Positions 1-53,553 of a stretch of DNA of 53,553 nucleotides are shown in pieces. The notes below the pieces were generated by a model. That model searched no databases, had not been told where the DNA came from, and worked only from the letters and a program-made list of their open reading frames with translations. The number at the start of each line of letters is the position of its first letter. Positions within the stretch are counted from its first letter, which is position 1. The DNA is from Patescibacteria group bacterium. GTDB taxonomy: Bacteria > Patescibacteriota > Minisyncoccia > Phycocordibacterales > UBA2100. The position numbers and the translations under genes were made by a program. The DNA lies in NCBI GenBank assembly GCA_021731295.1, contig JAKFXQ010000024.1:1-53553 (forward strand), read 5' to 3'.

Positions 1-15
1 GGGTATACTGCCCCT

Positions 16-378
16 ATGGCAGATAAAAAACTCCTGGTCGTTGATGACGATCCGCAGATTACGAGCACTCTTGGTGATCTCCTTACCAAAGCCGGCGTTC
101 AGGTCCAGCTGGCAAACACGTATGACGAAGGACTTGCCGCAGTGAAAGCGGGTGGCATCGACATCGCAGTCATTGACCTTATGCTCGCCGACAAAGACGG
201 CATGGATTTGATTCGCGAAATTAAGAGTCTCGAACCGAAGCCCGCCATCATGGTCCTCACCAACTCATTGAAATCGGAAGACGTTGCAGAAGCAATGGAG
301 GAAGGCATTACGGTCTTTCTTCAGAAAGCAGACCACGACCCCGAAGACATTGTGCGCACCATCATGCAGAAAATATAA
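16..378 (+). CDS. Single-domain response regulator (CheY-like receiver)
   Basis: LLVVDDD acidic pocket, IAVIDLML phosphoacceptor Asp, MVLT and FLQK motifs; TATACT 6 nt upstream of ATG. Confidence 0.93.
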   Translation: MADKKLLVVDDDPQITSTLGDLLTKAGVQVQLANTYDEGLAAVKAGGIDIAVIDLMLADKDGMDLIREIKSLEPKPAIMVLTNSLKSEDVAEAMEEGITVFLQKADHDPEDIVRTIMQKI

Positions 379-398
379 GTCGGACGGAAAACAAACGT

Positions 399-434
399 AA
401 GAGCGGCCGCCGGGTATGCCCGGCGGCCGCTTTC
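399..434. terminator. Hairpin terminator between convergent genes
   Basis: AGCGGCCGCCGGG-TATG-CCCGGCGGCCGCT inverted repeat. Confidence 0.75.
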
Positions 435-450
435 GATGTTGCAGTGTCTG

Positions 451-2379
451 TCACTGCTTGATGTGCTTCAGGAACCAGTCCACGTACCGGCGCACTTGCC
501 GTTGCGTGTACCCCTGTGCCTTCATGCGTGCGACAAACGCCACGTGCTTCTCATCAAGCTCCTTCGACTTCTTCTCGCCGAAGGCAATGATGTCAGCAAT
601 GGACGCCTCGGTGCGCTTGAGTTTGGCTTCACCTTGGGCAGCGCCTTTCTCGAAGAGCAGTCTCGTCTTCTGATCGAGCGCGTCCCAGATGGGAGCTGTA
701 GCACCGTTCCTAGCACGATGGTGCAAGACTTGGTTCACCACCGATTTCCGGAATTCCTTCCGGTTATCGAGACCGAGAGGCTCCTCGATTTTGAGGAGTT
801 CCCCGTCCTGCCACTCCTTGCCGTGGATGTCACCCGTTGCAGGGTCTTTCCAGTCCTGATCATCGCTCCAGGTGTCGCCAATCGAGAAGTACCGCTCGGC
901 ATTGGACTGCGCGAGCGACGCGTGACGCTCGATGTACGAACTCCGGATAACCGCACCGACGATTTCGTTGATGCGTGACGCGGCGTCCTCTTTGAGCATG
1001 TTCGGGAGCGAGGCGTTAGAAAGTACATTCACGCCACGCTTGAGCATGCTCTCGAGCTCTTCGTAGAGCACGATTTCATCCAGCGCAATTTCCGACGAGT
1101 CGGCGTGTGCCGCCTTATCGAGAACCGCAAACATGTCGCGCTCTGAGATGCCGCCCATGCCGGGCACCTTATCCGCGTTCGCGAGAATCTTCGGAATCGT
1201 GTGTTCTTTCTCGCGATCATTCCTCGGCGGTTGCCCGTCGAAGACACGCATGTTGGTCACCGAACCTCCCGGAATACGGGAAAGTGCGGCAATCATTGCT
1301 GGAATCTCCAGTGCATGCGGCGTCATTGGTAAGCCGTTCAGGTCACTTGTCCGTAGGTACATGCGGTAGATGTCTTGAATCTCCGTCATGCGGATGCACA
1401 GCGGGAACGCGATTGCATGAATTCGTCCGACGATGCCTTCGTTGGTCTCCTTCTTCCGGAACGAGTTCCATGCGGCCTCGTTCGTGTGCGCGATGATGCA
1501 CCCTTCGTACGGAAGCTCTCCGATGCCGGAAGCCGCGTACGAACGGTCCTGCGTCGCTCCGAGAAGCGGTTGCAGGCGCTGTGGATTGTCCACGTTGCAC
1601 ATTTCCACGAGTTCGAGGAGGCCCTGCGTCGTGCGATTCAGGCCACCAGTGTATGCGTAACTCTCCGGCGAACCAGACTCGTGTGCTCGTCCAACGAATG
1701 CGCTCACGTCTCCGCGAGCACCATCACCCGGCACCACCTTGGCGATACCGACACGCAAGTGCTGTGAGGGCTTCACCCGCTTAACGACAAACTTGAACGG
1801 GTCGCCGCCGAACCGCCGCAGATGCTCCGCGCCCCACAAAGACAGTGGTGCGACAAAGCGCGACTGCGGAATATGGCAGTCCGTCTCAAGCAGGTCCCTT
1901 TGCCGCTGGTCTTGAAAAAGTCCGAGAGGACTCTCGTAGACCGGACTGGTGATGACTTTGTCACCCTCTTTCACCGCAAGGACGAACATCGGCTCGCGCT
2001 CCGCAAGCTCGCGCAAGCGGGTAGCGAGCGTCGACTTGCCGCATCCGACCGGCCCGTAGAACAGCGCGACGCGCCGCCAAGGGATAAGGCCTTTTGAGGC
2101 TGCCTCGAAGTACTGGACGATTTCGTCGATGACCGACTCGACGCCGAAGAAGTCTCCAAACGCTGGGTAGCGCTTGATGGTCTTCCCCTGGAACAGGCGG
2201 TTCAACCGCTCGTCCCGCGTGGTATCGATGACCGTCGGCTCGCCGATTGCGCGGCGAATCCGGCCGCCGATGTTCGCGGACAGGAGAGGGTCGCTTCCCC
2301 ATGCATCGAGATATTCTTCGAGCGTGAGGACAGGTTCCGCGTCTTGCGACACGAAGCCCAACTTCTCTCTAAGCGACAT
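451..2379 (-). CDS. prkA: PrkA/YeaG-family AAA+ serine protein kinase (divergent)
   Basis: FFGVESVIDEIVQYF, Walker A GPVGCGKST, SPVYESPLGLF, YAYTGGLNR, GLLELVEM, IIAHTNE; start moved to ATG 2379 behind an AGAGGAG SD. Confidence 0.88.
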   Translation of the reverse strand: MSLREKLGFVSQDAEPVLTLEEYLDAWGSDPLLSANIGGRIRRAIGEPTVIDTTRDERLNRLFQGKTIKRYPAFGDFFGVESVIDEIVQYFEAASKGLIPWRRVALFYGPVGCGKSTLATRLRELAEREPMFVLAVKEGDKVITSPVYESPLGLFQDQRQRDLLETDCHIPQSRFVAPLSLWGAEHLRRFGGDPFKFVVKRVKPSQHLRVGIAKVVPGDGARGDVSAFVGRAHESGSPESYAYTGGLNRTTQGLLELVEMCNVDNPQRLQPLLGATQDRSYAASGIGELPYEGCIIAHTNEAAWNSFRKKETNEGIVGRIHAIAFPLCIRMTEIQDIYRMYLRTSDLNGLPMTPHALEIPAMIAALSRIPGGSVTNMRVFDGQPPRNDREKEHTIPKILANADKVPGMGGISERDMFAVLDKAAHADSSEIALDEIVLYEELESMLKRGVNVLSNASLPNMLKEDAASRINEIVGAVIRSSYIERHASLAQSNAERYFSIGDTWSDDQDWKDPATGDIHGKEWQDGELLKIEEPLGLDNRKEFRKSVVNQVLHHRARNGATAPIWDALDQKTRLLFEKGAAQGEAKLKRTEASIADIIAFGEKKSKELDEKHVAFVARMKAQGYTQRQVRRYVDWFLKHIKQ

Positions 2380-2486
2380 GACTGTTACTCCTCTGTAGGT
2401 GTGAGTCTCAAAGAACGAGACCCACGATGAGTACGTGGGGGTTACCCGGATGCACCCTAGCACGGGAGGATGTGGTAGCGGAAGCG

Positions 2487-3785
2487 TTAGGAAAGCGCCT
2501 CGACGGACGCGCCCAGCTTCGTCAGACGCTCGTGCAAATTCTCGTACCCGCGGTTTATCGGATACACATCATGCAGGGTGGACTCCCCTTCAGCTGCCAT
2601 CATGCCTATCAAAAGAATGGTTGCGGGGCGTAGTGCGGGCGGCGAATCGATATCTGCTCCGTGCAACTTTGTCGGGCCGTGCACAACAACACGATGCGGG
2701 TCGAGCAATTCCATCTGCGCGCCAAGTTCTGTCATGAGCATGTAGTGCTTGGCACGACCGTCGTACACCCAATCGTGAATCATGGTGTCGCCTTTCGCCT
2801 GCGTGGCGACCGGCACGAAGAACGGGAGGTTGTCTATATTGATACCGGGGTACGGACGCGGAGCAATTTTCTCTGGTGCGGCGCGCAACTCGGACGGCTT
2901 CACGACAATGTCGCAGAGTTTTGTATGCCCATTCTCTGCCAAGTACATCGCACCGACCTCGTACTTCAATCCCATGTGTCCAAGCGTAAACAGTTCCAAT
3001 TCGAGGAAATCTATCGGGCAGCGTTTGATGGTTAGTTCCGAACGCGTGGTCGCCGCAAGCGAAACAAAAAACATGCTTTCAATCGGGTCTTCGCTCGGGT
3101 ACGCAATAATGTCTTTGTTGATATCTTCAACACCATGCACAACAAGCGTGGATGTGCCGATGCCGTCTATCTCTACGCCACATTGCTCCAAGAAGATGCA
3201 CAAATCCTGCACCATGTAATTGGCGCTCGCGAATTTAATCGTCGTCTCCCCCGGGATGCGCGCCGCCGCCATCAGTACGTTCTCGACGCCGGTGTCCGAC
3301 GCTTCGTACATGATGATGTCGGCCGGCTGTTTCCAGCGCGCCTCGACATGGTATGTATGCGTCTCTTCATTTCCAGTCAAAACAATACCGAGCTTCTGTA
3401 GCGCATCTATGTGGCTACCCAGCGAGCGCTTGCCCAAGTCGCACCCACTCGGTGCCGGTAAATCGAATGAATGGATGATGTGCGACAACGGGCCCACAAA
3501 CATCGCAATGGAGCGCGTGCGCGCCGCAGCATCACGATTGATGGTATCGAGTCGCAGTTCGTGAGGCTGGATGACGACGTCACCATTCTGCCACTCGACC
3601 GAGACACCAATGGATTGCAGTACTTCGATGATGCGATTCACTTCTTCTATCTTCGGCATGCGTTTCAGTGTCGTCTTTCCGCGATTCAGAAGAGACGCGC
3701 ACAGCAGAGCAACCGCCGCGTTCTTCGAGACGTTGGTCGAGACTTCACCCGACAGTTTTTTACCCCCGATGACGCGATAGTTCAT
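2487..3785 (-). CDS. murA: UDP-N-acetylglucosamine 1-carboxyvinyltransferase
   Basis: GGKKLSGEV...SKNAA, catalytic loop SGCDLGKRS, PYPG, INRGYENLHERL; start at MNYRV. Confidence 0.95.
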   Translation of the reverse strand: MNYRVIGGKKLSGEVSTNVSKNAAVALLCASLLNRGKTTLKRMPKIEEVNRIIEVLQSIGVSVEWQNGDVVIQPHELRLDTINRDAAARTRSIAMFVGPLSHIIHSFDLPAPSGCDLGKRSLGSHIDALQKLGIVLTGNEETHTYHVEARWKQPADIIMYEASDTGVENVLMAAARIPGETTIKFASANYMVQDLCIFLEQCGVEIDGIGTSTLVVHGVEDINKDIIAYPSEDPIESMFFVSLAATTRSELTIKRCPIDFLELELFTLGHMGLKYEVGAMYLAENGHTKLCDIVVKPSELRAAPEKIAPRPYPGINIDNLPFFVPVATQAKGDTMIHDWVYDGRAKHYMLMTELGAQMELLDPHRVVVHGPTKLHGADIDSPPALRPATILLIGMMAAEGESTLHDVYPINRGYENLHERLTKLGASVEALS

Positions 3786-3790
3786 ATGCC

Positions 3791-4213
3791 TTAGCCAAGG
3801 AATGTTAGCAGAGAAAAGAGAGTAATGAGAGCCCCGTACATATGCCACATGCCGTGATTGAGCCCATAGCCCCCGTACTGCTTATGCTTCGCGATGTAGT
3901 GATAGTACAGTGCGAGCATGAGGAACAGGACAGCTATAGGGAAATACGGAGCAGCGAAACTTCCAAGGTAAATGACGACTATATTGGCGAGTATGAGGGT
4001 CCATGCCGCCTTATTGTCGAACCATCCCCACCGTGTCTCGCGAGACAAGTGATACAACAACCCGAGCAGGATGACCATCCCTATCACGACGCCATGTACT
4101 GCCATTCGAGCGTTAAGCGCAACCATGAGTGGCGCGAGATAGAACGCATTGCTCCAGACCTCGTATCGCTTCCATAGACGCAAATCCAATCCCGTTGAGC
4201 GTGCGAATGTCAT
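3791..4213 (-). CDS. Small multi-pass membrane protein, CREST/ceramidase-like motifs
   Basis: About 5 hydrophobic helices; SNAFY, LYH..D, HGMWH motifs. Confidence 0.7.
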   Translation of the reverse strand: MTFARSTGLDLRLWKRYEVWSNAFYLAPLMVALNARMAVHGVVIGMVILLGLLYHLSRETRWGWFDNKAAWTLILANIVVIYLGSFAAPYFPIAVLFLMLALYYHYIAKHKQYGGYGLNHGMWHMYGALITLFSLLTFLG

Positions 4214-4260
4214 GTGTGTATCTCCGCCAACCATCCCACAACAGGATGGTTCATGGAACT

Positions 4261-4749
4261 CTATTGTAGCGCCTTCTGCAGGACGAGTTCGTAATCTCCG
4301 TAACCAACTGCACGATATGCCGCAACAGCTTCAGGATTGTTTGTAAGTACGCCGATACGCAGACGGTGAACGTCGGGTAGTTGGGCGAAGTGATTCTCAA
4401 TCGCCGCGTGGAGCGACGTGAACACACCCGCGCCGCGGTACGCCTCAAACACGAACGCATCCGACACATAGCCGTAGGTGGTTGAGTCCGGCGTCTCGTT
4501 CACATTGTCCTCGCTCTCGACCCACCCGACGATAAAGCCGACCAGTTCTTCCCCCTCGTATGCACAGAGAAATGCGCCTCGTTTCGACTGCACGTTGTCG
4601 AGTAGCACCTTCAAATAAGCCTGTGCTCCCTCTTCTGTAGCTTCGACGCGTGTATCGCTCAACGGAACCTCGTGTGCCTGCAAACGCATGAGACCCTCGC
4701 AGACGGCCGGCGCGTCCGCCTCTCGATACGGCTCGATGCGGATATCCAT
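4261..4749 (-). CDS. GNAT-family N-acetyltransferase
   Basis: VFEAYRGAGV acetyl-CoA motif A and NPEAVAAYRAVGY motif B. Confidence 0.9.
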   Translation of the reverse strand: MDIRIEPYREADAPAVCEGLMRLQAHEVPLSDTRVEATEEGAQAYLKVLLDNVQSKRGAFLCAYEGEELVGFIVGWVESEDNVNETPDSTTYGYVSDAFVFEAYRGAGVFTSLHAAIENHFAQLPDVHRLRIGVLTNNPEAVAAYRAVGYGDYELVLQKALQ

Positions 4750-4753
4750 ACTT

Positions 4754-4828
4754 TGGTGCGCGCTGAAGGGATCGAACCTTCGGCCTTCCCCTTATCAGAG
4801 GGATGCTCTACCACTGAGCTAAGCGCGC
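4754..4828 (-). tRNA. tRNA-Ile(GAT)
   Basis: GCGCGCT acceptor, TAGCTCAGTGGTAGAGC D arm, anticodon loop CT-GAT-AA, GGTTCGATCC T arm, encoded CCA. Confidence 0.97.
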
Positions 4829-5015
4829 AAAAATCAAACGTCTCCCCTTCGCGGCTGACTCCCACAGGTGATTCGGCATCATCCACCGGAGCTAGGCGCG
4901 CAGGCACTTCGGCCTAGGCCGTTGTCCGCCGATGGTAGCAAAAACCCGGCCCAGATGCTAGCATCTTTTCCCATGAGCCGATGGGACGGCTCATGACACT
5001 CAAAGGAGGAAAAGC

Positions 5016-5204
5016 ATGGCTTTCTCTGGCCGACGCGAACCGCACCTGACGAAGGACAAAGACGGCAAGCCCAAGAAGAAGGGCCCGCACGTCCCCACCG
5101 TCAAAGAGACCCGAGGGGTCGAGTTCCGAGGCCGAGGCCGCAAGAAAATCTACCTGGCCGGCAAATGCGTCAGGCAGAAGCCGGACCAGAACGTCCAGAC
5201 CTGA
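5016..5204 (+). CDS. Small basic hypothetical protein (62 aa)
   Basis: AAAGGAGG SD before ATG, Lys/Arg-rich, followed by a hairpin at ~5226-5256. Confidence 0.65.
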   Translation: MAFSGRREPHLTKDKDGKPKKKGPHVPTVKETRGVEFRGRGRKKIYLAGKCVRQKPDQNVQT

Positions 5205-5318
5205 CCCACAGAGGGTCGTGTATACAAAGGGGGGCGCCGCACAGCGGCGCCCTTTCACGTTGTGCAATGTACTGCTACTCTTTTTATAGCGACGTTGTGT
5301 CGCTGAAGGGAGGTTCTC

Positions 5319-5489
5319 ATGGCTGATGTTGTGCCTACCGTTGTTATTGTCCGCGAAGGCAGGCGGCGCAAAGGCCGCCAGAGTACGTACAAGAGAGTCA
5401 TCCGCGCGCTCCGATGGATTCGGCAGAATGCGGTGACCCGCTTCCCCAAACCAAACCCGCCCGTCGACGAAGTCGGGCACCTGCGCTGA
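5319..5489 (+). CDS. Small Arg-rich hypothetical protein (56 aa, MADVVPTVVIVREGRRRKGRQ...; not in ORF track)
   Basis: GGGAGGT SD before ATG 5319, TGA 5487-5489, downstream GCCGGCT/AGCCGGC hairpin. Confidence 0.55.
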   Translation: MADVVPTVVIVREGRRRKGRQSTYKRVIRALRWIRQNAVTRFPKPNPPVDEVGHLR

Positions 5490-5746
5490 AGCAGGTATTT
5501 GCATGAAAGACAGGCGCCGGCTCAACAGCCGGCGTTCTGCTATGTGTATGTGTAAAAAAGTCCGCCTGGCGAACCTTACGTAAAATGCTGGGTCTTCGCG
5601 AGGCGGAACCTGGCTTTTTTTCTGGAATAGGCGCGGCCCACCGGCCGCCCTCTTTCACGAGCACGCCGATTCAGCTCTGCGAATAGCGCAGAGCGTTCTC
5701 GGCGCGATCCAGTAAGTCTTCGCAATCACGTGCGTCAGATGTGCAT

Positions 5747-6058
5747 ATGAACACACTTAAAACCAGTCTCTTTATCATGGGCCTCATCGCACTAGCGGCG
5801 ATTGCCTACGCGCTCATGGCACAGCCAGCGCCGAACGTGGACACTCGGGCAGAAACGCCGCGGGCGCAGGAAAACATGGACGCCGCGCCGTCAGCGAAAA
5901 TAAACATTGACGCGGTCTGTGAAGGCGCGCTTGCATATATGACCTTCCCCGACGGCGCAGCCGCAGACGTCTTCGTCGGCGAATGCAAAGAAGGCAAGCA
6001 TCCCGAAGTTATCGAAAAATACAAAGCGAGCTTGAACCTAGACGGAGCGACTATATAG
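5747..6058 (+). CDS. Membrane-anchored hypothetical protein
   Basis: N-terminal TM helix, linker, C-terminal two-Cys domain (CEGAL...ECKEG). Confidence 0.75.
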   Translation: MNTLKTSLFIMGLIALAAIAYALMAQPAPNVDTRAETPRAQENMDAAPSAKINIDAVCEGALAYMTFPDGAAADVFVGECKEGKHPEVIEKYKASLNLDGATI

Positions 6059-6113
6059 ATGATTGCGGGAATAGGCGCCATTTGGTAGCGTCCAGACGGT
6101 AGAAGCAACCGGA

Positions 6114-6677
6114 GTGAAGCAGATGCCTTATAGTCCATCTGTCGTCGACGTATGCGAGAAGTTCGCGAAGACTTTCGGCAAACCAGAGTCTGTGTACTAC
6201 CCAGGGTGCGGCGATGATTCGTCCCCGTATGTCGGCTTCCCCGACACGGACATCGTGTTTGTCGACCCCGAAGAGCGCAGTATCGCGTCCCTCGTGTGTG
6301 AGTGCCCGAACGCAACGACAATCTGCACGAAGGCGGAAAATGTGCGACGCGGTCGTAAATTCGATCTGGTCCTCAGTGTTCATTCCCATGCACCGTTCGA
6401 GGCCGAGATATGGGACCTGAAAATAGGAGGTCGCCTGATAATCGCCAACAAGATGTCAGACCGCGCCTTTGAACACTCCAAGCAACTCGCGCTCGTCGGC
6501 GCCTGTCGGTGGAAGACCGGCTACGTACATGACGGGCTCGGCGACATCGAAACAAGCGACCTCGACAAGTACAAGGAGGTGGACCCGAACTACAGGATTC
6601 CCACATTCTCTAACCGGCGCAAGATAAAGGCTGCGTTCTATATTTTCGAGAGAATCAGGGGACTGCTAGTAGAGTGA
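6114..6677 (+). CDS. Class I SAM-dependent methyltransferase-like protein
   Basis: VYYPGCGDD motif I, VFVD, KFDLVLS, LKIGGRLII. Confidence 0.75.
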   Translation: MKQMPYSPSVVDVCEKFAKTFGKPESVYYPGCGDDSSPYVGFPDTDIVFVDPEERSIASLVCECPNATTICTKAENVRRGRKFDLVLSVHSHAPFEAEIWDLKIGGRLIIANKMSDRAFEHSKQLALVGACRWKTGYVHDGLGDIETSDLDKYKEVDPNYRIPTFSNRRKIKAAFYIFERIRGLLVE

Positions 6678-6764
6678 CTACCTTGTCCCACGCACGCGGC
6701 GCTCCCCATGGGGGCGCCGCTGTCTTTTATTGCATGCCCTTCACGCGCGAGGCATAGTTTCGAC

Positions 6765-6950
6765 ATGGAAGACAAAGAGGCGGCGAAAGTGCTTGAATCG
6801 ATACTCAAGAAGTACGAGTTATCGGATGCGGAAAAAGATGCCCTGCGTCAGGCGATAGGAGTGCTTGCGTGGACGAAGCTCATCGAGGGGTACACGGAGA
6901 ATCGCAAAAAGGCGCGAGATAGGAAACTGCGGGACGCGGGAATGGATTAG
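6765..6950 (+). CDS. Small helical hypothetical protein
   Basis: MEDKEAAK... helical ORF; CATAGT 6 nt upstream of ATG. Confidence 0.65.
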   Translation: MEDKEAAKVLESILKKYELSDAEKDALRQAIGVLAWTKLIEGYTENRKKARDRKLRDAGMD

Positions 6951-6953
6951 AAC

Positions 6954-7409
6954 TCAAGCGTTTTTTCTCGCCTTCCGCTCAAGCTTCGCTGACACTCCGG
7001 CGATTACGAGCGACGTAACGATAAGGAACAGACCGATGGCGACGCCGCCTGCAATGTCGTCTTCGCCACGAATAGCGAGAACGACGTATGCCAATGCGAC
7101 AGAAATGAAGCCCGCAAACAACAGTGCGCAGTTTCTTATCCTGCGCAACGCATGCACGGATTCCGGCGAGCACATGTTGCCGCGCCCGACGTAGCCGGCG
7201 AGTCTAAAGGCCGAGTACAGCCCCACGAATACGGCAATAAACGATACATACACGTACGCGAGGAACGGGTCGTCGAAGTAAATATCGTAGAGCGAGGTCG
7301 CATTCGCGTTCACGCCTTCGAGATGCGGCTCATAGAGCAGAACTATTAGGAGACCGATGCCGAGAGCGACAATCACGACCTGCAGGCATAGCATCGCGGC
7401 CCGCTGCAT
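6954..7409 (-). CDS. DUF2975-like membrane protein
   Basis: 4 TM helices; EPHLEG.N, DPFLAY, SVHALRRIRNCA. Confidence 0.8.
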   Translation of the reverse strand: MQRAAMLCLQVVIVALGIGLLIVLLYEPHLEGVNANATSLYDIYFDDPFLAYVYVSFIAVFVGLYSAFRLAGYVGRGNMCSPESVHALRRIRNCALLFAGFISVALAYVVLAIRGEDDIAGGVAIGLFLIVTSLVIAGVSAKLERKARKNA

Positions 7410-7412
7410 ACA

Positions 7413-7892
7413 CTATCCACGTCGTGCCGCCTCAATCGCAGCGACGTCAATTTTTCCCATCGTCATCATCACGTCAAATGCGCGTTTGGCTTCGTCACCT
7501 CCGGCCGCGAGCGCTTCAATGAGAACGCGCGGTGTAATCTGCCAGTTCACTCCCCACTTGTCCTTGCACCAACCGCACTGGCTTTCAGCTCCGCCGTTCC
7601 CCACAATCGCGTTCCAGTACTTATCAGTTTCTGCTTGGTCGTCCGTCGCTATCTGAAATGAGAACGCCTCGGTCTGCTTGAATGCAGGACCTCCGTTGAG
7701 ACCGATGCACGGTATTCCGCACACGGTGAACTCGACAACGATGACGTCTCCTGCCTTGCCGTCGGGAAAATCAGACGGGGCTTTCTGAACGCTCGTTACC
7801 GCACTGTCTGGGAACGTGGCGGCATAAAACTCCGCCGCAGCCTGCGCGTCCTTATCGAACCAGATACAAATGGTGTTTTTTGGGATGGTCAT
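7413..7892 (-). CDS. VOC/PhnB family protein
   Basis: ICIWFD..A.EFY...FPDS, LNGGP.F, DQAETDKYWNA, CGWCKDKWGVNWQITP. Confidence 0.93.
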   Translation of the reverse strand: MTIPKNTICIWFDKDAQAAAEFYAATFPDSAVTSVQKAPSDFPDGKAGDVIVVEFTVCGIPCIGLNGGPAFKQTEAFSFQIATDDQAETDKYWNAIVGNGGAESQCGWCKDKWGVNWQITPRVLIEALAAGGDEAKRAFDVMMTMGKIDVAAIEAARRG

Positions 7893-7919
7893 GAGGATAG
7901 TGTAACAAATTGGCCAATT

Positions 7920-8663
7920 TCAAATCTGCAAGGGTGTGCCAGTTAATAATGTTGGATACGGGTCTGTGTGGTTTCGTTTTCCGAAATTAATGCGACCATC
8001 TTCCGTATACACTAGTTTGCCGGGGTCATCCAACCACTTCTTGTACTCGTCTGCTATGTCTAATGTTATCGCATCGAAAACTGGTGAGATTTGAGCAACG
8101 GTCCAGAAATTCTTTGTCTTTTCGAGATCAATTTCATCGTCCACATGCTCGAGTCCCACGCCATGAAATACTAAAACTACATTTTTGATGTTTACTAGTT
8201 TGTTTTGAAGGTCTCTGCCTACTTGCATCAAGTCATATTTTCCAGGTACCTCCACAAATCCGCATAGTATGTATTTTTCTGACAGGATATTTTCCTGGTC
8301 TTTCTTCAGAATGTTGGAAATCAGTTCCTCATCCGGATTAATACATCTTGTGACCTCAAGTTCCCTTGCGTGGAAATAACCTTTTTCAGTGATAGTCATG
8401 ACTGCCATGTCAGGAGGATCGTTCTTGGGCTTACCCAGCCAGAAATCTTTTCTCTCTCTATGCTGCATAGCCAATGCCAGCATGGTAGTGGTCCAGACCT
8501 CGATAGTTCCCGTATCCATCTTGTCGAGAGATCTCTTACCAGCTGCATGCATCCGATTGAACGCTTCCTGGATACCACTCCCCGCTCGGTGCCAATAAGG
8601 AACCTCCTTTAGGTGTAGGAGCTCCCATTTGCTTGTTTTGCTTAGGTCACCGACAAAATGCAT
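7920..8663 (-). CDS. AT-rich hypothetical protein, possible PD-(D/E)XK-like fold
   Basis: 247-aa ORF visibly lower in GC than flanks; DPPD...ELEVT pattern. Confidence 0.7.
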   Translation of the reverse strand: MHFVGDLSKTSKWELLHLKEVPYWHRAGSGIQEAFNRMHAAGKRSLDKMDTGTIEVWTTTMLALAMQHRERKDFWLGKPKNDPPDMAVMTITEKGYFHARELEVTRCINPDEELISNILKKDQENILSEKYILCGFVEVPGKYDLMQVGRDLQNKLVNIKNVVLVFHGVGLEHVDDEIDLEKTKNFWTVAQISPVFDAITLDIADEYKKWLDDPGKLVYTEDGRINFGKRNHTDPYPTLLTGTPLQI

Positions 8664-8796
8664 GAGTGCACCGTAACACCTGCTCTAGAGTCATTCCAGT
8701 GAAAGTTAGTGGAGCAAAAAACCGCCTTTTGTAGGGCGGTTTATTGCCTTTGTTTCGATTTACGTCCTTGTGTTCCGCTCGTGATATCCTCAATGA

Positions 8797-9123
8797 ATGA
8801 ATTGGCTCTCCTCCCAGAAATCCCCCGTCCGAGTCGCAATCATCACCGGACTCATTCTCCTCATCCCTCTCGTACTCACACTCCTCAATTCGAACGCCTC
8901 GCTGTATGGCGGCGCGGGTGGCGGATGGGATTGGGCGCCGATGGATTTCCTTGCGATGGGATTCCTCCTTTTCATCGCGGGGATGGCGATTGATTTCGTC
9001 GCACGCCGTTTCCATCCCCTTTTCCGCTACGTAACTATCGCGGTGATTGTCCTCGCCTTCCTCGCGCTCTGGGTCGAGCTCGCCGTTGATGGTGTGTCGC
9101 AATTCCTCGAGTTTATTTTCTAA
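8797..9123 (+). CDS. Small membrane protein
   Basis: 3 TM helices, WDWAPMDF and LWVELAVD motifs. Confidence 0.8.
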   Translation: MNWLSSQKSPVRVAIITGLILLIPLVLTLLNSNASLYGGAGGGWDWAPMDFLAMGFLLFIAGMAIDFVARRFHPLFRYVTIAVIVLAFLALWVELAVDGVSQFLEFIF

Positions 9124-9163
9124 CGCAATGGGCCGCCCGAACTTCTGTTCGGGCGGACCTCCA

Positions 9164-9385
9164 CTACGCCGTCTTGAGCGGCGGTTCAGGAAACATATCC
9201 TTGCAGCCCTGACAGATGTTCGGCACATCGTCATCCGGCCAGAATACGAATCCCGCGACGACGGTGACTTCTTTGCAGAAGAAACACTGTTCGTCGGGGG
9301 TGCCGAGGATGTAGTCGTAGAACTCAATGTCATCTTTCGTCAGCTTCCGCTCCTCGGCCCACTTCCGCACTTCTTCTCTCGTCAT
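9164..9385 (-). CDS. Small putative Zn-binding protein
   Basis: CFFC and CQGC pairs; AGAGGAG SD upstream. Confidence 0.65.
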   Translation of the reverse strand: MTREEVRKWAEERKLTKDDIEFYDYILGTPDEQCFFCKEVTVVAGFVFWPDDDVPNICQGCKDMFPEPPLKTA

Positions 9386-9664
9386 GACGTCACTCCTCTG
9401 CGCTCATGTGCGACATGCGTCCTTCGGGAATCTACCACGGGAACGCACGCATAACGAAAAAGCCCCGCAGCCGTTCAGGCAGGGGGTGTTTTTCGATTCT
9501 CGTTTTGCGCGACACTAGTGATTCACACTCTTTTGTTCCGTCCAAGCGCCGGTCTATTTCCGACTGTCAGGTATCAGTTGAGGTTGAATACCATTACCTA
9601 TTCTGTGCTCGATCGAGACACAGAAACCGACTCGGTGAGCATCCGAAGATGCAACACCTTCCTG

Positions 9665-11123
<1,459 letters not shown>

Positions 11124-11316
11124 AGTCCTTGCGGACTTTATATAGAATGGACGGAACAAAAGAATGTAATTCTTTCTTCCGATTTAGTTACTTAACTAGT
11201 GTGTGCGCTTATACCACTATTCGTATGTAAACGAGCAACGCTGCGACACCGAAAACCCTCTTCGGGAATTTCGTCCTCCGAAGCCAAGAAAGCTTGCGAG
11301 AGAGGCAGGTGGGGAC

Positions 11317-11345
11317 ATACTAGATGGCCTGCCACCCATTGTCAA
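11317..11345 (-). promoter_or_regulatory. Sigma70 promoter of 16S gene
   Basis: TTGACA-17 nt-TAGTAT on the minus strand ~200 nt upstream of 16S. Confidence 0.75.
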
Positions 11346-11449
11346 ATCTGGCGTTTTGGGCACATCCTGGGGAGAAAATGGGGACAATTAAGGGCCCCCG
11401 GAGCAGTGCTCCGGGGGCCCCTTTGGCCACTTTTGAGGCGACCTTTGGC

Positions 11450-11737
11450 CTACCCGCGCCGGTTTGCGGCGGGGCGATTCGGCGCGATGCCGTCAGGGCG
11501 ACGCGGGCCGCACGCGACGAGATACGGGTCGTTGTACTCCCGTTTCCGGAAAAGCTCCGGCCGGCTCGCACGGCTCATGGCGTCGGTCGCCTGAGGGAAC
11601 GCGGCCGCGATGCGGTCGAGATTCTCCTCGCTGTTCAGGAACCGTTGCATCGCGGCCGAACGCTGCCTGATGCGATGCCAGAGCGCCCTGGTCTCGTCCA
11701 ACGTAAGTGCATCCGCCTTGCTTGGCGTCTTGGTCAT
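11450..11737 (-). CDS. Hypothetical protein
   Basis: MTKTPSKA start with AAAGGAGAGG SD; GC hairpin at ~11391-11423 downstream. Confidence 0.55.
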   Translation of the reverse strand: MTKTPSKADALTLDETRALWHRIRQRSAAMQRFLNSEENLDRIAAAFPQATDAMSRASRPELFRKREYNDPYLVACGPRRPDGIAPNRPAANRRG

Positions 11738-12044
11738 ACAGACCTCTCCTTTTTCGTTACTTCGTGTACACGCGGAGTCGTATCCGCCAGAACCATGAAC
11801 TGACATGGCCCGAAGAGCGATGGTAAAGGAGCGAGCATGGATGTCAACGAAACTTGCGCGGCGTGCGGTGTGTTGGTATTCTCTCGCCATGCAGTCGTCT
11901 GCACATCAGAACTATTGGTACTTTACCGGCCCCTCCTGTGGAGAGGATTGTTCTGATGCGTAAGCGCCCCTAAAGAAATCAGAGCAACCCCCTCCACCAG
12001 GAGGGGGTTTGCATTCGCAAGCTCACATGCTCGAGGAGGCTTCC

Positions 12045-12242
12045 ATGAGCACGAATAGTTCTGTGAACGTTGAGACGTCGCCTCTGGATGAGGCCTTGTT
12101 CAAAGCCATCTATGGCGAGGACAAGTACGAGACGCTGTACAAGGAGGCCGTCGCTTCCATGAAGCGCGGCCGCCACCCTCGTGTGATTCGTGACGAACTG
12201 CGCCAAGCAGTCCGTGCACGCCAATCCGGCACGAGCCAATAG
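12045..12242 (+). CDS. Small hypothetical protein
   Basis: GAGGAGG SD before MSTNSS; hairpin downstream at ~12262-12290. Confidence 0.65.
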   Translation: MSTNSSVNVETSPLDEALFKAIYGEDKYETLYKEAVASMKRGRHPRVIRDELRQAVRARQSGTSQ

Positions 12243-12302
12243 GCGCACTGCGCGCCTCTGGATGGACCCATCGCATTGCGATGGGTCCATTTGTCTTCTC
12301 CA

Positions 12303-12331
12303 TTGACAACACTTGGACGCATGGGTACAGT
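12303..12331 (+). promoter_or_regulatory. Sigma70 promoter of T-box leader
   Basis: TTGACA-17 nt-TACAGT. Confidence 0.8.
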
Positions 12332-12337
12332 CCGGAT

Positions 12338-12553
12338 AGATACGCTGATGGTTGCGATCCCTGCATAGGCAGGGACTGGGTCGCGACCGCCCTCGGGCAC
12401 AGCGATTCCTGCGTAAGTGGGAATCCGGGTTCTCCCGTAACAGAGATAACCGATGTCGCTACGGCGGAGTCGGCAAGACCAAACTAAGGTGGCACCGTGG
12501 AGAAATCCGCCCTTATTGCACGAAATCTTTTCGCGCAGTAGGGGCGGGTTTTT
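12338..12553 (+). promoter_or_regulatory. T-box riboswitch (transcription antitermination), probable Trp specifier
   Basis: Antiterminator UAAGG-UGGCACC-GUGGA-GAAA-UCCGC-CCUUA (12485-12515) overlapping terminator CCGCCCUUAUUGC...GCAGUAGGGGCGG-GUUUUU; Stem I bulge contains UGG (12377-12379); Stem II, IIA-like and III hairpins between. Confidence 0.88.
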
Positions 12554-12612
12554 GTTACAACAAGGACCTCGCAGACTGCTCTTTGGTACACGCATACACG
12601 ATGGAGGAATGC

Positions 12613-13623
12613 ATGAAGCATAGACCGCTTCAGAAACTGAGTGACTTTGTGGTTGAGGAGATGCCCGTAGTGCTCGCTCAGAGCCCTGCGCAGCTTCCCG
12701 AAGCCAGCAAACACCTTGCGGCACTGGTGCCCGAAACGGTAGTCACGGAAGCGATGCACGAGCGTCGCGGCCTAGCACTACTTGATGTGACCATGCTCGA
12801 GGCGGGCATCGTCCACTCGGGCCACACTGCCCCGCGAGAGCTCACCGCTCTTGTTGAGCGCATCGCGGGCGACGAATATCCCGTACTCACGTACGAGAAC
12901 ATCGTCCTCATCAATCCGGGCGAAGACCTGCGAACATTCACGGCCGGAGAAGTCGGTGCGGTTGAGAAATCGTTCTACCGACAGCACTGGTTCGTGGAAG
13001 ACAGGCTCCTCGCTGCGACACGCGCTGTCATATCCACGCTCGACAAACTGGATGAAGGCGATTGCGCCGGCGCCGCGATTGAGTTGCGCGCCGTCCCGCC
13101 CTGCCTCATCGCAGTGCGGAACGCGACAGACATGCTCCGTGGCATGCCGAAGGAACACTTCCAAGCGTTCCGGAAGTATCTCGGAGTCCATCCGGTCAGG
13201 GACCTCAAAGGTCCGAGCGGTGCGTTCACTGCTCGTATCCCCGCGCTGGAGTTCGCTCTGCGCGGCGATGAGCTGCCGTCTTCATATCGGCAGTACATCG
13301 AAGACAACTGGCTGTATCTGCCCCGACGCGACCGCGCTATCCTGCGCCGCATTCTCAACGAAAGCACGCAGGGACGTACGCTCGAGAAAGCGTATCGCAA
13401 GAACGGTTCGCCGAAAGAGCTGACGAGTCCGCTCAATGCGTTGAGCGACTTCTTCTTGGAGTTCCGCAAAGTGCATCTGCGCGCAGTCGGGAAGCATATT
13501 CCCGAAGCGCTCAATGATGCGACGCTCGGCACGGCCGGAGAAAAGCCCGGAACATTCTTGAGGGAGCGACTCGCTCACTCACGACGTGCGGATAAGCAAC
13601 AGGATGGAGGTACGAATGACTAG
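12613..13623 (+). CDS. PrnB/IDO/TDO-superfamily heme dioxygenase-like protein
   Basis: RTFT..E..FY..H, F..FRKYL, GPSGA, FRKVH (likely proximal His), GTAG (cf. GTGG loop); GGAGG SD. Confidence 0.75.
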   Translation: MKHRPLQKLSDFVVEEMPVVLAQSPAQLPEASKHLAALVPETVVTEAMHERRGLALLDVTMLEAGIVHSGHTAPRELTALVERIAGDEYPVLTYENIVLINPGEDLRTFTAGEVGAVEKSFYRQHWFVEDRLLAATRAVISTLDKLDEGDCAGAAIELRAVPPCLIAVRNATDMLRGMPKEHFQAFRKYLGVHPVRDLKGPSGAFTARIPALEFALRGDELPSSYRQYIEDNWLYLPRRDRAILRRILNESTQGRTLEKAYRKNGSPKELTSPLNALSDFFLEFRKVHLRAVGKHIPEALNDATLGTAGEKPGTFLRERLAHSRRADKQQDGGTND

Positions 13624-14614
13624 TCTGTACAGGCCGCAACGTCTCATCAAGGGATGCTGGCAGCTTTCCAAGGGTCATGGCCCTGCGGCCGACGGCGACA
13701 CCTTGGAAGATGTGCGTGCGTTCGCACGTGCAGGCTTCACGACGTTCGACTGCGCCGATATCTACACCGGCGCCGAAGAACTGCTCGGGCGATTGCGTTT
13801 GGAGTGCCCCACAATGACGGTGCACACCAAGTTCGTCCCCGATCTCGCGATGCTTCCTTCGATGACCCGAGGCTATGTGGAATCAATCATCGATCGATCG
13901 CTCCAACGCCTCCGGGCCGAGCGACTCGATTTGGTGCAGTTCCACTGGTGGGACTTCGCCGTCCCCCGATACGTCGAAACGGCCCAGCATCTGCAGAGAC
14001 TTGTAGAGGCAGGCAAAATCGCACGCATCGGCGTCACTAACTGCGACGTCGAGCATCTCGCGATGCTCATCGACGCAGGAGTCCCTGTTGCCGCGAACCA
14101 AGTTCAGTACTCGCTCTTGGACCAGCGGCCGCACGGACGCATGACGGAGTACTGTGCCGACCATTCGGTCGCATTGCTCTGTTACGGCGCGCTCGCTGGC
14201 GGATTCCTCTCAGAGGATTTCCTCGGCATGACACAGGCGCCCGAATCGTTGCGTAATCGATCGCTGGTGAAATACAAACTGGTTATCGATGACCGTGGCG
14301 GTTGGGACTGGTTCCAAGCACTTCTGCAGACACTCTCGCGCGTCGCACAGACGCACGACGTGCGCATTGCAGAAGTGTGCCTGAACTACACACTCGGCAT
14401 GCCCGGCGTTGCGTCCGTCATCAGCGGCGGTAGTGCACGGCGGCTCGATACGCTCGTTCGCGCAGAGAGCCTCGTGCTTAGCGCGAGCGAACGCGATGCG
14501 ATTGCGTACGCTGTCGCACAGGGCACTCCCCTCCTTGGGGATGTGTACCAGCTCGAGCGCGACCGCTCGGGAAAGCATGCCCAGATCATGCGCTACAATC
14601 AGAACATCGTGTGA
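13616..14614 (+). CDS. Aldo/keto reductase
   Basis: GCWQL, FDCADIY, HTKF, LDLVQFHWW, IGVTN, NQVQYSLLD; start overlaps upstream stop. Confidence 0.95.
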   Translation: MTSLYRPQRLIKGCWQLSKGHGPAADGDTLEDVRAFARAGFTTFDCADIYTGAEELLGRLRLECPTMTVHTKFVPDLAMLPSMTRGYVESIIDRSLQRLRAERLDLVQFHWWDFAVPRYVETAQHLQRLVEAGKIARIGVTNCDVEHLAMLIDAGVPVAANQVQYSLLDQRPHGRMTEYCADHSVALLCYGALAGGFLSEDFLGMTQAPESLRNRSLVKYKLVIDDRGGWDWFQALLQTLSRVAQTHDVRIAEVCLNYTLGMPGVASVISGGSARRLDTLVRAESLVLSASERDAIAYAVAQGTPLLGDVYQLERDRSGKHAQIMRYNQNIV

Positions 14615-14685
14615 TCATGCAGCATTTGTCGGGGGCGGCTCACGCTGCCCCCGACTCTAAGACTTATAAACGACACCATTTGCAT

Positions 14686-15036
14686 ATGAACCAAGACGAC
14701 ACGTTTGAACTGTACGATTTGCGCGTTGAAGTCGCGCGCTGTGAGGGAAAGATGGTATGCAACCACGCCATTGGTGACTATTTTGAATTGCACGGCGAGA
14801 ATCTATACATCCCTGACGGGAAACCATTTTCAATCTACGCGCTCGCCGCACTTCTGCCTCTCCTTCCTGCAAAGCAGCGTCCGACACATGTGAACGATTG
14901 GATGACTACAGACACTGACGTCGCATGCCCCGATCCGCACTGTGGTGCCATCTTTCGCATTACACGCACGGGAAAGCGCACCTTGAAACATGCCGACGTT
15001 AGTGCGGTGCCTCTGAAGATGGACGATTCGCAGTAA
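14686..15036 (+). CDS. TIGR04076-like Cys-containing protein
   Basis: FELYDLRVEV, C.H..GDYF, FSIYALAALLPLLPAKQR, ACPDPHCG. Confidence 0.8.
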   Translation: MNQDDTFELYDLRVEVARCEGKMVCNHAIGDYFELHGENLYIPDGKPFSIYALAALLPLLPAKQRPTHVNDWMTTDTDVACPDPHCGAIFRITRTGKRTLKHADVSAVPLKMDDSQ

Positions 15037-15053
15037 GTTTGCGAGCCTCTCCG

Positions 15054-15965
15054 TTATTTTTTCTTCCTCTTGTGACGAAGACGTTCTTCTACTGCCACCA
15101 AGAGTGGCGTAGCGAGCGCGATGGATGAATACGTACCGGCGGCGATACCGATGATGAGTGTGAGTGCGAAATCTTGCGTTGCTTCTGGGCCAATCAAGAA
15201 GAGTGCACCAAGAGACGCGAGTGTCGTGAGAGACGTGTTGATGGAGCGTCCGATGGTCTGGTCGACTGCACGTCCTGCAACAAGCTCGAAATCTTCAGTA
15301 CGATTCTTCTCCTGATTGATGGCAAGATTCTCACGTGTGCGGTCGAAGACCACAATGGTGTCGTGCACGGAGTACCCGAGAATGGTGAGAATTGCGGTTA
15401 CGAACAATGCGTCTACCTGTGCCCCCCACAGATATCCGAAGACAGCGAATGCGCCCAAAGGAACAATGATGTCGTGGGCCAATGTAACAATGGTGATGAA
15501 TCCGTAGACCCAGCTGGAAACAGGCTCCGATACTTTACGAAACGCAAACGCAATGAAGAGAACTATCGCAAGCACGACGAGCGTGAGCGCGAGTATCGCC
15601 TTGTTACGCAGCTCCTTGCCGATGGACGGGCCGATGTCGCTCAAGCGCTCGATGCTTCCGGTGCTTTCCCCAACACTTACGGCGCCAGCGAGAGCCTCGC
15701 GCGCATCTTCTGAAAGTGGTGCGGAGCGAATGATGTAACCCGACTCACTTTCACGGACGCTCACGCTTTCAAGTCCTGCGGCCTCCAACTGACTCGTGAG
15801 TGCGTCCTTCTCTGGTAGCGTGCCCGGATAGCGCACCTCCACAAGCGCACCTCCCGTGAAGTCAGCAGAGATGTTGAGTCCAAAGACGAACAGTGCGCCC
15901 AATGAGAGCAGCGAGAGCGCGCCTATCACCGCGAAGCAAATGTTTCTATAGTGGACGAAAATCAT
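15054..15965 (-). CDS. secF: Protein translocase subunit SecF
   Basis: DFTGG, IGPSIGKEL, GYSVHDTIVVFDRTRE, GTYSSI. Confidence 0.97.
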   Translation of the reverse strand: MIFVHYRNICFAVIGALSLLSLGALFVFGLNISADFTGGALVEVRYPGTLPEKDALTSQLEAAGLESVSVRESESGYIIRSAPLSEDAREALAGAVSVGESTGSIERLSDIGPSIGKELRNKAILALTLVVLAIVLFIAFAFRKVSEPVSSWVYGFITIVTLAHDIIVPLGAFAVFGYLWGAQVDALFVTAILTILGYSVHDTIVVFDRTRENLAINQEKNRTEDFELVAGRAVDQTIGRSINTSLTTLASLGALFLIGPEATQDFALTLIIGIAAGTYSSIALATPLLVAVEERLRHKRKKK

Positions 15966-17284
15966 AGGCGTACTCCGCTCCCAAAGAGCTTACGATAAAA
16001 CGGCTTGTCACCGCTCACCGAGACAGCAAGCAAGAAGGTGCGAGAAACGGTGATGGCGGTGAGCATGGAAACGAGGACGCCGAGCCCGAAGACCAGCGCG
16101 AAGCCTTTCACGATGGATGTGCCAAGCCAGAACAGGATGGTTGCCGTAATCATGGATGAGATGTTCGAGTCGCGAATGGATGCCCACGCACGTGCGAATC
16201 CTTCACGTACCGCGGCTTCCACGGACTTCCCTTTCTCTAGCTCTTCTTTCATGCGCGCGAATATAAGGACGTTCGCATCCACCGCCATACCGATGGAGAG
16301 AATAAATGCAGCGATACCTGCGGCAGTAAGTGTTACGGGGATGAGCTTGAAGAGTGCGAGGGTGAGCACCGCATAGAGAACGAGTGCGAGCGTGGCGAGA
16401 AGCCCAGGCAGGCGGAACCAGATAATCATGAACAGTGCGACCGCGCCCAACCCCCAAAAGCCTGCAGTGATACCGTCTGCGACTGCTTCCGCACCCAACG
16501 TGCCTGAAACGGCTTGTGTTGAGAGCAGTGTGATGGGGACAGGGAGCGCACCAAAGTTCAGGTTGCGCACGAGTTCACGCGCCTCGGTCGGCGTGAAATT
16601 TCCAGAGATTACCGCCGTGCCTCCCGGAATTGGTTCACGAATGACCGGAATGGAGATGAGCGAGCCGTCGAGGAAGATGCCAAATGGGCGGCCGATATTA
16701 TCAGCGGTTAGATTGGCGAACAGTTCGCCGCCTTCAGAATTGAAATCGACGACGACCACTGCTTCGTTTGCGAGACCGCTGCCGTTTCCGAACTGCAGAG
16801 ATGCGCGAGCGACATGCTTGCCGGTAACGGTCGCGGGTTCAAACTGCTCACGAATAGTTTCGAGTGATGAACCTTCGGGCGGCGACACCGCATCAGCCTT
16901 AAGCAGGCGGAATTCGAGGGTCGGTGTCTGACCAATCATGTCTATCGCAGCTTGTGTGTCGGTGACCCCCGGCAACTCAACAATGAGACGCTCTTCCGTC
17001 TCCCCTGCGAGGGTGCCGCCCCGCTCCGTCTGCACGAGTGGTTCTGCGACGCCGAAGATGTTCACGCGGCGCTCAATGGTGTCGCGCAGGGCGTCCATCG
17101 AATCACGTACCGTGGTTGGCGGGATGCTCGAAAGGTCGGCTTTGTAGATGAGCTGGGTGCCGCCGGAGAGGTCGAGGCCGAGCCTAAACGGGCGGTATCC
17201 ATTCACTTGGGAGTCATACACAAACCACGCCAAGCCGGCGCCGATGAAAAAGATGGCTAGCGCGGTAAGGCGCGTTTTCAACAT
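15962..17284 (-). CDS. secD: Protein translocase subunit SecD
   Basis: LGLDLSGG, GVAEP, VELPG, GALPVP, GMAVDANVLIF.RMKEE. Confidence 0.97.
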   Translation of the reverse strand: MLKTRLTALAIFFIGAGLAWFVYDSQVNGYRPFRLGLDLSGGTQLIYKADLSSIPPTTVRDSMDALRDTIERRVNIFGVAEPLVQTERGGTLAGETEERLIVELPGVTDTQAAIDMIGQTPTLEFRLLKADAVSPPEGSSLETIREQFEPATVTGKHVARASLQFGNGSGLANEAVVVVDFNSEGGELFANLTADNIGRPFGIFLDGSLISIPVIREPIPGGTAVISGNFTPTEARELVRNLNFGALPVPITLLSTQAVSGTLGAEAVADGITAGFWGLGAVALFMIIWFRLPGLLATLALVLYAVLTLALFKLIPVTLTAAGIAAFILSIGMAVDANVLIFARMKEELEKGKSVEAAVREGFARAWASIRDSNISSMITATILFWLGTSIVKGFALVFGLGVLVSMLTAITVSRTFLLAVSVSGDKPFYRKLFGSGVRL

Positions 17285-17391
17285 GCTCGGGAGTATACCC
17301 GCAGAAGTACTTTCTCTGAAATTTGACGATACATTCTATTTATGTCATATTAGTCCCAGCGGCAATGACCTGTGGCTGGGAGCAACAGACC

Positions 17392-17598
17392 ATGTTTACG
17401 TGGAACGGAGCGTTCATACTCTTTCTTGCGGTTTTCGTCGGCGCGCTGTGGGTGTACGGACTGGTACATCTCACGGCATGGATCGGACTGCCCTTCCCGA
17501 ACTGGGTTCGGGTCGTCGTGTTCATCGGCGTCGCTGGCGTGACCACACTTCTCTTCACCACCGCCACGAGCGGCGACCAGGACGAGAATGACAATTGA
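17392..17598 (+). CDS. Small two-TM membrane protein
   Basis: Two hydrophobic helices and an acidic tail; start uncertain. Confidence 0.55.
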   Translation: MFTWNGAFILFLAVFVGALWVYGLVHLTAWIGLPFPNWVRVVVFIGVAGVTTLLFTTATSGDQDENDN

Positions 17599-17652
17599 GG
17601 TACAACGAATGCAGAGGGCGGCGCACATGCCGCCCTTTCGTATTCCCGCGTA

Positions 17653-18417
17653 TCAAGAGGCGCGAGAGAGAGCGACGAGATTTTTGAAAATCATCGCGAC
17701 CGCGATAGGACCGACGCCACCGGGAACCGGTGTGAACACGCTGGCCTTCTCCGCGCACGCAGGGTCAGCATCTCCTACTACCTTCCCGCTCGACTCGCTC
17801 GTCCCCGCATCAATGATGACGACACCGTGTTTAATGTGTTCGGGCTTCACCATGCCGGACTCACCCGCGCCAAGGACAATAATGTCTGCATCCTTTAGTG
17901 CGTCGAGTACGTCACCTTTCTGCAACACCGTGACGTGCGCGCCCATATCGCGTAGCACATCAGCACATGGCTTCCCTACCAAGCGACCCGCGCCGACGAC
18001 AACGGCACGTGCATCAAACACCTGCACCGATTCTGCATTCAAAATTTCTTCAGCAGCGGCCGCAACTGGCGGTCGCACACGCGGGGTCGCCGATATGCCG
18101 TCTACATCTTTTTCTGGTGGAATGCAGGCAAGTACTCGTTCCGTATCTATATGCTCCGGCAGAGGGAGTTGCACGATGAGTCCGTGCGTACGTGCGGCGA
18201 GTGAGCCGACCGCATCTTCTATTTCGCTCTGGGTCGCACTCTCCGAAAGCGTGTCGCGTTCAACGATGACGCCAAGCCGCGCTGCGGCGCGTTCTTTCGC
18301 GCGCACGAACGAACTCGTGACCGGATCCGCTCCTATCATGAGAATACCGAGCGAAAGCGGCTGATGCCCGAGCGATGTATATATCCGCTCGGCAATGAGC
18401 TTCCCATCAAGAATCAT
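17653..18417 (-). CDS. folD: Methylenetetrahydrofolate dehydrogenase/cyclohydrolase
   Basis: MILDGK, IVQLPLP, KDVDG, G.G.LVGKP, TPVPGGVGP. Confidence 0.95.
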   Translation of the reverse strand: MILDGKLIAERIYTSLGHQPLSLGILMIGADPVTSSFVRAKERAAARLGVIVERDTLSESATQSEIEDAVGSLAARTHGLIVQLPLPEHIDTERVLACIPPEKDVDGISATPRVRPPVAAAAEEILNAESVQVFDARAVVVGAGRLVGKPCADVLRDMGAHVTVLQKGDVLDALKDADIIVLGAGESGMVKPEHIKHGVVIIDAGTSESSGKVVGDADPACAEKASVFTPVPGGVGPIAVAMIFKNLVALSRAS

Positions 18418-18419
18418 AG

Positions 18420-19382
18420 CTATGACAATCCCCACTCCTTCTTCAATTGTTCGATACCTTCTTCCAGCGTGATGGTTGGCTCCCAGTCCAATAGTTCCTT
18501 TGCACGACGATTGTCAGCTTCTGAATGTTTTGCTTCAACGCGCGGGGCAGCATACCGAATCTTCCCCCCAAACATTTCTGCGAGCGCCTGAATGGTCATG
18601 CGACGACCCGCACCAATATTGATGACTTCGCCCTTCCCTACTTTTTTGCTCTTCGCTGCGAGGATGTTTGCGCGCACGACATCATCTACGTGCGTATAAT
18701 CGCGCGTGATAGTTCCGTCGCCGAAAATCGTAATCGGCCTTCCTTCCTTTCGTGCAAGCAGAAACGCACCGACGGCAAGTGCGTACGGCCCATGCGGATC
18801 AATACCCGGTCCATAGACGTTGAAGTAGCGGAGTGAGACCGTTTCAATGCCATACAAGTCGGCCCACAGTTTCGCCTTAAGTTCGCCCACATATTTCTGC
18901 AATCCGTACGGATTCACCGGATTCGCTGGCATGTCTTCATGCAGGGGTAGCGTCTCTTGCATGCCGTATGCCGAACCCGATGCGGAATAGACGACGCGGC
19001 GCACTCCAGCTTTCGCCGCCGCATCGAGCACCGATACTGTTCCCATGATGTTCACGTCACTCGTCTCGAATGGATGCTCTATAGAATACGGAACGCGTGG
19101 AATCGCAGCCGTATGGAATACGGTGTCTACGCCTTTACACAATTTCGCTAGTTTCGCCGTGTCGCGCATATCAACCCGGGTGTATTTCGCCTTTTTAATC
19201 ATTCGCTCGGGCTTGTCCCCCTCGGCAAAAATATCTACGACGATGACATCGTGCCCCTGGTCGATAAGTTCGCGAACAAGGTGGTGCCCAATGAAGCCGG
19301 CTCCGCCCGTAACGAGCATCTTCTTTTTGTTCGCCTTCACGGATTTCCGCGCGGGTTTCTTTGTCGTGGTTTTCTTTTTCAT
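18420..19382 (-). CDS. NAD-dependent nucleotide-sugar epimerase/dehydratase
   Basis: VTGGAGFIG, YGLQK, LRYFNVYGP, GDG..TRDY. Confidence 0.95.
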   Translation of the reverse strand: MKKKTTTKKPARKSVKANKKKMLVTGGAGFIGHHLVRELIDQGHDVIVVDIFAEGDKPERMIKKAKYTRVDMRDTAKLAKLCKGVDTVFHTAAIPRVPYSIEHPFETSDVNIMGTVSVLDAAAKAGVRRVVYSASGSAYGMQETLPLHEDMPANPVNPYGLQKYVGELKAKLWADLYGIETVSLRYFNVYGPGIDPHGPYALAVGAFLLARKEGRPITIFGDGTITRDYTHVDDVVRANILAAKSKKVGKGEVINIGAGRRMTIQALAEMFGGKIRYAAPRVEAKHSEADNRRAKELLDWEPTITLEEGIEQLKKEWGLS

Positions 19383-20728
19383 GAGCCTTTTGCGGTGAGC
19401 ATGATGCGGAATGTCTGCAAGAGAATGAATATGTCGAGCAAGAGCGACCGGTGCTTAAAGTAGTACAAGTCGTAGGAAAGCTTCTCTTTCGTTTCCAAAA
19501 CGTCGGCACCATGGTGAGGATGCCGGTCGTGTTTTATCTGTGCCCAGCCGGAGAGTCCGGGAGCAACCAGATAGCGCGCGTTGTAATACGGGATACGAGC
19601 GTTGTAGTGGGCTGCCAAGGTCGGTAGCTCCGGCCGAGGCCCCACAAACGAGAGATCGCCTCGCAGAATATTCCACACTTGCGGGAACTCGTCAATACGT
19701 AGTAAACGCAGCCACTTCCCCACACTGGTCACGACGAGCTTCGTCTTTCCGTTTTCATACTTACCGTCATCGTTCCCCGACATGCTACGGAATTTGTAGA
19801 TGCGAATGGGTTTCTGGTAGCGACCAACGCGCTCCTGCGTAATGAAAAGTGGACCACCATCATCGAGCCGAATCGCGAGTGCGACAAACGGATACAGTGG
19901 CACCGTAACCACAGCGAGCATGATACCGAGCACGATATCAATGAGGCGCTTCACGCCATCGTACAAACGTGAGCGCATGAGATTCGAGAGCACCCATTCA
20001 TAATCCACGAACGACAGTGGCGTCTTCTCGAAGACCTCTTCGTATAGTTCGGTTATATCCACGAGCGCGAAACGACGTTTGTTGAACGCGGCGTCATAGA
20101 CGATAGGGAGCGCGACCTCGAACGCGGCGTCGGAGAAATCAACTACGAGAAACGACAGGTCATCTTCCTCGATGACGCGACACGCTTGCTGAATGACCTC
20201 GTGAGACGCTGCGTGTTTCGTATCCACGATGCACTCAAACGCGAATGAATAGCCGCCCTTCCCCACCTCGTCAGCGAGCGCTTTCGCGTCCGGCCCAGAG
20301 GCAATGAGAATTCCCTTCATCCGGCCGTCGGAGCGCAAGCGCGGGAAGACAACGACGCGCCACAGGAAGATGCCTATCGAAGAGACGATGAGGTAGATGA
20401 GGAGAATTGTTTTCGGTGTGATGCCGAAAAATGGAATGAGAAAGAAGAACAATGCAGCGAGGACGATATTTACCGTCTGCGTATAGAGAATTGTCGGGAG
20501 AAGTCGTGAGCGGAAGATGCTAGTCTGCCTGCCATAGAGCCCCGCGAGGAAGAACACAACAAACCAGACACCGAAGAGAATCACGAACGGAGACGCGTGC
20601 ACTACGAGAGTATCCGCCGCAGGAACGCTTACATACCGTATGGCCAAGGTCGCCCACAGGGACACCAAAAAGACCACAAGGTCTCCCAGGAGCAAGACGA
20701 GATACTCCCTGCGTGGCACAAGGGTCAT
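19379..20728 (-). CDS. Polyprenyl-phosphate sugar phosphotransferase (WcaJ/WbaP-like)
   Basis: N-terminal TMs; KRLID, YKFRSM, RIDEFPQ, GPRPE, PGLSGWAQ, DLYY. Confidence 0.95.
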   Translation of the reverse strand: MTLVPRREYLVLLLGDLVVFLVSLWATLAIRYVSVPAADTLVVHASPFVILFGVWFVVFFLAGLYGRQTSIFRSRLLPTILYTQTVNIVLAALFFFLIPFFGITPKTILLIYLIVSSIGIFLWRVVVFPRLRSDGRMKGILIASGPDAKALADEVGKGGYSFAFECIVDTKHAASHEVIQQACRVIEEDDLSFLVVDFSDAAFEVALPIVYDAAFNKRRFALVDITELYEEVFEKTPLSFVDYEWVLSNLMRSRLYDGVKRLIDIVLGIMLAVVTVPLYPFVALAIRLDDGGPLFITQERVGRYQKPIRIYKFRSMSGNDDGKYENGKTKLVVTSVGKWLRLLRIDEFPQVWNILRGDLSFVGPRPELPTLAAHYNARIPYYNARYLVAPGLSGWAQIKHDRHPHHGADVLETKEKLSYDLYYFKHRSLLLDIFILLQTFRIMLTAKGS

Positions 20729-20796
20729 ATATGTAGTATCATGGCCGAAAACAGGGATATATTCAACAACTCACCATACTCCCCCGTGTGCGCAGT

Positions 20797-21921
20797 ATGA
20801 AGACGAAAATCCTCTACATTGTGACGAAAGGCACCTGGGGCGGTGCACAACGCTACGTCTACGACCTGGCGACGTCCCTACCTGACACCTACGACGTCTC
20901 TGTCGCCTGTGGTTCAGAGGGTCGGCTGACCGAGAAGCTGCGCTCCCATGGCATCCGGACCATGCTGTTGCCGCATCTGCGGCGCGACGTCTTCTTTCTG
21001 CGTGAACTGGTCGCCCTCTATCACCTATTTCGTCTCCTGCGCGCTGAGCGCCCAGACATCGTTCACCTCAACAGCTCAAAAGCGGGCGGCATTGGGACAC
21101 TCGCCGCTCGCCTCGCCCGAGTACCGCGCATCATCTACACCGCGCACGGCTGGCCCTTCACTGAGGAGCGGCCGTGGATAGCTCGCAAACTGATTACCAC
21201 GCTTTCGTGGCTCACGATGCTTATGTCGCACAAAACCATCGTTTTATCGGATAGGGACAATAATCTTGCAAAGGACTGGTGGGGCGCTCACAAATTGACG
21301 CTGATTCCGAACGGCGTCCGTAATGGCAGTGCGTTTGATGCGACCCATGCGAGACGCATCCTCGAGTCGGAATATCATGTCCCCGCCACAGCCATTCTCA
21401 TCGGCACGATTGCAGAACTGCACCCCAACAAGGGTCTCTTTGATCTCATCACGACGCTCCCTATGCTCCCGGATGACGTGCACGCCTGCATCATCGGCGA
21501 CGGAGAACTGCGCGAACGTCTGCAGGAATACGTCATACAGCTCGGCGTAAAGAACCGCGTCTCGTTTCTCGGCTTCATACCGGATGCGGCAGCACTCATT
21601 GCGGGATTCGACGCATTCGTCCTCCCCTCCACGAAAGAAGGAATGCCGTTCGTCATTCTGGAAGCGGGTTCGCTCGAAGTTCCTATTATCGCGACACGAG
21701 TCGGCGGCATACCTGATGTAATCGAAGACGGCGTAGACGGCTTTCTGGTTCCTACCCACGACTGCGAGCAACTTGCCGCACGAATCAACGATACGTTGCG
21801 CTCAAAGGAAGCGGCACAAGAACGCGCGCGCCGTCTCTCTCAGAAGATTCGTGAACGCTTCAGTTTCGATACGGTGACACTGCCAAAGACGCTCGCGCTA
21901 TACGCGGATTCGCGCAACTGA
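20797..21921 (+). CDS. GT4 glycosyltransferase
   Basis: GGAQRY, PDIVHLNSSKAG, IPNG, EGMPFVILEA, GGIPDVI. Confidence 0.95.
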   Translation: MKTKILYIVTKGTWGGAQRYVYDLATSLPDTYDVSVACGSEGRLTEKLRSHGIRTMLLPHLRRDVFFLRELVALYHLFRLLRAERPDIVHLNSSKAGGIGTLAARLARVPRIIYTAHGWPFTEERPWIARKLITTLSWLTMLMSHKTIVLSDRDNNLAKDWWGAHKLTLIPNGVRNGSAFDATHARRILESEYHVPATAILIGTIAELHPNKGLFDLITTLPMLPDDVHACIIGDGELRERLQEYVIQLGVKNRVSFLGFIPDAAALIAGFDAFVLPSTKEGMPFVILEAGSLEVPIIATRVGGIPDVIEDGVDGFLVPTHDCEQLAARINDTLRSKEAAQERARRLSQKIRERFSFDTVTLPKTLALYADSRN

Positions 21922-23046
21922 TTCGGTTCTATCTTCGATGACGAGGCGCTCGCGTCCGCCGCGAATCAGCCCCATGAGAATGCCGAGGGCGAGGAACTCC
22001 GTAAGGAGATGAGAGCCGCCGTAGCTCATGAAGGGCGTCGTTGTTCCGGTAACGGGCAGGAGTCCGATGTTCATGCCTATATGCACGAGGAAATGACTGA
22101 CGTACATAATCGCGACACCCGCGCCGAAGAGCATCACGAAATTATCAGGCGCCTGAAGGGACAAGAAGAGCACGCGAACGATAACGATTGCATAGAGACC
22201 AAATAGGAATAGGACGCCAATGAACCCCCACTCTTCAGCGAACGCTGCGAATATGAAGTCTGTTTGATATTCAGGGAGGAACCGTAGTTTTGATTGTGTG
22301 CCAAGTCCAATGCCCTTCCCCAAGAGCTCGCCCGAGCCGACGGCGATGGTGGATTGATACGCGTTGTATCCGGCACCTTGAATGTCAGCAAGTGGATTCA
22401 AGAACGACACGATGCGGTCTTGCTGATAGTCGGCCAGTCCGTACTGCCACAAGACTCCGGCGGAAATAATGCCGATGGTGAGCAATGTTGCGAGATGCTT
22501 CCATGAAATGCCCGCGACCAAGACCATACCCAGCCACACGGAGGCAATGATGATGGCGCCACCGAAATCGGGCTGGAGAAACACCATGCCGCAAATAAGG
22601 GCGGCATATGCACCGGAGACGAGTATGTGACGGACATTCGCTATGGCCACGTGGCGGCGCGCGAAATACTTGGCGAGGACGATAATGAGAATGAGCTTGG
22701 CAAAGTCCGCCGGTTGCACGGCGAAGAAGCCGAGGTCGAAACGCTGCTGCGCACCTTTGACGACAACGCCGAAGAGAAACACAAAGGAGAGCATCGTGAT
22801 GGCGCCCGCGTAGAGCAGAGACACTATGGACGTGCGTCGCAAGAAGGTGTATTCGGGTAGCGTCGCGACGAGAAACGCGATGACACTAATGACTATCCAG
22901 ATAATCTGTCTATCGAAGAACGATGACGAATCGCCCTCGAACGGGCGCATGGTGAGGAGTCCCAAGAGCGCTATTGACAACGCGGCTATAAACGCGAACC
23001 AATCGACGTGCGAGAACACGCGCGAGAGACTCCCAAACGCACGCAT
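21898..23046 (-). CDS. rodA: SEDS peptidoglycan polymerase RodA
   Basis: QP.DFAK, QPDFG, GYNAYQS.IAVGSG, FLPEYQTDFIF, EEWG, PFMSYGGS. Confidence 0.92.
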   Translation of the reverse strand: MRAFGSLSRVFSHVDWFAFIAALSIALLGLLTMRPFEGDSSSFFDRQIIWIVISVIAFLVATLPEYTFLRRTSIVSLLYAGAITMLSFVFLFGVVVKGAQQRFDLGFFAVQPADFAKLILIIVLAKYFARRHVAIANVRHILVSGAYAALICGMVFLQPDFGGAIIIASVWLGMVLVAGISWKHLATLLTIGIISAGVLWQYGLADYQQDRIVSFLNPLADIQGAGYNAYQSTIAVGSGELLGKGIGLGTQSKLRFLPEYQTDFIFAAFAEEWGFIGVLFLFGLYAIVIVRVLFLSLQAPDNFVMLFGAGVAIMYVSHFLVHIGMNIGLLPVTGTTTPFMSYGGSHLLTEFLALGILMGLIRGGRERLVIEDRTESVARIRV

Positions 23047-23047
23047 A

Positions 23048-23827
23048 TTACGGAATGATTGGCGTTCGCAAAGGGAGAACGTCTAGACGGCCGACGGGAA
23101 CAGAGAACGGGTGCGGCCACGTGAATGCGAGGTCGTGACGGGAGCCGGGCTCCATGCGCGGCAGAATCGTGCGCGAAGACGCGATGGCGTTCCCCTGTGT
23201 ATCAAAAACAACCGCGACGAATTCCACATCAGTGTGTGCGCGAACGTCGGTGTTTTCAGCAATCGCGGTGACGCGCGGCTCGAGTGTCGAACCAGAAATC
23301 GCTTTTCCGTTAATGCGAATAGGTGTGGACGTATTTATAAGCCGCTCCCACACTAGTGGCGCAGTAAACTCGAAGAAGGTACGTGCCACCTCACGATTCC
23401 CCACTTCAATAGCACCTTCATACACGGGAGTCACTGCAGCAGGCATGATGTACGTGACACCTTCGCGCTCGGTTATCAAAATGTTGCGATCGTCATAAAA
23501 GCGAAAACGGTACGGCGCGGCAAGGACGCCAGCGCCTTCGTTCGGGTTCTCAACGTAGGCAACAGAGCTCCAGGTGCCTTCTCCACCGCCTACAGGACGC
23601 ACCACAAACCCACGCGCCCATTGCACCACATGCGGAATAAGTGTGCGCTCGTCCAAGAGTTGGCACGGCCCACTCATGTCTGGTGCTGTTTCGCCTTGAT
23701 TCTGGATACCGTCAAAGCACGTTGGCTGTTCATACAACGACATCACAAGTGGTACGCCAATCACGGTGGAGAGAAAGAGAATGACGCCGGTGAGATACGT
23801 AAAGCGCCTGCGTGATGCCCATGACAT
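23048..23827 (-). CDS. Membrane-anchored protein with CxDGxxN motif and Ig-like domains
   Basis: Start MSWASRRR, TM helix, TCFDGIQNQGE...C, beta-rich FxFYD-type segments. Confidence 0.75.
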   Translation of the reverse strand: MSWASRRRFTYLTGVILFLSTVIGVPLVMSLYEQPTCFDGIQNQGETAPDMSGPCQLLDERTLIPHVVQWARGFVVRPVGGGEGTWSSVAYVENPNEGAGVLAAPYRFRFYDDRNILITEREGVTYIMPAAVTPVYEGAIEVGNREVARTFFEFTAPLVWERLINTSTPIRINGKAISGSTLEPRVTAIAENTDVRAHTDVEFVAVVFDTQGNAIASSRTILPRMEPGSRHDLAFTWPHPFSVPVGRLDVLPLRTPIIP

Positions 23828-23982
23828 CTGCACATGATACTCGCCGTTCTCTCGGGCACAAAGGTCCTTGCCGAGGATGGCGTCTCTGGTAGCATCGATT
23901 CCACGGTGATGTTCCAGACGGCCGAAAGACGACTTTCTGCAATCTGGCACACCATTAGGGCGCCAGTACTGGGAGACTAACC

Positions 23983-24909
23983 ATGTCTGAAGAACGTTCT
24001 TTACCACCTGAAGTACCGTCCGGACAGCCGGACACGAAGGAGTTGGTTGTGGCGATGATTGATGGAGCACGTGTGATACGCGACGCACAAAGCGACACCT
24101 GCTTAGTCGTCATCGGTGGCGTGCACGGCAACGAGCCGGCCGGCATGCGCGCCATCGTGCGTCTCGCGACACTCGTTGAGAGCGGAGACTGGAAGCCCAC
24201 GTGCGCGATATTTGGGCTTGTCGGTCATCCACAGGCAGTCGCTGCCAACGCGCGATTCATCACCGAGAACCTCAATCGTGCGTTCGGTCATGCGACCGTT
24301 GGCACTGTCGAACATGCGCGCGCGGAAGAGATTTCGCTGTGGCTGCGCGCGCTCAAGGCCGCGTACCGGAAACTCTACGTTCTCGATTTGCATTCCGTGT
24401 CCGTTGGGGACACGCGCATCGCAATCGTGAACGACACTCCGGGGCGCCGCGCGCTCGTTGATGCCGTCTCGTCGATACCGTTGAAGCTCCTTGCTCCCAA
24501 TGGCGTCGTCCCCGGCACACTCCTTGGATTTGTTGAGGAGATAGGAGGCGCGGCAATCGCCATCGAGTGCGGCAACCACGAATCTCCGCTTGGGGAGACG
24601 GTCGCGATGGAGCATGCGGAGCGCATGCTGGAACATCTCGGCGTTCTTTCCACGAAGCGGACTTCGTTCATCGGCGTCAGCTATGAGGGAAAGTCGCGTA
24701 CGTACGCACTCATCGAGGCCATCAAGCCTGCCGTGGGATTTACGTGGACAATACCAATCTCATCGGAATTATTCGTTCCCGAAGGCACGGTCTTTGCCAC
24801 CGACAGCACGCGTGAGCACGTTGCGCCAACCGATTGCTATCTCATGATGCCGTCGAAAGAACCGCTCTCGACAGACTACGATGCCGGGTTCCTTGCGGCA
24901 CGTGTCTGA
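23983..24909 (+). CDS. Succinylglutamate desuccinylase/aspartoacylase family (M14-like)
   Basis: GVHGNEPAG, NLNRAF, LDLHS, IECG. Confidence 0.9.
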   Translation: MSEERSLPPEVPSGQPDTKELVVAMIDGARVIRDAQSDTCLVVIGGVHGNEPAGMRAIVRLATLVESGDWKPTCAIFGLVGHPQAVAANARFITENLNRAFGHATVGTVEHARAEEISLWLRALKAAYRKLYVLDLHSVSVGDTRIAIVNDTPGRRALVDAVSSIPLKLLAPNGVVPGTLLGFVEEIGGAAIAIECGNHESPLGETVAMEHAERMLEHLGVLSTKRTSFIGVSYEGKSRTYALIEAIKPAVGFTWTIPISSELFVPEGTVFATDSTREHVAPTDCYLMMPSKEPLSTDYDAGFLAARV

Positions 24910-24968
24910 GCCGACACAAGAATACGAAAGGGCCGCGAAATGCGGCCCTTTTCTGCTTCTGGCGGAGT

Positions 24969-25211
24969 TCATTCAAACTCCGGTATAAACCCGCGGACCA
25001 TGCCACGACTGATGATGCCGAGCTCCTCGTGTCCGACGATGAGGTACATCGGCGGATAGTCATCCTCGCGGCCAACGCGCCGCAAGACGATGGACTGCCC
25101 CGCCACAAGCTCAACGGAGTGAGCCTTGTCGGGGCGCGTCAGTACCGTGGCACTACCTACGGTGGCTGACGTCTCGCGCACGTCGTGCGCCGTGTGTACT
25201 CTATCCTGCAT
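24969..25211 (-). CDS. Small hypothetical protein
   Basis: ACAGGAG SD before ATG; shared hairpin at ~24927-24952. Confidence 0.55.
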   Translation of the reverse strand: MQDRVHTAHDVRETSATVGSATVLTRPDKAHSVELVAGQSIVLRRVGREDDYPPMYLIVGHEELGIISRGMVRGFIPEFE

Positions 25212-25263
25212 GCGTTACTCCTGTTCTGGTGAGTCGGCAGCATGGCCGACTCACCGAGATGGT

Positions 25264-25437
25264 TCACTGCTTTTCGCCGTAGACCCACACAGGGTACGGC
25301 CTATCCAGCGTCGGAGGCCGGAGAAGGTACCCCGGGTTGTTCCGACGTCGATTGTCGACGATCGGCCCAGGGACCTCCTTTGATGGCTCCGTATTTCCGG
25401 ACTGCACTACAGATACCAAAGAGCGTTCTTCGGGCAT
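25264..25437 (-). CDS. Small hypothetical protein (57 aa, MPEERSLVSVVQ...; not in ORF track)
   Basis: AGGGAG SD upstream, open frame to TGA at 25264. Confidence 0.4.
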   Translation of the reverse strand: MPEERSLVSVVQSGNTEPSKEVPGPIVDNRRRNNPGYLLRPPTLDRPYPVWVYGEKQ

Positions 25438-25522
25438 TTCTTCGTCTCCCTAAACTGGCACCCTAGTGTGGTGTGCCAGATCGCAGAAAGGTATCTTTCG
25501 GCCGTCCGACACATCACCTAAA

Positions 25523-25677
25523 GAAAAGCCCCCTCGTGGGGAGGGGGCTTTTCCAAGTTGTGCGAATGTTAGTGAGTCGCCACAGCTCGAAGAAGCCCCC
25601 GTCGAAGGAGGAGAATTCCGAGCGCAATTGCCGAACGACTCATACATGCACTGTAATCGAGCGCCATATTCTGTCAA
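25523..25677 (-). ncRNA. Candidate small RNA or 24-aa peptide unit with own promoter and terminator
   Basis: TTGACA-16-TACAGT, hairpin UGAGUCG...CGACUCA, terminator GAAAAGCCCCCUC...GAGGGGGCUUUUC. Confidence 0.45.
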
Positions 25678-25689
25678 TGCACTACAAGT

Positions 25690-25715
25690 GAAAAAGTCCC
25701 CTGCGGGACTTTTTC
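25690..25715 (-). terminator. Terminator after 5S
   Basis: GAAAAAGTCCC-4-GGGACTTTTTC. Confidence 0.85.
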
Positions 25716-25727
25716 TTTTAAATCGTC

Positions 25728-25838
25728 TGTGTTGGCGCCTAGCTACTCTCGCCTTGCGACTACCATCGCCTCAACTGGGCTTAACTGCCGTGTTCGGAAA
25801 GAGAACGGGTGTACCCCCAGCGACAAAGCACCAACACA
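25728..25838 (-). rRNA. rrf: 5S rRNA
   Basis: ACACCCGTTCTCTTTCCGAACACGGCAGTTAAG, GATGGTAGT; terminal helix TGTGTTGG/CCAACACA. Confidence 0.95.
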
Positions 25839-26098
25839 CACGATTCAATAAATGTGAATACGATTGAAATGAACTTCGGCCATTGGCAACCGAAGAACGA
25901 CACGAATTAGAATACTCAGGAAAACACTCACGCGACTCCCACAATCCCAGGTCACCCGTAGCTGCGCTACGGCCTACACCTTAGGAAGTTCTGTCGATTC
26001 ATTAGTACACCTCGGCTGAGTGCATTACTGCACGTGCACCTGGTGCCTATCAACGTGGTCATCTCCCACGAATCTCAACGATTCCTTATCTTGGAGTC

Positions 26099-26131
<33 letters not shown>

Positions 26132-26298
26132 AATCCCGACATAGCTACGGGGCGGTGCTCCTGGCGGAACAGCCCCCAGACCAGCGGTCAGTTCATTCCG
26201 GTCCTCTCGTACTAGGAACGAATCTCCTCAAGAATCAACGCCTACAGCAGATTAAGACCAACCTGTCTCACGACGGTTTGAACCCAGCTCACGTACCT

Positions 26299-26332
<34 letters not shown>

Positions 26333-26606
26333 TCTCCAGCCCCGGGATGAGATGAGCCGACATCGAGGTGCCGAACATTGTCGTCGATTTGGACTCTTAG
26401 ACAATACCAGCCTGTTATCCCCAGAGTAACTTTTATCCGTTAATCTTCGGCCGCATCTAATGCGGACCGTCGGTTCACTTTGCTCAGCTTTCGCTCCTGC
26501 TCGGGATGTACCCCTTGCAGTCAAGCCACCTTTTGCCAATGCACTATCGGCACGGTTTCCATTCGCGCCTAGGTGACCATAATAGGCTCCTCCGTTACTT
26601 TTTAGG

Positions 26607-26901
26607 CACTATGTTACGCGCACACACTGTGCGGGTGCATGTATTTCTACTGCACTCTCTGCATCGCTGCAGAGGTCGGACTATATCATCGTCGCGACTG
26701 CATTTACTCAGTCGGACGGTCAGCGTGTAGTCTCTGAGGGATTTCATGTGAATGAAACTTCCCTGCTGATTGTCTGACGACATAACGGATTCGTCAGGTG
26801 TTCCAGCATATAGCTAACTTTGCTTGCCGCGATTACTCACGGCAGTCCCCCTTTTATTTTGTACACATCCCCGGATAAGAGAATGTCTTAGGCGCTACTT
26901 A
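26607..26901 (-). mobile_element. Group I intron, no ORF, in 23S after E. coli position 2262 (295 nt)
   Basis: Exon U before and terminal G; P AUGCUGGAA, Q AAUCAGCAGG, R UCAGAGACUACA, S AUGAUAUAGUCC; P3 GUUAGC/GCUGAC; IGS AGGGGGAC pairs with ligated GUCCU|CCU through a U.G wobble. Confidence 0.93.
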
Positions 26902-27231
26902 AGGACAGCGCCCCACCGAAACTGCCCACCAGGTACGGTCTCTCTAGAGGTTTATCTCAAGAGGTTAGAAGATACAATTTCTAAGAGTGGTGTTGCATTG
27001 GCGACTCCACGAGAGCCAGAGCCCTCGCTTCAAAGTCTCCCACTTACGCTACGCGGAAAAATCGTATCCCCAATACCAAGTTGCAGTAAAGCTTCTGGGG
27101 TCTTTTCGTCTAGCTGCAGGAAGGCGGCATCTTCACCGCCCTTGTATTTTCACCGGGCAAATGCTCGAGACAGTTCCCAAGTCGTTATACCATTCGTGCG
27201 CGTCTGAACTTACCAGACAAGGAATTTCGCT

Positions 27232-27409
27232 CGGGTTTCCTTAAACCAGGACCATTTCTTCATCCACCGAGGTGGAGCATGACGTATGGCCTCTCATCTG
27301 AGTCATGTTGTTCTAGGACCGTGGTACGCGTTACCGAGTACCGAGGTAGCTTCGCACTTCACTCATATAATCGTCCTAGTCCTTCCGCGCCCCATTGCTG
27401 AGACGCAGA
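27232..27409 (-). mobile_element. Miniature group I-like intron in 23S after E. coli position 1931 (178 nt), apparently lacking P4-P6
   Basis: Removal restores CCUAAGGU|AGCGAAAUUCC; terminal G; P7 GAGGCCA/UGGUCC, P3 CAUGAC/GUCAUG, P8, J8/7 AAGAAA, P9. Confidence 0.85.
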
Positions 27410-28849
27410 ACCTTAGGACGATTATAGTTATCGCCGACATTGACCGGGGCTTATATAGCGCCAGCAATATGCATTGCTGCATAAGACCGACCATACTTGA
27501 CCTTCCGGCATTGGTCAGGCATCACCCCCTATACATCCTCTTTCGAGTTCGCAGGGAGCTGTGTTTTTGGTAAACAGTCGCTTGGGAATAATTATCTGCG
27601 ACCACTCAAATAAATGAGTGGCTGGGCTTATTGCGAACGTACGCCCGCTTTCTTGCCGAGTTCCTTGAGCATCTCTCACCCGTTCGCCTTGGTCTACTCG
27701 ACCTGAACACCTGTGTCGGTTTGCGGTACGGTTCATCTAGTGTTGAAGCTTAGAAGCTTTTCTAGGAAGCGCGCTCATGTGGATTCTCTTCGACGAATCT
27801 CCGATTCTCGCCCGTACTCGGAGTAATGCTGCCCGGATTTGCCTAGGCTGCCTCCCTATACGATCGACGTAAATCCTTAATACGCCCACACTACTGCACT
27901 CCGTCACTCCATCGCACACTAAACAAGTCACGGAATATTAACCGTGAATCCATCATCTGCGGCTGTCGCCATCGACTTAGGACCGACTAACCCTTCGTTG
28001 ATCTCCATTGCGAAGGAAACCTTGTTCTTTCGGCGCCCCGGAGTCTCACCGGGGTTGCGGTTACTCGTGCCAACATTATCACTTCCCGTCGCTCCACTAT
28101 GGGTCGCCCCTTTAGCTTCATCGCAACGAGAACGCTCTCCTACCACGTCATCTATCCGAAGACAGATGACATCCGCAGTTTCGGTACTACACTTAGCCCC
28201 GATCATTTGTGGCGCAGAATCTCTGAGTGAGTGAGCTGTTACGCTTTCTTTGAATGATGGCTGCTTCTAAGCCAACATCCTCACTGTCTGTGAAATTCCA
28301 CCTCCTCGCTTGCACTTAGTGTAGATTTAGGGACCTTAACTGGCGATCTGGGCTGTTTCCCTTTTGACGTGTGGAGCTTCGCCCCCACCGTCTAACTGCC
28401 GTATTCTTGACCTCTGGTATTCGGAGTTTGATAGGTTCAGTGGCCTTGCGGCCGATCTAAACCTTCCAGTGCTCTACCCCCAGAGGGAACATACGACGCC
28501 AGCCCGAAAGCTGTTTCGGAGAGAACCAGCTATTACCAGGTTCGATAAGCTTTTCACTCCAACCCACAAGTCATCCCAAGATTTTGCACTATCTACGGGT
28601 TCGGCCCTCCCGCCGTACTTCTACGACGTTCAGCCTGCTCATGGGTAGCTCACCTGGCTTCGGGTCTAATACGTACTACTAGTCGCGCTATTCACACTCG
28701 CTTTCGCTGCGGCTCCATCCGAAAAGACTTAGCCATGCAGTACGCATTAACTCGTTGGCTCATTCTTCAATAGGCACGCCGTCGAGGACTTGCGCCCTCT
28801 CCGACTCCTTGTAGACATATGGTTTCAGGTCTATTTCACTCCCCTTACC

Positions 28850-28892
<43 letters not shown>

Positions 28893-29847
28893 ATCTCTAA
28901 AAGTATGTAGCCTTACCAGTTAGTTCTGGCGAATTCACCCGAGCTATTCGTGTCTCGAGTTACTCAAGAACTACAGCCATAGAGATGCATCGTTTTCGGA
29001 TACGGGGCTATTACCCGCTGTGGCCCGGCTTCCCAACCGGTTCTCCTAACTACGCATTTTGTAACTCTACGCCCTTACGGGCACGCTGTAGCCTTATGAC
29101 CCCCATCCCCAAAATCATCCCGCGACTTGCGTCGCGTTCTGATTTTGTGGCTGAGTTTGGGCTCCTCCCTTTTCGCTCGCCGCTACTAAGGGAATAACTA
29201 TTGTTCTCTTTTCCTCTTGGTACTGAGATGTTTCACTTCCCGAGGTGCACTCTCATTACTTTTTAGGGTTATGAGTCATACAGGTTCACTGTACGGGGTT
29301 ACCCCATTCGGAAATCTCCGGATCGAAGGTTGCTGGGCACCTCCCCGAAGCGTATCGCCGCCATGCTGCGTCCTTCATCGCCTTTTAGAGTCTAGGCATC
29401 CACCATACGCCCTTACTCAGAACTCCTGCGGCGCTAGGCCGTATCGCACCTTTCGGTGTGACCAGGGATTCTGAGAACCGCGTTTTTGTGTCTTGTATCC
29501 AACACCGCGTCAAACCGCCTATCTGAAAGATAAGTGGGTGGACCGAATCTGACTGTTGCCAGACTCGGTCCACGGGTCAAGCCGTACGCGAAACATACCT
29601 CGGCTTGACGCGGTGTTGGAATTTTTTCCTGCATCTCACGAGGCAAGACGGCCTCATGAGAAGTAATCCCTTCGGCCTCTCGGCCGACGGGTTTTTGATT
29701 CTTTTTCGTGTCGTTCTTCAGTTGTCAATGAACGTCACGCAGGGTCAAGAAAAAAGCCGCTTGGGAGCGGCGCGTTCTGCACAGACAAATGTCTAGGCTA
29801 ATCGCGCCACGTTCCGTACTGCTTTCCGAACACCATACGTAGGCCGG

Positions 29848-29876
29848 AGTATAGACGTGCTCCCAGTCTCCGTCAA
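29848..29876 (-). promoter_or_regulatory. Sigma70 promoter of the 23S-5S unit
   Basis: TTGACG-17 nt-TATACT on the minus strand. Confidence 0.75.
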
Positions 29877-29937
29877 GCCCTGGGAAAATGGCCTATTTTC
29901 AAGGCATCTGTGGATTCCCTGTTGATAGAAAGTGGAT

Positions 29938-30036
29938 AGCAAAAAGGCCCCCTTTCGGGGGCCTTTTTGCGAAGAGTGCGGGGTCGAACCGCGACTAATC
30001 CTGATGATGCGAGACTTCCGAGCGGATACGCTCGAT
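29938..30036. repeat. 99-bp direct repeat, copy 1
   Basis: Identical to 30726-30824; terminator plus last codons of the 30783-31475 gene. Confidence 0.93.
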
Positions 30037-30118
30037 TACCACCCTATTACTGCCCCTTCTTTTTCTTTGCTCATAATCATAGAGATTATTATACACGCAT
30101 TAAGCTGATGTGACGTAA

Positions 30119-30643
30119 TTATCGAAACAAGATAACAAAAGCCAAAATCATCAATAGACCAACGCCGATACCAAGAAAAACTGTTTGAACTACCCACGTC
30201 CATGTTGGCGAAGCGCTAACACCTTCTTTCCCTTGTGATACTCCAGAATGAAAGGCTACCCCTACATCAAAATCAACTTCGGGTTTATTCAGAAGCTTGC
30301 CCCAATTAGTCCATCGAGCATTGTTAGCGGCCATCACATCATCCCAGAATTTCTCCTTACGTTTGATGTGTAGCAAGCCTACAATTAATGATATGACGAG
30401 CGAAGAAAGAGCGACAGCTACCGTCAACTTCATCCCGAACACACCTGTTTCGGGTCCGAGGCCCTGACCAAAGAAGGCCAGAAAAGCACCTCCGAAAGTG
30501 AAAAGCAGGGCGGCAATTTGAACTTCAAGACGGTTAAATTCATCAGAAAGCTCACATCCGCGGCGACAAGCAAAAACCATCTGCTGGTAGGCACTCGTCG
30601 CGTAATCGATGGCTCTCGTCCTCTTACTTTCTTCTCCATTCAT
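30119..30643 (-). CDS. AT-rich three-TM membrane protein between direct repeats
   Basis: 174-aa ORF, two TMs plus a C-terminal TM, low GC. Confidence 0.8.
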   Translation of the reverse strand: MNGEESKRTRAIDYATSAYQQMVFACRRGCELSDEFNRLEVQIAALLFTFGGAFLAFFGQGLGPETGVFGMKLTVAVALSSLVISLIVGLLHIKRKEKFWDDVMAANNARWTNWGKLLNKPEVDFDVGVAFHSGVSQGKEGVSASPTWTWVVQTVFLGIGVGLLMILAFVILFR

Positions 30644-30725
30644 AGGACGAGCATCCTACAATAGACGTGACTTTCTAGCAAGAAAGACGATTATTATTTA
30701 TGTGATGACGGGATACGTCCTGACA

Positions 30726-30824
30726 AGCAAAAAGGCCCCCTTTCGGGGGCCTTTTTGCGAAGAGTGCGGGGTCGAACCGCGACTAATCCTGATGATGCGA
30801 GACTTCCGAGCGGATACGCTCGAT
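30726..30824. repeat. 99-bp direct repeat, copy 2
   Basis: Identical to 29938-30036. Confidence 0.93.
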
Positions 30825-31475
30825 GGTGCGAGCCGCTGCCTCCTTGCCCCCGAGACCAAAGGCCAAACCGAAGGCGAGTGCTGCCGCTATAACGACGCCC
30901 GTGAAGAACGTCTGGATGAGGGCGCCAGCGACGCCGAGTTGAGTGAGGGCCGCGATAATCGCGAAGACCCAGATAGACCATTTAGCTACCGCGCCTGCGA
31001 GATTGGCTGAATGCACGCCCGCAGCCCGTGCCGAACCGACGACAATCTTCCGCACGATATCCGCGACAATCGCCGCGATAACGAGGAAGAGAACCGCAAC
31101 AATGACGCTCGGAATGTAGAGCAAGACCACGCCCTGGAGGAACGTGTTCACCTGCTGGAGACCCAAGACATCCAATGCTGCGACCAAGAAGACGATGATG
31201 ATGAACCACTTCACGAGCTCGCCCAGAAGGACGCCGACGTGCAGATGGTAGCCCGTATGCTTCACGACGTCATTGACGCCGGTTGCCTTGAGGGCATCAT
31301 CGACACGCAAAACCTGCACGACCTGCTCGACGATTTTCGAGAGAATCATGCCGGCAATCCAGCCGATGAGGAAGATGACAATCGCCGCGAGGATGTTCGG
31401 GACGAAAGCCACGATTGCGAACCACACATCTTGGAAGGATGCTTGGAGCACATTCGCTGATTGAGACACTATCAT
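30783..31475 (-). CDS. MscS-associated TM-helix repeat protein (CmpX-like)
   Basis: Repeated P.I.AA..I...G helices; ALAFGLAFGLGGKE. Confidence 0.88.
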   Translation of the reverse strand: MIVSQSANVLQASFQDVWFAIVAFVPNILAAIVIFLIGWIAGMILSKIVEQVVQVLRVDDALKATGVNDVVKHTGYHLHVGVLLGELVKWFIIIVFLVAALDVLGLQQVNTFLQGVVLLYIPSVIVAVLFLVIAAIVADIVRKIVVGSARAAGVHSANLAGAVAKWSIWVFAIIAALTQLGVAGALIQTFFTGVVIAAALAFGLAFGLGGKEAAARTIERIRSEVSHHQD

Positions 31476-31596
31476 AAGAACTAATGTGTTGTATTAAAGA
31501 CCCGTTATTAAAAGAGGTTCGACCCCTCGTATGCATGAATGATAGCACTCTCCCCTTTTCAGAGGCGCTTTCGCGTGGCTCTGTGTGGATAGTCAG

Positions 31597-32202
31597 CTAA
31601 AGTATTCCCGTACGGTCTACGAGGACACGATGGGGGAAATCAAGGACATCGCGCAGGAGGCGGTCCTGAACCGTGAGGCGGTAGCGAAATTCCGGCGTCG
31701 TGAGGAGCGCGTAGCGTATTTCACGACCGAACTTAGGCTCGAGCCCTCGGACGACACGTTCCAGTCTGCGCTGATTCATGTCCCCCGCAATGAGCAAATC
31801 TGCTGGACGTGTATGGTCCCCAACAAAGAGGCCCGAGAGAACCAAGGCGCTCACCTTCCCCGCCCCCTTGATGGCACGTTCGACTTCGAGGAACTGCGTC
31901 GGCGAAACTTCATGGACAAACGCGGCAAGCGCACGAGCGTTTTTCTGCTGAGCGTCCCACGACCACACCTCTTCCATCTTCTTTGATGGCTTCCCGTCCA
32001 TACGCACGAGCGCCCGCGTGCCCCTGTGCACAAGCTTCATCGCCGCAAGCGCACGCAGTTCCCTCTTCGCTATGGCGGTGCGAACACCGGCACGCTTCAC
32101 TAATGTGGCAACCGTGAGTTCGTCGAGCTCATTGACGACAAAGGCGCGTACTATCCGCGCCCGATACTGGTTTCCGAGAAATGTTGAGAAAAAATCTTGC
32201 AT
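31597..32202 (-). CDS. wHTH plus nucleotidyltransferase-like protein
   Basis: N-terminal HTH-like helices, SGLF...ADLLIAGD, REIRY..L...EF.YR; TACACT 6 nt before ATG. Confidence 0.75.
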   Translation of the reverse strand: MQDFFSTFLGNQYRARIVRAFVVNELDELTVATLVKRAGVRTAIAKRELRALAAMKLVHRGTRALVRMDGKPSKKMEEVWSWDAQQKNARALAAFVHEVSPTQFLEVERAIKGAGKVSALVLSGLFVGDHTRPADLLIAGDMNQRRLERVVRGLEPKFGREIRYALLTTPEFRYRLTVQDRLLRDVLDFPHRVLVDRTGIL

Positions 32203-32321
32203 ACGTGCAGTGTAGCACGCGACCTCTTTCTCACTCTCGAGCAAATCGCGTGTGGACAAGCATCAGGACACAAAAAGAAAACTGCCGCGAGTGCGGCAGT
32301 TTTCTGTGCGTGGGGCGCGTG

Positions 32322-32678
32322 TTACTTGAGCGTAACCTTGCCACCAGCTGCTTCGATTTTCGCCTTCAACTCCTCTGCACCTGCCTTGTCCATGTCTTCC
32401 TTGAGAACCTTTGGAGCCGAGTCCACGAAGCCCTTTGCTTCGGCGAGACCAAGCGCGAGTGCTTCCTTGATAACCTTGATGACGGCAACCTTCTGCTCGC
32501 CCGCTGCAGTCAGCTCGACGGTGAACGAGGTCTTCTCGTCTGCCGCTGCGGCTGCTGGGCCTGCGACAGCAACTGCTGCTGCAGAAACTCCCCACTTCTC
32601 TTCGATGGCCTTCACGAGCGTGTTCAACTCGAGAATGGTCATCTTCTCAACTGCCTCAATGATTTGATCCTGTGTCAT
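32322..32678 (-). CDS. rplL: 50S ribosomal protein bL12 (L7/L12)
   Basis: [28 protein letters not shown]. Confidence 0.98.
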
Positions 32679-32701
32679 ACGGTACTGTAATGAATGATTG
32701 A

Positions 32702-33196
32702 TTAATTCTTCGTCTTTGCGACTTCGCTCAACACGATCGCGAAGCGCGAGCGCGGTGAGTTAATGACGTTTGCGAACATGCCACGCAATGCATCCAATGA
32801 AGGAATGGTTGCGATTTCGCGCATGCCTGCCTGACTCACGAGCTTCCCCTCAAAGATGCCTCCGAGGATGGAGAGCTTGTCCTTAAAGGACGCGCCGAAC
32901 TGATGCACCAAGCGTGCTGCCGCGGTGGCATCATCGCCGCCGCCATAGGCGAGGGCAACTTCACCGGGCATCTCCGCTTCTTTCGAAGCAAGCCCGAGAT
33001 TCTCGAGCGCGCGACGGATGAGTGTCTTCTTCACCACTGTGTAGCGAACATTCTCTGCTCGTAGAGCGCGACGCATCGCCGTTTCATCAGCGACGTTCAT
33101 GCCCTTGAAGCCGACGAAGACCGTTGACGTCGCGGACGTGAGTGCGTCAGTCAATTCCTTAACCAGCGCAATCTTCTGATCCTTTGTTTGTTTCAT
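32702..33196 (-). CDS. rplJ: 50S ribosomal protein uL10
   Basis: FKGMNV...MRR.LR, VVKKTL, GGIFEG, IATIPS. Confidence 0.96.
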
Positions 33197-33201
33197 GAAC
33201 G

Positions 33202-33305
33202 AAAAAGACCTAGTTACTAATCTAGGCCCTCCCTACGGAGTGGTTCGACCTCGGCAGGCGTCTTTCGACTTACTCCCTCTCGGGAACCCGCTGTCTCTGG
33301 CCTAG
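33202..33305 (-). promoter_or_regulatory. L10 leader RNA with attenuator
   Basis: AGAGACAGCGGG...UAAG...CCUGCCGAGG matches the L10-leader pattern; terminator GGCCUAG..CUAGGUC-UUUUU; 5' CUAGGCC can sequester the terminator. Confidence 0.8.
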
Positions 33306-33337
33306 TCGGCGCATCATTACATGCGCGCCTGTACGCG

Positions 33338-33496
33338 TCAATCCGAGCGCAACATCGCCTCTAATGCGGCCGCTGTCTGGGCCTCTTTTGCCTCTTTTTC
33401 TTCAGCGAGAGAAACGAGATAGGTGACACCAAAACTCACGGAGATGAACACCGTGAAGCCTGCGACGAATTTGAGAAATGACTCAAGCGGAGCCAT
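33338..33496 (-). CDS. Small single-TM protein (52 aa, MAPLESFLKFVAG...; not in ORF track)
   Basis: TM helix plus charged helical tail; TAGAAT 8 nt upstream of ATG. Confidence 0.65.
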   Translation of the reverse strand: MAPLESFLKFVAGFTVFISVSFGVTYLVSLAEEKEAKEAQTAAALEAMLRSD

Positions 33497-33517
33497 GCCT
33501 CACTATTCTAGCACCAG

Positions 33518-35737
33518 CTATTCGAGGGCAGCCTCAAAGGCGGCCATAAATGCGGGGTCAGTCTCATATAGACCCGGGGCTTCGGCCTGAATGACGGAAA
33601 CGTGTTCCGCGGCAGCCTCGACGTTGCCGAGTATGAATTCGGCCTTCGCCAAATCGTACATCGCATAGTAGTCAACCGGCTCGGCTTCAGCGACGACGTC
33701 CGCTAGAAACCGACTCGCATTCTCCCAGTCTTCGATAAGCACGTAGTACCGCGCAGCACGTCGCGCAGTGTTCTCATCTCGCCGACTGTAGCGTTCAAGC
33801 CCAGCGTCCGCCGCCTCCGCCGCTTTCTGTGCATTACCGAGCGTCAGGTACAGTGTGGCAATCACAAATCGTGGTTCTGCGGATGCTGGTACGAGTGCCG
33901 AATATTCCTCCAGTGTCTCGATGCCCTCGCGATAGTACGTCAACCGACCTGCGTCTTCTGGAGGCAGTACGTCGCCTGCACGAATGGCGATGTTCGTCTT
34001 GATGTACCACGGTTGAATGCGCTTTGGAGACAATTCGAGCGCGTGCTCCACCACTTCTTTCACTCGCGCCTCGTCGCGTGCCTCAATGGGCGCAGAGTCC
34101 AAGACGTGCGAAAGATACGTTGCCGTGCGCGCATCGTACGGATATTTGGCGAGGTTTGTCTCGAGCGTATCGCGCGCAAACTGGTACGCCTTCATGCGCT
34201 CCGCACCTTGGAGCATCGTCATCTGTCGCTCGGTATACATTTCATACAGTTGATACCCGTATTCCAAATCTGCATAGGTACCGAGTTCGAGTCCTTGCTT
34301 CATGGCGGTGACCGATCGATTCACATCGGCGACGTGATAGATGTATCCACTCCCGAGAAGGAGATTAGCGTGGAGCGGCTTCCACACGACGGGAATGACG
34401 AGGATTGCTAAGAGGACACCGGCAATCACCGGCACATGGTGCGGGACAGGCTGTATGAGGGCTGTGGACTTTTCGTTCCCAACGAAAAGCACCGCAAGGA
34501 GCGCGAAGAAGAGCCAGAGCGACGAGATAGTATCGAAGACGAAGAAGTTTTGCGCCATGTAGACGATGAGCATCAAGAGGAATAGTTCCCCCATCCGCAC
34601 GCTTGCGGCGTCGCTACTGCGCATGAGCGCAACCGAGCGCAGTGCAAAGCTCAAGAGAATCGCGAGATACAGACCAAGTCCAATCGCGCCATACTGGACG
34701 AAGTAGTCGAGGTACACATTGTGCGCACGGTCGAACCATTGCTCGACCAGCGCTGTCGGGTCGTAGACGCGATTGAAAATGACTTCGATGTTCTCCGCTC
34801 CGGTCCCCAGTATCGGCGTCTCAAGCGCAGCCGCACCAACATTCTCCCAGAGGAAGAGGCGGCTTTCGACGGTCGCATCAGTGAGCGAAATCGTAGCGAC
34901 GCGGCGTACGACCTCGATAGGAGCCTGCGCGAACTGCTCACGGAACATGAGAAAGATTCCTCCCGCGACAATGAGTGCGATGAGCCCGTAACGCGCATAG
35001 GTGCGCGTCTTTCCACTCCCCTTCCAGGCGACGTAGAGTAATGACAACACAAGGCCGAGACCAAGTGCTAAGACAGCGCCACGAGTCGCGCTCGCAATGA
35101 CGGCGAGGAATTGTGCCGCGGCGGAATAGTACGCGCGGTTTTGCCACGGCGCTCGCACGCGCGCCGCCACAACCAGCGTTACAAAAAGCGTGAGACTAAG
35201 ATAACTCGCGAGAAATGCGGCGTTGCCCAGAGTCGAGCCAATGCGACCCTGCGTGAGCGGGAGCGGCAGGTTTATGCCGCTCGCAATTTCAATCCACTGC
35301 AAGAGCGCGAAGCCCGCGACAATTGTCCCAGTCCATGCAACCGATTTAAGAAAGCGCGTCACCATCTGCTCATCGAGCGCGAGGAGGAGAAGGTAGAACG
35401 ACGCGACAATGCCCGAGAGGGTGAGGAGTCCATCGCCACGATCGAACACCGACCAGAAGCTGTGGTAGAAATCAACGCCAAAGATAGATGACGCGTACGC
35501 AGATATGAGGAGGAGCGCTGGAAGCCACGTCCAGCGATTCTTAAGCCGTTCGACATGGAACGCGACACCAGAGAGTATGAGCGTCGCAAATGCCGCGAAC
35601 GCGAGAATAATTGCCGCACGAAAAAAAAGTGTCTTTGGCGCGAGGTACGGATAGTACATCCCGTCGAGGAAGAGGAGTGGTGCAATAGCGGGCGCGAGAA
35701 GAAGCGTCGGAAACCAGCGCTCGAGACTGCGCATCAT
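33518..35737 (-). CDS. O-antigen ligase/O-oligosaccharyltransferase-like protein with C-terminal TPRs
   Basis: R..STLGNA.FLA, TRGA, R..LW, GTG, DRAHN.YLD...GAIG; TPR-like C-terminus. Confidence 0.88.
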   Translation of the reverse strand: MMRSLERWFPTLLLAPAIAPLLFLDGMYYPYLAPKTLFFRAAIILAFAAFATLILSGVAFHVERLKNRWTWLPALLLISAYASSIFGVDFYHSFWSVFDRGDGLLTLSGIVASFYLLLLALDEQMVTRFLKSVAWTGTIVAGFALLQWIEIASGINLPLPLTQGRIGSTLGNAAFLASYLSLTLFVTLVVAARVRAPWQNRAYYSAAAQFLAVIASATRGAVLALGLGLVLSLLYVAWKGSGKTRTYARYGLIALIVAGGIFLMFREQFAQAPIEVVRRVATISLTDATVESRLFLWENVGAAALETPILGTGAENIEVIFNRVYDPTALVEQWFDRAHNVYLDYFVQYGAIGLGLYLAILLSFALRSVALMRSSDAASVRMGELFLLMLIVYMAQNFFVFDTISSLWLFFALLAVLFVGNEKSTALIQPVPHHVPVIAGVLLAILVIPVVWKPLHANLLLGSGYIYHVADVNRSVTAMKQGLELGTYADLEYGYQLYEMYTERQMTMLQGAERMKAYQFARDTLETNLAKYPYDARTATYLSHVLDSAPIEARDEARVKEVVEHALELSPKRIQPWYIKTNIAIRAGDVLPPEDAGRLTYYREGIETLEEYSALVPASAEPRFVIATLYLTLGNAQKAAEAADAGLERYSRRDENTARRAARYYVLIEDWENASRFLADVVAEAEPVDYYAMYDLAKAEFILGNVEAAAEHVSVIQAEAPGLYETDPAFMAAFEAALE

Positions 35738-36429
35738 ATCTTTGCGCGCAATCGCGCAATTTCGGCATCAATATCCCGTAGCCTATCTTCTGGCGCACCC
35801 GCTTTCATTTTCTCCCATTCCGCTATAGCGTCTTCGAACGCGCCTGTTTGCGTGTAGTATTGCGCTCGTATTTGGAAGACGAACGTGTCATCGTCAAATT
35901 GCGCCTCTGCCCTGTCGAGTGCTGACGTGATAGCAAGTGCATCATCATCGAAACGACTCATGAGGAAATTGATGTAGGCAGAATGATACGCATCAATGTG
36001 CGGCTGTGCATCCACCGCGCGTGCGTATGCTTGGCGCGCAGAATGTTTTGCACCAAGTCGGTCCATGAGAGTGCCAAGATTGTGCCACGCGAGACCGGTC
36101 GTTGTACTGTCTATCGCAAGCGCCTTCTGAAGCTCCGCGTACGCTGCTTCGCCGTCGCCAAGGAGGAGATATTGATTTGAGAGGCCTACATACACTTGAT
36201 AGTCCGGCGGCTCGGTCGCGTCATCGGCAAGATGCTCATTCAAGCGAGTCATCTCGTCGCGAACACGCTGTTCTAATTCCCCGCCATCCTTGTATGCGCT
36301 TTGCACTTCCCAGTTTGAAATCGAATCTTGGGCATCAATGGTAAATACCACTTCCGGCTGTAATGAATACCAGTAGTACCCCGCCCCGAGGACTGCGACC
36401 AGTGCGACTGCATATATGTATCTCTGCAT
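35734..36429 (-). CDS. Membrane-anchored TPR protein
   Basis: N-terminal TM; AWHNLG...A...Y.RA repeats. Confidence 0.85.
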   Translation of the reverse strand: MQRYIYAVALVAVLGAGYYWYSLQPEVVFTIDAQDSISNWEVQSAYKDGGELEQRVRDEMTRLNEHLADDATEPPDYQVYVGLSNQYLLLGDGEAAYAELQKALAIDSTTTGLAWHNLGTLMDRLGAKHSARQAYARAVDAQPHIDAYHSAYINFLMSRFDDDALAITSALDRAEAQFDDDTFVFQIRAQYYTQTGAFEDAIAEWEKMKAGAPEDRLRDIDAEIARLRAKI

Positions 36430-36454
36430 CGCTCTATCCTACCTAGGATGTCAC

Positions 36455-36490
36455 AAAAGCAAAACCCCCGGTTGCCCGGGGGTTTGCTTG
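36455..36490 (-). terminator. Terminator of large surface-protein gene
   Basis: CCCCCGG/CCGGGGG stem with U tract on the minus strand. Confidence 0.8.
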
Positions 36491-36536
36491 TGCTAGCTCG
36501 TTCTCCGCTAGCCAGAGTGATTCGAGAGAATCAGGA

Positions 36537-39500
36537 CTACGGAGTACAGGTCGTCTGAGTGCCGTACTGACACTGGCGGGTGTCGTTGTCGACATCCTTG
36601 ACGAGGTAACCGTTGGTCCAGTCAGCCGTTGTCGTGGTGTGGCTGGTCGCAGAGCGATCAGACCAGACCATGTTGTCGCCTGCATGCAACGTAGAAGCTG
36701 CAGCATTGGCAACGACATCGGTGTCTTCAGCGAACGAGATGGTGATCTGGTCACCAGAACCACCCCAGTTCGCGACAGTCGCAGCGCGGAGTTCGTAGGT
36801 CTTGGAAGATCCCGAACCAACCTGCTGTGTCTCACCGATTGCACAGGACGTATCCGGGCAGATCGAGAGATTGCCAGCTGGAGCTTCTGCAACAGTCGTG
36901 TTGACTGCAACAGCCGTGCCAGTGACATCGTAGAGCGTGAAGCCCGTGAACTCGGCTCCAGTCGTAGCGATGGAGAACGAGATCTCGCGCCAGTCGATAG
37001 CACCTGCCGCGTCAGCCGTGACGGTGAAGCGGAAGAGGCCGATACCCGATGCAACCGTGTTCGAGGTGTAACCCGTCGAGAGGCGTGCAAGGGTTGGGAC
37101 TGACTTCTTCACGTACTTCGTGCCGTAGCCGCCCGAAGAGTTCGAGGAGACGTCAGCAGCAGCAAGTACAGTGTCGGACGTACCCGCTGCGTCGATGGCC
37201 TTGAAGCCTTCGCCTGCATCGAGTGAGACCGTGATACCTACACCAGACTTCGAGCCCGAAGTGGTCGTCGGGATGTCGACGTAGACGTCGAGATCAGCCG
37301 AGTCATTCAACGGAACGTAGAAGCTGAGGCCAGTGAACGTCGCCGTAGCATCGTTCTGACTGGTCGACGGAAGCGAGAGTGCCTGTGTGGCAGTCTGCTC
37401 CACGCCTGCCGAGTTCTTGTACTTCAAGACTACGCTCGAGACAGACGTTGCTGCGTCGGACGGAATCTTCACCTTGACCTCCTGCACAGTGTATGCGGAG
37501 TTCGCGGCGTCGAAGTTGAACTTACCAACATGGACCTGGGTCGAACCTGCAATCACGTTCGAGTTCACAGGCGTACCTGCGTCACGAGTGACCGTAAGCG
37601 TACCCGAGCCAATGGTGATGGTCTGGAGCGATGCGTCGCTGCCGATGGTGACAGACTGACCAGTCGAAGCGCCCGTACCGCCGGAGCTTGCATCAAGTGT
37701 GATGCCGCCACCGAGCGTACCTGCGCCCGCGCTGGACTGAACGTTCGCGTACACATCGATGGTCTTCGTCTGTGAAGCGGTCATCGCGATGTTCGTAGAG
37801 AACGTGTTGCCCTGCGAGACCGAGGTCTTCGCAGAACCAATCTGCTGGCCGTTCGCATTATCAACGAGGCGAAGGTCAGTGAGGGTTGAGGTCACTGCTG
37901 CCGAGAAGTCGATAATGATGGTGTTCACATTCACACCTTCCGTTGAACCGGTTGAGAGCGTGAAGGAACCGATGCGTGCGTTCTGCGCGCCTGCGACAAT
38001 CGTCTGATTGCCGTAACCGGAGAACTTAGTACCCGTGAGGGATGACGAGGAAACCGTAAGAGTGTTTGAATCAACACCATCCGTGATGGATGCGCCGATG
38101 TCGGAGCTCAAGCGGTCGCCAGAGCTGATACCCTCCGTGTTGTCGTTGTCAATGTAGACCTCAACGAGAACCGTTGTGCCGTCTGCGTAGTTGGTGCCTG
38201 CAGTCGTCTTAGCATCACCGTAGATTTCAACGACGTGCGTAGTGCCCGCCTTGAGAATCATGGATGAACCGAGAGAAACTGAAGTACCTGCATCTGCGAC
38301 GTCAACGGTCGAGCCGACCTGGACGCCATCGAGCATGATACGGACGTTGTCCATACCAGTGTTAGCGGCCTGATCAACATCGAGACCGAGCTCCTCAATC
38401 TTCAGGCTGTCGCCCGAAGCGCGGAACTCGAACTTGCCCCAGAGAACGTTAGTTCCTGCGACAGAGACGTTCGACGTTGGCGACGATGCCGCGCGGACGA
38501 CCGAGAGGCCGACGCCTTCGACAGTGTTCGCCGTGTTCGCACCATGTGTTGATGGCGAGAGCGGCTGGTTCAATTCAGAGTCGACGAGATTGATGTCGAT
38601 GCCACGGCGAACTTCGAAGTCGAAGGTTTCACCAGAGCCACCGACGATGTCAGCGACGAGTTTGATTTCGTTGCCTCCAGTTTCAAGCTTGAGTGGGTTG
38701 GACGAAAGATCGAAGACGATCTTGTCGTTCATGAGCATGCCAGCGGAGCCGACCTGCGTTCCCTTAACGTACAAGCGGATGTTCTGGAAGTCAGAGTCCT
38801 GAGTAGAACCGCGGTTCTCGAACTGGACCGACTGCAACCACACTGCGCGGTTTGAAACCGTAAGCGTGGAGAGGAAGACGGTCGTGTCGGAAGACGGAGC
38901 GAACTCAGCGCCAGATGGCGAGACCGCGCCCCACGAGACAGAAGCGATAGATGCAGACGAGATTGTCTGGATACCGCCCATGACTGGGAAGACGACGGAC
39001 GAATCAAGGACGCCCGAGGTGCCGACGGAGACGAGCGATGCGCCGACCTGCTGGCCGTTCGCTGCACTGTCGATGTCTGCACGCACGGAGACCGTGATTG
39101 AGCCACCTGCTGGGACCTTGAAGAGTCCCTGCGGGTTGTTGAAGCTGAACGCCGAGCCCGAGATGCCTGCAGAGTCGGTCAAGCGCATAACCCCTTGGTA
39201 GAGGTACACGTTGTCGATAGCAGAGTCAGTCGAGGCGCCGATGCGGTTGAAGCCGACGCTCGTGACGATCATCTCAGCACCCGTTGGGTTAGAGAAGGTG
39301 TAGCGAGCGAGTTCAGCAATACCCTGGCCCTGGACCAATGCGACGTTGTTCGGGGAACCAGCTGCGAGCATGACCTTGAGGCCGTTGCCCGTGACCGGAG
39401 TACCCGTGCCGCCACCACCGGTGGTCGGGACGCACATCGCGTTGGCCTTCGCGCGGGAGATAGGGCCCCAGTAACCAGCCGTCGGCGAGATGCCGTTTGC

Positions 39501-39869
39501 AGCCTGGAACTTGGAAACTGCAGCACGCGTGAGCGCACCGAAGTAAGCCGTCTCATTACCCGGCGAACCAGCGCCGGAAGCGGCGATCTGGTAGCCATTC
39601 TTATTAAGGAACTGCTGAATCCACATGACCTCACCACCCTCATCACCTTGTTCGTGATTCATGGTGAAGGTGTTGCAGGATCCGCCAGTGGTTGTACCAC
39701 CGCCGACCTGGCCCTGGAGTGCAGCAATCTGTGCGAGCAATGAATTGATCATCGTCTGGAGGTCAGAAATCGTCTGCGCCTTTGCCGGAGTGGCGAGCGC
39801 GAACGAACCGACGAGCACCATGGCGACGCCAAGCGTCACTGCCGCAATGTTCTTTGTTGTTAAACTCAT
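36537..39869 (-). CDS. Large secreted S-layer-like protein with peptidoglycan-binding domain
   Basis: Signal peptide (AKA|Q), coiled coil, IQQFLN...GSPGNET.YFG.LT..AV..FQ PG-binding motif, Ser/Thr/Gly-rich beta repeats. Confidence 0.85.
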   Translation of the reverse strand: MSLTTKNIAAVTLGVAMVLVGSFALATPAKAQTISDLQTMINSLLAQIAALQGQVGGGTTTGGSCNTFTMNHEQGDEGGEVMWIQQFLNKNGYQIAASGAGSPGNETAYFGALTRAAVSKFQAANGISPTAGYWGPISRAKANAMCVPTTGGGGTGTPVTGNGLKVMLAAGSPNNVALVQGQGIAELARYTFSNPTGAEMIVTSVGFNRIGASTDSAIDNVYLYQGVMRLTDSAGISGSAFSFNNPQGLFKVPAGGSITVSVRADIDSAANGQQVGASLVSVGTSGVLDSSVVFPVMGGIQTISSASIASVSWGAVSPSGAEFAPSSDTTVFLSTLTVSNRAVWLQSVQFENRGSTQDSDFQNIRLYVKGTQVGSAGMLMNDKIVFDLSSNPLKLETGGNEIKLVADIVGGSGETFDFEVRRGIDINLVDSELNQPLSPSTHGANTANTVEGVGLSVVRAASSPTSNVSVAGTNVLWGKFEFRASGDSLKIEELGLDVDQAANTGMDNVRIMLDGVQVGSTVDVADAGTSVSLGSSMILKAGTTHVVEIYGDAKTTAGTNYADGTTVLVEVYIDNDNTEGISSGDRLSSDIGASITDGVDSNTLTVSSSSLTGTKFSGYGNQTIVAGAQNARIGSFTLSTGSTEGVNVNTIIIDFSAAVTSTLTDLRLVDNANGQQIGSAKTSVSQGNTFSTNIAMTASQTKTIDVYANVQSSAGAGTLGGGITLDASSGGTGASTGQSVTIGSDASLQTITIGSGTLTVTRDAGTPVNSNVIAGSTQVHVGKFNFDAANSAYTVQEVKVKIPSDAATSVSSVVLKYKNSAGVEQTATQALSLPSTSQNDATATFTGLSFYVPLNDSADLDVYVDIPTTTSGSKSGVGITVSLDAGEGFKAIDAAGTSDTVLAAADVSSNSSGGYGTKYVKKSVPTLARLSTGYTSNTVASGIGLFRFTVTADAAGAIDWREISFSIATTGAEFTGFTLYDVTGTAVAVNTTVAEAPAGNLSICPDTSCAIGETQQVGSGSSKTYELRAATVANWGGSGDQITISFAEDTDVVANAAASTLHAGDNMVWSDRSATSHTTTTADWTNGYLVKDVDNDTRQCQYGTQTTCTP

Positions 39870-40464
39870 ATTTTATTGTTGACCTTTCATCTGCGCATCA
39901 GTTTTTCTGAAGGCAGATGCGTGTTCGTGACATTTCGACGACGTCACGTGCACTTGCTGACCCGCGTGTGCGAGCCAACTAATAATGTGCTAATCCTCGC
40001 TCGCATTACTGTTAATGGAGAGCGCGGAAGTAGCAGCAGGATAGACGTCTGACATGCAGTCATTCTTTCGTAACCGGACAGTGCTTCCGTTTCAGTATCC
40101 GCCACACACCTCTTAGATGTATGACGCATGAGTGCCGCATTTATTTCAGCGGCTAGATTCCACTATGTAGTTATCAAAGACCAACGCGGTCAAACCGCGA
40201 TAAAACTCCCTTACGGGAGATACACAGAAGTATATATGCCAGGGGCCTGAATACCCTCTAGTGCATAGAGCACTTTTGTGGATAACCAGAGGACAACTCC
40301 ACGCCGAAAAAGCGTAGAATTCGCCCAAGGTTATCAATGCGAGAATAGCTCTATAAGAGGGTGCAGTCAATCAAATATACGCTTTGGATGGGCGACGAGG
40401 CTCTGTCAAGATGCGTCTGAAGCGGCCGTTTGGGGGCGTACAAAGGGCTACTCCACAACGGCCT

Positions 40465-41250
40465 CTAGCGGATAAAACCATACCGACTCCATCGTTTGGC
40501 TCCGACTTTATTCACCCTACCCTCCGCGACCAAGTCTGCAAGCTCCCGCTGAATCATTTTTTCGCTGTATTCCGGCATATTTACCGCAATGTCCTTTATG
40601 CCGAGTAAGTCGGACGTCCGCAAAAGGCCTACAATTCGGTCCCCTCTCGATTCGGTGACCTCTGTCTGTCCTTTAGGGGCAGGCCTGTCCTTTATGGACC
40701 TCTGTGGGCTCTTGCGCTGCCGTTGCGTGCTCTGCATTGTAGGGACTAGGTCGTCATAGGCGAGTACATGGAACTCCGAGAGGCTGGAGCGTTGGGCACT
40801 CGAAAGGAGGTGCCCCATCTCATCGAGCGCCGTGACAAGGAGTGTGGTGTTCGGAAGGGACACGTATCCGGCAACACCCAGAAGTCTGACTTCTGAAATG
40901 AGCCGCCGTATCGCGGCAACCAGAACTTCCCCTTCGTGAGATTCCTCTGAACGGAGCGAGATACGGACGGCCAGTGCCAGCTCTATGAGACGCAGGGCAC
41001 CCTCACGAACGGACGTCCTTAAACGTTCAAGGTCAGGGACATGTGATGTAACAAGGAAAAGAGCCGCAGCAATTCGCTCGGCTCTCTTGTATATTTGCTC
41101 GGCCGTTAGACTTTGTTCGAACGGGTTTGTTCGTAACGACTGATTGTCTATGTACTTTACTATGTCTGATTTACTTGTCTGGTGTGTGTCTTTTAGATTG
41201 CCAGTCGCGTTGGTGTTTTTCTGCGTGTCCGTATTATCGAATCCGGGCAT
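40465..41250 (-). CDS. Hypothetical protein with helical N-domain and C-terminal wHTH
   Basis: IKDI...SEKMIQREL..LV..G.V.K.G.KRWSRY. Confidence 0.8.
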   Translation of the reverse strand: MPGFDNTDTQKNTNATGNLKDTHQTSKSDIVKYIDNQSLRTNPFEQSLTAEQIYKRAERIAAALFLVTSHVPDLERLRTSVREGALRLIELALAVRISLRSEESHEGEVLVAAIRRLISEVRLLGVAGYVSLPNTTLLVTALDEMGHLLSSAQRSSLSEFHVLAYDDLVPTMQSTQRQRKSPQRSIKDRPAPKGQTEVTESRGDRIVGLLRTSDLLGIKDIAVNMPEYSEKMIQRELADLVAEGRVNKVGAKRWSRYGFIR

Positions 41251-41410
41251 GGTCCGATTATACGTATAGGACTACGCATAGCAATGCGTGTGTCTTTAAT
41301 GTGGGGATTGGTGTGTCTCAGGTGTCTTTTCGCATGTCTCATGTGCCTCGTGTCCGTTCGCGCTCGTCCAGGAGCCAACTCGTCCTCCCCTCTCGTGCTA
41401 CTATTCCTGC

Positions 41411-43615
41411 GTGGCAAAAGACAAGCGTTCACGACGAAAAAAGGACGAGGAGGAGCCGGGGCTTCCGCTCATTAGTTCGGATGCCTTACGTGGTGTCGCC
41501 GCGGTCTTAGTGTTTGCACTTGCGGTCTTTCTAACGCTCGCTGGCTTCTCGCTCGCCGGTACGGCCGGTGAGTTCTTGTACGGGCTTCTTACGAAACTTC
41601 TTGGCGTTGGGTACCTTCTCTTCCCACTGTCACTCTTCGTGCTTGCAATCTCACTGATGCGCTCATTTGAGAGTCGATTTGGGACTGTTCAGATTGGGAG
41701 CGTCCTCATCTTTCTGCTTTCAGGGTTAGGTCTCATCAATGTCGCACTGCCGGGTAAAAGCGGCATAATTGGCACTGCTGTTGCAAGTCCCCTTTTGGCG
41801 ACCGTGGACACCATCGCGACGGTCATTTTCCTCATCTCATTCATTTTTGCATCATTGATAGTAGCGTTCGATATAAGCCTCGGCGCCATCTGGTCTACAC
41901 TGCGCTCACGAGCTGAAAGCGCATCCAACGGAGCCTTCCCCACCGAACCTGTTGTACATGATCACGTAGCGGATGCAGAAGCCGTCGAACCTGAGGAGGT
42001 ACCCGACGCTGATGAGGAGGAGGACAACGATGTCCGCGCTCAAGAATCAACGCGCACGAAAGCGCCGGCGATAGGCGCCGACGAGGAGGCAGCGGCAGGA
42101 TTCCCCGTCATCACCGCATCTGACGTTGCATACGTTCCACCGCCCATCGCGCTTCTCGGCAAGAATAAAGGCAAGCCGGAGGTTGGTGATGTGAAGGCGA
42201 ACATGAACATCATCAAACGGACACTCCAGAATTTCGGCATTCAAGTGGAGATGGATGAGGTATCCATTGGGCCGACAGTCACACGCTATGCGATGAAACC
42301 AGCTGAGGGTGTGCGTCTCTCAAAGATTGTTGCCCTGCAATCAAACTTAGAACTTGCACTCGCCGCGTCCCCTGTCCGCCTTGAAGCGCCCATCCCAGGA
42401 AAATCACTCGTGGGTGTCGAGGTGCCAAATATTGCGAGAACGACGCTCGGTCTTTCCCCGCTCTTTACGGACACCAAGTACACGCAGGGTGATAAGCCGC
42501 TTCTTATTGCGCTTGGTCGTAGCATTTCAGGCTCATCTGAATTCGCGGACCTCGCACGCATGCCGCATCTTCTCGTCGCCGGCACGACCGGTAGCGGTAA
42601 ATCCGTCTGCATCCACGACATCGTACTCTCGCTTCTCTATCGTTGTGGTCCAGAGCGTCTCCGCTTCATCATGATTGACCCAAAGCGAGTTGAGCTAACG
42701 CCGTATAACTCTATCCCCCACCTCCTCACGCCCGTCATCACGGAGCCGAAGAAGGCGATTCTCGCACTGAAGTGGCTCACGAAAGAAATGGAGCGCCGAT
42801 ACAATGTGCTGCAAACAGAAAAAGTGCGCGACATCGTTTCCTACCATGACAACGTCGTAAAACCTGCGCTTGAGAAGAAGCGCGAGGCGGATGCAAAGCT
42901 GCCCGAGGCCATGCCTTATATCGTCGTCATCATCGACGAGCTCGCTGACATCATGCAGATGTACCCCCGCGAACTGGAGGGCGGCATCGTTCGTTTGGCA
43001 CAAATGAGTCGTGCGGTCGGCATACACCTCATCCTCTCCACCCAGCGCCCGTCGGTGAAAGTCATCACCGGACTCATCAAGGCAAACGTGCCGGGACGTA
43101 TCGCCTTTCAAGTCGCGTCACAGATAGACTCACGCACCATACTGGACACGGGCGGGGCAGAAAAACTCTTGGGCGCCGGCGACATGCTCTACCTCTCTGC
43201 TGAACTTTCCAAGCCACGCCGTATACAGGCCCCATACACATCTGAAAAGGAGGTGAAAAGTGTTGTTGATTACCTCGCGCGACAGTATCAAGGAGAGCTG
43301 GGCGACCAGATTAGTTTTGATGAGAACAAAGGCGAGCCAGGCGGCATGGACGCGGTCTTTGCCTCTATGGAGGACGAGGAGGGCGACGATTTGTACCCTG
43401 AAGCGAAGAAGGCAGTGATTGAGGCGGGCAAGGCGTCAACGTCCTATCTCCAGCGCAAGTTGAGTATTGGGTATTCTCGTGCAGCAAAGATGATGGACCT
43501 CTTGTACGAGCGTGGCGTCATCGGCCCGCCAGATGGATCGAAACCGCGCGAAGTTATTGGTGCAGGAAATGCCGACGAGCTTGCAGCCGAACCACCAGAG
43601 AATGACCGCGCCTAG
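41411..43615 (+). CDS. ftsK: DNA translocase FtsK
   Basis: N-terminal TMs, PHLLVAGTTGSGKS, IIDELAD, TQRPS, gamma domain STSYLQRKL.IGY.RA. Confidence 0.97.
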   Translation: MAKDKRSRRKKDEEEPGLPLISSDALRGVAAVLVFALAVFLTLAGFSLAGTAGEFLYGLLTKLLGVGYLLFPLSLFVLAISLMRSFESRFGTVQIGSVLIFLLSGLGLINVALPGKSGIIGTAVASPLLATVDTIATVIFLISFIFASLIVAFDISLGAIWSTLRSRAESASNGAFPTEPVVHDHVADAEAVEPEEVPDADEEEDNDVRAQESTRTKAPAIGADEEAAAGFPVITASDVAYVPPPIALLGKNKGKPEVGDVKANMNIIKRTLQNFGIQVEMDEVSIGPTVTRYAMKPAEGVRLSKIVALQSNLELALAASPVRLEAPIPGKSLVGVEVPNIARTTLGLSPLFTDTKYTQGDKPLLIALGRSISGSSEFADLARMPHLLVAGTTGSGKSVCIHDIVLSLLYRCGPERLRFIMIDPKRVELTPYNSIPHLLTPVITEPKKAILALKWLTKEMERRYNVLQTEKVRDIVSYHDNVVKPALEKKREADAKLPEAMPYIVVIIDELADIMQMYPRELEGGIVRLAQMSRAVGIHLILSTQRPSVKVITGLIKANVPGRIAFQVASQIDSRTILDTGGAEKLLGAGDMLYLSAELSKPRRIQAPYTSEKEVKSVVDYLARQYQGELGDQISFDENKGEPGGMDAVFASMEDEEGDDLYPEAKKAVIEAGKASTSYLQRKLSIGYSRAAKMMDLLYERGVIGPPDGSKPREVIGAGNADELAAEPPENDRA

Positions 43616-43621
43616 TCACCT

Positions 43622-44023
43622 ATGACACCATTGCGTGAAAATCGCCTCATGCGCCTCTCACTGGCTCTCTTCTTTGTACTTTTCATCCTCTACGGCCTGT
43701 ACGAAGCGAGTGCGCTCTTGTGGGGTCCGCAAATTACATTGCCAGAAGATGCCATTGTCGTTTCAGAACCACACGCTGCAATTCGTGGCATCGCGGCCAA
43801 CGTCTCCAGCCTCTTTCTCAACGGCACTGTCGTTACGATGACCGAGGAGGGGGCGTTCGAAAAGACGGTTACCTTAATGCCGGGCACGAACCGTTTTCTC
43901 CTCATCGCTCACGATAAATATGGCCGCACTCGTGAAGAAGCGCTCGACATTCTGTTCGTTGAGTCCCCTGATGCACAGAGGCCTCCGCCGCGCGCCGCGG
44001 CAACAAGCAGTGCCCCACTCTAG
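43622..44023 (+). CDS. Membrane-anchored Ig-like hypothetical protein
   Basis: TM then LNG...G.F...L.PG.N...A.D.YGR beta sandwich pattern. Confidence 0.75.
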   Translation: MTPLRENRLMRLSLALFFVLFILYGLYEASALLWGPQITLPEDAIVVSEPHAAIRGIAANVSSLFLNGTVVTMTEEGAFEKTVTLMPGTNRFLLIAHDKYGRTREEALDILFVESPDAQRPPPRAAATSSAPL

Positions 44024-44063
44024 CGGTGTATACTCACTTCATTAGCCATTCCTAAACATCCGT

Positions 44064-45119
44064 ATGCAGAAAAAGAAAGAAAAACCGGCACCGAAGGCAG
44101 ATGGTTCTGATAAAGACATTGACCGCGCGCTCTCCGAAATTAAGACAAAATTTGGTGATGAGGCCATCATGAAATTGGGCGACTCGCCGAAGGTAGACGT
44201 GAACGCCATTTCAACCGGCTCCATCGGTGTCGACTGGGCACTCGGTATCGGCGGATTACCCCGCGGCCGCATCATCGAAGTCTTTGGTCCAGAATCCTCC
44301 GGCAAGACGACGCTCTCCCTCCACTGCGTCGCGGAAGCACAAAAGAAAGGTGGTATCTGCGCCTTTATAGACGCGGAGCACGCATTGGATCCCGAGTATG
44401 CAAAGAAGCTCGGCGTGAACATCAACGAGCTTCTCGTCTCACAACCAGACACCGGCGAGCAAGCACTTGAAATTGTTGAATCATTGGTGCGGAGCGGAAA
44501 GATTGATGTCATTGTCATCGACTCAGTGGCCGCACTCACTCCCCGCGATGAAATAGAAGGAGACATGGGCGCACAGCATGTTGGAAAACAAGCGCGCCTC
44601 ATGTCACAGGCGCTACGCAAATTGACGGCTATTGTGTCGAAGACCAAGACGGTCATCATCTTCATCAACCAAATTCGCATGCAGATTGGCGTGATGTTTG
44701 GAAACCCAGAAACAACGCCAGGCGGCAAAGCGCTCAAATTCTACACATCCGTACGTATAGACATCCGTCGCATCGCGCAAATCAAGAAAGGCGATGAGAT
44801 TATGGGTGGCCGACATCGTGTGAAAATCGTTAAGAACAAAGTTGCCGCCCCCTTCCGTCAGTCTGAGTTCGACATGCTCTACGGCGAGGGCATATCGCGT
44901 GAAGGCGAATGTCTCGCGCTCGGGGAAAAGCTCGGCATCATCCAGAAATCATCGGGTGGCGCGTATTCATATGGCGAGACAAAAATCGGCCGCGGCTATG
45001 ATGCTGCGCGCACATTCCTGCACGAGAACAAGCCAGTCCTCAATAGTATTCTCAAAGACATCAAGAAGGGACTTGAGAACGGCGGTGTTGCGGTGTCGAA
45101 ATCTGGGGGCGACGAATAG
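44064..45119 (+). CDS. recA: Recombinase RecA
   Basis: [44 protein letters not shown]. Confidence 0.99.
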
Positions 45120-45163
45120 TCGCGCCTGGACATACCTGTCATATCGACTAGAATGCCCGCCAT

Positions 45164-45724
45164 ATGTTGAACTACAACGAGATTAAGCCGGGCGTCGCGG
45201 TCCTGGTAGAGAACGAGCCATACGTCTGCACGTGGAATAACATTATGCAGAAGCAGCAGCGTCGTCCCGTGAATCAGACGAAGCTGCGCCACCTGATTAA
45301 AGGCAACGTTATCGAGTACTCGTTCCAGCAGAGCGACAAGCTCTACGAGGCAGAAATCGATACGCGCCCTGCACAATTCATCTTCGAGAAGAATGACGAA
45401 TGGTTTTTCCACGACGCCAGCGACAAGTCCAAGCGCTTTTCCCTTTCGACCGACATGGTTGGCGAGAGCGGTAAGTTCTTGAAGCCCAATACTGAAATCG
45501 AAACGCAGGCATTTGACGGCAAAATCTTCCGCGTAAAGCTCCCGATTAAAGTCGAGCTGAAGGTAGTCGAGGCGCCGCCAGATGTACGCGGCAACACCGC
45601 GCAAGGTGGCTCGAAGATTGTTACGTTGGAAACCGGCGCGACCATCAACACGCCGATGTTCGTAAAGGAAGGCGACATTGTGCGCATCAATACGGAAACG
45701 GGCGACTACGTCGAGCGCGTGTAG
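45164..45724 (+). CDS. efp: Elongation factor P
   Basis: P.VRGNTAQGGSK...LETG, PMFVK.GD..RINT.TG.Y.ER. Confidence 0.96.
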   Translation: MLNYNEIKPGVAVLVENEPYVCTWNNIMQKQQRRPVNQTKLRHLIKGNVIEYSFQQSDKLYEAEIDTRPAQFIFEKNDEWFFHDASDKSKRFSLSTDMVGESGKFLKPNTEIETQAFDGKIFRVKLPIKVELKVVEAPPDVRGNTAQGGSKIVTLETGATINTPMFVKEGDIVRINTETGDYVERV

Positions 45725-45740
45725 CCACGTCTCGTCTCTG

Positions 45741-45776
45741 CATGAAAGAAGCCGCCCAAGGGCGGCTTCTTTCATG
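45741..45776. terminator. Bidirectional terminator efp/rpsR
   Basis: CATGAAAGAAGCCGCC..GGCGGCTTCTTTCATG. Confidence 0.85.
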
Positions 45777-45790
45777 CTCGTTCGAGCTGC

Positions 45791-45994
45791 CTATTTTTGG
45801 ATGTACGGCATCAGGGACATGAAGCGCGAGCGCTTCAACGCCTCCTCGACTGCACGCTGCTGCTTTGCAGTGAGACCAGTCTTCTTGCGGCTCATCATAC
45901 GGCCGTGCGGGTTCACAAACTGCTTCAAGAGGTCCACGTCCTTGTAGTCGACGTGGCGGATGTCGTTTTGGGTCAAAATGTTGTTTGTTGCCAT
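45791..45994 (-). CDS. rpsR: 30S ribosomal protein bS18
   Basis: DYKDVDLLKQF..GR, TG..AK.QR, LMPY. Confidence 0.97.
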   Translation of the reverse strand: MATNNILTQNDIRHVDYKDVDLLKQFVNPHGRMMSRKKTGLTAKQQRAVEEALKRSRFMSLMPYIQK

Positions 45995-46029
45995 AGCGAG
46001 GGGACTATATCGTAAAGCGATGAGTAAGT

Positions 46030-46494
46030 CTAGAACGGGATGTCTTCCGGATTGATGTCATCCTTCGGGTAGTCGATGCCTGCTCCTGAAGTTGAACCTT
46101 CCTCATCCTTGCTCTTACCGCGCGGCGCGCCACCGGTGCTCGGGCCAGCACCAGCGCCGCCTGGACCACCAACGCGTGGACCGAACTGGACGCGATCGGC
46201 GACAACTTCAACGCGGTACTGCTTCTGGCCGTCTTTCTCCCAAGAGCGCGACTGAAGCCGGCCTTCAATAAAGACCCCACTTCCCTTTTTCATGTACTGC
46301 GAGACGGTGTCCGCCTGACGACCGAAAACGACGATGTTATGGAAATCCACCTGCTCTTGCTTCTTGCCATCCTTGCCCGTAAAGGTGCGGTTCGTGGCAA
46401 TCGAAAATGAGCAGACGTTCATGCCACTCGGGAGCGCGCGGAGTTCAGGATCGCGGGTCAGGTTGCCGTACAAAATGACGGTGTTGACGTACAT
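46030..46494 (-). CDS. ssb: Single-stranded DNA-binding protein
   Basis: GNLTRDPELR, EGRLQ.RSW, C-terminal EDIPF. Confidence 0.98.
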   Translation of the reverse strand: MYVNTVILYGNLTRDPELRALPSGMNVCSFSIATNRTFTGKDGKKQEQVDFHNIVVFGRQADTVSQYMKKGSGVFIEGRLQSRSWEKDGQKQYRVEVVADRVQFGPRVGGPGGAGAGPSTGGAPRGKSKDEEGSTSGAGIDYPKDDINPEDIPF

Positions 46495-46497
46495 AGC

Positions 46498-47001
46498 CTA
46501 TTCGGCAGTGAGAGTCTCAAGAGCTTTGTCGAGGTCTGCCTCGGAAACGGGTGTCTCTGCGGCTTCTTCAGTCTTCTTAGGAGCAGAGCGAATGGTGTCA
46601 GTGCGGCGCACTTCACGCATGGTTACCTTCAGCTTTGCGCGAGTGTCTTCGCGAACCGTTTTGAAGACGAGGTGACGAATGATAGACGGATGCGCCTTGA
46701 GAGCGGCGTCGATGTGGGCGGAGACTTCCGTCGTGGTCTCGAACTTAATCCAACCAAAGAATGCACGGTCGTACTCGGTGTATTTTTCGCCATGACGCAC
46801 AGAAATTGGGTAGGAGAGCTTTGTGTGAGCGGGGGCGCCTTCGGCAATGAACGAGCTCCCTGCCTTTTCGATGAGGGCACGGACTTCGGCGACCACCTTC
46901 TCGACATCCTCCTCTTTGACCGAGGGGCTCACGTGGAAACCGACCTCGTAGATACGAAGGGTCATTTCCTTCTCCGGCGCTTCTTTCTTCTTTTCAGCCA
47001 T
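46498..47001 (-). CDS. rpsF: 30S ribosomal protein bS6
   Basis: RIYEVGF, KLSYPI, IIRHL; rpsF-ssb-rpsR synteny; start at MAEKKK. Confidence 0.93.
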   Translation of the reverse strand: MAEKKKEAPEKEMTLRIYEVGFHVSPSVKEEDVEKVVAEVRALIEKAGSSFIAEGAPAHTKLSYPISVRHGEKYTEYDRAFFGWIKFETTTEVSAHIDAALKAHPSIIRHLVFKTVREDTRAKLKVTMREVRRTDTIRSAPKKTEEAAETPVSEADLDKALETLTAE

Positions 47002-47059
47002 ATGTGCGGTGGACAATAGCACGCGCTTACGGCGAGGGCAAGAGACTGGGCGAACGGGC

Positions 47060-47875
47060 CTAGCGGTCGAAATCAAAGACGCGACGGGCATTTTCGGCAA
47101 GCGTTTCGGCCACTTTTTCCACTTCTCCCCCCCGGATACCAGCTATCGCCTTCACCACCTCCGGTACATAGGCCGGCTCGTTGCGCTTGCCTCGGTACGG
47201 CACCGGGGCGACATATGGCGCATCAGTTTCCGAGAGCAGCATGTCCAGAGGCGCATTCTTCACGACCTCGTCGTAGTCGTGGGTAAAGGTGAGCACGCCA
47301 GTGAACGAGAGCGTAAATCCCCGTTCGAGGAATTTTTTCGCGACATCCCAGTCCCCCGCAAAGAAATGCACGTCGCCGCCGACTTTAGCGTGTGCATCGA
47401 GGACTTCGAGCGCATCGTCATATGCGTTCCGTATATGGAGCATTAACGGTTTCTGTAGACGGTTGGCTAGTTCTATCTGCGCGACGAACGCGTCTATTTG
47501 GGTCGCCTTTGTGTTTTCCTCGAGACGATAAAAGTCGAGCCCACATTCACCTATCGCGACTACTTTCGGCGATTGCGCGAGTGCTTCATACGCCACTGCG
47601 TCAAAAAGTTCACCTCGAGACGTGAAGGTCTTCCCACCTTCGCCGAGCTCCTTTTCGTCGTGATATGACTTCCCAGTGTGTATCGGATGCAGTCCGATGG
47701 TCGCCCACGCATGGTCGTACTGTTCGGCAAGTGCGACGGCGTCCCGAGACGTATCCAGCTGTGTCCCGACGATATTCATACCCACATCAGCCTCCTTGGC
47801 CCGCTGCATCGCCGCGTCGGTGTCGTCCTTGAAAGCGACGAAATTTACATGCGTATGACAATCGTAGTACTTCAC
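47060..47875 (-). CDS. tatD: TatD-family hydrolase
   Basis: DCHTH, GLHP, IGECGLD, LHIR, HFF, ETDAPY. Confidence 0.96.
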   Translation of the reverse strand: MKYYDCHTHVNFVAFKDDTDAAMQRAKEADVGMNIVGTQLDTSRDAVALAEQYDHAWATIGLHPIHTGKSYHDEKELGEGGKTFTSRGELFDAVAYEALAQSPKVVAIGECGLDFYRLEENTKATQIDAFVAQIELANRLQKPLMLHIRNAYDDALEVLDAHAKVGGDVHFFAGDWDVAKKFLERGFTLSFTGVLTFTHDYDEVVKNAPLDMLLSETDAPYVAPVPYRGKRNEPAYVPEVVKAIAGIRGGEVEKVAETLAENARRVFDFDR

Positions 47876-47947
47876 GGGACGATAGTAGCATATTGACGTA
47901 GCGCCGGTTTCGGCGATGATGGCGCAGGACCAACGACGGAGAGTCCG

Positions 47948-48325
47948 ATGGAATCAGTCCTGTTTAGTATCAAGGTGCTGTTCACAATCGTGTTAGTGGG
48001 TGCCGCTATCTTCCTCGGCTTTGTCGCCCTCGTGGTACGCACGTGGTCGCGCATCTTCGCTATCTTGAGCTACACGACATTCAAGACGAGCTGCGAAGTG
48101 GCGGAGGAATACCGAACGCGCTTCCGACCTATGATGGGACTTACGAAGTCCCACGCGGAGCATATGCTTAAAGCGGCAACTGAGAAGAAGATGGTCATCG
48201 AGCGAGAGTCCGATGGCCGATGTGGCTGTACACATGAATACTGCCTCTCTGTGACGACGAGACGCAGACGCACCGTGAAAACACGTGTACGAGAAGCGTG
48301 GGACGGGGCGTGGCGCCCCGCCTGA
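47948..48325 (+). CDS. Membrane-anchored hypothetical protein
   Basis: GGAGAG SD, N-terminal TM, possible wHTH-like C-terminus. Confidence 0.6.
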   Translation: MESVLFSIKVLFTIVLVGAAIFLGFVALVVRTWSRIFAILSYTTFKTSCEVAEEYRTRFRPMMGLTKSHAEHMLKAATEKKMVIERESDGRCGCTHEYCLSVTTRRRRTVKTRVREAWDGAWRPA

Positions 48326-48360
48326 ACAGCACGGACCGCATCGCTGCGGTCCGTTTGCTT

Positions 48361-49815
48361 TTATATTTTGCGGGGAAATAGATTCTCCGGCTTCGTATTC
48401 GCGAGAATCGCAGCCTTGATTGCATCGCTTGTTGACGGAGTGAATGGCTGCAAGAGGCGCGCAACATGATAGAGTCGCACTGCGAGGGCGGAAATCATAG
48501 TTCTCCCTTTTTCTGCATCGGTTTTAACTACGGAGAACGGTTTCGTTTCCGCAATTTCCTTGTCCATGTCGGATATCAGCCCCATGCAGTAGTCGGCAGC
48601 ACTCTTGTAATCGAGTGAGTCGAGCGCATTGGTGTACTCGCTCGGAAATATTCCAGGCTCCGGACGCGCTATTGGTATTTCGAGATGTGCTTGCGCCAAG
48701 GTCGTGACGCGCGCAGCGAGGTTTCCGATGCCGTTTGCCAAATCCGCATTGTACGCTTCCTTGAACCGCTCCAGAGTCACATCGGAGTCCTCGAACGGAT
48801 GGACGTGCCGCGCGAGAAAGAGCCGCAGTGCGTCTGTCCCGTACTCACCGACGATGGAGAGCGGGTCTATGACATTGCCGAGCGACTTCGACATTTTCTG
48901 CCCGCCAGAGGTAATGAAGCCGTGGTACGCGACACGTTCAGTATTTTTTATGCCCGCGGACATGAGCATCGCCTGCCACATGATGGACTGGAAACGCACT
49001 TGGTCCTTGCCCGCCATCTGCATCACCTCCCCGTTGACCCAATACGTATCAAACGGACAGTCAGGTTCACCCTGCGAAGCCGTGGCGGAGCAGGGCCACC
49101 CAAGAGTCGAAATGTAGTTAGTGAGCGCATCAAACCAGACATACATGACCTGGGCATCGTCGCCCGGCACAGGAACTCCCCACGGCATACGTGCTTTCTC
49201 ACGCGAGATACTGAAATCTTCCAGACCGCTTTGTACGAACTTCAGTGCTTCGTCTCGACGCCACTCCGGAACGACGACGCCAGGCTTTGAAAGATATTCG
49301 ACGAGCTTGTCCTGATACGCACTCAAGCGGAAAAAATAGTTCTCTTCTGAAATCTCTACTGGCTCCATTGTCGGATGATTTGGACACTTCCCCTCTACAA
49401 GATCGCCGTCCTTCAGAAACATCTCGTCTCCAACACAGTAGAGACCGGTGTAGCTCTTCTTGTAGATATCGCCATTCTCCGCACAGCGGCGCCAGAGCTC
49501 TTGCGCGGCGGCTTTGTGCGCAGTGTCTGTTGTTCTCACGAAATGCAGCGTATCTGAAAGACCGAGAACACTTTTGAGCTCACGGAACTTTGCCGCGTAC
49601 TCATCCACGTAGTCCTGTGGTTCGCGGCCAGTATCACGCGCTTTCTGGTAAATCTTCTGGCCATGCTCGTCAGTTCCAGTGTTGAAAAAAACAGCGTCAC
49701 CTTGAAGTGCGCGGTAGCGTGCGTAGATGTCCGCTTGCACAATCTCTAGCGCGAACCCGATATGCGGGTCCGCGTTCACGTACGGTAAGGTCGTGGAAAG
49801 ATAGAGGTGCTTCAC
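48361..49815 (-). CDS. metG: Methionyl-tRNA synthetase (short form)
   Basis: YVNADPHIG, GTDEHG, YVWFDAL.NY, KMSKSLGN. Confidence 0.98.
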   Translation of the reverse strand: MKHLYLSTTLPYVNADPHIGFALEIVQADIYARYRALQGDAVFFNTGTDEHGQKIYQKARDTGREPQDYVDEYAAKFRELKSVLGLSDTLHFVRTTDTAHKAAAQELWRRCAENGDIYKKSYTGLYCVGDEMFLKDGDLVEGKCPNHPTMEPVEISEENYFFRLSAYQDKLVEYLSKPGVVVPEWRRDEALKFVQSGLEDFSISREKARMPWGVPVPGDDAQVMYVWFDALTNYISTLGWPCSATASQGEPDCPFDTYWVNGEVMQMAGKDQVRFQSIMWQAMLMSAGIKNTERVAYHGFITSGGQKMSKSLGNVIDPLSIVGEYGTDALRLFLARHVHPFEDSDVTLERFKEAYNADLANGIGNLAARVTTLAQAHLEIPIARPEPGIFPSEYTNALDSLDYKSAADYCMGLISDMDKEIAETKPFSVVKTDAEKGRTMISALAVRLYHVARLLQPFTPSTSDAIKAAILANTKPENLFPRKI

Positions 49816-50858
49816 GAGGCTACACTACCACGCCGGCGCTCTTTGTCAGCGTCGGAAATCAACTCCTGCACGATAGCGGCGATTGGCGCCGAGAGAAGAA
49901 TACCGAGAACGCCGGCGAGCTTTGCGCCGATAAGGAGGCAGATGATGACCAACAAGGGCGGTACTCCTACGACCTTGGTGACAACCAGCGGATAGATGAG
50001 GTGATTCTCGAACTGCTGAATAATGATGTACCAGACCGTGACCGCAACACCGAGACCAAGTCCCCCGTCCGCGAGCGCGACCAACACGGCCGGCACGGCG
50101 GCGAGCGTAGGGCCGAAGACCGGAATAATCTCGAAGAACCCAGCGACAACAGCAAGGAGGAGCGCGTGCGGTACGCCAAGAATCATGAGCCCCAAATACA
50201 CCAAAACACCAACTATGACCCCAAGAAGTAGCTGACCTTGGAGCCAGAGCCCAATTTTGTGTTGGGAGCGTTTCCAGAGACCCACAATGTAATTCTCATA
50301 CTGCACCGGGGTCACGACACGCAGAAAATCTTCCACGCTGCGCTCTTGTATCGAAAAGTAGAAGGAGAAGACGATAATCAAGACGAACGACAGGACCCCG
50401 CCGAAAATCGTTGAGACAGCCGTCAGTGAGTCGCGCGAGAACTCCGCGACCAATCCCTGTACGTTGCCGAGGAGGCGTGAGGCGATAGTATCCGGAGACG
50501 TGTTCGTAGCATCGAGTATGGGCGCATATTCGAGCGGCACGTACTGGACATACTCGAGATATCTTGGGATAGATGCGACAAAGCGCGCTGTCTCACTCAA
50601 GAGTATGGGCACAAACAGATACAAAATGCCGATGAGTGCGCCTAGGAATGCCGCGTATACGATGATTACCGAAGGGATGCGTGGAATGCGGTATCTCCCG
50701 AGCGCACGGGCCGCGGGTTCTATACCGGAGGCAATGACAATCGCCGTCAGAAGGACAATGACCAAGTCGCTCAATTGATACAACAGCCACGCACCGGCGA
50801 GGATGATGACCACCTTAAGGATTGTGCTTGTCGTGATGGAGATAGTTCTCTCTTCCAT
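49812..50858 (-). CDS. AI-2E family transporter
   Basis: Multi-TM; IPVFGP, QQFENHLIYP, G.LAG..G..LS.P. Confidence 0.93.
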   Translation of the reverse strand: MEERTISITTSTILKVVIILAGAWLLYQLSDLVIVLLTAIVIASGIEPAARALGRYRIPRIPSVIIVYAAFLGALIGILYLFVPILLSETARFVASIPRYLEYVQYVPLEYAPILDATNTSPDTIASRLLGNVQGLVAEFSRDSLTAVSTIFGGVLSFVLIIVFSFYFSIQERSVEDFLRVVTPVQYENYIVGLWKRSQHKIGLWLQGQLLLGVIVGVLVYLGLMILGVPHALLLAVVAGFFEIIPVFGPTLAAVPAVLVALADGGLGLGVAVTVWYIIIQQFENHLIYPLVVTKVVGVPPLLVIICLLIGAKLAGVLGILLSAPIAAIVQELISDADKERRRGSVAS

Positions 50859-50891
50859 GCGTGCATGATAGCACCCCTGTTTATCGCGTCG

Positions 50892-52262
50892 TTAGGAGAT
50901 GCGGGCGCGCAATTCAGAAATGGCGACGCGCTCCTGCTCCCCTGTGTCGCGATCGCGCACGGTGACCGTATCTTTCTTGTCCTCCCCTCCCTCACCGAGC
51001 GTATCGAAATCCACGGTGATGCAGACGGGTGTTCCTATCTCATCCTGCCGGCGGTATCGCTTGCCGATGTTGCCGTTGTCATCCCACATGATGTTCGGCA
51101 CTTCCTGCTTCAGAGCTTCATAGATACCACGTGCCTTCGCGACCAGTTCGGGTTTGTTCTTAAGCAGTGGAAAGACGGCTGCCTTCACGGGCGCGAGATG
51201 CTTCGGGAACTTCATAAATACGCGCGTCTCGCCACCGAGCTCGTCTTCCGCATACGCTTTCACGAGCACAGCGAGGACGTGTCGACCGAGACCGAACGTG
51301 GGTTCCAAAACATGCGGAATGAAGCGTGTGCCGTCTGGCGTAAGGTAGTGCAAATCTGCTCCCGAGTGCTCAATGTGGTTTTTCAGATCGAAGTCCGTGC
51401 GATATGCGAGACCGCCAATTTCATCGAACTTGTGGGGATACTTGAAATGGAAATCGATGGTGCGCTTGGAGTAGTGGGCGCGCTCGCCATCGGGGATTTC
51501 GACTTCGCGAATGTCGCCCTCCTCGAATCCGAGGCGCGCAAACCAGTCGTGCATCCCCTTCCTCCAGTATTCAAATCGTTCTGCCCACTCATTCTCTTCC
51601 ACAAAATACTCGAACTCCATGATTTCCAGTTCGCGGACGCGGAAGATGAAGTCGCGCGGTGCGATTTCATTGCGGAAGTTGCGACCAATCTGCGCGATAC
51701 CAAACGGCAACTTCGGGTGATATGAATCGAGGATGTTTTTGAAGTTCACAAACATACCCTGCGCAGTTTCAGGACGCATGTACACAGTGGTGTCGGACCC
51801 GTCAACAGAGCCAACGCTCGTCTTAAACATCATGTTGAATTGCTGCGGCGCAGAGAGCTCGTTCCCTTCTGGGCTCTTGATGCCCTTTTCTTTTATGAGC
51901 GCGGCCATTGCTTCAAGCGACATGCCGGTCGGGTTTTCGCCATTTTCTTCGAGCAGATGATCGGCACGATAACGCTTCTTTGTTTTCACATCGGAGACCA
52001 GTGGGTCATTGAACCCGCCTACGTGCCCAGAGGCTTCCCACACCCGAGGATTCATCAGGATGGCCGAGTCCAGTCCGTACATGTCATCACGCGACTCAAC
52101 GAACATCCGCCACCATAGATTCTCGATATTTTTCTTGAGTGCGAGCCCGAGCGGACCGTAATCCCACGTTCCGGCAAGCCCGCCATAGATTTCGGACCCT
52201 TGGTAGATGAAGCCGCGACGCTTCGTAAGGGACACCACTTTTTCCATGGATACGTCTGACAT
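50892..52262 (-). CDS. glyQS: Glycyl-tRNA synthetase, alpha2 type
   Basis: EIYGG..G.WDYGPLG, RPETAQG, FRNEI, R.HYS, IGKRYRRQDEIGTP. Confidence 0.97.
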   Translation of the reverse strand: MSDVSMEKVVSLTKRRGFIYQGSEIYGGLAGTWDYGPLGLALKKNIENLWWRMFVESRDDMYGLDSAILMNPRVWEASGHVGGFNDPLVSDVKTKKRYRADHLLEENGENPTGMSLEAMAALIKEKGIKSPEGNELSAPQQFNMMFKTSVGSVDGSDTTVYMRPETAQGMFVNFKNILDSYHPKLPFGIAQIGRNFRNEIAPRDFIFRVRELEIMEFEYFVEENEWAERFEYWRKGMHDWFARLGFEEGDIREVEIPDGERAHYSKRTIDFHFKYPHKFDEIGGLAYRTDFDLKNHIEHSGADLHYLTPDGTRFIPHVLEPTFGLGRHVLAVLVKAYAEDELGGETRVFMKFPKHLAPVKAAVFPLLKNKPELVAKARGIYEALKQEVPNIMWDDNGNIGKRYRRQDEIGTPVCITVDFDTLGEGGEDKKDTVTVRDRDTGEQERVAISELRARIS

Positions 52263-52311
52263 GGGGCTGAGTATTGCTTATTTCCCTCACACCGACAAGC
52301 GGGTTGAGAAG

Positions 52312-53553
52312 CTATTCAAGGACGACGCTGGCAGAGGCTGGCGTGAATCCAGGGTCACCCAATATGTTCGTCGAGACGTCAGCCGCGGTCTTAGAGACAA
52401 TCTCTCCTGTGGCAGAATCAGTACCGGTGAGGGTGATGCCACGCATCAGGGGCGGTTGTTGGCCTACCTGGGACGTAGATGGCGTGAAGCCGATAGAAAT
52501 GGCCGCATGTCGCGGAAGCGCCTCGCCCACGCCGACCCCCGGTGCAATTGAGCCTATGTTCCAGGTGAATGTGCTATCGGTAGGGTTGAACGTAACGCGC
52601 TCGCTCGAAGGCCCATAGACGCCGGTCCAACGCACATACGGCGGGAGGATTGCCTTAAGCGTCGCATTGCGAATCTCGCTCGTGGTGTTCGTGATTCTGA
52701 ACACGACGGCATACGTCGTCTCTGACCCTGCCTTCGGCGGCATCGGCCCTGTCGAACCGTAGGGATTAGTGTAGTACAAGCCATGCGCCATGAGCTCAAG
52801 GTCGGTCGCAAACTGAATGTCTTTGCTGGCACTTGCTTGCAAGGATTCCGGCACGCCGACTTCAGCAACACGCTTCCCCGCCGCATGCACGGTGATAGTT
52901 AACTTTGGATTGCGCAGGGCATTAATGACGTCACTCGAGGGAACTTGAAATGAGAAACTGACCGTATCGCGCGCACCGGGCGCAAGCGTTGCAAGATTCG
53001 GGTCGGTGGATTTATCCCAGAGCATACTGCGATCGACCGAGCGATAGAAGCCATCGGTAGATTTCACCGTCGTTCCATCTATATCAACACCGGAAAGGCG
53101 CGCAACGAGAATGGCGTCATTGATGACATTCGGGAGATTGTTGACGTAGGACACGGACACCGTAACTACTTCACCTGGGTCCACCGATGCGGCACCTTGA
53201 TTCTCCTGCCTGTTCACCGCAACGGACAAGTCGAGGAACGGGCGCGAGACATAGACACGATGTGCATAGTCGCTCAAGACAACCGACATACTTTGTTCAC
53301 TCATGCTCCGCCGCGTGCCTGACGTGAATCTGAATACGCGTTCATCACCCATCTCGCCGACCAAGGTCCCCCGCAGCACAATGGTCTTCTTTTGCCCCGG
53401 TACAAAATCTCCCAGTGTCCATAAATTCGGTGCGGCGTCGGACTGCTCCGGTTCAGCCGTTTCGAGCGTAAAGCCGAACGGCGATGAGATGGAGAACAGC
53501 ACGTCTTTAAGGGGCGCGTCCGCGTTCGAGGCAACCGTGACACGAAACTCTAC
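52312..53553 (-). CDS. Large beta-rich extracytoplasmic protein, 5'-truncated by window edge
   Basis: Ig/DUF11-like repeats, GPMPPKAG..TTY, W.IG.I..G; the frame appears to continue past the window end. Confidence 0.75.
   Translation of the reverse strand, partial: VEFRVTVASNADAPLKDVLFSISSPFGFTLETAEPEQSDAAPNLWTLGDFVPGQKKTIVLRGTLVGEMGDERVFRFTSGTRRSMSEQSMSVVLSDYAHRVYVSRPFLDLSVAVNRQENQGAASVDPGEVVTVSVSYVNNLPNVINDAILVARLSGVDIDGTTVKSTDGFYRSVDRSMLWDKSTDPNLATLAPGARDTVSFSFQVPSSDVINALRNPKLTITVHAAGKRVAEVGVPESLQASASKDIQFATDLELMAHGLYYTNPYGSTGPMPPKAGSETTYAVVFRITNTTSEIRNATLKAILPPYVRWTGVYGPSSERVTFNPTDSTFTWNIGSIAPGVGVGEALPRHAAISIGFTPSTSQVGQQPPLMRGITLTGTDSATGEIVSKTAADVSTNILGDPGFTPASASVVLE

Follow-up and report, generated by a model that had tools for sequence, protein, structure and literature searches.

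T-boxes, leader-peptide attenuation and TrpR are textbook controls of tryptophan-supply genes. Trp T-box leaders are known for trpS, for trp operons and for the rtpA-ycbK operon of Bacillus subtilis, and ribosome-mediated attenuation of the E. coli trpL type works through a leader peptide with Trp codons. The IDO/TDO/PrnB fold acts on tryptophan in the opposite sense. Ring-opening or ring-rearranging oxidation is its known chemistry, and all characterised reactions that we know of consume or rearrange the indole ring, none of them yielding tryptophan. DepA and DepB, finally, are an epimerisation pair for deoxynivalenol in which oxidation is followed by reduction by an aldo-keto reductase (AKR).

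Here we describe a locus on a 53,553-nt stretch of DNA from a Patescibacteria group bacterium (contig JAKFXQ010000024.1; the whole stretch is hereafter the window) in which a predicted T-box leader precedes genes for an IDO-like protein, an AKR and a TIGR04076 family protein. A sequence-only reading had listed a promoter, a T-box with the bulge UGGCACC, an overlapping terminator and three co-oriented genes, the first two overlapping; all of these are present in the sequence, and the overlap of ORF1 and ORF2 is 8 nt. Trp-linked control of the module across genomes appears to point to an undescribed tryptophan-related pathway. To the account developed below, a regulatory and family-level statement with tryptophan supply as the leading purpose, we give slightly better than even chances. 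The features of the locus are as follows.

12263-12299, + strand: upstream hairpin with a U-rich tail, read from the sequence; it ends a 65-aa ORF (12045-12242) and parts that gene from the T-box unit
12303-12331, + strand: promoter-like site TTGACA-17 nt-TACAGT, 10 of 12 consensus positions
about 12343-12556, + strand: divergent T-box leader (Rfam RF00230 match and direct reading of the sequence)
12343-12404, + strand: short Stem I (RNAfold minimum free energy, MFE)
12377-12379, + strand: proposed specifier codon UGG (Trp), then purine G12380, then the lower helix (MFE fold and TBDB position rule)
12404-12425, + strand: Stem II with a GUAA loop (cmscan alignment to RF00230 and MFE)
12427-12441, + strand: IIA hairpin and F-box-like CCGUAAC (cmscan alignment to RF00230 and MFE)
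12450-12473, + strand: Stem III-like hairpin CCGAU-G-UCGC-UACG-GCGG-A-GUCGG (MFE)
12485-12515, + strand: antiterminator (T-box discriminator) of A1, a 7-nt bulge and A2 (sequence and cmscan)
12506-12556, + strand: intrinsic terminator, stem 12506-12548 followed by UUUUUGUU at 12549-12556
12613-13623, + strand: ORF1, 336 aa, unclassified clade of the IDO/TDO/PrnB superfamily (family, profile and structure comparison)
13616-14614, + strand: ORF2, 332 aa, AKR (PF00248), orthologous to AKRs behind TIGR04076 genes in other phyla
14628-14655, + strand: GC-rich hairpin in the gap from ORF2 to ORF3, with no U-run, seen in the sequence and not reported by the terminator search
14686-15036, + strand: ORF3, 116 aa, TIGR04076 family (TIGR04076 model), the most conserved member of the module

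A short, divergent T-box leader

Upstream of the unit, the Rfam scan gave a weak ncr1241-like, terminator-shaped match at 12237-12294. The region 11900-15400 contains one sigma-70-like site, that at 12303-12331, and shuffled sequence yields as many (mean 1.4), so the promoter site count is weak evidence taken alone. The Infernal comparison that had been proposed as a check on the leader returned RF00230 at 12363-12517, the only RF00230-like match in the genome (E 2e-4 in a 551-nt search, 8.6e-5 over the whole genome), with a score of 28.2 bits that falls 65 bits short of the Rfam gathering cut-off of 93. Sub-threshold RF00230 scores are the rule within the phylum. A match at E<=1e-3 turned up in 51 of the 151 genomes sampled; in only 5 of the 51 does it lie above the cut-off, the other 46 having no above-cut-off T-box.

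In the MFE fold, Stem I consists of a base helix (CGCUG/CAGCG), a lower helix (12350-12357/12381-12388), an upper hairpin of 7 bp with an AUAG loop (12358-12375), a 3' bulge CUGGG (12376-12380) and a small side hairpin (12389-12398). The distal platform that would contact the tRNA elbow (AG bulge and distal loop) is absent from this predicted Stem I. GCUGAUGG resembles the 5' half of the K-turn consensus; a three-way junction is predicted at the Stem I base instead, and no GA partner is seen on the Stem I 3' side. [quoted passage not shown] An element akin to the Stem III-like hairpin, GUGUCG...ACGGAG, is found in three other loci (L005, L015 and L019).

In the antiterminator, the A1 strands AAGG (12486-12489) and CCUU (12511-12514) enclose the bulge UGGCACC (12490-12496), which lies between A1 and A2 and fits 5'-UGGN-ACC-3', and A2 is GUGGA-GAAA-UCCGC (12497-12510). 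In a discriminator alignment of seven T-boxes from these genomes, 91.9% of cells are paired and both sides change in five of nine pairs; by this alignment, helices A1 and A2 covary. The terminator stem reuses the 3' strands of A2 and A1, so that 12506-12515 is common to both structures, and its computed folding energy is -29.9 kcal/mol against -7.3 kcal/mol for the isolated antiterminator. A G-U wobble at the base of A2 is described as the aminoacyl sensor in PMC7583486. That wobble is absent here, where G12497-C12510 is a Watson-Crick pair and the next pair, U12498-G12509, is the wobble.

A close architectural likeness is to actinobacterial ileS T-boxes, which, as PMC7583486 describes them, have a short Stem I with Stem II and a IIA/B pseudoknot. 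Shared with these are a Stem I lacking the elbow platform, and a predicted Stem II, F-box-like IIA/B element and Stem III ahead of the discriminator. Unlike them, the window leader has an intrinsic terminator, whereas the ileS leaders of PMC7583486 are translational and sequester the Shine-Dalgarno sequence; its Stem I also has a 7-bp hairpin above the specifier and a side hairpin, and its K-turn and S-turn are not recognisable by eye.

The RF00230 score, the lack of a visible K-turn consensus and the G-C pair at the A2 base count against a T-box reading. The same features, namely the very low score, the missing distal Stem I, the unclear K-turn and the G-C in place of the G-U sensor pair, could also mark a decaying relic that has lost its tRNA response and left the genes constitutive or silent, and the genome's own trpS has no leader at all. 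We consider a relic highly improbable: nothing is missing from the strands that pair in A1, A2 and the terminator, UGGC and G73 fit each other, L005, L015 and L019 repeat this short architecture ahead of plausible genes, and most T-box matches in the phylum score equally low. That the leader is a real T-box is, in our view, very likely.

Tryptophan as the probable specificity

According to PMC7778990, the specifier codon lies at the 3' end of the Stem I loop with a purine directly after it, and a G:U wobble (UGGU) is reported in 46% of Trp T-boxes. The bulge CUGGG offers three frames, and only Trp has a tRNA whose discriminator pairs with UGGC: the variable bulge position is C and the genome's tRNA-Trp has G73, while tRNA-Leu(CAG) and tRNA-Gly(CCC) have A73. 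tRNA-Trp carries G73 in all five genomes checked. The T-boxes of two related loci, L004 and L005, have UGGU, compatible with a G:U wobble; their Stem I loops also hold GGU, GUU and UUG.

A different codon would be read if Stem I were the hairpin GGG-UCGCGACCG-CCC at 12378-12392, to which cmscan aligned it and which would show ACC or GAC. The T-box would then answer to another G73 tRNA, likeliest tRNA-Asp (GAC), or to tRNA-Thr (ACC), and the module would be unrelated to tryptophan. The genome's tRNA-Asp does have G73 and fits UGGC, and in short T-boxes of related genomes the codon does lie in a terminal loop with a purine behind it, as CCC-G does in L019 before an ornithine cyclodeaminase family gene. 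However, the best fold with this hairpin reaches -25.7 kcal/mol, 10.3 kcal/mol worse than the MFE of -36.0 kcal/mol; GAC would precede C rather than a purine; ACC-G requires tRNA-Thr, which has U73 in this genome; and none of the nine loci described below points to Asp or Thr, whereas eight carry Trp-linked elements. On these models tRNA-Asp would be disfavoured only by context and folding energy, and we judge the non-Trp reading very unlikely.

Tryptophan, the amino acid named by the sequence-only reading, is probably the specificity and the best supported one, because UGG and a purine lie in the predicted Stem I bulge, UGGC fits G73, and the module stands elsewhere under other Trp sensors and next to trpS. 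With the Trp T-boxes of trpS, trp and rtpA-ycbK the leader shares UGG plus purine, UGGN/NCCA pairing (G73) and terminator competition; UGGU variants are found here in L004 and L005 and among the Trp T-boxes of PMC7778990, and the L005 element precedes a sole trpS. The window leader differs from the known Trp T-boxes in lying far below the Rfam cut-off and in controlling an IDO-like oxygenase and a reductase pair, with no synthetase, biosynthesis gene or transporter. No report of a T-box ahead of genes of this sort turned up in our literature search, the scope of which did not extend to the TBDB supplementary tables.

The module recurs with other tryptophan-linked controls

The three genes are also grouped in further genomes, most of them ultra-small, with their order varying. 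Among eight other distinct loci with an ORF1 homologue, tblastn shows an AKR neighbour in six and a TIGR04076 neighbour in six, in four gene orders. Counting the window locus, a Trp-linked control element is present in eight of nine: a T-box in three (the window, L004 and L005), a short leader peptide with WWW (L002, L006) or WW (L009) followed by a terminator in three, and a TrpR-family gene directly upstream in two (L003, L008). Conservation of the linkage had been proposed as a check, and a relic T-box not conserved with these genes would have spoken against the earlier reading; this is not what the set shows, as five loci beyond the three with T-boxes have another Trp-linked element. One TrpR-family neighbour scores as the YerC/YecD subfamily, which has no function in its description, and this weakens the Trp link.

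The leader peptides resemble trpL attenuation in placing a short Trp-rich ORF and a terminator before the module; they differ in being putative in the relatives, with none in the window. The closest operon relative, L002, has such a leader peptide and no T-box. For L002 alone, alternative pairings were drawn up by eye. The eight loci, 45,954 nt in all, contain no further copy of TGGTGGTGG. Loci L003, L004 and L005 have trpS as a neighbour, and in L005 the T-box precedes TIGR04076-AKR-trpS, this trpS being the only TIGR00233 match above the cut-off in its genome. Fusions also join the genes: P0209 combines IDO-like and AKR parts, and P0323 and P0399 combine TIGR04076 and AKR, all of them single-contig predictions that could be gene-calling merges.

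ORF1 belongs to an IDO-like clade

The start of ORF1 has GGAGG 5 nt before the ATG, and homologues begin at the same MK.RPL. Its match to Pfam IDO scores 20.3 bits, below the cut-off of 26, and the TDO and PrnB family models do not match it; within a family of 37, matches at E<=0.01 are 7/37 for IDO, 3/37 for TDO and 0/37 for PrnB. A profile of the 37 homologues, compared with the PDB, matches IDO1 at 1.5e-7 and TDO at 9.4e-5 to 7e-4. In P0001 numbering, H292 (at least 90% conserved) aligns with IDO1 H346 and R191 with R231 in this profile comparison, whose second alignment stretch is weak alone; F125/Y126 align with F163/F164, and the invariant H129 with S167, a position at which the best PDB match, 6cxu, has His. 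In alignment, the His that binds heme, a distal His and the Arg for the substrate all appear to be retained in ORF1. For the two-domain, all-helical IDO fold a proxy was used: the Atlas model of the homologue P0034, 33-34% identical to ORF1, matches IDO and PrnB clusters with TM 0.79 and 0.76 over 324-328 residues. The earlier PrnB/IDO-like assignment is upheld by this profile similarity, the aligned His/His/Arg and the P0034 model, from which a heme oxygenase fold for ORF1 seems likely.

ORF1 resembles IDO/TDO/PrnB in the full-length fold match of a homologue model and, in alignment, in its proximal His, its Arg for the substrate, an FF/FY pocket motif, a GTxGE loop and a distal His of the TDO type. 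It differs in that no Pfam model reaches its cut-off, in the invariant motifs that the clade has of its own (LTYEE, KGPSGAFTA), in the tie of its family to AKR and TIGR04076, and in the putative induction, rather than repression, of its module by Trp shortage.

The bacterium probably makes neither tryptophan nor heme, to judge by gene absences. Neither trpA nor trpB was found in the 95% complete assembly, in agreement with the probable tryptophan auxotrophy noted earlier, and neither ALAD nor ferrochelatase for heme synthesis, so any heme must come from outside; kynureninase, cyclase-type formamidase and nadC were likewise not found. This last result bears on another reading, in which ORF1 would be a plain tryptophan 2,3-dioxygenase at the head of tryptophan breakdown (a kynurenine route, to NAD or a secreted signal), its Trp control being incidental or in an unexpected direction. 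In its distal His, its Arg and its proximal His the protein agrees with TDO, the three Pfam TDO matches fit, and the Atlas has some PrnB/IDO-like clusters with a fused kynureninase-type domain. Yet the downstream genes are missing from those found, the terminator/antiterminator layout is the canonical ON-when-uncharged one, three independent low-Trp-ON control kinds in relatives make an accident unlikely, and burning scarce tryptophan in an auxotroph has no evident benefit. We regard an ordinary dioxygenase as unlikely.

ORF2 and ORF3 form a candidate reductase pair

ORF2 matches PF00248 over profile positions 1-286 of 291 (210.1 bits, 4.9e-62). The AKR catalytic tetrad, Asp-Tyr-Lys-His, may be represented by FDCADIY, HTK and QFHW at the expected spacing, read by eye. 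Its PDB matches include a DON 3-epimerase and DepB, the latter at E 1.9e-15, a similarity at the family level. ORF3 matches TIGR04076 with 66.8 bits against a cut-off of 33 and is 69-80% identical to 119 database clusters. ORF3 is probably on the T-box-controlled transcript, and may have its own, because the hairpin at 14628-14655 sits between it and ORF2.

Proposed mechanism and purpose

We propose that the leader (12343-12556) acts as a T-box riboswitch on transcription and belongs with those that have a short Stem I. During its transcription, the CCA anticodon of tRNA-Trp would pair with UGG at 12377-12379, and the GCCA 3' end of uncharged tRNA-Trp would also pair with the UGGC of the bulge. 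The antiterminator would thereby be held, the terminator at 12506-12556 would not form, and ORF1, ORF2 and probably ORF3 would be transcribed. With antitermination by uncharged tRNA-Trp, the genes would therefore be made when tryptophan is short, in an organism that does not make it; we infer from this direction of the switch that the module is turned on by tryptophan starvation.

ORF1 would have the IDO/TDO/PrnB fold and be an oxygenase with predicted heme binding, its ligand a tryptophan-like alpha-amino acid, and ORF2 and ORF3 would be a two-part NAD(P)H-dependent reductase. Oxidation by ORF1 and then reduction by ORF2/3 could convert an external tryptophan-related compound, for example a D-, modified or oxidised form. 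This is the logic of DepA/DepB, an oxidising enzyme and an AKR giving a net isomerisation, except that a heme protein would serve as the oxidant and that ORF2 resembles DepB only at the family level. Our best guess at the purpose, a tentative one, is the supply of usable L-tryptophan. The known chemistry of the fold counts against a Trp-yielding role of ORF1, and the presence of the T-box in only three of nine loci, with none in L002, also counts against the proposal.

Under the same Trp switch, ORF1 might instead selectively destroy competitors of tryptophan for TrpRS, either natural analogues or the oxidised amino acid, and ORF2/3 would reduce the carbonyl product; TrpRS is not known to have an editing domain. 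Analogue pressure or low tryptophan would raise uncharged tRNA-Trp and thus induce the clean-up, together with trpS where it is in the operon. The ring-opening or ring-rearranging oxidation of the fold does give a carbonyl that an AKR could reduce, and co-transcription with the sole trpS in L003 and L005 fits a role in the quality of tRNA-Trp charging. However, the genes known to be under T-box, leader-peptide or TrpR-type control are, to our knowledge, supply genes, with none for detoxification among them; the TIGR04076-AKR core adjoins importers and GntR regulators in other phyla, a neighbourhood that looks like nutrient acquisition or use; and the enzyme, with its Trp-binding Arg and GTxGE loop retained, would have to spare tryptophan. 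Analogue clearance, the main rival to supply, is in our view a doubtful purpose.

What makes the supply reading of interest is that three kinds of Trp sensor converge on a module led by a fold known for destroying tryptophan, in organisms that probably make neither this amino acid nor heme. If the module does supply or protect the tryptophan pool, the IDO/TDO/PrnB superfamily would gain a new type of reaction, and it would be clear how some ultra-small symbiotic bacteria manage with the amino acid that costs them most. A first clue to the function of the TIGR04076-AKR pair, which so far has no known role, would follow as well.

The TIGR04076-AKR pair beyond the phylum

In its most specific form the supply proposal describes a new route: an IDO-fold enzyme would oxidise a tryptophan-related compound, taken up from the environment or a host, without destroying the indole ring, and TIGR04076-AKR would complete the conversion with NAD(P)H to provide L-Trp for ultra-small bacteria auxotrophic for Trp and heme. 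By extension, TIGR04076-AKR would be a general two-part amino-acid salvage reductase that stands beside importers in Proteobacteria and haloarchaea. We offer this route and its extension as speculation. No paper on TIGR04076 function was found in our literature search. The pair is widespread outside the phylum beside amino-acid importers, with thousands of highly conserved members across Bacteria and Archaea. At the plasmid loci inspected, the AKR lies directly after TIGR04076 in seven of eight and is 46-51% identical to ORF2 in the four compared, and genes for a Liv-type amino-acid ABC importer are present at six of seven TIGR04076-AKR plasmid loci.

A divergent T-box precedes the three-gene module

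The window is contig C3 of an assembly (G000) of 998,354 bases in 50 contigs that is 95% complete. Four DNA sequencing runs from one study, labelled drinking water metagenome, contain 57-72% of the sampled sequence words and may include the source sample; no RNA run was among the matches. The module comprises ORF1 (IDO/TDO/PrnB superfamily), ORF2 (an aldo-keto reductase, AKR) and ORF3 (TIGR04076), and it is arranged with its leader and flanking genes as follows.

9665-11123, minus strand: 16S gene, upstream flank of the T-box operon region
12045-12242: 65-aa ORF with its own hairpin terminator
12303-12331, plus strand: promoter-like site
Between the promoter-like site and ORF1, plus strand: leader, 280 nt
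12613-13623, plus strand: ORF1, with its ATG 5 nt after GGAGG; homologues start at the same position
13616-14614, plus strand: ORF2, overlapping ORF1 by 8 nt
14686-15036, plus strand: ORF3, preceded by a GC-rich hairpin without a U-run
Downstream flank of the module, minus strand: secD/secF-like pair

The rRNA genes of the window are unlinked (9665-11123 and 25730-29426), with 14.6 kb separating 16S from the 23S-5S pair and the T-box operon and other genes occupying the stretch between them. The 23S gene contains a group I intron (26657-26891; 64 bits, over the Rfam cut-off).

The leader is a T-box, and its discriminator half is unmistakable, reading AAGG-UGGCACC-GUGGA-GAAA-UCCGC-CCUU. A 43-nt terminator stem starts within antiterminator helix A2 and ends in UUUUUGUU. 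No T-box was returned when the window was scanned against Rfam at gathering threshold; a permissive Rfam scan (551 nt) matched the T-box model RF00230 at 28.2 bits (E 2e-4), and a whole-genome search recovered this same match, as the single one, at E 8.6e-5. Scores below the cut-off are the norm for this phylum: RF00230 matched at E<=1e-3 in 51 of 151 sampled genomes and rose above the cut-off in only 5. In an alignment of the discriminator with six T-box discriminators of related genomes, pairing covered 91.9% of cells and both sides had changed in 5/9 pairs; the covariation score was reached by none of 500 shuffles, and slid registers paired 27-58%. The RF00230 match, the readable helices and the covariation thus bear out the T-box with a UGGCACC bulge and overlapping terminator that the sequence-only reading had described. 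The leader is without a distal Stem I platform and has no recognizable K-turn. It also has a G-C pair at the position where a T-box review (PMC7583486) describes the aminoacyl sensor as a G-U pair.

RNAfold folds the 5' part of the leader into a three-way junction (base helix 12343-12347/12400-12404; lower helix 12350-12357/12381-12388) that also holds an upper hairpin of 7 bp and, on the 3' side, the bulge CUGGG (12376-12380). Under the rule given in the TBDB paper (PMC7778990), by which the codon lies at positions 2-4 counted back from the specifier bulge end, this bulge reads UGG, then G. The tRNA-Trp of G000 has G at discriminator position 73 and pairs with UGGC; the tRNAs corresponding to the frames CUG and GGG have A73. 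A different hairpin (12378-12392, loop UCGCGACCG) was placed as Stem I by cmscan and would present ACC-G (G000 tRNA-Thr, U73) or GAC-C (tRNA-Asp, G73); the best fold that includes it is 10.3 kcal/mol less stable than the RNAfold fold. Folding alone leaves the specificity open, and it is gene context that settles it. In the five genomes checked, tRNA-Trp has G73 without exception, which makes covariation of UGGN with the discriminator uninformative.

We rejected a GGUUG motif (12350-12354 in the window, and in loops of the related loci L004 and L005) as a specifier (UUG or GUU) or a distal-loop remnant on three grounds: the motif is base-paired in the window, the context is Trp, and Leu and Val tRNAs carry A73 as a rule, as does G000 tRNA-Leu. 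The usual discriminator of bacterial tRNA-Gly is U73, and all three G000 tRNA-Gly genes (C2:18215-18288, C13:24917-24988, C2:20179-20250) have A73. A tRNA-Ile with anticodon UAU was also called in G000 by ARAGORN (C7:32409-32482).

Gene orders and tryptophan-linked control in related loci

ORF1 has 40 word-indexed relatives, and an exhaustive profile search returned 707 cluster representatives at E<=1e-3, 403 at 1e-10 and 260 at 1e-30. Scans of genome and metagenome collections gave ten loci; because L004, L010 and L011 share one sequence, these count as eight distinct loci. One, L002, is from the same phylum as the window and is the same contig as G296:C36.

Gene orders at the eight distinct loci with an ORF1 homologue, from tblastn with the three window proteins
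L002: ORF1 homologue-AKR-TIGR04076
L003: TIGR04076-ORF1 homologue-AKR
L004: TIGR04076-AKR-ORF1 homologue
L005, L006: ORF1 homologue-TIGR04076-AKR
L007: ORF1 homologue-AKR, then contig end
L008: TIGR04076-ORF1 homologue, then contig end
L009: ORF1 homologue without AKR or TIGR04076

AKR and TIGR04076 genes are each found in six of the eight loci, the absences being in L009 and the two truncated contigs. Three proteins are predicted fusions of module parts, one joining IDO-like and AKR (P0209, 690 aa) and two joining TIGR04076 and AKR (P0323 and P0399), each from a single contig and possibly a gene-calling merge; such fusions would argue for a joint function. The module is rare in the phylum, with the ORF1 family in 2 and TIGR04076 in 4 of 401 sampled genomes, G000 counted. 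The TIGR04076 gene of L035, a locus from the same phylum, is not close to ORF3 and has no AKR or IDO-like neighbor.

Elements linked to tryptophan accompany eight of the nine loci, window counted; the exception, L007, has only 10 nt upstream. In L005, an RF00230 match (26.7 bits) lies between the ORF1 homologue and TIGR04076-AKR-trpS, this trpS being the sole TIGR00233 match over the cut-off in its genome. The element was missed by a joint Rfam scan of six related loci, which gave no T-box, and was detected per genome and locally. L004 has a CAAGG-UGGUACC-GCC discriminator and a terminator ahead of the whole module, and L005 shares this discriminator. In both loci Stem I is short and its unpaired part contains UGG, and UGGU stands opposite a G73 tRNA-Trp, a wobble present in 46% of Trp T-boxes according to the TBDB paper (PMC7778990). 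Our discriminator model R1 found no T-box in L002, L003 or L006-L009, nor did Rfam in the L002 leader; because R1 matches nothing beyond the sequences it was trained on, it informs absence elsewhere and its L004 match is not independent. The linkage of T-box to module, which the sequence-only reading had made a test of its proposal, holds for the window, L004 and L005 and was not seen in L002, L003 and L006-L009.

Three of these loci instead encode leader peptides upstream of an intrinsic terminator: ...MLNWWWTLNFFSQSPLLSIR in L002, MTSKRQFNPSYAWWWSFT in L006 and ...MINKTWWNARPLAFALFC in L009. Across both strands of the eight loci (45,954 nt), TGGTGGTGG occurs in just two places (L002 and L006); the 1-Mb genome has it 21 times. 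Judged by eye, CAAAGUCC of L002 can pair in two ways, with the GGACUUUG directly behind the Trp codons or with a second copy of GGACUUUG inside the terminator, which is the logic of a classical attenuator. In L003 and L008, a TrpR-family gene lies immediately upstream (PF01371, 6.6e-19 and 5.5e-18). This is the weakest of the three lines of control because NCBIfam places one gene nearer TrpR (below cut-off) while the other reaches the model for YerC/YecD, whose function is unknown. trpS adjoins the module in L003, L004 and L005; in G000 it sits ~25 nt behind another gene (C4:14485-15417) and is without a leader. There is good support for the module being turned on by scarcity of charged tRNA-Trp or tryptophan.

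In L003 (3481-3593) and L008 (1070-1193), the stretch separating the TrpR-family gene from the module holds two hairpins in series, with CCUCC/GGAGG segments that could pair alternatively and a U-run after the second; these may be an attenuator or merely the terminator of the regulator gene. Upstream of the L005 ORF1 homologue (3890-3950) is a terminator-like hairpin, UCGCC...GGGCGA followed by UUUUUG, with UGGUGG in its 3' arm and no convincing leader-peptide start codon. Just upstream of the L004 T-box, a gene at 1610-2350 encodes a chorismate mutase domain (PF01817, 1e-10; TIGR01802, 101.6 bits, below cut-off), which adds a connection to aromatic amino acids in a small genome.

The module proteins and a wider TIGR04076-AKR pair

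Against the Pfam IDO model, ORF1 scored 20.3 bits, under the cut-off. Among 37 ORF1 homologues, Pfam matches at E<=0.01 were to IDO in seven, TDO in three and PrnB in none. The family profile matched human IDO1 at best with 1.5e-7 and several TDOs at ~1e-4. In this alignment FY..H..E falls on IDO1 FF..S..E, F..FR.YL on FFSVLRIYL, and FR..H on LRSYH, in the heme-ligand region; the invariant His of the family aligns with a His in the best IDO1 chain. A GT.GE loop of the family resembles the GTGG loop found in IDO and TDO. An Atlas model of one homologue (P0034, pTM 0.82) aligned over ~325 residues to IDO and PrnB clusters with TM 0.76-0.79.

ORF2 is a standard AKR, and a PDB search found MtmW as its best match (8.6e-20) and no close characterized relative. 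ORF3 is remarkably well conserved and belongs to a large family (7,835 database clusters at E<=1e-5), the top 119 clusters besides its own being 69-80% identical to it. An LPAKQR motif and several Asp are invariant, and no solved relative was found by sequence. We rejected TIGR04076 as a 4-Cys metal protein, as just two Cys are at least 90% conserved. Literature on the family consisted of passing mentions only.

By tblastn, relatives of ORF3 (42-66% identity) are present on 24 plasmid records from Alphaproteobacteria, haloarchaea and a Rhodococcus. We inspected eight of these loci, and in seven an annotated aldo/keto reductase directly follows the TIGR04076 gene; on the Rhodococcus plasmid, flavin oxidoreductases follow it. 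In the comparison, which took in four loci, the plasmid AKRs are 46-51% identical to ORF2, the same level as for AKRs from related ultra-small genomes. Liv-type amino-acid ABC importer genes occur in six of the seven TIGR04076-AKR loci, five of these six with a GntR regulator, and the haloarchaeal locus has peptide transporter, gamma-glutamyltransferase and M20 hydrolase genes nearby. These neighborhoods are a probable signature of the uptake and conversion of amino-acid-like nutrients, and the distribution shows the TIGR04076-AKR pair to be more widespread, and to predate, the three-gene module.

Next to the ABC importer genes, the TIGR04076-AKR cassettes of five alphaproteobacterial plasmids (L037, L040, L042, L043, L044) have an additional aldo/keto reductase that is longer (~480-490 aa) and, in the two loci compared (L037 and L040), 39-40% identical to ORF2. 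A DUF4440 or hypothetical gene of 140-190 aa often follows the first AKR in the alphaproteobacterial cassettes. The TIGR04076 protein of the haloarchaeal plasmid L039 carries, by electronic annotation, the GO term S-adenosylmethionine metabolic process.

Possible role of the module

An ordinary kynurenine pathway is an unlikely setting for the IDO-like protein, because its later genes were not found in the assembly and the control logic would be perverse. In searches of the 95% complete assembly, run with positive controls that responded, no gene was found for trpB, trpA, ALAD, ferrochelatase, kynureninase, nadC or a cyclase-type formamidase. We lean instead to a role in supply, for three reasons: T-box, leader-peptide attenuation and TrpR are all controls familiar from genes of supply; in other phyla, importers are neighbors of the reductase core; and net isomerizations are built on such a pairing of an oxidant with an NAD(P)H reductase. 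The rival to supply is that the module clears tryptophan analogues, a reading kept alive because, to our knowledge, no IDO-fold enzyme makes tryptophan. We found no paper joining a T-box with Patescibacteria, PrnB or a Trp dioxygenase, the one match for the last being a biophysics preprint, though the TBDB supplementary lists may contain cases; T-box terms were also absent from the ten papers covered on the candidate phyla radiation or Saccharibacteria.

Other T-boxes in related genomes

A related genome, G404, has a short T-box on contig C1 (L019, 1501-1702) with a Stem I loop of UUUCCCG (CCC, Pro, then purine) and a UGGU bulge. It is followed at 1783-2838 by a gene of the ornithine cyclodeaminase/mu-crystallin family (PF02423, 6.1e-87), and the pair resembles a switch that senses proline and controls a gene for its one-step synthesis. 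Contigs C55 and C64 of this genome (L014, L017) have two full-length T-boxes of ~75 bits, whose specifier is apparently UUU (Phe), ahead of paralogous 322-328-aa proteins without a Pfam family. In another genome (G402, L015), a short UGGC T-box lies ahead of a GNAT acetyltransferase gene.

What the first reader, a model, noticed from the sequence alone, without database searches (positions are those of the whole stretch)
27232..27409. 178-nt group I-like intron in 23S (site 1931) that appears to lack the entire P4-P6 domain
Seen: removal exactly restores CCUAAGGU|AGCGAAAUUCC; the 5' exon ends in U and the insert ends in G. Its 3' half (minus strand) reads CAUGAC-UCAGAUGA-GAGGCCA-UAC-GUCAUG-C-UCCAC-CUCG-GUGGA-UG-AAGAAA-UGGUCC-U-GGUUU-AAGG-AAACC-CG. 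That gives P3, P7 with the bulged-A guanosine site, P8, J8/7 and P9. The P7-to-P8 spacing is 9 nt, the same as in the canonical intron at 26607-26901. Only 8 nt (27294-27301) separate the P3 5' strand from P7, where P4-P5-P6 normally sits, and no P/Q elements are visible. Established: P4-P6 is the scaffold and carries the J4/5 wobble receptor; 1931 is a known group I insertion site beside H69/H71, where an unspliced insert should be poorly tolerated. Inference: a minimal ribozyme subclass whose 5' domain replaces P4-P6, or an intron spliced with trans help from a protein or the neighbouring intron.
Basis: partly seen in the sequence, partly recalled or inferred. Interest (0 to 1): 0.92.

Follow-up and report, generated by a model that had tools for sequence, protein, structure and literature searches.

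The report
Scaffold-less group I intron in 23S
A 178-base insert in the only 23S rRNA gene of a small CPR bacterium is a shrunken group I intron that keeps the catalytic half but has lost the whole P4-P6 scaffold; six relatives elsewhere share the design, so it may be a naturally minimal ribozyme, though splicing is not yet shown.

Summary
Window 27232-27409 (minus strand) interrupts the genome's single 23S gene between GGU and AGCG, starts after a U and ends in G. It contains P3, a P7 with a bulged A, P8, J8/7 and P9. Only 8 nt (27294-27301) lie where P4-P6 should be.

It is a deletion derivative of 582-773-nt L1931 introns found in the same genus. It shares their 5' region (hairpin, exon guide, internal guide sequence, P2 with a GNRA loop) and their 3' core. 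J3/4 through P6, and the sequence carried within P6, are gone.

I found six more minis (178-214 nt) in other CPR lineages. One sits in the only 23S gene of a single-contig genome. Their P3, P7, P8, P9 and P2 covary.

All 7 minis have A opposite the splice-site U. All 4 full-length kin have G, giving the usual wobble pair.

The 5' domain is not a new replacement for P4-P6, because full-length kin have it too. Two mini-bearing 23S genes have no other detectable group I intron. Two host genomes show no LAGLIDADG gene.

Splicing is untested: no sequencing run that I laid held the intron. This is a new variant of a known kind.

The parts
27384..27409 (-). Intron nt 1-26: 5' hairpin that abuts the splice site (U1 pairs with A26)
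   Evidence: Folds in all 7 minis despite differing sequence. Present in the full-length kin.
27366..27378 (-). Intron nt 32-44, UAGGACGAUUAUA: extended guide complementary to 5' exon -5..-17
   Evidence: Unbroken complementarity of 13-14 bp in 8 of 11 introns. It covaries with the host exon: AUCG with CGAU in one host type, ACGG with CUGU in the other.
27414..27426 (-). 5' exon -17..-5, target of the extended guide
27344..27350 (-). Internal guide sequence GCUACCU: ACCU pairs with exon AGGU (P1), GCU pairs with 3' exon AGC (P10). A lies opposite U-1.
   Evidence: 7 of 7 minis have GCUAC[CU]U. 4 of 4 full-length kin have G[CU]UGCCU.
27323..27342 (-). P2 hairpin with GUAA loop (intron nt 68-87)
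   Evidence: GNRA loop in 11 of 11 introns. Every stem position covaries.
27313..27319 (-). GUCCUAG (intron nt 91-97): copy of the exon motif GUCCUA, able to pair with the guide instead of the exon
   Evidence: Read. GUCC is kept in all 7 minis. There is no covariation to test.
27302..27307 (-). P3 5' strand CAUGAC
   Evidence: 3 of 6 P3 pairs change on both sides.
27294..27301 (-). 8-nt linker UCAGAUGA in place of J3/4-P4-P5-P6-J6/7
   Evidence: The linker is 5 nt (UCCAA or UACAA) in 4 minis and 8 nt in 3 minis. Full-length kin have P4-P6, and the sequence carried within P6, here.
27287..27293 (-). P7 5' strand G-A(bulge)-GGCCA, the presumed guanosine site
   Evidence: 100% paired in the 7 minis, with one compensatory position, C-G to U-A. 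Aligns to the Rfam consensus AGACUA in kin L004.
27278..27286 (-). J7/3 UAC plus P3 3' strand GUCAUG
27263..27276 (-). P8 hairpin UCCAC-CUCG-GUGGA
   Evidence: Length and sequence vary while pairing is kept.
27249..27262 (-). J8/7 UGAAGAAA plus P7 3' strand UGGUCC
27232..27247 (-). P9 hairpin whose loop AAGGAA is complementary to 3' exon UUCCUU (27219-27224), followed by the terminal G (27232)
   Evidence: Terminal G in 7 of 7 minis. The P9 base pairs covary. The loop-exon complementarity was read and was not testable, because the exon is invariant.

Best explanation
The insert is a natural derivative of the L1931 group I introns that has lost J3/4, P4, P5, P6 and the sequence carried within P6. 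It keeps every part that touches the substrates and the guanosine.

Proposed mechanism (inferred, not shown):
1. The 5' exon is held by a 13-bp guide helix (exon -17..-5) plus a 4-bp P1 with the internal guide sequence.
2. The P3-P7 pseudoknot, with P8 and P9, forms the guanosine pocket.
3. A free guanosine attacks after U1931.
4. The terminal G then enters the pocket, P10 (AGC with GCU) aligns the 3' exon, and the exons are joined.

Without J4/5 the usual G.U wobble at the splice site has no receptor. In the minis it is replaced by a Watson-Crick U-A pair.

Splicing is probably slow or helped by an unidentified factor.
For: Homology to full-length kin in the same genus covers both flanks of the deletion.

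Seven members come from at least three host lineages, and all have the same architecture.

Covariation arose after the deletion:
- P3/P7/P8/P9 are 94.4% paired, with 8 of 18 pairs changed on both sides. Slid controls reach at most 42.9%.
- Every stem position of P2 covaries.

Features that matter only for splicing are kept in 7 of 7 minis:
- a terminal G (only 2 of 4 full-length kin have one);
- a 7-nt guide complementary to AGGU|AGC;
- the bulged A next to a G-C pair in P7.

The host has one 23S gene. G083, a single-contig genome, has one 23S gene and it carries a mini.

A passage in PMC2879505 reports that an engineered td ribozyme lacking P4-P6 still works at 0.10 per hour, about 1000-fold slower than the full-length ribozyme.
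Against: There is no RNA evidence. None of the 4 runs I laid covers the intron. The exon-exon join also stands in a run that is probably DNA, so intron-less alleles exist.

P4-P6 and the splice-site wobble are normally needed for efficient catalysis (recalled knowledge).

P1 is only 4 bp and P10 only 3 bp in the window's copy.

Seven sequences from few lineages are a small sample. The single origin of the minis is favoured by the tree but weakly supported, 52/17, so the link between the A in the guide and the loss of P4-P6 may reflect a single event.

Lichen group I introns that lost core parts fail to self-splice in vitro (passages of PMC8527467).
Confidence: 0.58

Rival explanations
1. The chemistry is group I, but the mini cannot act alone. 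A host protein, or a P4-P6-like RNA supplied in trans (for example from another intron), completes the core.
For: All four genome-resolved hosts hold at least one other group I-like hit. Lichen degenerate introns are removed in vivo although they do not self-splice (PMC8527467 passages). The engineered P4-P6-less ribozyme is about 1000-fold slower (PMC2879505 passage).
Against: The L006 and L008 23S genes have no Rfam group I hit. L006 lacks the window's second intron. LAGLIDADG_1/2/3 were not found in G000 or G487. No stand-alone P4-P5 motif was found in 4 host genomes with one narrow pattern.
Confidence: 0.3
2. It is a dead remnant that stays in the mature 23S rRNA as a folded expansion. The helices are conserved only to keep it compact.
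For: A paper title in the reference list reports an unspliced L1931 intron in Simkania. The splice-site wobble is lost in 7 of 7 minis. Rfam does not recognise the insert.
Against: This reading does not explain the terminal G in 7 of 7 minis, or the guide complementary to both exons in 7 of 7. The 13-bp guide would compete with folding of the helix-69 strand if it were never removed (for the pairing; the consequence is inference).
Confidence: 0.12
3. It is an intervening sequence cut out by RNases without ligation, leaving a fragmented 23S.
For: Fragmented 23S rRNA is known in bacteria at other sites (passage).
Against: The insert's ends form no end-to-end stem. Each end forms its own local hairpin. 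The site is a group I site, not one of the IVS sites named.
Confidence: 0.04
4. It is an assembly deletion of a full-length intron.
For: None found.
Against: Seven separate assemblies show the same architecture while differing in sequence.
Confidence: 0.01

Closest known systems
L1931 group I introns of bacterial and organellar 23S rRNA that carry LAGLIDADG endonuclease genes (Simkania, Thermotoga, Synechococcus; position 1931 of CPR 23S)
   Same: Same insertion site. The CPR full-length kin found here share the 5' hairpin, exon guide, internal guide sequence, P2, P3, P7, P8 and P9 (table passage of PMC1995217; PMC11270868 passages).
   Different: The known introns are 654-700 nt. The kin found here are 582-773 nt with P4-P6. 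The minis are 178-214 nt, have neither P4-P6 nor the sequence carried within it, and have A instead of G opposite U-1.
Engineered P4-P6-less group I ribozymes (Ikawa, Shiraishi, Inoue 2000). Seen only as cited in a passage and the reference list of PMC2879505.
   Same: [quoted passage not shown]
   Different: Those are laboratory constructs of the td intron. The minis are natural, lie in an essential gene, and carry long exon guides.
Degenerate group I introns of lichen fungi, and the 63-75-nt Phialophora SSU introns
   Same: They are natural group I derivatives that lost core parts. The Phialophora introns keep P1, P7 and P10, pair with the 3' exon, and one is reported to splice in vitro (PMC3160393 abstract and passages). 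Lichen introns are removed in vivo but do not self-splice (PMC8527467).
   Different: They are eukaryotic and nuclear and have lost different parts. Phialophora lacks P3, P8 and the rest of the core, and keeps a G.U pair at the splice site. The CPR minis keep the whole P3-P9 domain and lack only P4-P6.

Membership tests
Group I intron (canonical) | 5' exon ends in U, intron ends in G | tested here: met
   Terminal G in 7 of 7 minis.
Group I intron (canonical) | [quoted passage not shown] | tested here: not met
   The guide has A opposite U-1 in 7 of 7 minis, and G in 4 of 4 full-length kin.
Group I intron (canonical) | Internal guide sequence that forms P1 with the 5' exon and P10 with the 3' exon | tested here: met
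   GCUAC[CU]U is complementary to AGGU|AGC and lies just 5' of P2 in 7 of 7 minis. The exons are invariant, so no covariation test is possible.
Group I intron (canonical) | P3-P7 pseudoknot with a bulged nucleotide beside a G-C pair (guanosine site), plus P8 and P9 | tested here: met
   P3 95.2% and P7 100% paired, with compensatory changes.
Group I intron (canonical) | P4-P5-P6 domain with J3/4, J4/5 and J6/7 | tested here: not met
   5-8 nt lie between P3 and P7 in 7 of 7 minis. The interior of the 5' region is shared with kin that do have P4-P6.
Group I intron (canonical) | Score at or above the Rfam RF00028 gathering threshold | tested here: not met
   No hit at E<=10. The minis' coordinates are absent from the RF00028 hits at E<=0.001 in 4 host genomes. 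A full-length kin that carries extra sequence in P6 also scores only 20.9 bits, so this test is weak.
Group I intron (canonical) | Guanosine-dependent self-splicing | not testable with these tools
   Needs a bench assay. The reads gave nothing.
Bacterial rRNA intervening sequence (RNase III type) | Long stem formed by the two ends of the insert | tested here: not met
   The fold shows only local hairpins at both ends.

The most novel reading that the evidence does not exclude
The minis are self-sufficient ribozymes. If so, they would be the first natural group I-type introns shown to work in vivo with only the P3-P9 domain plus P1-P2. A long exon guide and a Watson-Crick U-A splice-site pair would stand in for the P4-P6 scaffold and its wobble receptor. 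That would give a natural example for the idea that P3-P7 is the ancestral catalytic unit.
Probability: 0.28. Interest if true: 0.85.

Novelty: new variant of a known kind. Interest (0 to 1): 0.7.

Why it matters
P4-P6 is treated as an indispensable half of the group I core. A conserved, covarying natural class that lacks it would matter for three reasons.

- It sits in the only 23S gene of its hosts. That makes it a ready test of how little RNA is needed for this chemistry in a cell.
- It could show how 5' splice-site choice works without the wobble receptor.
- It would explain part of the CPR rRNA insertions that Rfam leaves unclassified. In PMC11270868, 45% (433 of 968) of 23S insertions were classed as group I.

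At 178 nt it would also be a compact splicing module for engineering.

Tried and rejected
Reads. No public run held half or more of the sampled words. I laid four runs (one probably DNA, three RNA) on 26950-27750, and none covered 27247-27408. All four hold contigs that join 27231 to 27410. The probable DNA run does too, so the join says nothing about splicing.

BLAST. The 178 nt against 61 genomes gave only 19-25-nt hits, in 3 genomes. All three were full-length L1931 introns.

Phylum pattern scan. 3 of 401 genomes matched:
- G000.
- G220, which is the L005 genome.
- G399, whose match begins AGGTGTAC. I did not examine it further.
G083 was in that sample but was missed, because its guide reads CUGGG.

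Scans with model R1:
- The class scan centred on G220 returned the same 26 genomes as the order scan.
- The class of the window gave 0 further hits in 150 other genomes.
- The genus gave 1 further mini in 115 other genomes.

Viral contigs. A core-signature pattern hit 113 stretches. 80 loci were returned and all were scanned with R1. The best score was 35.8 bits, so none is a mini. J7/3 UAC is therefore not special to the minis.

Stand-alone P4-P5. One exact pattern run on 4 host genomes found only the window's neighbouring intron. This is a narrow test.

Tree. The minis fall on one side of a branch, with support of only 52/17. A single origin is neither shown nor rejected.

Cryptic P4-P6. The UAUAUG in the 5' region looks like J3/4-P4. 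I rejected it because it lies inside the exon guide.

Literature. These searches turned up no description of a bacterial group I intron without P4-P6 in the held library. Subscription journals are mostly not held. The supplements of PMC11270868, which list insertion lengths per site, are closed, so short 1931 insertions may be tabulated there.

Full report
**Observation.** The window holds a bacterial 23S gene on the minus strand (25983-29426), a 5S gene, an unlinked 16S gene, and one Rfam group I intron at 26657-26891. The Rfam LSU alignment shows a 181-nt insertion between ...GUCCUA and G..AGCGAAAUUCC. Reading the strand, removal of 27232-27409 restores CCUAAGGU|AGCGAAAUUCC.
- P3 CAUGAC/GUCAUG
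- P7 G-A-GGCCA/UGGUCC
- P8 UCCAC/GUGGA
- J8/7 UGAAGAAA
- P9 GGUUU/AAACC

Exactly 8 nt (27294-27301) separate P3 from P7. Rfam's Intron_gpI model does not hit the insert even at E<=10. The fold of the insert is better than its shuffles (z = -3.1).

**What it derives from.** BLAST of the insert against 61 related genomes gave three short hits. All lie in 23S genes, inside much longer inserts at the same site. With two more from a later scan there are four distinct full-length L1931 introns in the same genus, of 691, 773, 582 and 709 nt. Each shows, in this order:
1. a 5' hairpin
2. AGGACU(A/G)GGAC
3. a variable stretch
4. a 7-nt guide
5. a GNRA-capped hairpin
6. GUCC
7. P3
8. UAUAU plus P4-P5-P6, with several hundred further nt inside it
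9. P7, P3', P8, J8/7, P7' and P9

The window's insert aligns to both flanks and lacks item 8. Rfam aligns the 3' part of one full-length kin to its P7/P3'/P8/J8/7 consensus. That intron scores only 20.9 bits, because the sequence in P6 splits it.

**A class, not a one-off.** One pattern (exon, gap, GGACTAGGAC, gap, exon) was run over two collections.
- In the species-genome collection it found one further small insert (L005, a Saccharibacteria MAG, 185 nt).
- In the metagenome collection it found three more: L006 (178 nt), L007 (187 nt) and L008 (188 nt).

I built a covariance model of the 3' core (R1). It scores the minis at 55.8-93.6 bits and the 3' parts of full-length introns at about 30 bits. 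R1 found two more minis:
- G083, 189 nt (L014), among 26 genomes.
- G487, 214 nt (L020), among 116 genomes of the window's genus, counting G000.

It found none in 150 other genomes of the window's class, and none in 80 viral loci. The class is therefore rare and scattered.

All seven minis parse into the same parts. The P3-P7 linker is 5 nt (UCCAA or UACAA) in four of them and 8 nt (UCAGAUGA or UCACAAGA) in three.

**Structure is under selection after the deletion.** On the seven minis, P3/P7/P8/P9 are 94.4% paired. 8 of 18 pairs changed on both sides, in 20 cells. Slid controls give at most 42.9% paired and at most 2 such pairs. The five-sequence MAFFT alignment gave the same picture. That alignment was fitted to a model that held P3, P8 and P9, which favours those three helices. 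P7 was not in the model, and it is 100% paired with one compensatory position. P2 carries a GNRA loop in 11 of 11 introns, and every stem position shows several pair types. The window and L006 have 23S genes 94.9% identical. Even so, P2 differs between them by three double compensatory changes, while P3, the linker, P7, J8/7 and P9 are identical.

**Substrate binding.** A 7-nt motif just 5' of P2 is complementary to the ligated junction AGGU|AGC. This is the internal guide sequence, forming P1 and P10. It reads GCUAC[CU]U in 7 of 7 minis and G[CU]UGCCU in 4 of 4 full-length kin. The canonical U.G wobble at the splice site is therefore a U-A pair in every mini. From recalled knowledge, the wobble is read by J4/5 of P4-P6, so its loss together with P4-P6 is coherent. 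If the minis have one origin, this is a single event. The tree puts them on one side of a branch with support of only 52/17.

Intron nt 32-44 are also complementary to 5' exon -5..-17, without a break over 13-14 bp in 8 of 11 introns. This pairing covaries with the host:
- Exon AUCG pairs with guide CGAU in the window's genus.
- Exon ACGG pairs with guide CUGU in the Saccharibacteria-type hosts.

The guide is present in full-length kin too. The intron motif GUCCUA(G) after P2 copies the exon and could take the guide when the exon is absent. The P9 loop AAGGAA is complementary to 3' exon UUCCUU. The exon is invariant, so neither of these last two pairings can be tested by covariation.

The minimal subclass is real. 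The 5' domain is inherited, not a new substitute for P4-P6. Help from the neighbouring intron in the same transcript is not general:
- L006 lacks that intron.
- L006 and L008 have no Rfam group I hit in their 23S genes.

All four genome-resolved hosts do hold at least one other group I-like hit somewhere, so help in trans is not excluded. LAGLIDADG_1, _2 and _3 were not found in G000 or G487, but are present in G083 and G220. One exact pattern for a stand-alone P4-P5 found only the neighbouring intron.

**Is it spliced?** This is not shown. No laid run held the intron. The joined exons also occur in a run that is probably DNA. The arguments for removal are indirect:
- The host has one 23S gene. 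So does the single-contig genome G083, whose copy carries a mini.
- The terminal G, the guide to both exons and the guanosine-site geometry are kept in 7 of 7 minis.
- The 13-bp guide would tie up the helix-69 strand if it were never released (inference).

A laboratory td ribozyme without P4-P6 keeps activity at 0.10 per hour, about 1000-fold below the full-length ribozyme (passage of PMC2879505). Against: lichen group I introns that lost core parts do not self-splice, although cells remove them (PMC8527467). A title in a reference list reports an unspliced L1931 intron in Simkania; that paper is not held.

**Comparison and novelty.**
- The CPR survey PMC11270868 classed 45% of 23S insertions as group I by Rfam and left the rest unclassified. 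The passages I read do not mention P4-P6. Its supplements are closed.
- Phialophora introns of 63-75 nt keep only P1, P7 and P10, and one is reported to splice in vitro (PMC3160393). Natural core-depleted group I introns are therefore not unheard of.
- My searches turned up no bacterial case, and no case that keeps the full P3-P9 domain while lacking only P4-P6.

I file it as a new variant of a known kind. It works like a group I intron, but it fails two defining features: P4-P6 and the splice-site wobble.

Noticed in passing
window 26607-26901 (minus strand); L006: The canonical 295-nt group I intron further down the 23S gene (Rfam 64 bits) is absent from a 23S that is 94.9% identical (L006). 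It is therefore a presence/absence polymorphism between close relatives.
   Followed up: partly
L002 and L021 (full-length L1931 introns of G036 and G534): By the exon boundaries, these two full-length introns end in U and C rather than G. All 7 minis end in G.
   Followed up: no
L005 about 7581-7603; L014, downstream of its mini: In the two Saccharibacteria-type genomes a second, canonical group I intron starts about 20 nt after the mini. A very short exon therefore sits between two introns.
   Followed up: no
window 9665-11123, 25983-29426 and 25730-25835: The 16S gene lies about 15 kb from the 23S-5S pair, so the rRNA genes are unlinked.
   Followed up: no
L015-L019 (G284, G369, G356, G220, G083): R1 gave 26-31-bit hits on group I introns next to the 3' end of 16S genes, judged from flanking sequence that reads like the 16S 3' end. 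In G356 and G083, sequence upstream of the hit looks like coding sequence.
   Followed up: no
J8/7 of the 11 introns (window 27255-27262): The seventh J8/7 base is U in 4 of 4 full-length kin but A, C or U in the minis (UGAAGAAA, UUAAGAAA, UGAAGACA, UGAAGAUA). This may be a relaxed constraint after the loss of P4.
   Followed up: no
Viral-contig loci L026-L105: 113 viral stretches carry the P7-P3'-P8-J8/7-P7' signature with J7/3 UAC. They are presumably ordinary phage group I introns. None has the mini architecture.
   Followed up: partly

Follow-up and report, generated by a model that had tools for sequence, protein, structure and literature searches.

The 23S rRNA gene of a Patescibacteria group bacterium (GCA_021731295.1) contains, directly 3' of helix 69 (H69), a 178-nt element that is, on comparison with its relatives, a real and conserved group I intron variant in reduced form, previously undescribed (the mini-intron, or mini). 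Our comparative data support its anatomy, its homology to full-length group I introns, its conservation and its covariation, and from these we infer its splicing mechanism. The window, the whole stretch of DNA analysed, comprises 53,553 nt of contig JAKFXQ010000024.1, and coordinates below are given for its minus strand, the sense strand of the RNA.

Rfam identified a bacterial LSU rRNA of full length at 25983-29426 (-), and alignment of the host gene to the LSU model revealed an insertion of about 181 nt directly 3' of H69, adjoining the base of that helix. One copy of the 23S gene was found in the host assembly (95% complete), and the mini-intron is present as a single copy in the genome; with the insert at the base of H69 in this gene, the host presumably has to deal with it. 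It is flanked by the 5' exon ...CCUAAGGU (also read as ...UAUAAUCGUCCUAAGGU) and the 3' exon AGCGAAAUUCC, so that exon ...AAGGU is followed by an intron ending ...CCCG and then by AGCG, with the exon-final U and intron-final G of group I boundaries. Contigs from public runs join 27410 straight to 27231, skipping exactly 178 nt, and the DNA contig of this joined form carries 148 and 125 flanking bases with no mismatch, which indicates that intron-less alleles with these boundaries exist. Among the four public runs (three RNA, one DNA), the 178-nt joint occurred in RNA runs X2 and X5 and in DNA run X3, with zero cover of the intron; since the joined form is found in the DNA run too, it comes from intron-less relatives and has no bearing on splicing of the mini-intron. 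No contig from these runs covered the neighbouring intron either, a second group I intron of canonical form that possesses P4-P6 (26657-26891, 64 bits in Rfam) and lies downstream on the shared transcript at a distance of about 330 nt. An RNase III-excised intervening sequence (fragmented 23S) was rejected as an explanation, because the insertion lies within the conserved H69-H71 strand, not at the tip of a variable helix, and contains group I core elements; the accessible text of a CPR survey places RNase III-type intervening sequences at other sites, 23IS2 and 23IS4 (PMC11270868).

Table 1. Elements of the 178-nt mini-intron and its exon targets, with positions in the window.
Feature	Position	Strand	Evidence or remark
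Whole mini-intron, 178 nt	27409..27232	-	Insertion in LSU alignment; ends fixed from sequence and intron-less alleles
Opening hairpin Pa, 11 bp, GCAA loop, intron nt 1-26	27384..27409	-	Fold; 98.4% of cells paired, 5/9 pairs changed on both sides (28 minis)
AGGAC, first copy, intron 27-31; possible partner of GUCC (J2/3)	27379..27383	-	Sequence set by search pattern; flanks without clear covariation
Long exon guide UAGGACGAUUAUA, intron 32-44	27366..27378	-	Helix 1: 95.4% paired (28 minis)
Linker between the two guides, variable, intron 45-59, ends AA	27351..27365	-	15 to ~60 nt among minis
Short guide GCUACCU	27344..27350	-	GCU with AGC of 3' exon = P10; ACCU with AGGU of 5' exon = P1; A27347 opposite splice-site U
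P2 hairpin, GUAA loop, intron 68-87	27323..27342	-	Fold; 8/8 pairs changed on both sides (28 minis)
GUCCUAG in J2/3, intron 91-97	27313..27319	-	7-nt inverted repeat with 27373-27379
P3 5' strand CAUGAC, intron 103-108	27302..27307	-	Partner 27278-27283; 97% paired, 4/6 pairs changed on both sides
10-nt joint UCAGAUGAGA	27292..27301	-	Replaces J3/4, P4-P6 and J6/7 of relatives; AGAG invariant in 28 minis
P7 5' strand GGCCAU, intron 119-124	27286..27291	-	Partner 27250-27255; 86.7% paired; homologous to GACUA/UAGUC of relative G033
P3 3' strand GUCAUG, intron 127-132	27278..27283	-	Helix 8, covariation analysis
P8 hairpin, intron 134-147	27263..27276	-	Fold; 68.6% paired, alignment A1 partly misaligned here
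J8/7 UGAAGAA, intron 148-154	27256..27262	-	GAAGA.A nearly invariant (28 minis); matches AAGAUAUAGUC of Rfam consensus in relative
P7 3' strand AUGGUC, intron 155-160	27250..27255	-	Conservation and pairing analysis
P9 hairpin, conserved AAGG loop, terminal G at 27232	27232..27249	-	Fold; 5/6 pairs changed on both sides
3' exon AGC, P10 target	27229..27231	-	Paired with GCU in 28/28
5' exon AGGU, exon strand of P1, splice-site U at 27410	27410..27413	-	Paired with guide ACCU in 28/28 minis
Long-guide target UAUAAUCGUCCUA, exon -5..-17: H69 loop 3' half, H69 3' strand, 3 nt beyond	27414..27426	-	Perfect complement of 27366-27378

The mini-intron scored below the group I covariance-model threshold, with no match to RF00028 on 27150-27480 even at E <= 10. 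Its P3-P7 pseudoknot with P8, J8/7 and P9, as judged by pairing, covariation and alignment to the intron of relative G033, is that of a group I intron. At 178 nt in total it holds no LAGLIDADG ORF, and no match to PF00961 (LAGLIDADG_1) was found anywhere in the 95%-complete host assembly. Across 28 aligned minis, RNAalifold recovered the exon-guide helix, Pa, P10, P2, P3 and P9, with compensatory changes in 23 of the 42 pairs, and such changes are present in Pa, P2, P3 and P9. For the full proposed structure, 86.4% of cells were paired, against 75.0% in shuffles and 37-47% when partners were slid; the covariation score, 0.383 versus 0.172, was reached in none of 500 shuffles. Invariant columns concentrate in the P3-P7 joint (AGAG), P7, J8/7 and P7', and the intron-final nucleotide is G in 26 of the 28 minis (A in the other two).

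P4-P6 and the U.G wobble at the splice site are among the most conserved features of group I introns. P3 and P7 are joined here by 10 nt only (27301..27292), where relatives have at least 60 nt with UAUAUGCUGGGAA...AAUCAGCAGG, which means that P4-P6 is gone, including P4, P5, P6, J4/5 and J6/7. The wobble is absent too, as GCUACCU gives U-A in 28/28 aligned minis, and the U-A pair proposed in the sequence-only reading extends to all 41 introns without P4-P6, each with A opposite the splice-site U; in the P4-P6-bearing introns this nucleotide is G in 32/37, U in 3/37 and A in 2/37. Within the genus sample, the partner was A in both minis and G in all eight P4-P6 introns, and L215 (233 nt), which retains a small P4-P6, has G. 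Opposite U in the adjoining guide helix of the minis, A and G replace each other freely (A:G counts of 7:21, 19:9 and 22:6), compared with 28:0 at the splice site. The related suggestion tying the missing wobble to the missing receptor is weakened: the family counts show an association rather than a sequence of events, and A occurs despite P4-P6 in L188 and L157 (also in L252, which is incomplete). Since the minis are possibly of single origin, one or two events may account for this association.

The same reading had described an opening 11-bp GCAA hairpin followed by two separate intron segments complementary to the exons, and this architecture was confirmed throughout: the hairpin was recovered in the fold of intron nt 1-26, GCUACCU (27350..27344) is complementary to the ligated junction AGGU/AGC at 7/7 positions, and at all 13 positions the segment UAGGACGAUUAUA (27378..27366) is complementary to exon UAUAAUCGUCCUA (27426..27414). 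The short guide lies directly 5' of P2, the position expected of a group I internal guide, and reads GCURCCU in nearly all relatives (GCUGCCU in those bearing P4-P6). P1 and P10 were 100% paired in the 28 minis and can show no covariation because the exon is invariant. The 13-mer occurs twice in the window (0.01 expected), two or more occurrences being seen in 0/100 shuffles, and the minimum free energy (MFE) fold with exons places a 13-bp exon-intron helix, also present in the consensus structure of 28 homologues, stacked beneath the opening hairpin (z = -3.79).

The long guide is the local form of a helix with exon -5..-18, whose modal contiguous length is 14 bp among 79 unique sequences. 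It had been claimed that the guide matches the H69 variant of its host, and this holds across genomes: exon AAUCG occurs with guide GACGAUU or GACGGUU, AACGG with GACUGUU, AAUUG with GACAAUU and AACUG with GACAGUU, and 566 of 632 cells at variable positions were paired, compared with 490 +/- 7 in 2000 shuffles (maximum 522). Exon and guide states changed jointly in 4/4 independent pairs on well-supported branches, and two long-guide columns covarying with the exon in the 28 minis were distributed as UA 17, CG 10, UG 1 and as CG 17, GU 9, GC 1. As relatives were gathered by a pattern fixing exon -1..-9 and the first 14 nt past the hairpin, these positions carry no evidence. Across the family, this second-guide helix measures 13-14 bp, is conserved and covaries with host H69.

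CUAGGAC (27379..27373) and GUCCUAG (27319..27313) form a perfect 7-nt inverted repeat, which had been read as an exon mimic enabling the pairings to switch. The repeat is present here, but the switch was rejected as a conserved trait: 7 bp are possible in only 2/90 sequences, and conservation does not run past GUCC, which is kept in J2/3 in 90/98 sequences, 45/90 pairing by the 4-bp core only. Pairing of GUCC with the first AGGAC copy was no better supported. Separately, the first P7 pair was matched to the last intron nucleotide within the family (G-C to G, A-U to U, U-A to C), which suggests that some members may use a nucleotide other than guanosine.

The family comprises 78 unique complete introns, 37 with P4-P6 and 41 without (178-461 nt), the latter being 40 of 178-236 nt and one of 461 nt whose P8 carries an insert. 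The 3'-exon patterns counted include hosts with AGCGUAAUUCC or AGCGCAAUUCC (about 13 minis, plus L188 and L157). At least 14 loci carry a family intron with a recognisable 3' exon, nine from a looser pattern scan of contig collections and five taken before. Four genomes of the same genus have introns of 691-775 nt at the identical junction, representing three distinct sequences (the G031 intron is identical to that of G036 over the stretch compared). These have in common the opening hairpin, GGAAGGACURGGAC, GCUGCCU, a P2 with a GNRA cap, P3, UAUAU-GCUGGGAA (P4) and a LAGLIDADG-like ORF. The 3' end of the G033 intron, which covers the homologues of the mini's J8/7 and P7 3' strand, aligns to the Rfam group I model with 20.9 bits, and the mini aligns element by element to the full-length relatives, P4-P6 excepted. 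On this alignment, the mini appears to derive from the LAGLIDADG-bearing group I introns of its same-genus relatives at this site.

The minis possibly share one ancestor: the tree with joint columns kept places them in a single clade (support 98/93), and when these columns are dropped the best tree needs two changes, of which well-supported branches force one. In 36 + 28 pairwise comparisons, introns and flanking 23S rRNA were about equally similar (for example 81.9% vs 81-82% and 98.0% vs 97.8-99.2% identity), which fits constraint rather than decay. The proposal that the guides direct reverse splicing gained no favouring evidence, intron identity following flanking identity, and the same comparisons gave no sign of recent transfer of minis. 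L034 and L102 differ in candidate-phylum label, but their flanks are 98-99% identical.

We regard as probable, though far from assured, that the mini-intron is a reduced group I descendant removed by guanosine-initiated transesterification, the loss of P4-P6 being compensated by the tether and the U-A P1. The intron, inserted in small-genome CPR-type bacteria after the base that we take to be U1931 (E. coli numbering), keeps the substrate domain (P1, P10, P2) and the guanosine-site half of the core (P3, P7, P8, J8/7, P9 and the terminal G), and has lost the homing-endonuclease ORF together with the whole P4-P6 domain. By complementarity and comparison, GCUACCU pairs with the four nucleotides that end the 5' exon and the three that begin the 3' exon, which brings the two splice sites into line, and its Watson-Crick U-A stands in for the U.G usual in group I introns; the 13-nt second guide pairs with exon -5..-17, tethering the 5' exon and competing with H69 for its 3' strand. 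Catalysis would fall to the P3-P9 half, with the long tether and the all-Watson-Crick 4-bp P1 making good the docking energy that usually comes from the U.G wobble and from J4/5, its receptor within P4-P6, possibly with assistance from a host protein. That the element splices, and any independence from protein, we likewise infer. To our knowledge, every group I ribozyme characterised so far draws on P4-P6 for part of its active site, and a natural intron without it may therefore be inactive alone. The lack of an RF00028 match, of a LAGLIDADG_1 gene in the 95%-complete assembly to serve as maturase and of a terminal G in two of the 28 minis likewise counts against this explanation, as do the occurrence of A beside P4-P6 and the possible single origin of the minis. 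The bolder version, in which introns of 178-236 nt consisting of P1-P2 and P3-P9 are natural minimal group I ribozymes that self-splice without P4-P6, U-A and a 14-bp guide replacing wobble docking in a family that also appears to retune its nucleotide pocket, is accordingly put forward only tentatively and with some doubt.

Removal without catalysis by the element itself seems unlikely. The guides would then serve as a 7-bp splint and tether presenting the junctions to host enzymes or a protein cofactor, as would suit an element that lacks P4-P6 and whose guide is a perfect Watson-Crick 7-mer over the junction in all minis; or P4-P6 would act in trans, for instance from the downstream canonical intron at 26657-26891, in the manner of the Tetrahymena P4-P6 and P3-P9 halves that reportedly assemble in trans in vitro. 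However, what the minis conserve is precisely the catalytic set of a group I intron (J8/7 in sequence, P7 and the terminal G matched to the first P7 pair), which exceeds the needs of a mere splint, and no LAGLIDADG_1 gene was found in the 95%-complete genome. We consider it improbable that the element is a dead relic, a decayed non-splicing intron with leftover complementarities that stays in the mature 23S rRNA, where an expansion at the H69 base is tolerated. The missing P4-P6, the lost U.G pair and the absence of an Rfam match for the mini are what a relic might display, and an unspliced intron at the same site is reported, in the part of the source available, for Simkania; against this, 41 unique P4-P6-less introns keep P1, P10, P2, P3, P7, J8/7 and P9 and show compensatory changes, their divergence does not outpace that of the rRNA on either side, the terminal G and first P7 pair remain matched, and a persistent 13-14-bp helix seizing the H69 3' strand would presumably harm the ribosome. 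It is very improbable that the long complement is instead a folding or timing device holding H69 unformed until excision, or a by-product of internal UAGGAC/GUCC pairing: UAGGAC can pair with the exon or with the conserved J2/3 GUCC (90/98), and the exon helix of the MFE fold encloses the 5' splice site and excludes H69, but the complementarity runs 7-8 nt past the shared core towards the exon only, an extension that the internal pairing lacks, and covaries with exon variants; the folding or timing reading is in any case compatible with our best explanation.

If guanosine-initiated removal holds, a conserved natural lineage without both P4-P6 and the wobble would imply either that half of the core suffices in vivo with a stronger hold on the substrate, or that an unknown helper operates in bacteria with very small genomes. 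Minis capable of self-splicing would rank as the smallest group I ribozymes in nature and would provide a small scaffold that could be retargeted through its long, programmable exon guide. They would also explain part of the CPR rRNA insertions left unclassified by covariance models, group I having been called, according to the accessible text of the CPR survey, for only 45% of 23S insertions (PMC11270868).

The same text describes LAGLIDADG_1 insertions at 23S position 1931 in CPR bacteria together with shorter, ORF-less forms at the same sites, handled there solely as ORF loss or gain and with no mention of P4-P6 (PMC11270868), and L1931 introns of 654-700 nt are recorded in other bacteria in the available part of a further source (PMC1995217). 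A full-text literature search, covering articles outside subscription journals, found no description of natural group I introns without P4-P6, although the supplements of PMC11270868 may list such insertions, nor of a group I guide pairing with H69. The LAGLIDADG group I introns at 23S 1931 (23IS7 in CPR, the I-ShaI host, and those of Thermotoga, Simkania, cyanobacteria and organelles) share with the mini the insertion site, the opening hairpin, both guides, P2, P3, P7, P8 and P9; the mini differs from them in lacking the ORF and P4-P6 and in having U-A for U.G. Tetrahymena ribozymes without P4-P6, a 'minimal catalytic domain', were reportedly engineered by Ikawa, Shiraishi and Inoue in 2000. 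Like the mini, these use the P3-P9 half alone with P1 supplied, but they are laboratory deletions with weak activity that require helpers, whereas the mini, a putative ribozyme, belongs to a natural conserved lineage and possesses an additional exon tether of 13-14 bp. Group II introns likewise place two intron segments on two adjacent stretches of the 5' exon (EBS1/EBS2 with IBS1/IBS2), although their ribozyme class and chemistry are unrelated to the mini, in which the proximal guide comes 3' of the distal one and the pairings therefore cross in a pseudoknot topology that differs from group II. In trans-splicing group I ribozymes whose guide sequence has been extended, the extension is said to pair with the substrate downstream of the splice site. 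As far as the accessible parts of the sources go, a short P1 is reinforced in these by a second, longer substrate duplex, as in the mini (PMC6155759, PMC3895272). They are engineered, whereas the mini is natural, would act in cis and pairs with the upstream exon. The GIR1 lariat-capping ribozyme keeps a P4-P6-like domain, has no P1 and performs branching instead of splicing. Notwithstanding these differences, GIR1 resembles the mini, to judge from the part of the source available, in its descent from group I, its length of about 180-190 nt and its remodelled core (PMC2219692).

Rfam identified a complete bacterial 23S rRNA and an adjoining 5S rRNA in the window, and the LSU alignment placed an inserted block of ~181 nt immediately 3' of H69. 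Reading of the RNA strand gave the order exon ...GGCGAUAACUAUAAUCGUCCUAAGGU, the 178-nt mini-intron (hereafter mini) and AGCGAAAUUCC, the insertion site being presumably after U1931 (E. coli numbering). In public contigs without the insertion, position 27410 is joined exactly to 27231; one of these contigs is DNA, with 148 and 125 matching bases flanking the joint. The 178-nt sequence occurs once in the genome (~1 Mb, 50 contigs), and the 23S gene is the sole copy found in the assembly, which is 95% complete; genomes of relatives span 0.5-1.1 Mb. The 16S rRNA gene lies apart from the 23S-5S genes, unlinked at a distance of ~15 kb, and the window holds a single tRNA-Ile.

Positions of the rRNA genes, introns and intron parts in the window
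Feature	Position	Strand	Basis
tRNA-Ile	4754-4828		
16S rRNA gene	9665-11123		
23S-5S	25730-29426		
23S rRNA	25983-29426	(-)	Rfam
Canonical group I intron	26607-26901	(-)	Rfam match and intron-less contigs
Its Rfam match (64 bits)	26657-26891		Rfam
Mini, 178 nt	27409..27232	(-)	sequence reading
Short guide, GCUACCU	27344-27350		
Second (long) guide, 13 nt	27366-27378		
Exon complement of long guide	27414-27426		
P3 5' strand, CAUGAC	intron nt 103-108	(-)	laid against full-length relatives
P3-P7 joint, 10 nt, UCAGAUGAGA	between P3 and P7	(-)	laid against relatives
P7 5' strand, GGCCAU	intron nt 119-124	(-)	laid against relatives
P9 loop	27239-27242		

The mini descends from group I introns. When its 178 nt were compared by BLAST with 60 relatives, only nt 17-43 matched, in four genomes of the same genus; their introns at the identical junction measure 691-775 nt, and each has a LAGLIDADG-like ORF. 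These full-length introns share the opening hairpin, with its pairing kept and its sequence changed, and carry GGAAGGACURGGAC, GCUGCCU immediately 5' of a GNRA-capped hairpin (P2), GUCY and P3, and the classical P4 strands UAUAU-GCUGGGAA...AAUCAGCAGG; in a relative's intron the 3' end, CAGAGACUACA...GAAGAUAUAGUCC, was aligned by Rfam to the group I model (20.9 bits). Comparison with them showed that the ORF and the entire P4-P6 domain are absent from the mini, in which the P7 5' strand is followed by P3' GUCAUG, P8, J8/7 UGAAGAA, P7' AUGGUC, P9 and the terminal G, in that order. Rfam did not recognise the mini at its locus even at E <= 10. Minis and full-length relatives conserve AAGG/AGGA in the P9 loop (columns about 342-347 of the alignment of 28 minis), a repeat of the exon AAGG and of AAGGA in the first guide region.

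Two collection scans, whose anchor was the end of the exon combined with GGAAGGAC(URGGAC), yielded at least 128 records, 99 of them complete and 78 of these unique. Among the 78 unique complete introns listed, 41 lack P4-P6 (40 span 178-236 nt; one, of 461 nt, has an insert in P8) and 37 possess it. Among 116 species genomes sampled separately from the window's genus, 10 had the family (2 minis, 8 with P4-P6), and contig labels among the matches listed include Kaiserbacteria, Nomurabacteria, Adlerbacteria, Yonathbacteria, Saccharibacteria and similar. For 28 minis, the RNAalifold prediction contained the exon-guide helix, opening hairpin, P10, P2, P3 and P9; 23 of its 42 pairs showed compensatory changes. 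When the crossing pairs of P1, P7 and the exon-guide helix were included, 86.4% of cells were paired (75.0% when shuffled, 37-47% with partners slid) and the covariation score was 0.383 (0.172 when shuffled), a value attained by 0/500 shuffles. Pairs changed on both sides comprised 8/8 in P2, 5/9 in the opening hairpin, 4/6 in P3 and 5/6 in P9; paired fractions were lower in P7 (86.7%) and P8 (68.6%) because the P7 register differs in one subgroup and MAFFT misaligns P8. Invariant columns lie in the P3-P7 joint (AGAG), P7, J8/7 and P7'. Intron identity between minis approximates that of the 300-600 nt of flanking 23S rRNA, which speaks for constraint and tells against recent transfer.

The sequence-only reading had proposed that the exon is recognised by two guides, and both guide sequences are present as described. 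The fold returned its 11-bp opening hairpin with a GCAA loop; GCUACCU is complementary to AGGU/AGC across the splice junction; and the long guide is a perfect 13-nt complement of the upstream exon, with 2 occurrences in the window against 0.01 expected. In the minimum-free-energy fold with exons, the 13-bp exon-intron helix forms in place of H69 (z = -3.79). The 14 nt after GGAAGGAC pair with exon -5..-18 across 79 unique combinations of exon and guide; the search pattern fixes exon -5..-9 and guide positions 1-6, so that exon -5..-10 and the guide positions facing it are uninformative. The uninterrupted helix is modally 14 bp (34/79), then 11 bp (14) and 13 bp (13). The suggestion that the long guide tracks host variants of H69 held: 566 of 632 cells at variable positions were paired, compared with 490 +/- 7 in 2000 shuffles (maximum 522). 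Host exon AAUCG meets guides GACGAUU, GACGGUU or GACUAUU; AACGG meets GACUGUU (16) or GACCGUC (1); AAUUG meets GACAAUU or GACGAUU; AACUG meets GACAGUU; and AUUGAACGG, in one host, meets GUUCAAU. A tree from which the guide columns were omitted showed 8 changes of exon type and 8 of guide type, coinciding in 4/4 independent pairs on well-supported branches (sign-test floor p = 0.125). Guide variation consists mainly of A/G exchanges facing an exon U, which is the hallmark of an RNA helix.

The long-guide helix is common to the whole family, minis and P4-P6 introns, and therefore may have prepared it for P4-P6 loss. Together with P1 it engages neighbouring exon stretches with partners in crossed order, and the two, if formed simultaneously, would make a pseudoknot. 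At five loci (L002, L003, L006, L079, L212) the H69 loop contains the end of another intron, only 8-9 nt upstream. At these loci the long guide partly complements the tail of that intron (AUUUGU with GCAAAU, UCCU with AGGA) and the same positions mismatch the mature H69 loop, which suggests that the guide pairs within the precursor.

The established receptor of the splice-site wobble is J4/5 in P4-P6, and loss of the wobble had been attributed to loss of this receptor. The association itself stood, with A opposite the splice-site U in 41/41 unique complete introns listed without P4-P6 (G 0, U 0; guides GCUAC[CU]U in 34, GUUACCU in 7) and A in 2, G in 32 and U in 3 of the 37 with it, although phylogeny limits the weight of this link. 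The order of events did not follow: receptor loss before wobble loss is one possibility, and it is equally possible that U-A came first and made P4-P6 dispensable. A occurs together with P4-P6 in L188 (311 nt) and L157 (746 nt), and also in the incomplete L252; L157 demonstrates that a full-length intron can undergo G-to-A. G is found in L215 and in its twin from the genus sample, L266 (233 nt), which match the minis in size but keep a 60-nt P4-P6. In the adjacent guide helix of the minis A and G swap freely opposite U (7:21, 19:9, 22:6), whereas the splice-site split in 28 minis is 28:0, so that A looks maintained in minis and G where P4-P6 is present. A tree with the P3-P7 joint columns made the minis one clade (support 98/93); without these columns the best tree required two changes. 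The minis may thus have a single origin.

A switch between CUAGGAC and GUCCUAG had also been proposed, and of this the 7-nt inverted repeat is present. GUCC directly 3' of P2 is conserved in 90/98 sequences; its match to the second GGAC copy extends to 7 bp in just 2/90 and stops at 4 bp in 45/90, and pairing with the first copy was no better. A conserved 7-bp switch is therefore not supported, the 7-bp form being local to the window's intron and its closest relatives.

The last nucleotide in the family is frequently other than G (loci such as L002, L040, L159, L241 and L004), in step with the first P7 pair, which by position we take to be the guanosine-binding pair. Among 64 unique complete introns, 56 were parsed cleanly: G-C accompanied terminal G in 32 and A in 5, A-U terminal U in 13, and U-A terminal C in 5 and U in 1; terminal G with A-U or U-A was found in none of the 56. 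This hints at retuned nucleotide specificity or use of a non-canonical 3' splice site; a Coxiella intron without terminal G is reportedly known. Two metagenome minis (L155, L197) end in A, not G, and their last 7 nt (AGCGAAA) duplicate the 7 nt with which the 3' exon opens.

We infer that minis are still removed from rRNA, since the 23S gene is single-copy in the host, the insertion lies at the H69 base, a retained long guide would leave H69 unfolded and the conserved parts are the catalytic ones. A LAGLIDADG_1 gene was not found in the window's genome. A canonical group I intron with P4-P6 lies in the same 23S gene, ~330 nt downstream of the mini, so a helper may act in trans; this intron is longer than its Rfam match, as intron-less contigs skip 295-298 nt there. 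PMC11270868 cites earlier work for the removal of rRNA insertions from the transcripts of CPR bacteria, and its text also reports shorter ORF-less forms at the same sites; a term search of that text returned no mention of P4-P6 loss.

Searches of the full-text literature outside subscription journals and the supplements of PMC11270868 returned no description of natural P4-P6-less group I introns or of an H69-directed guide. Of the group I features tested, three fail in the mini (U.G pair, P4-P6, model score), and it was therefore filed as a new reduced variant of group I introns, not as an ordinary member. In guide logic (P1 and P10) it works as a group I intron does, and its two exon-binding sites recall group II introns; among laboratory constructs, the P4-P6-deleted Tetrahymena ribozyme comes closest.
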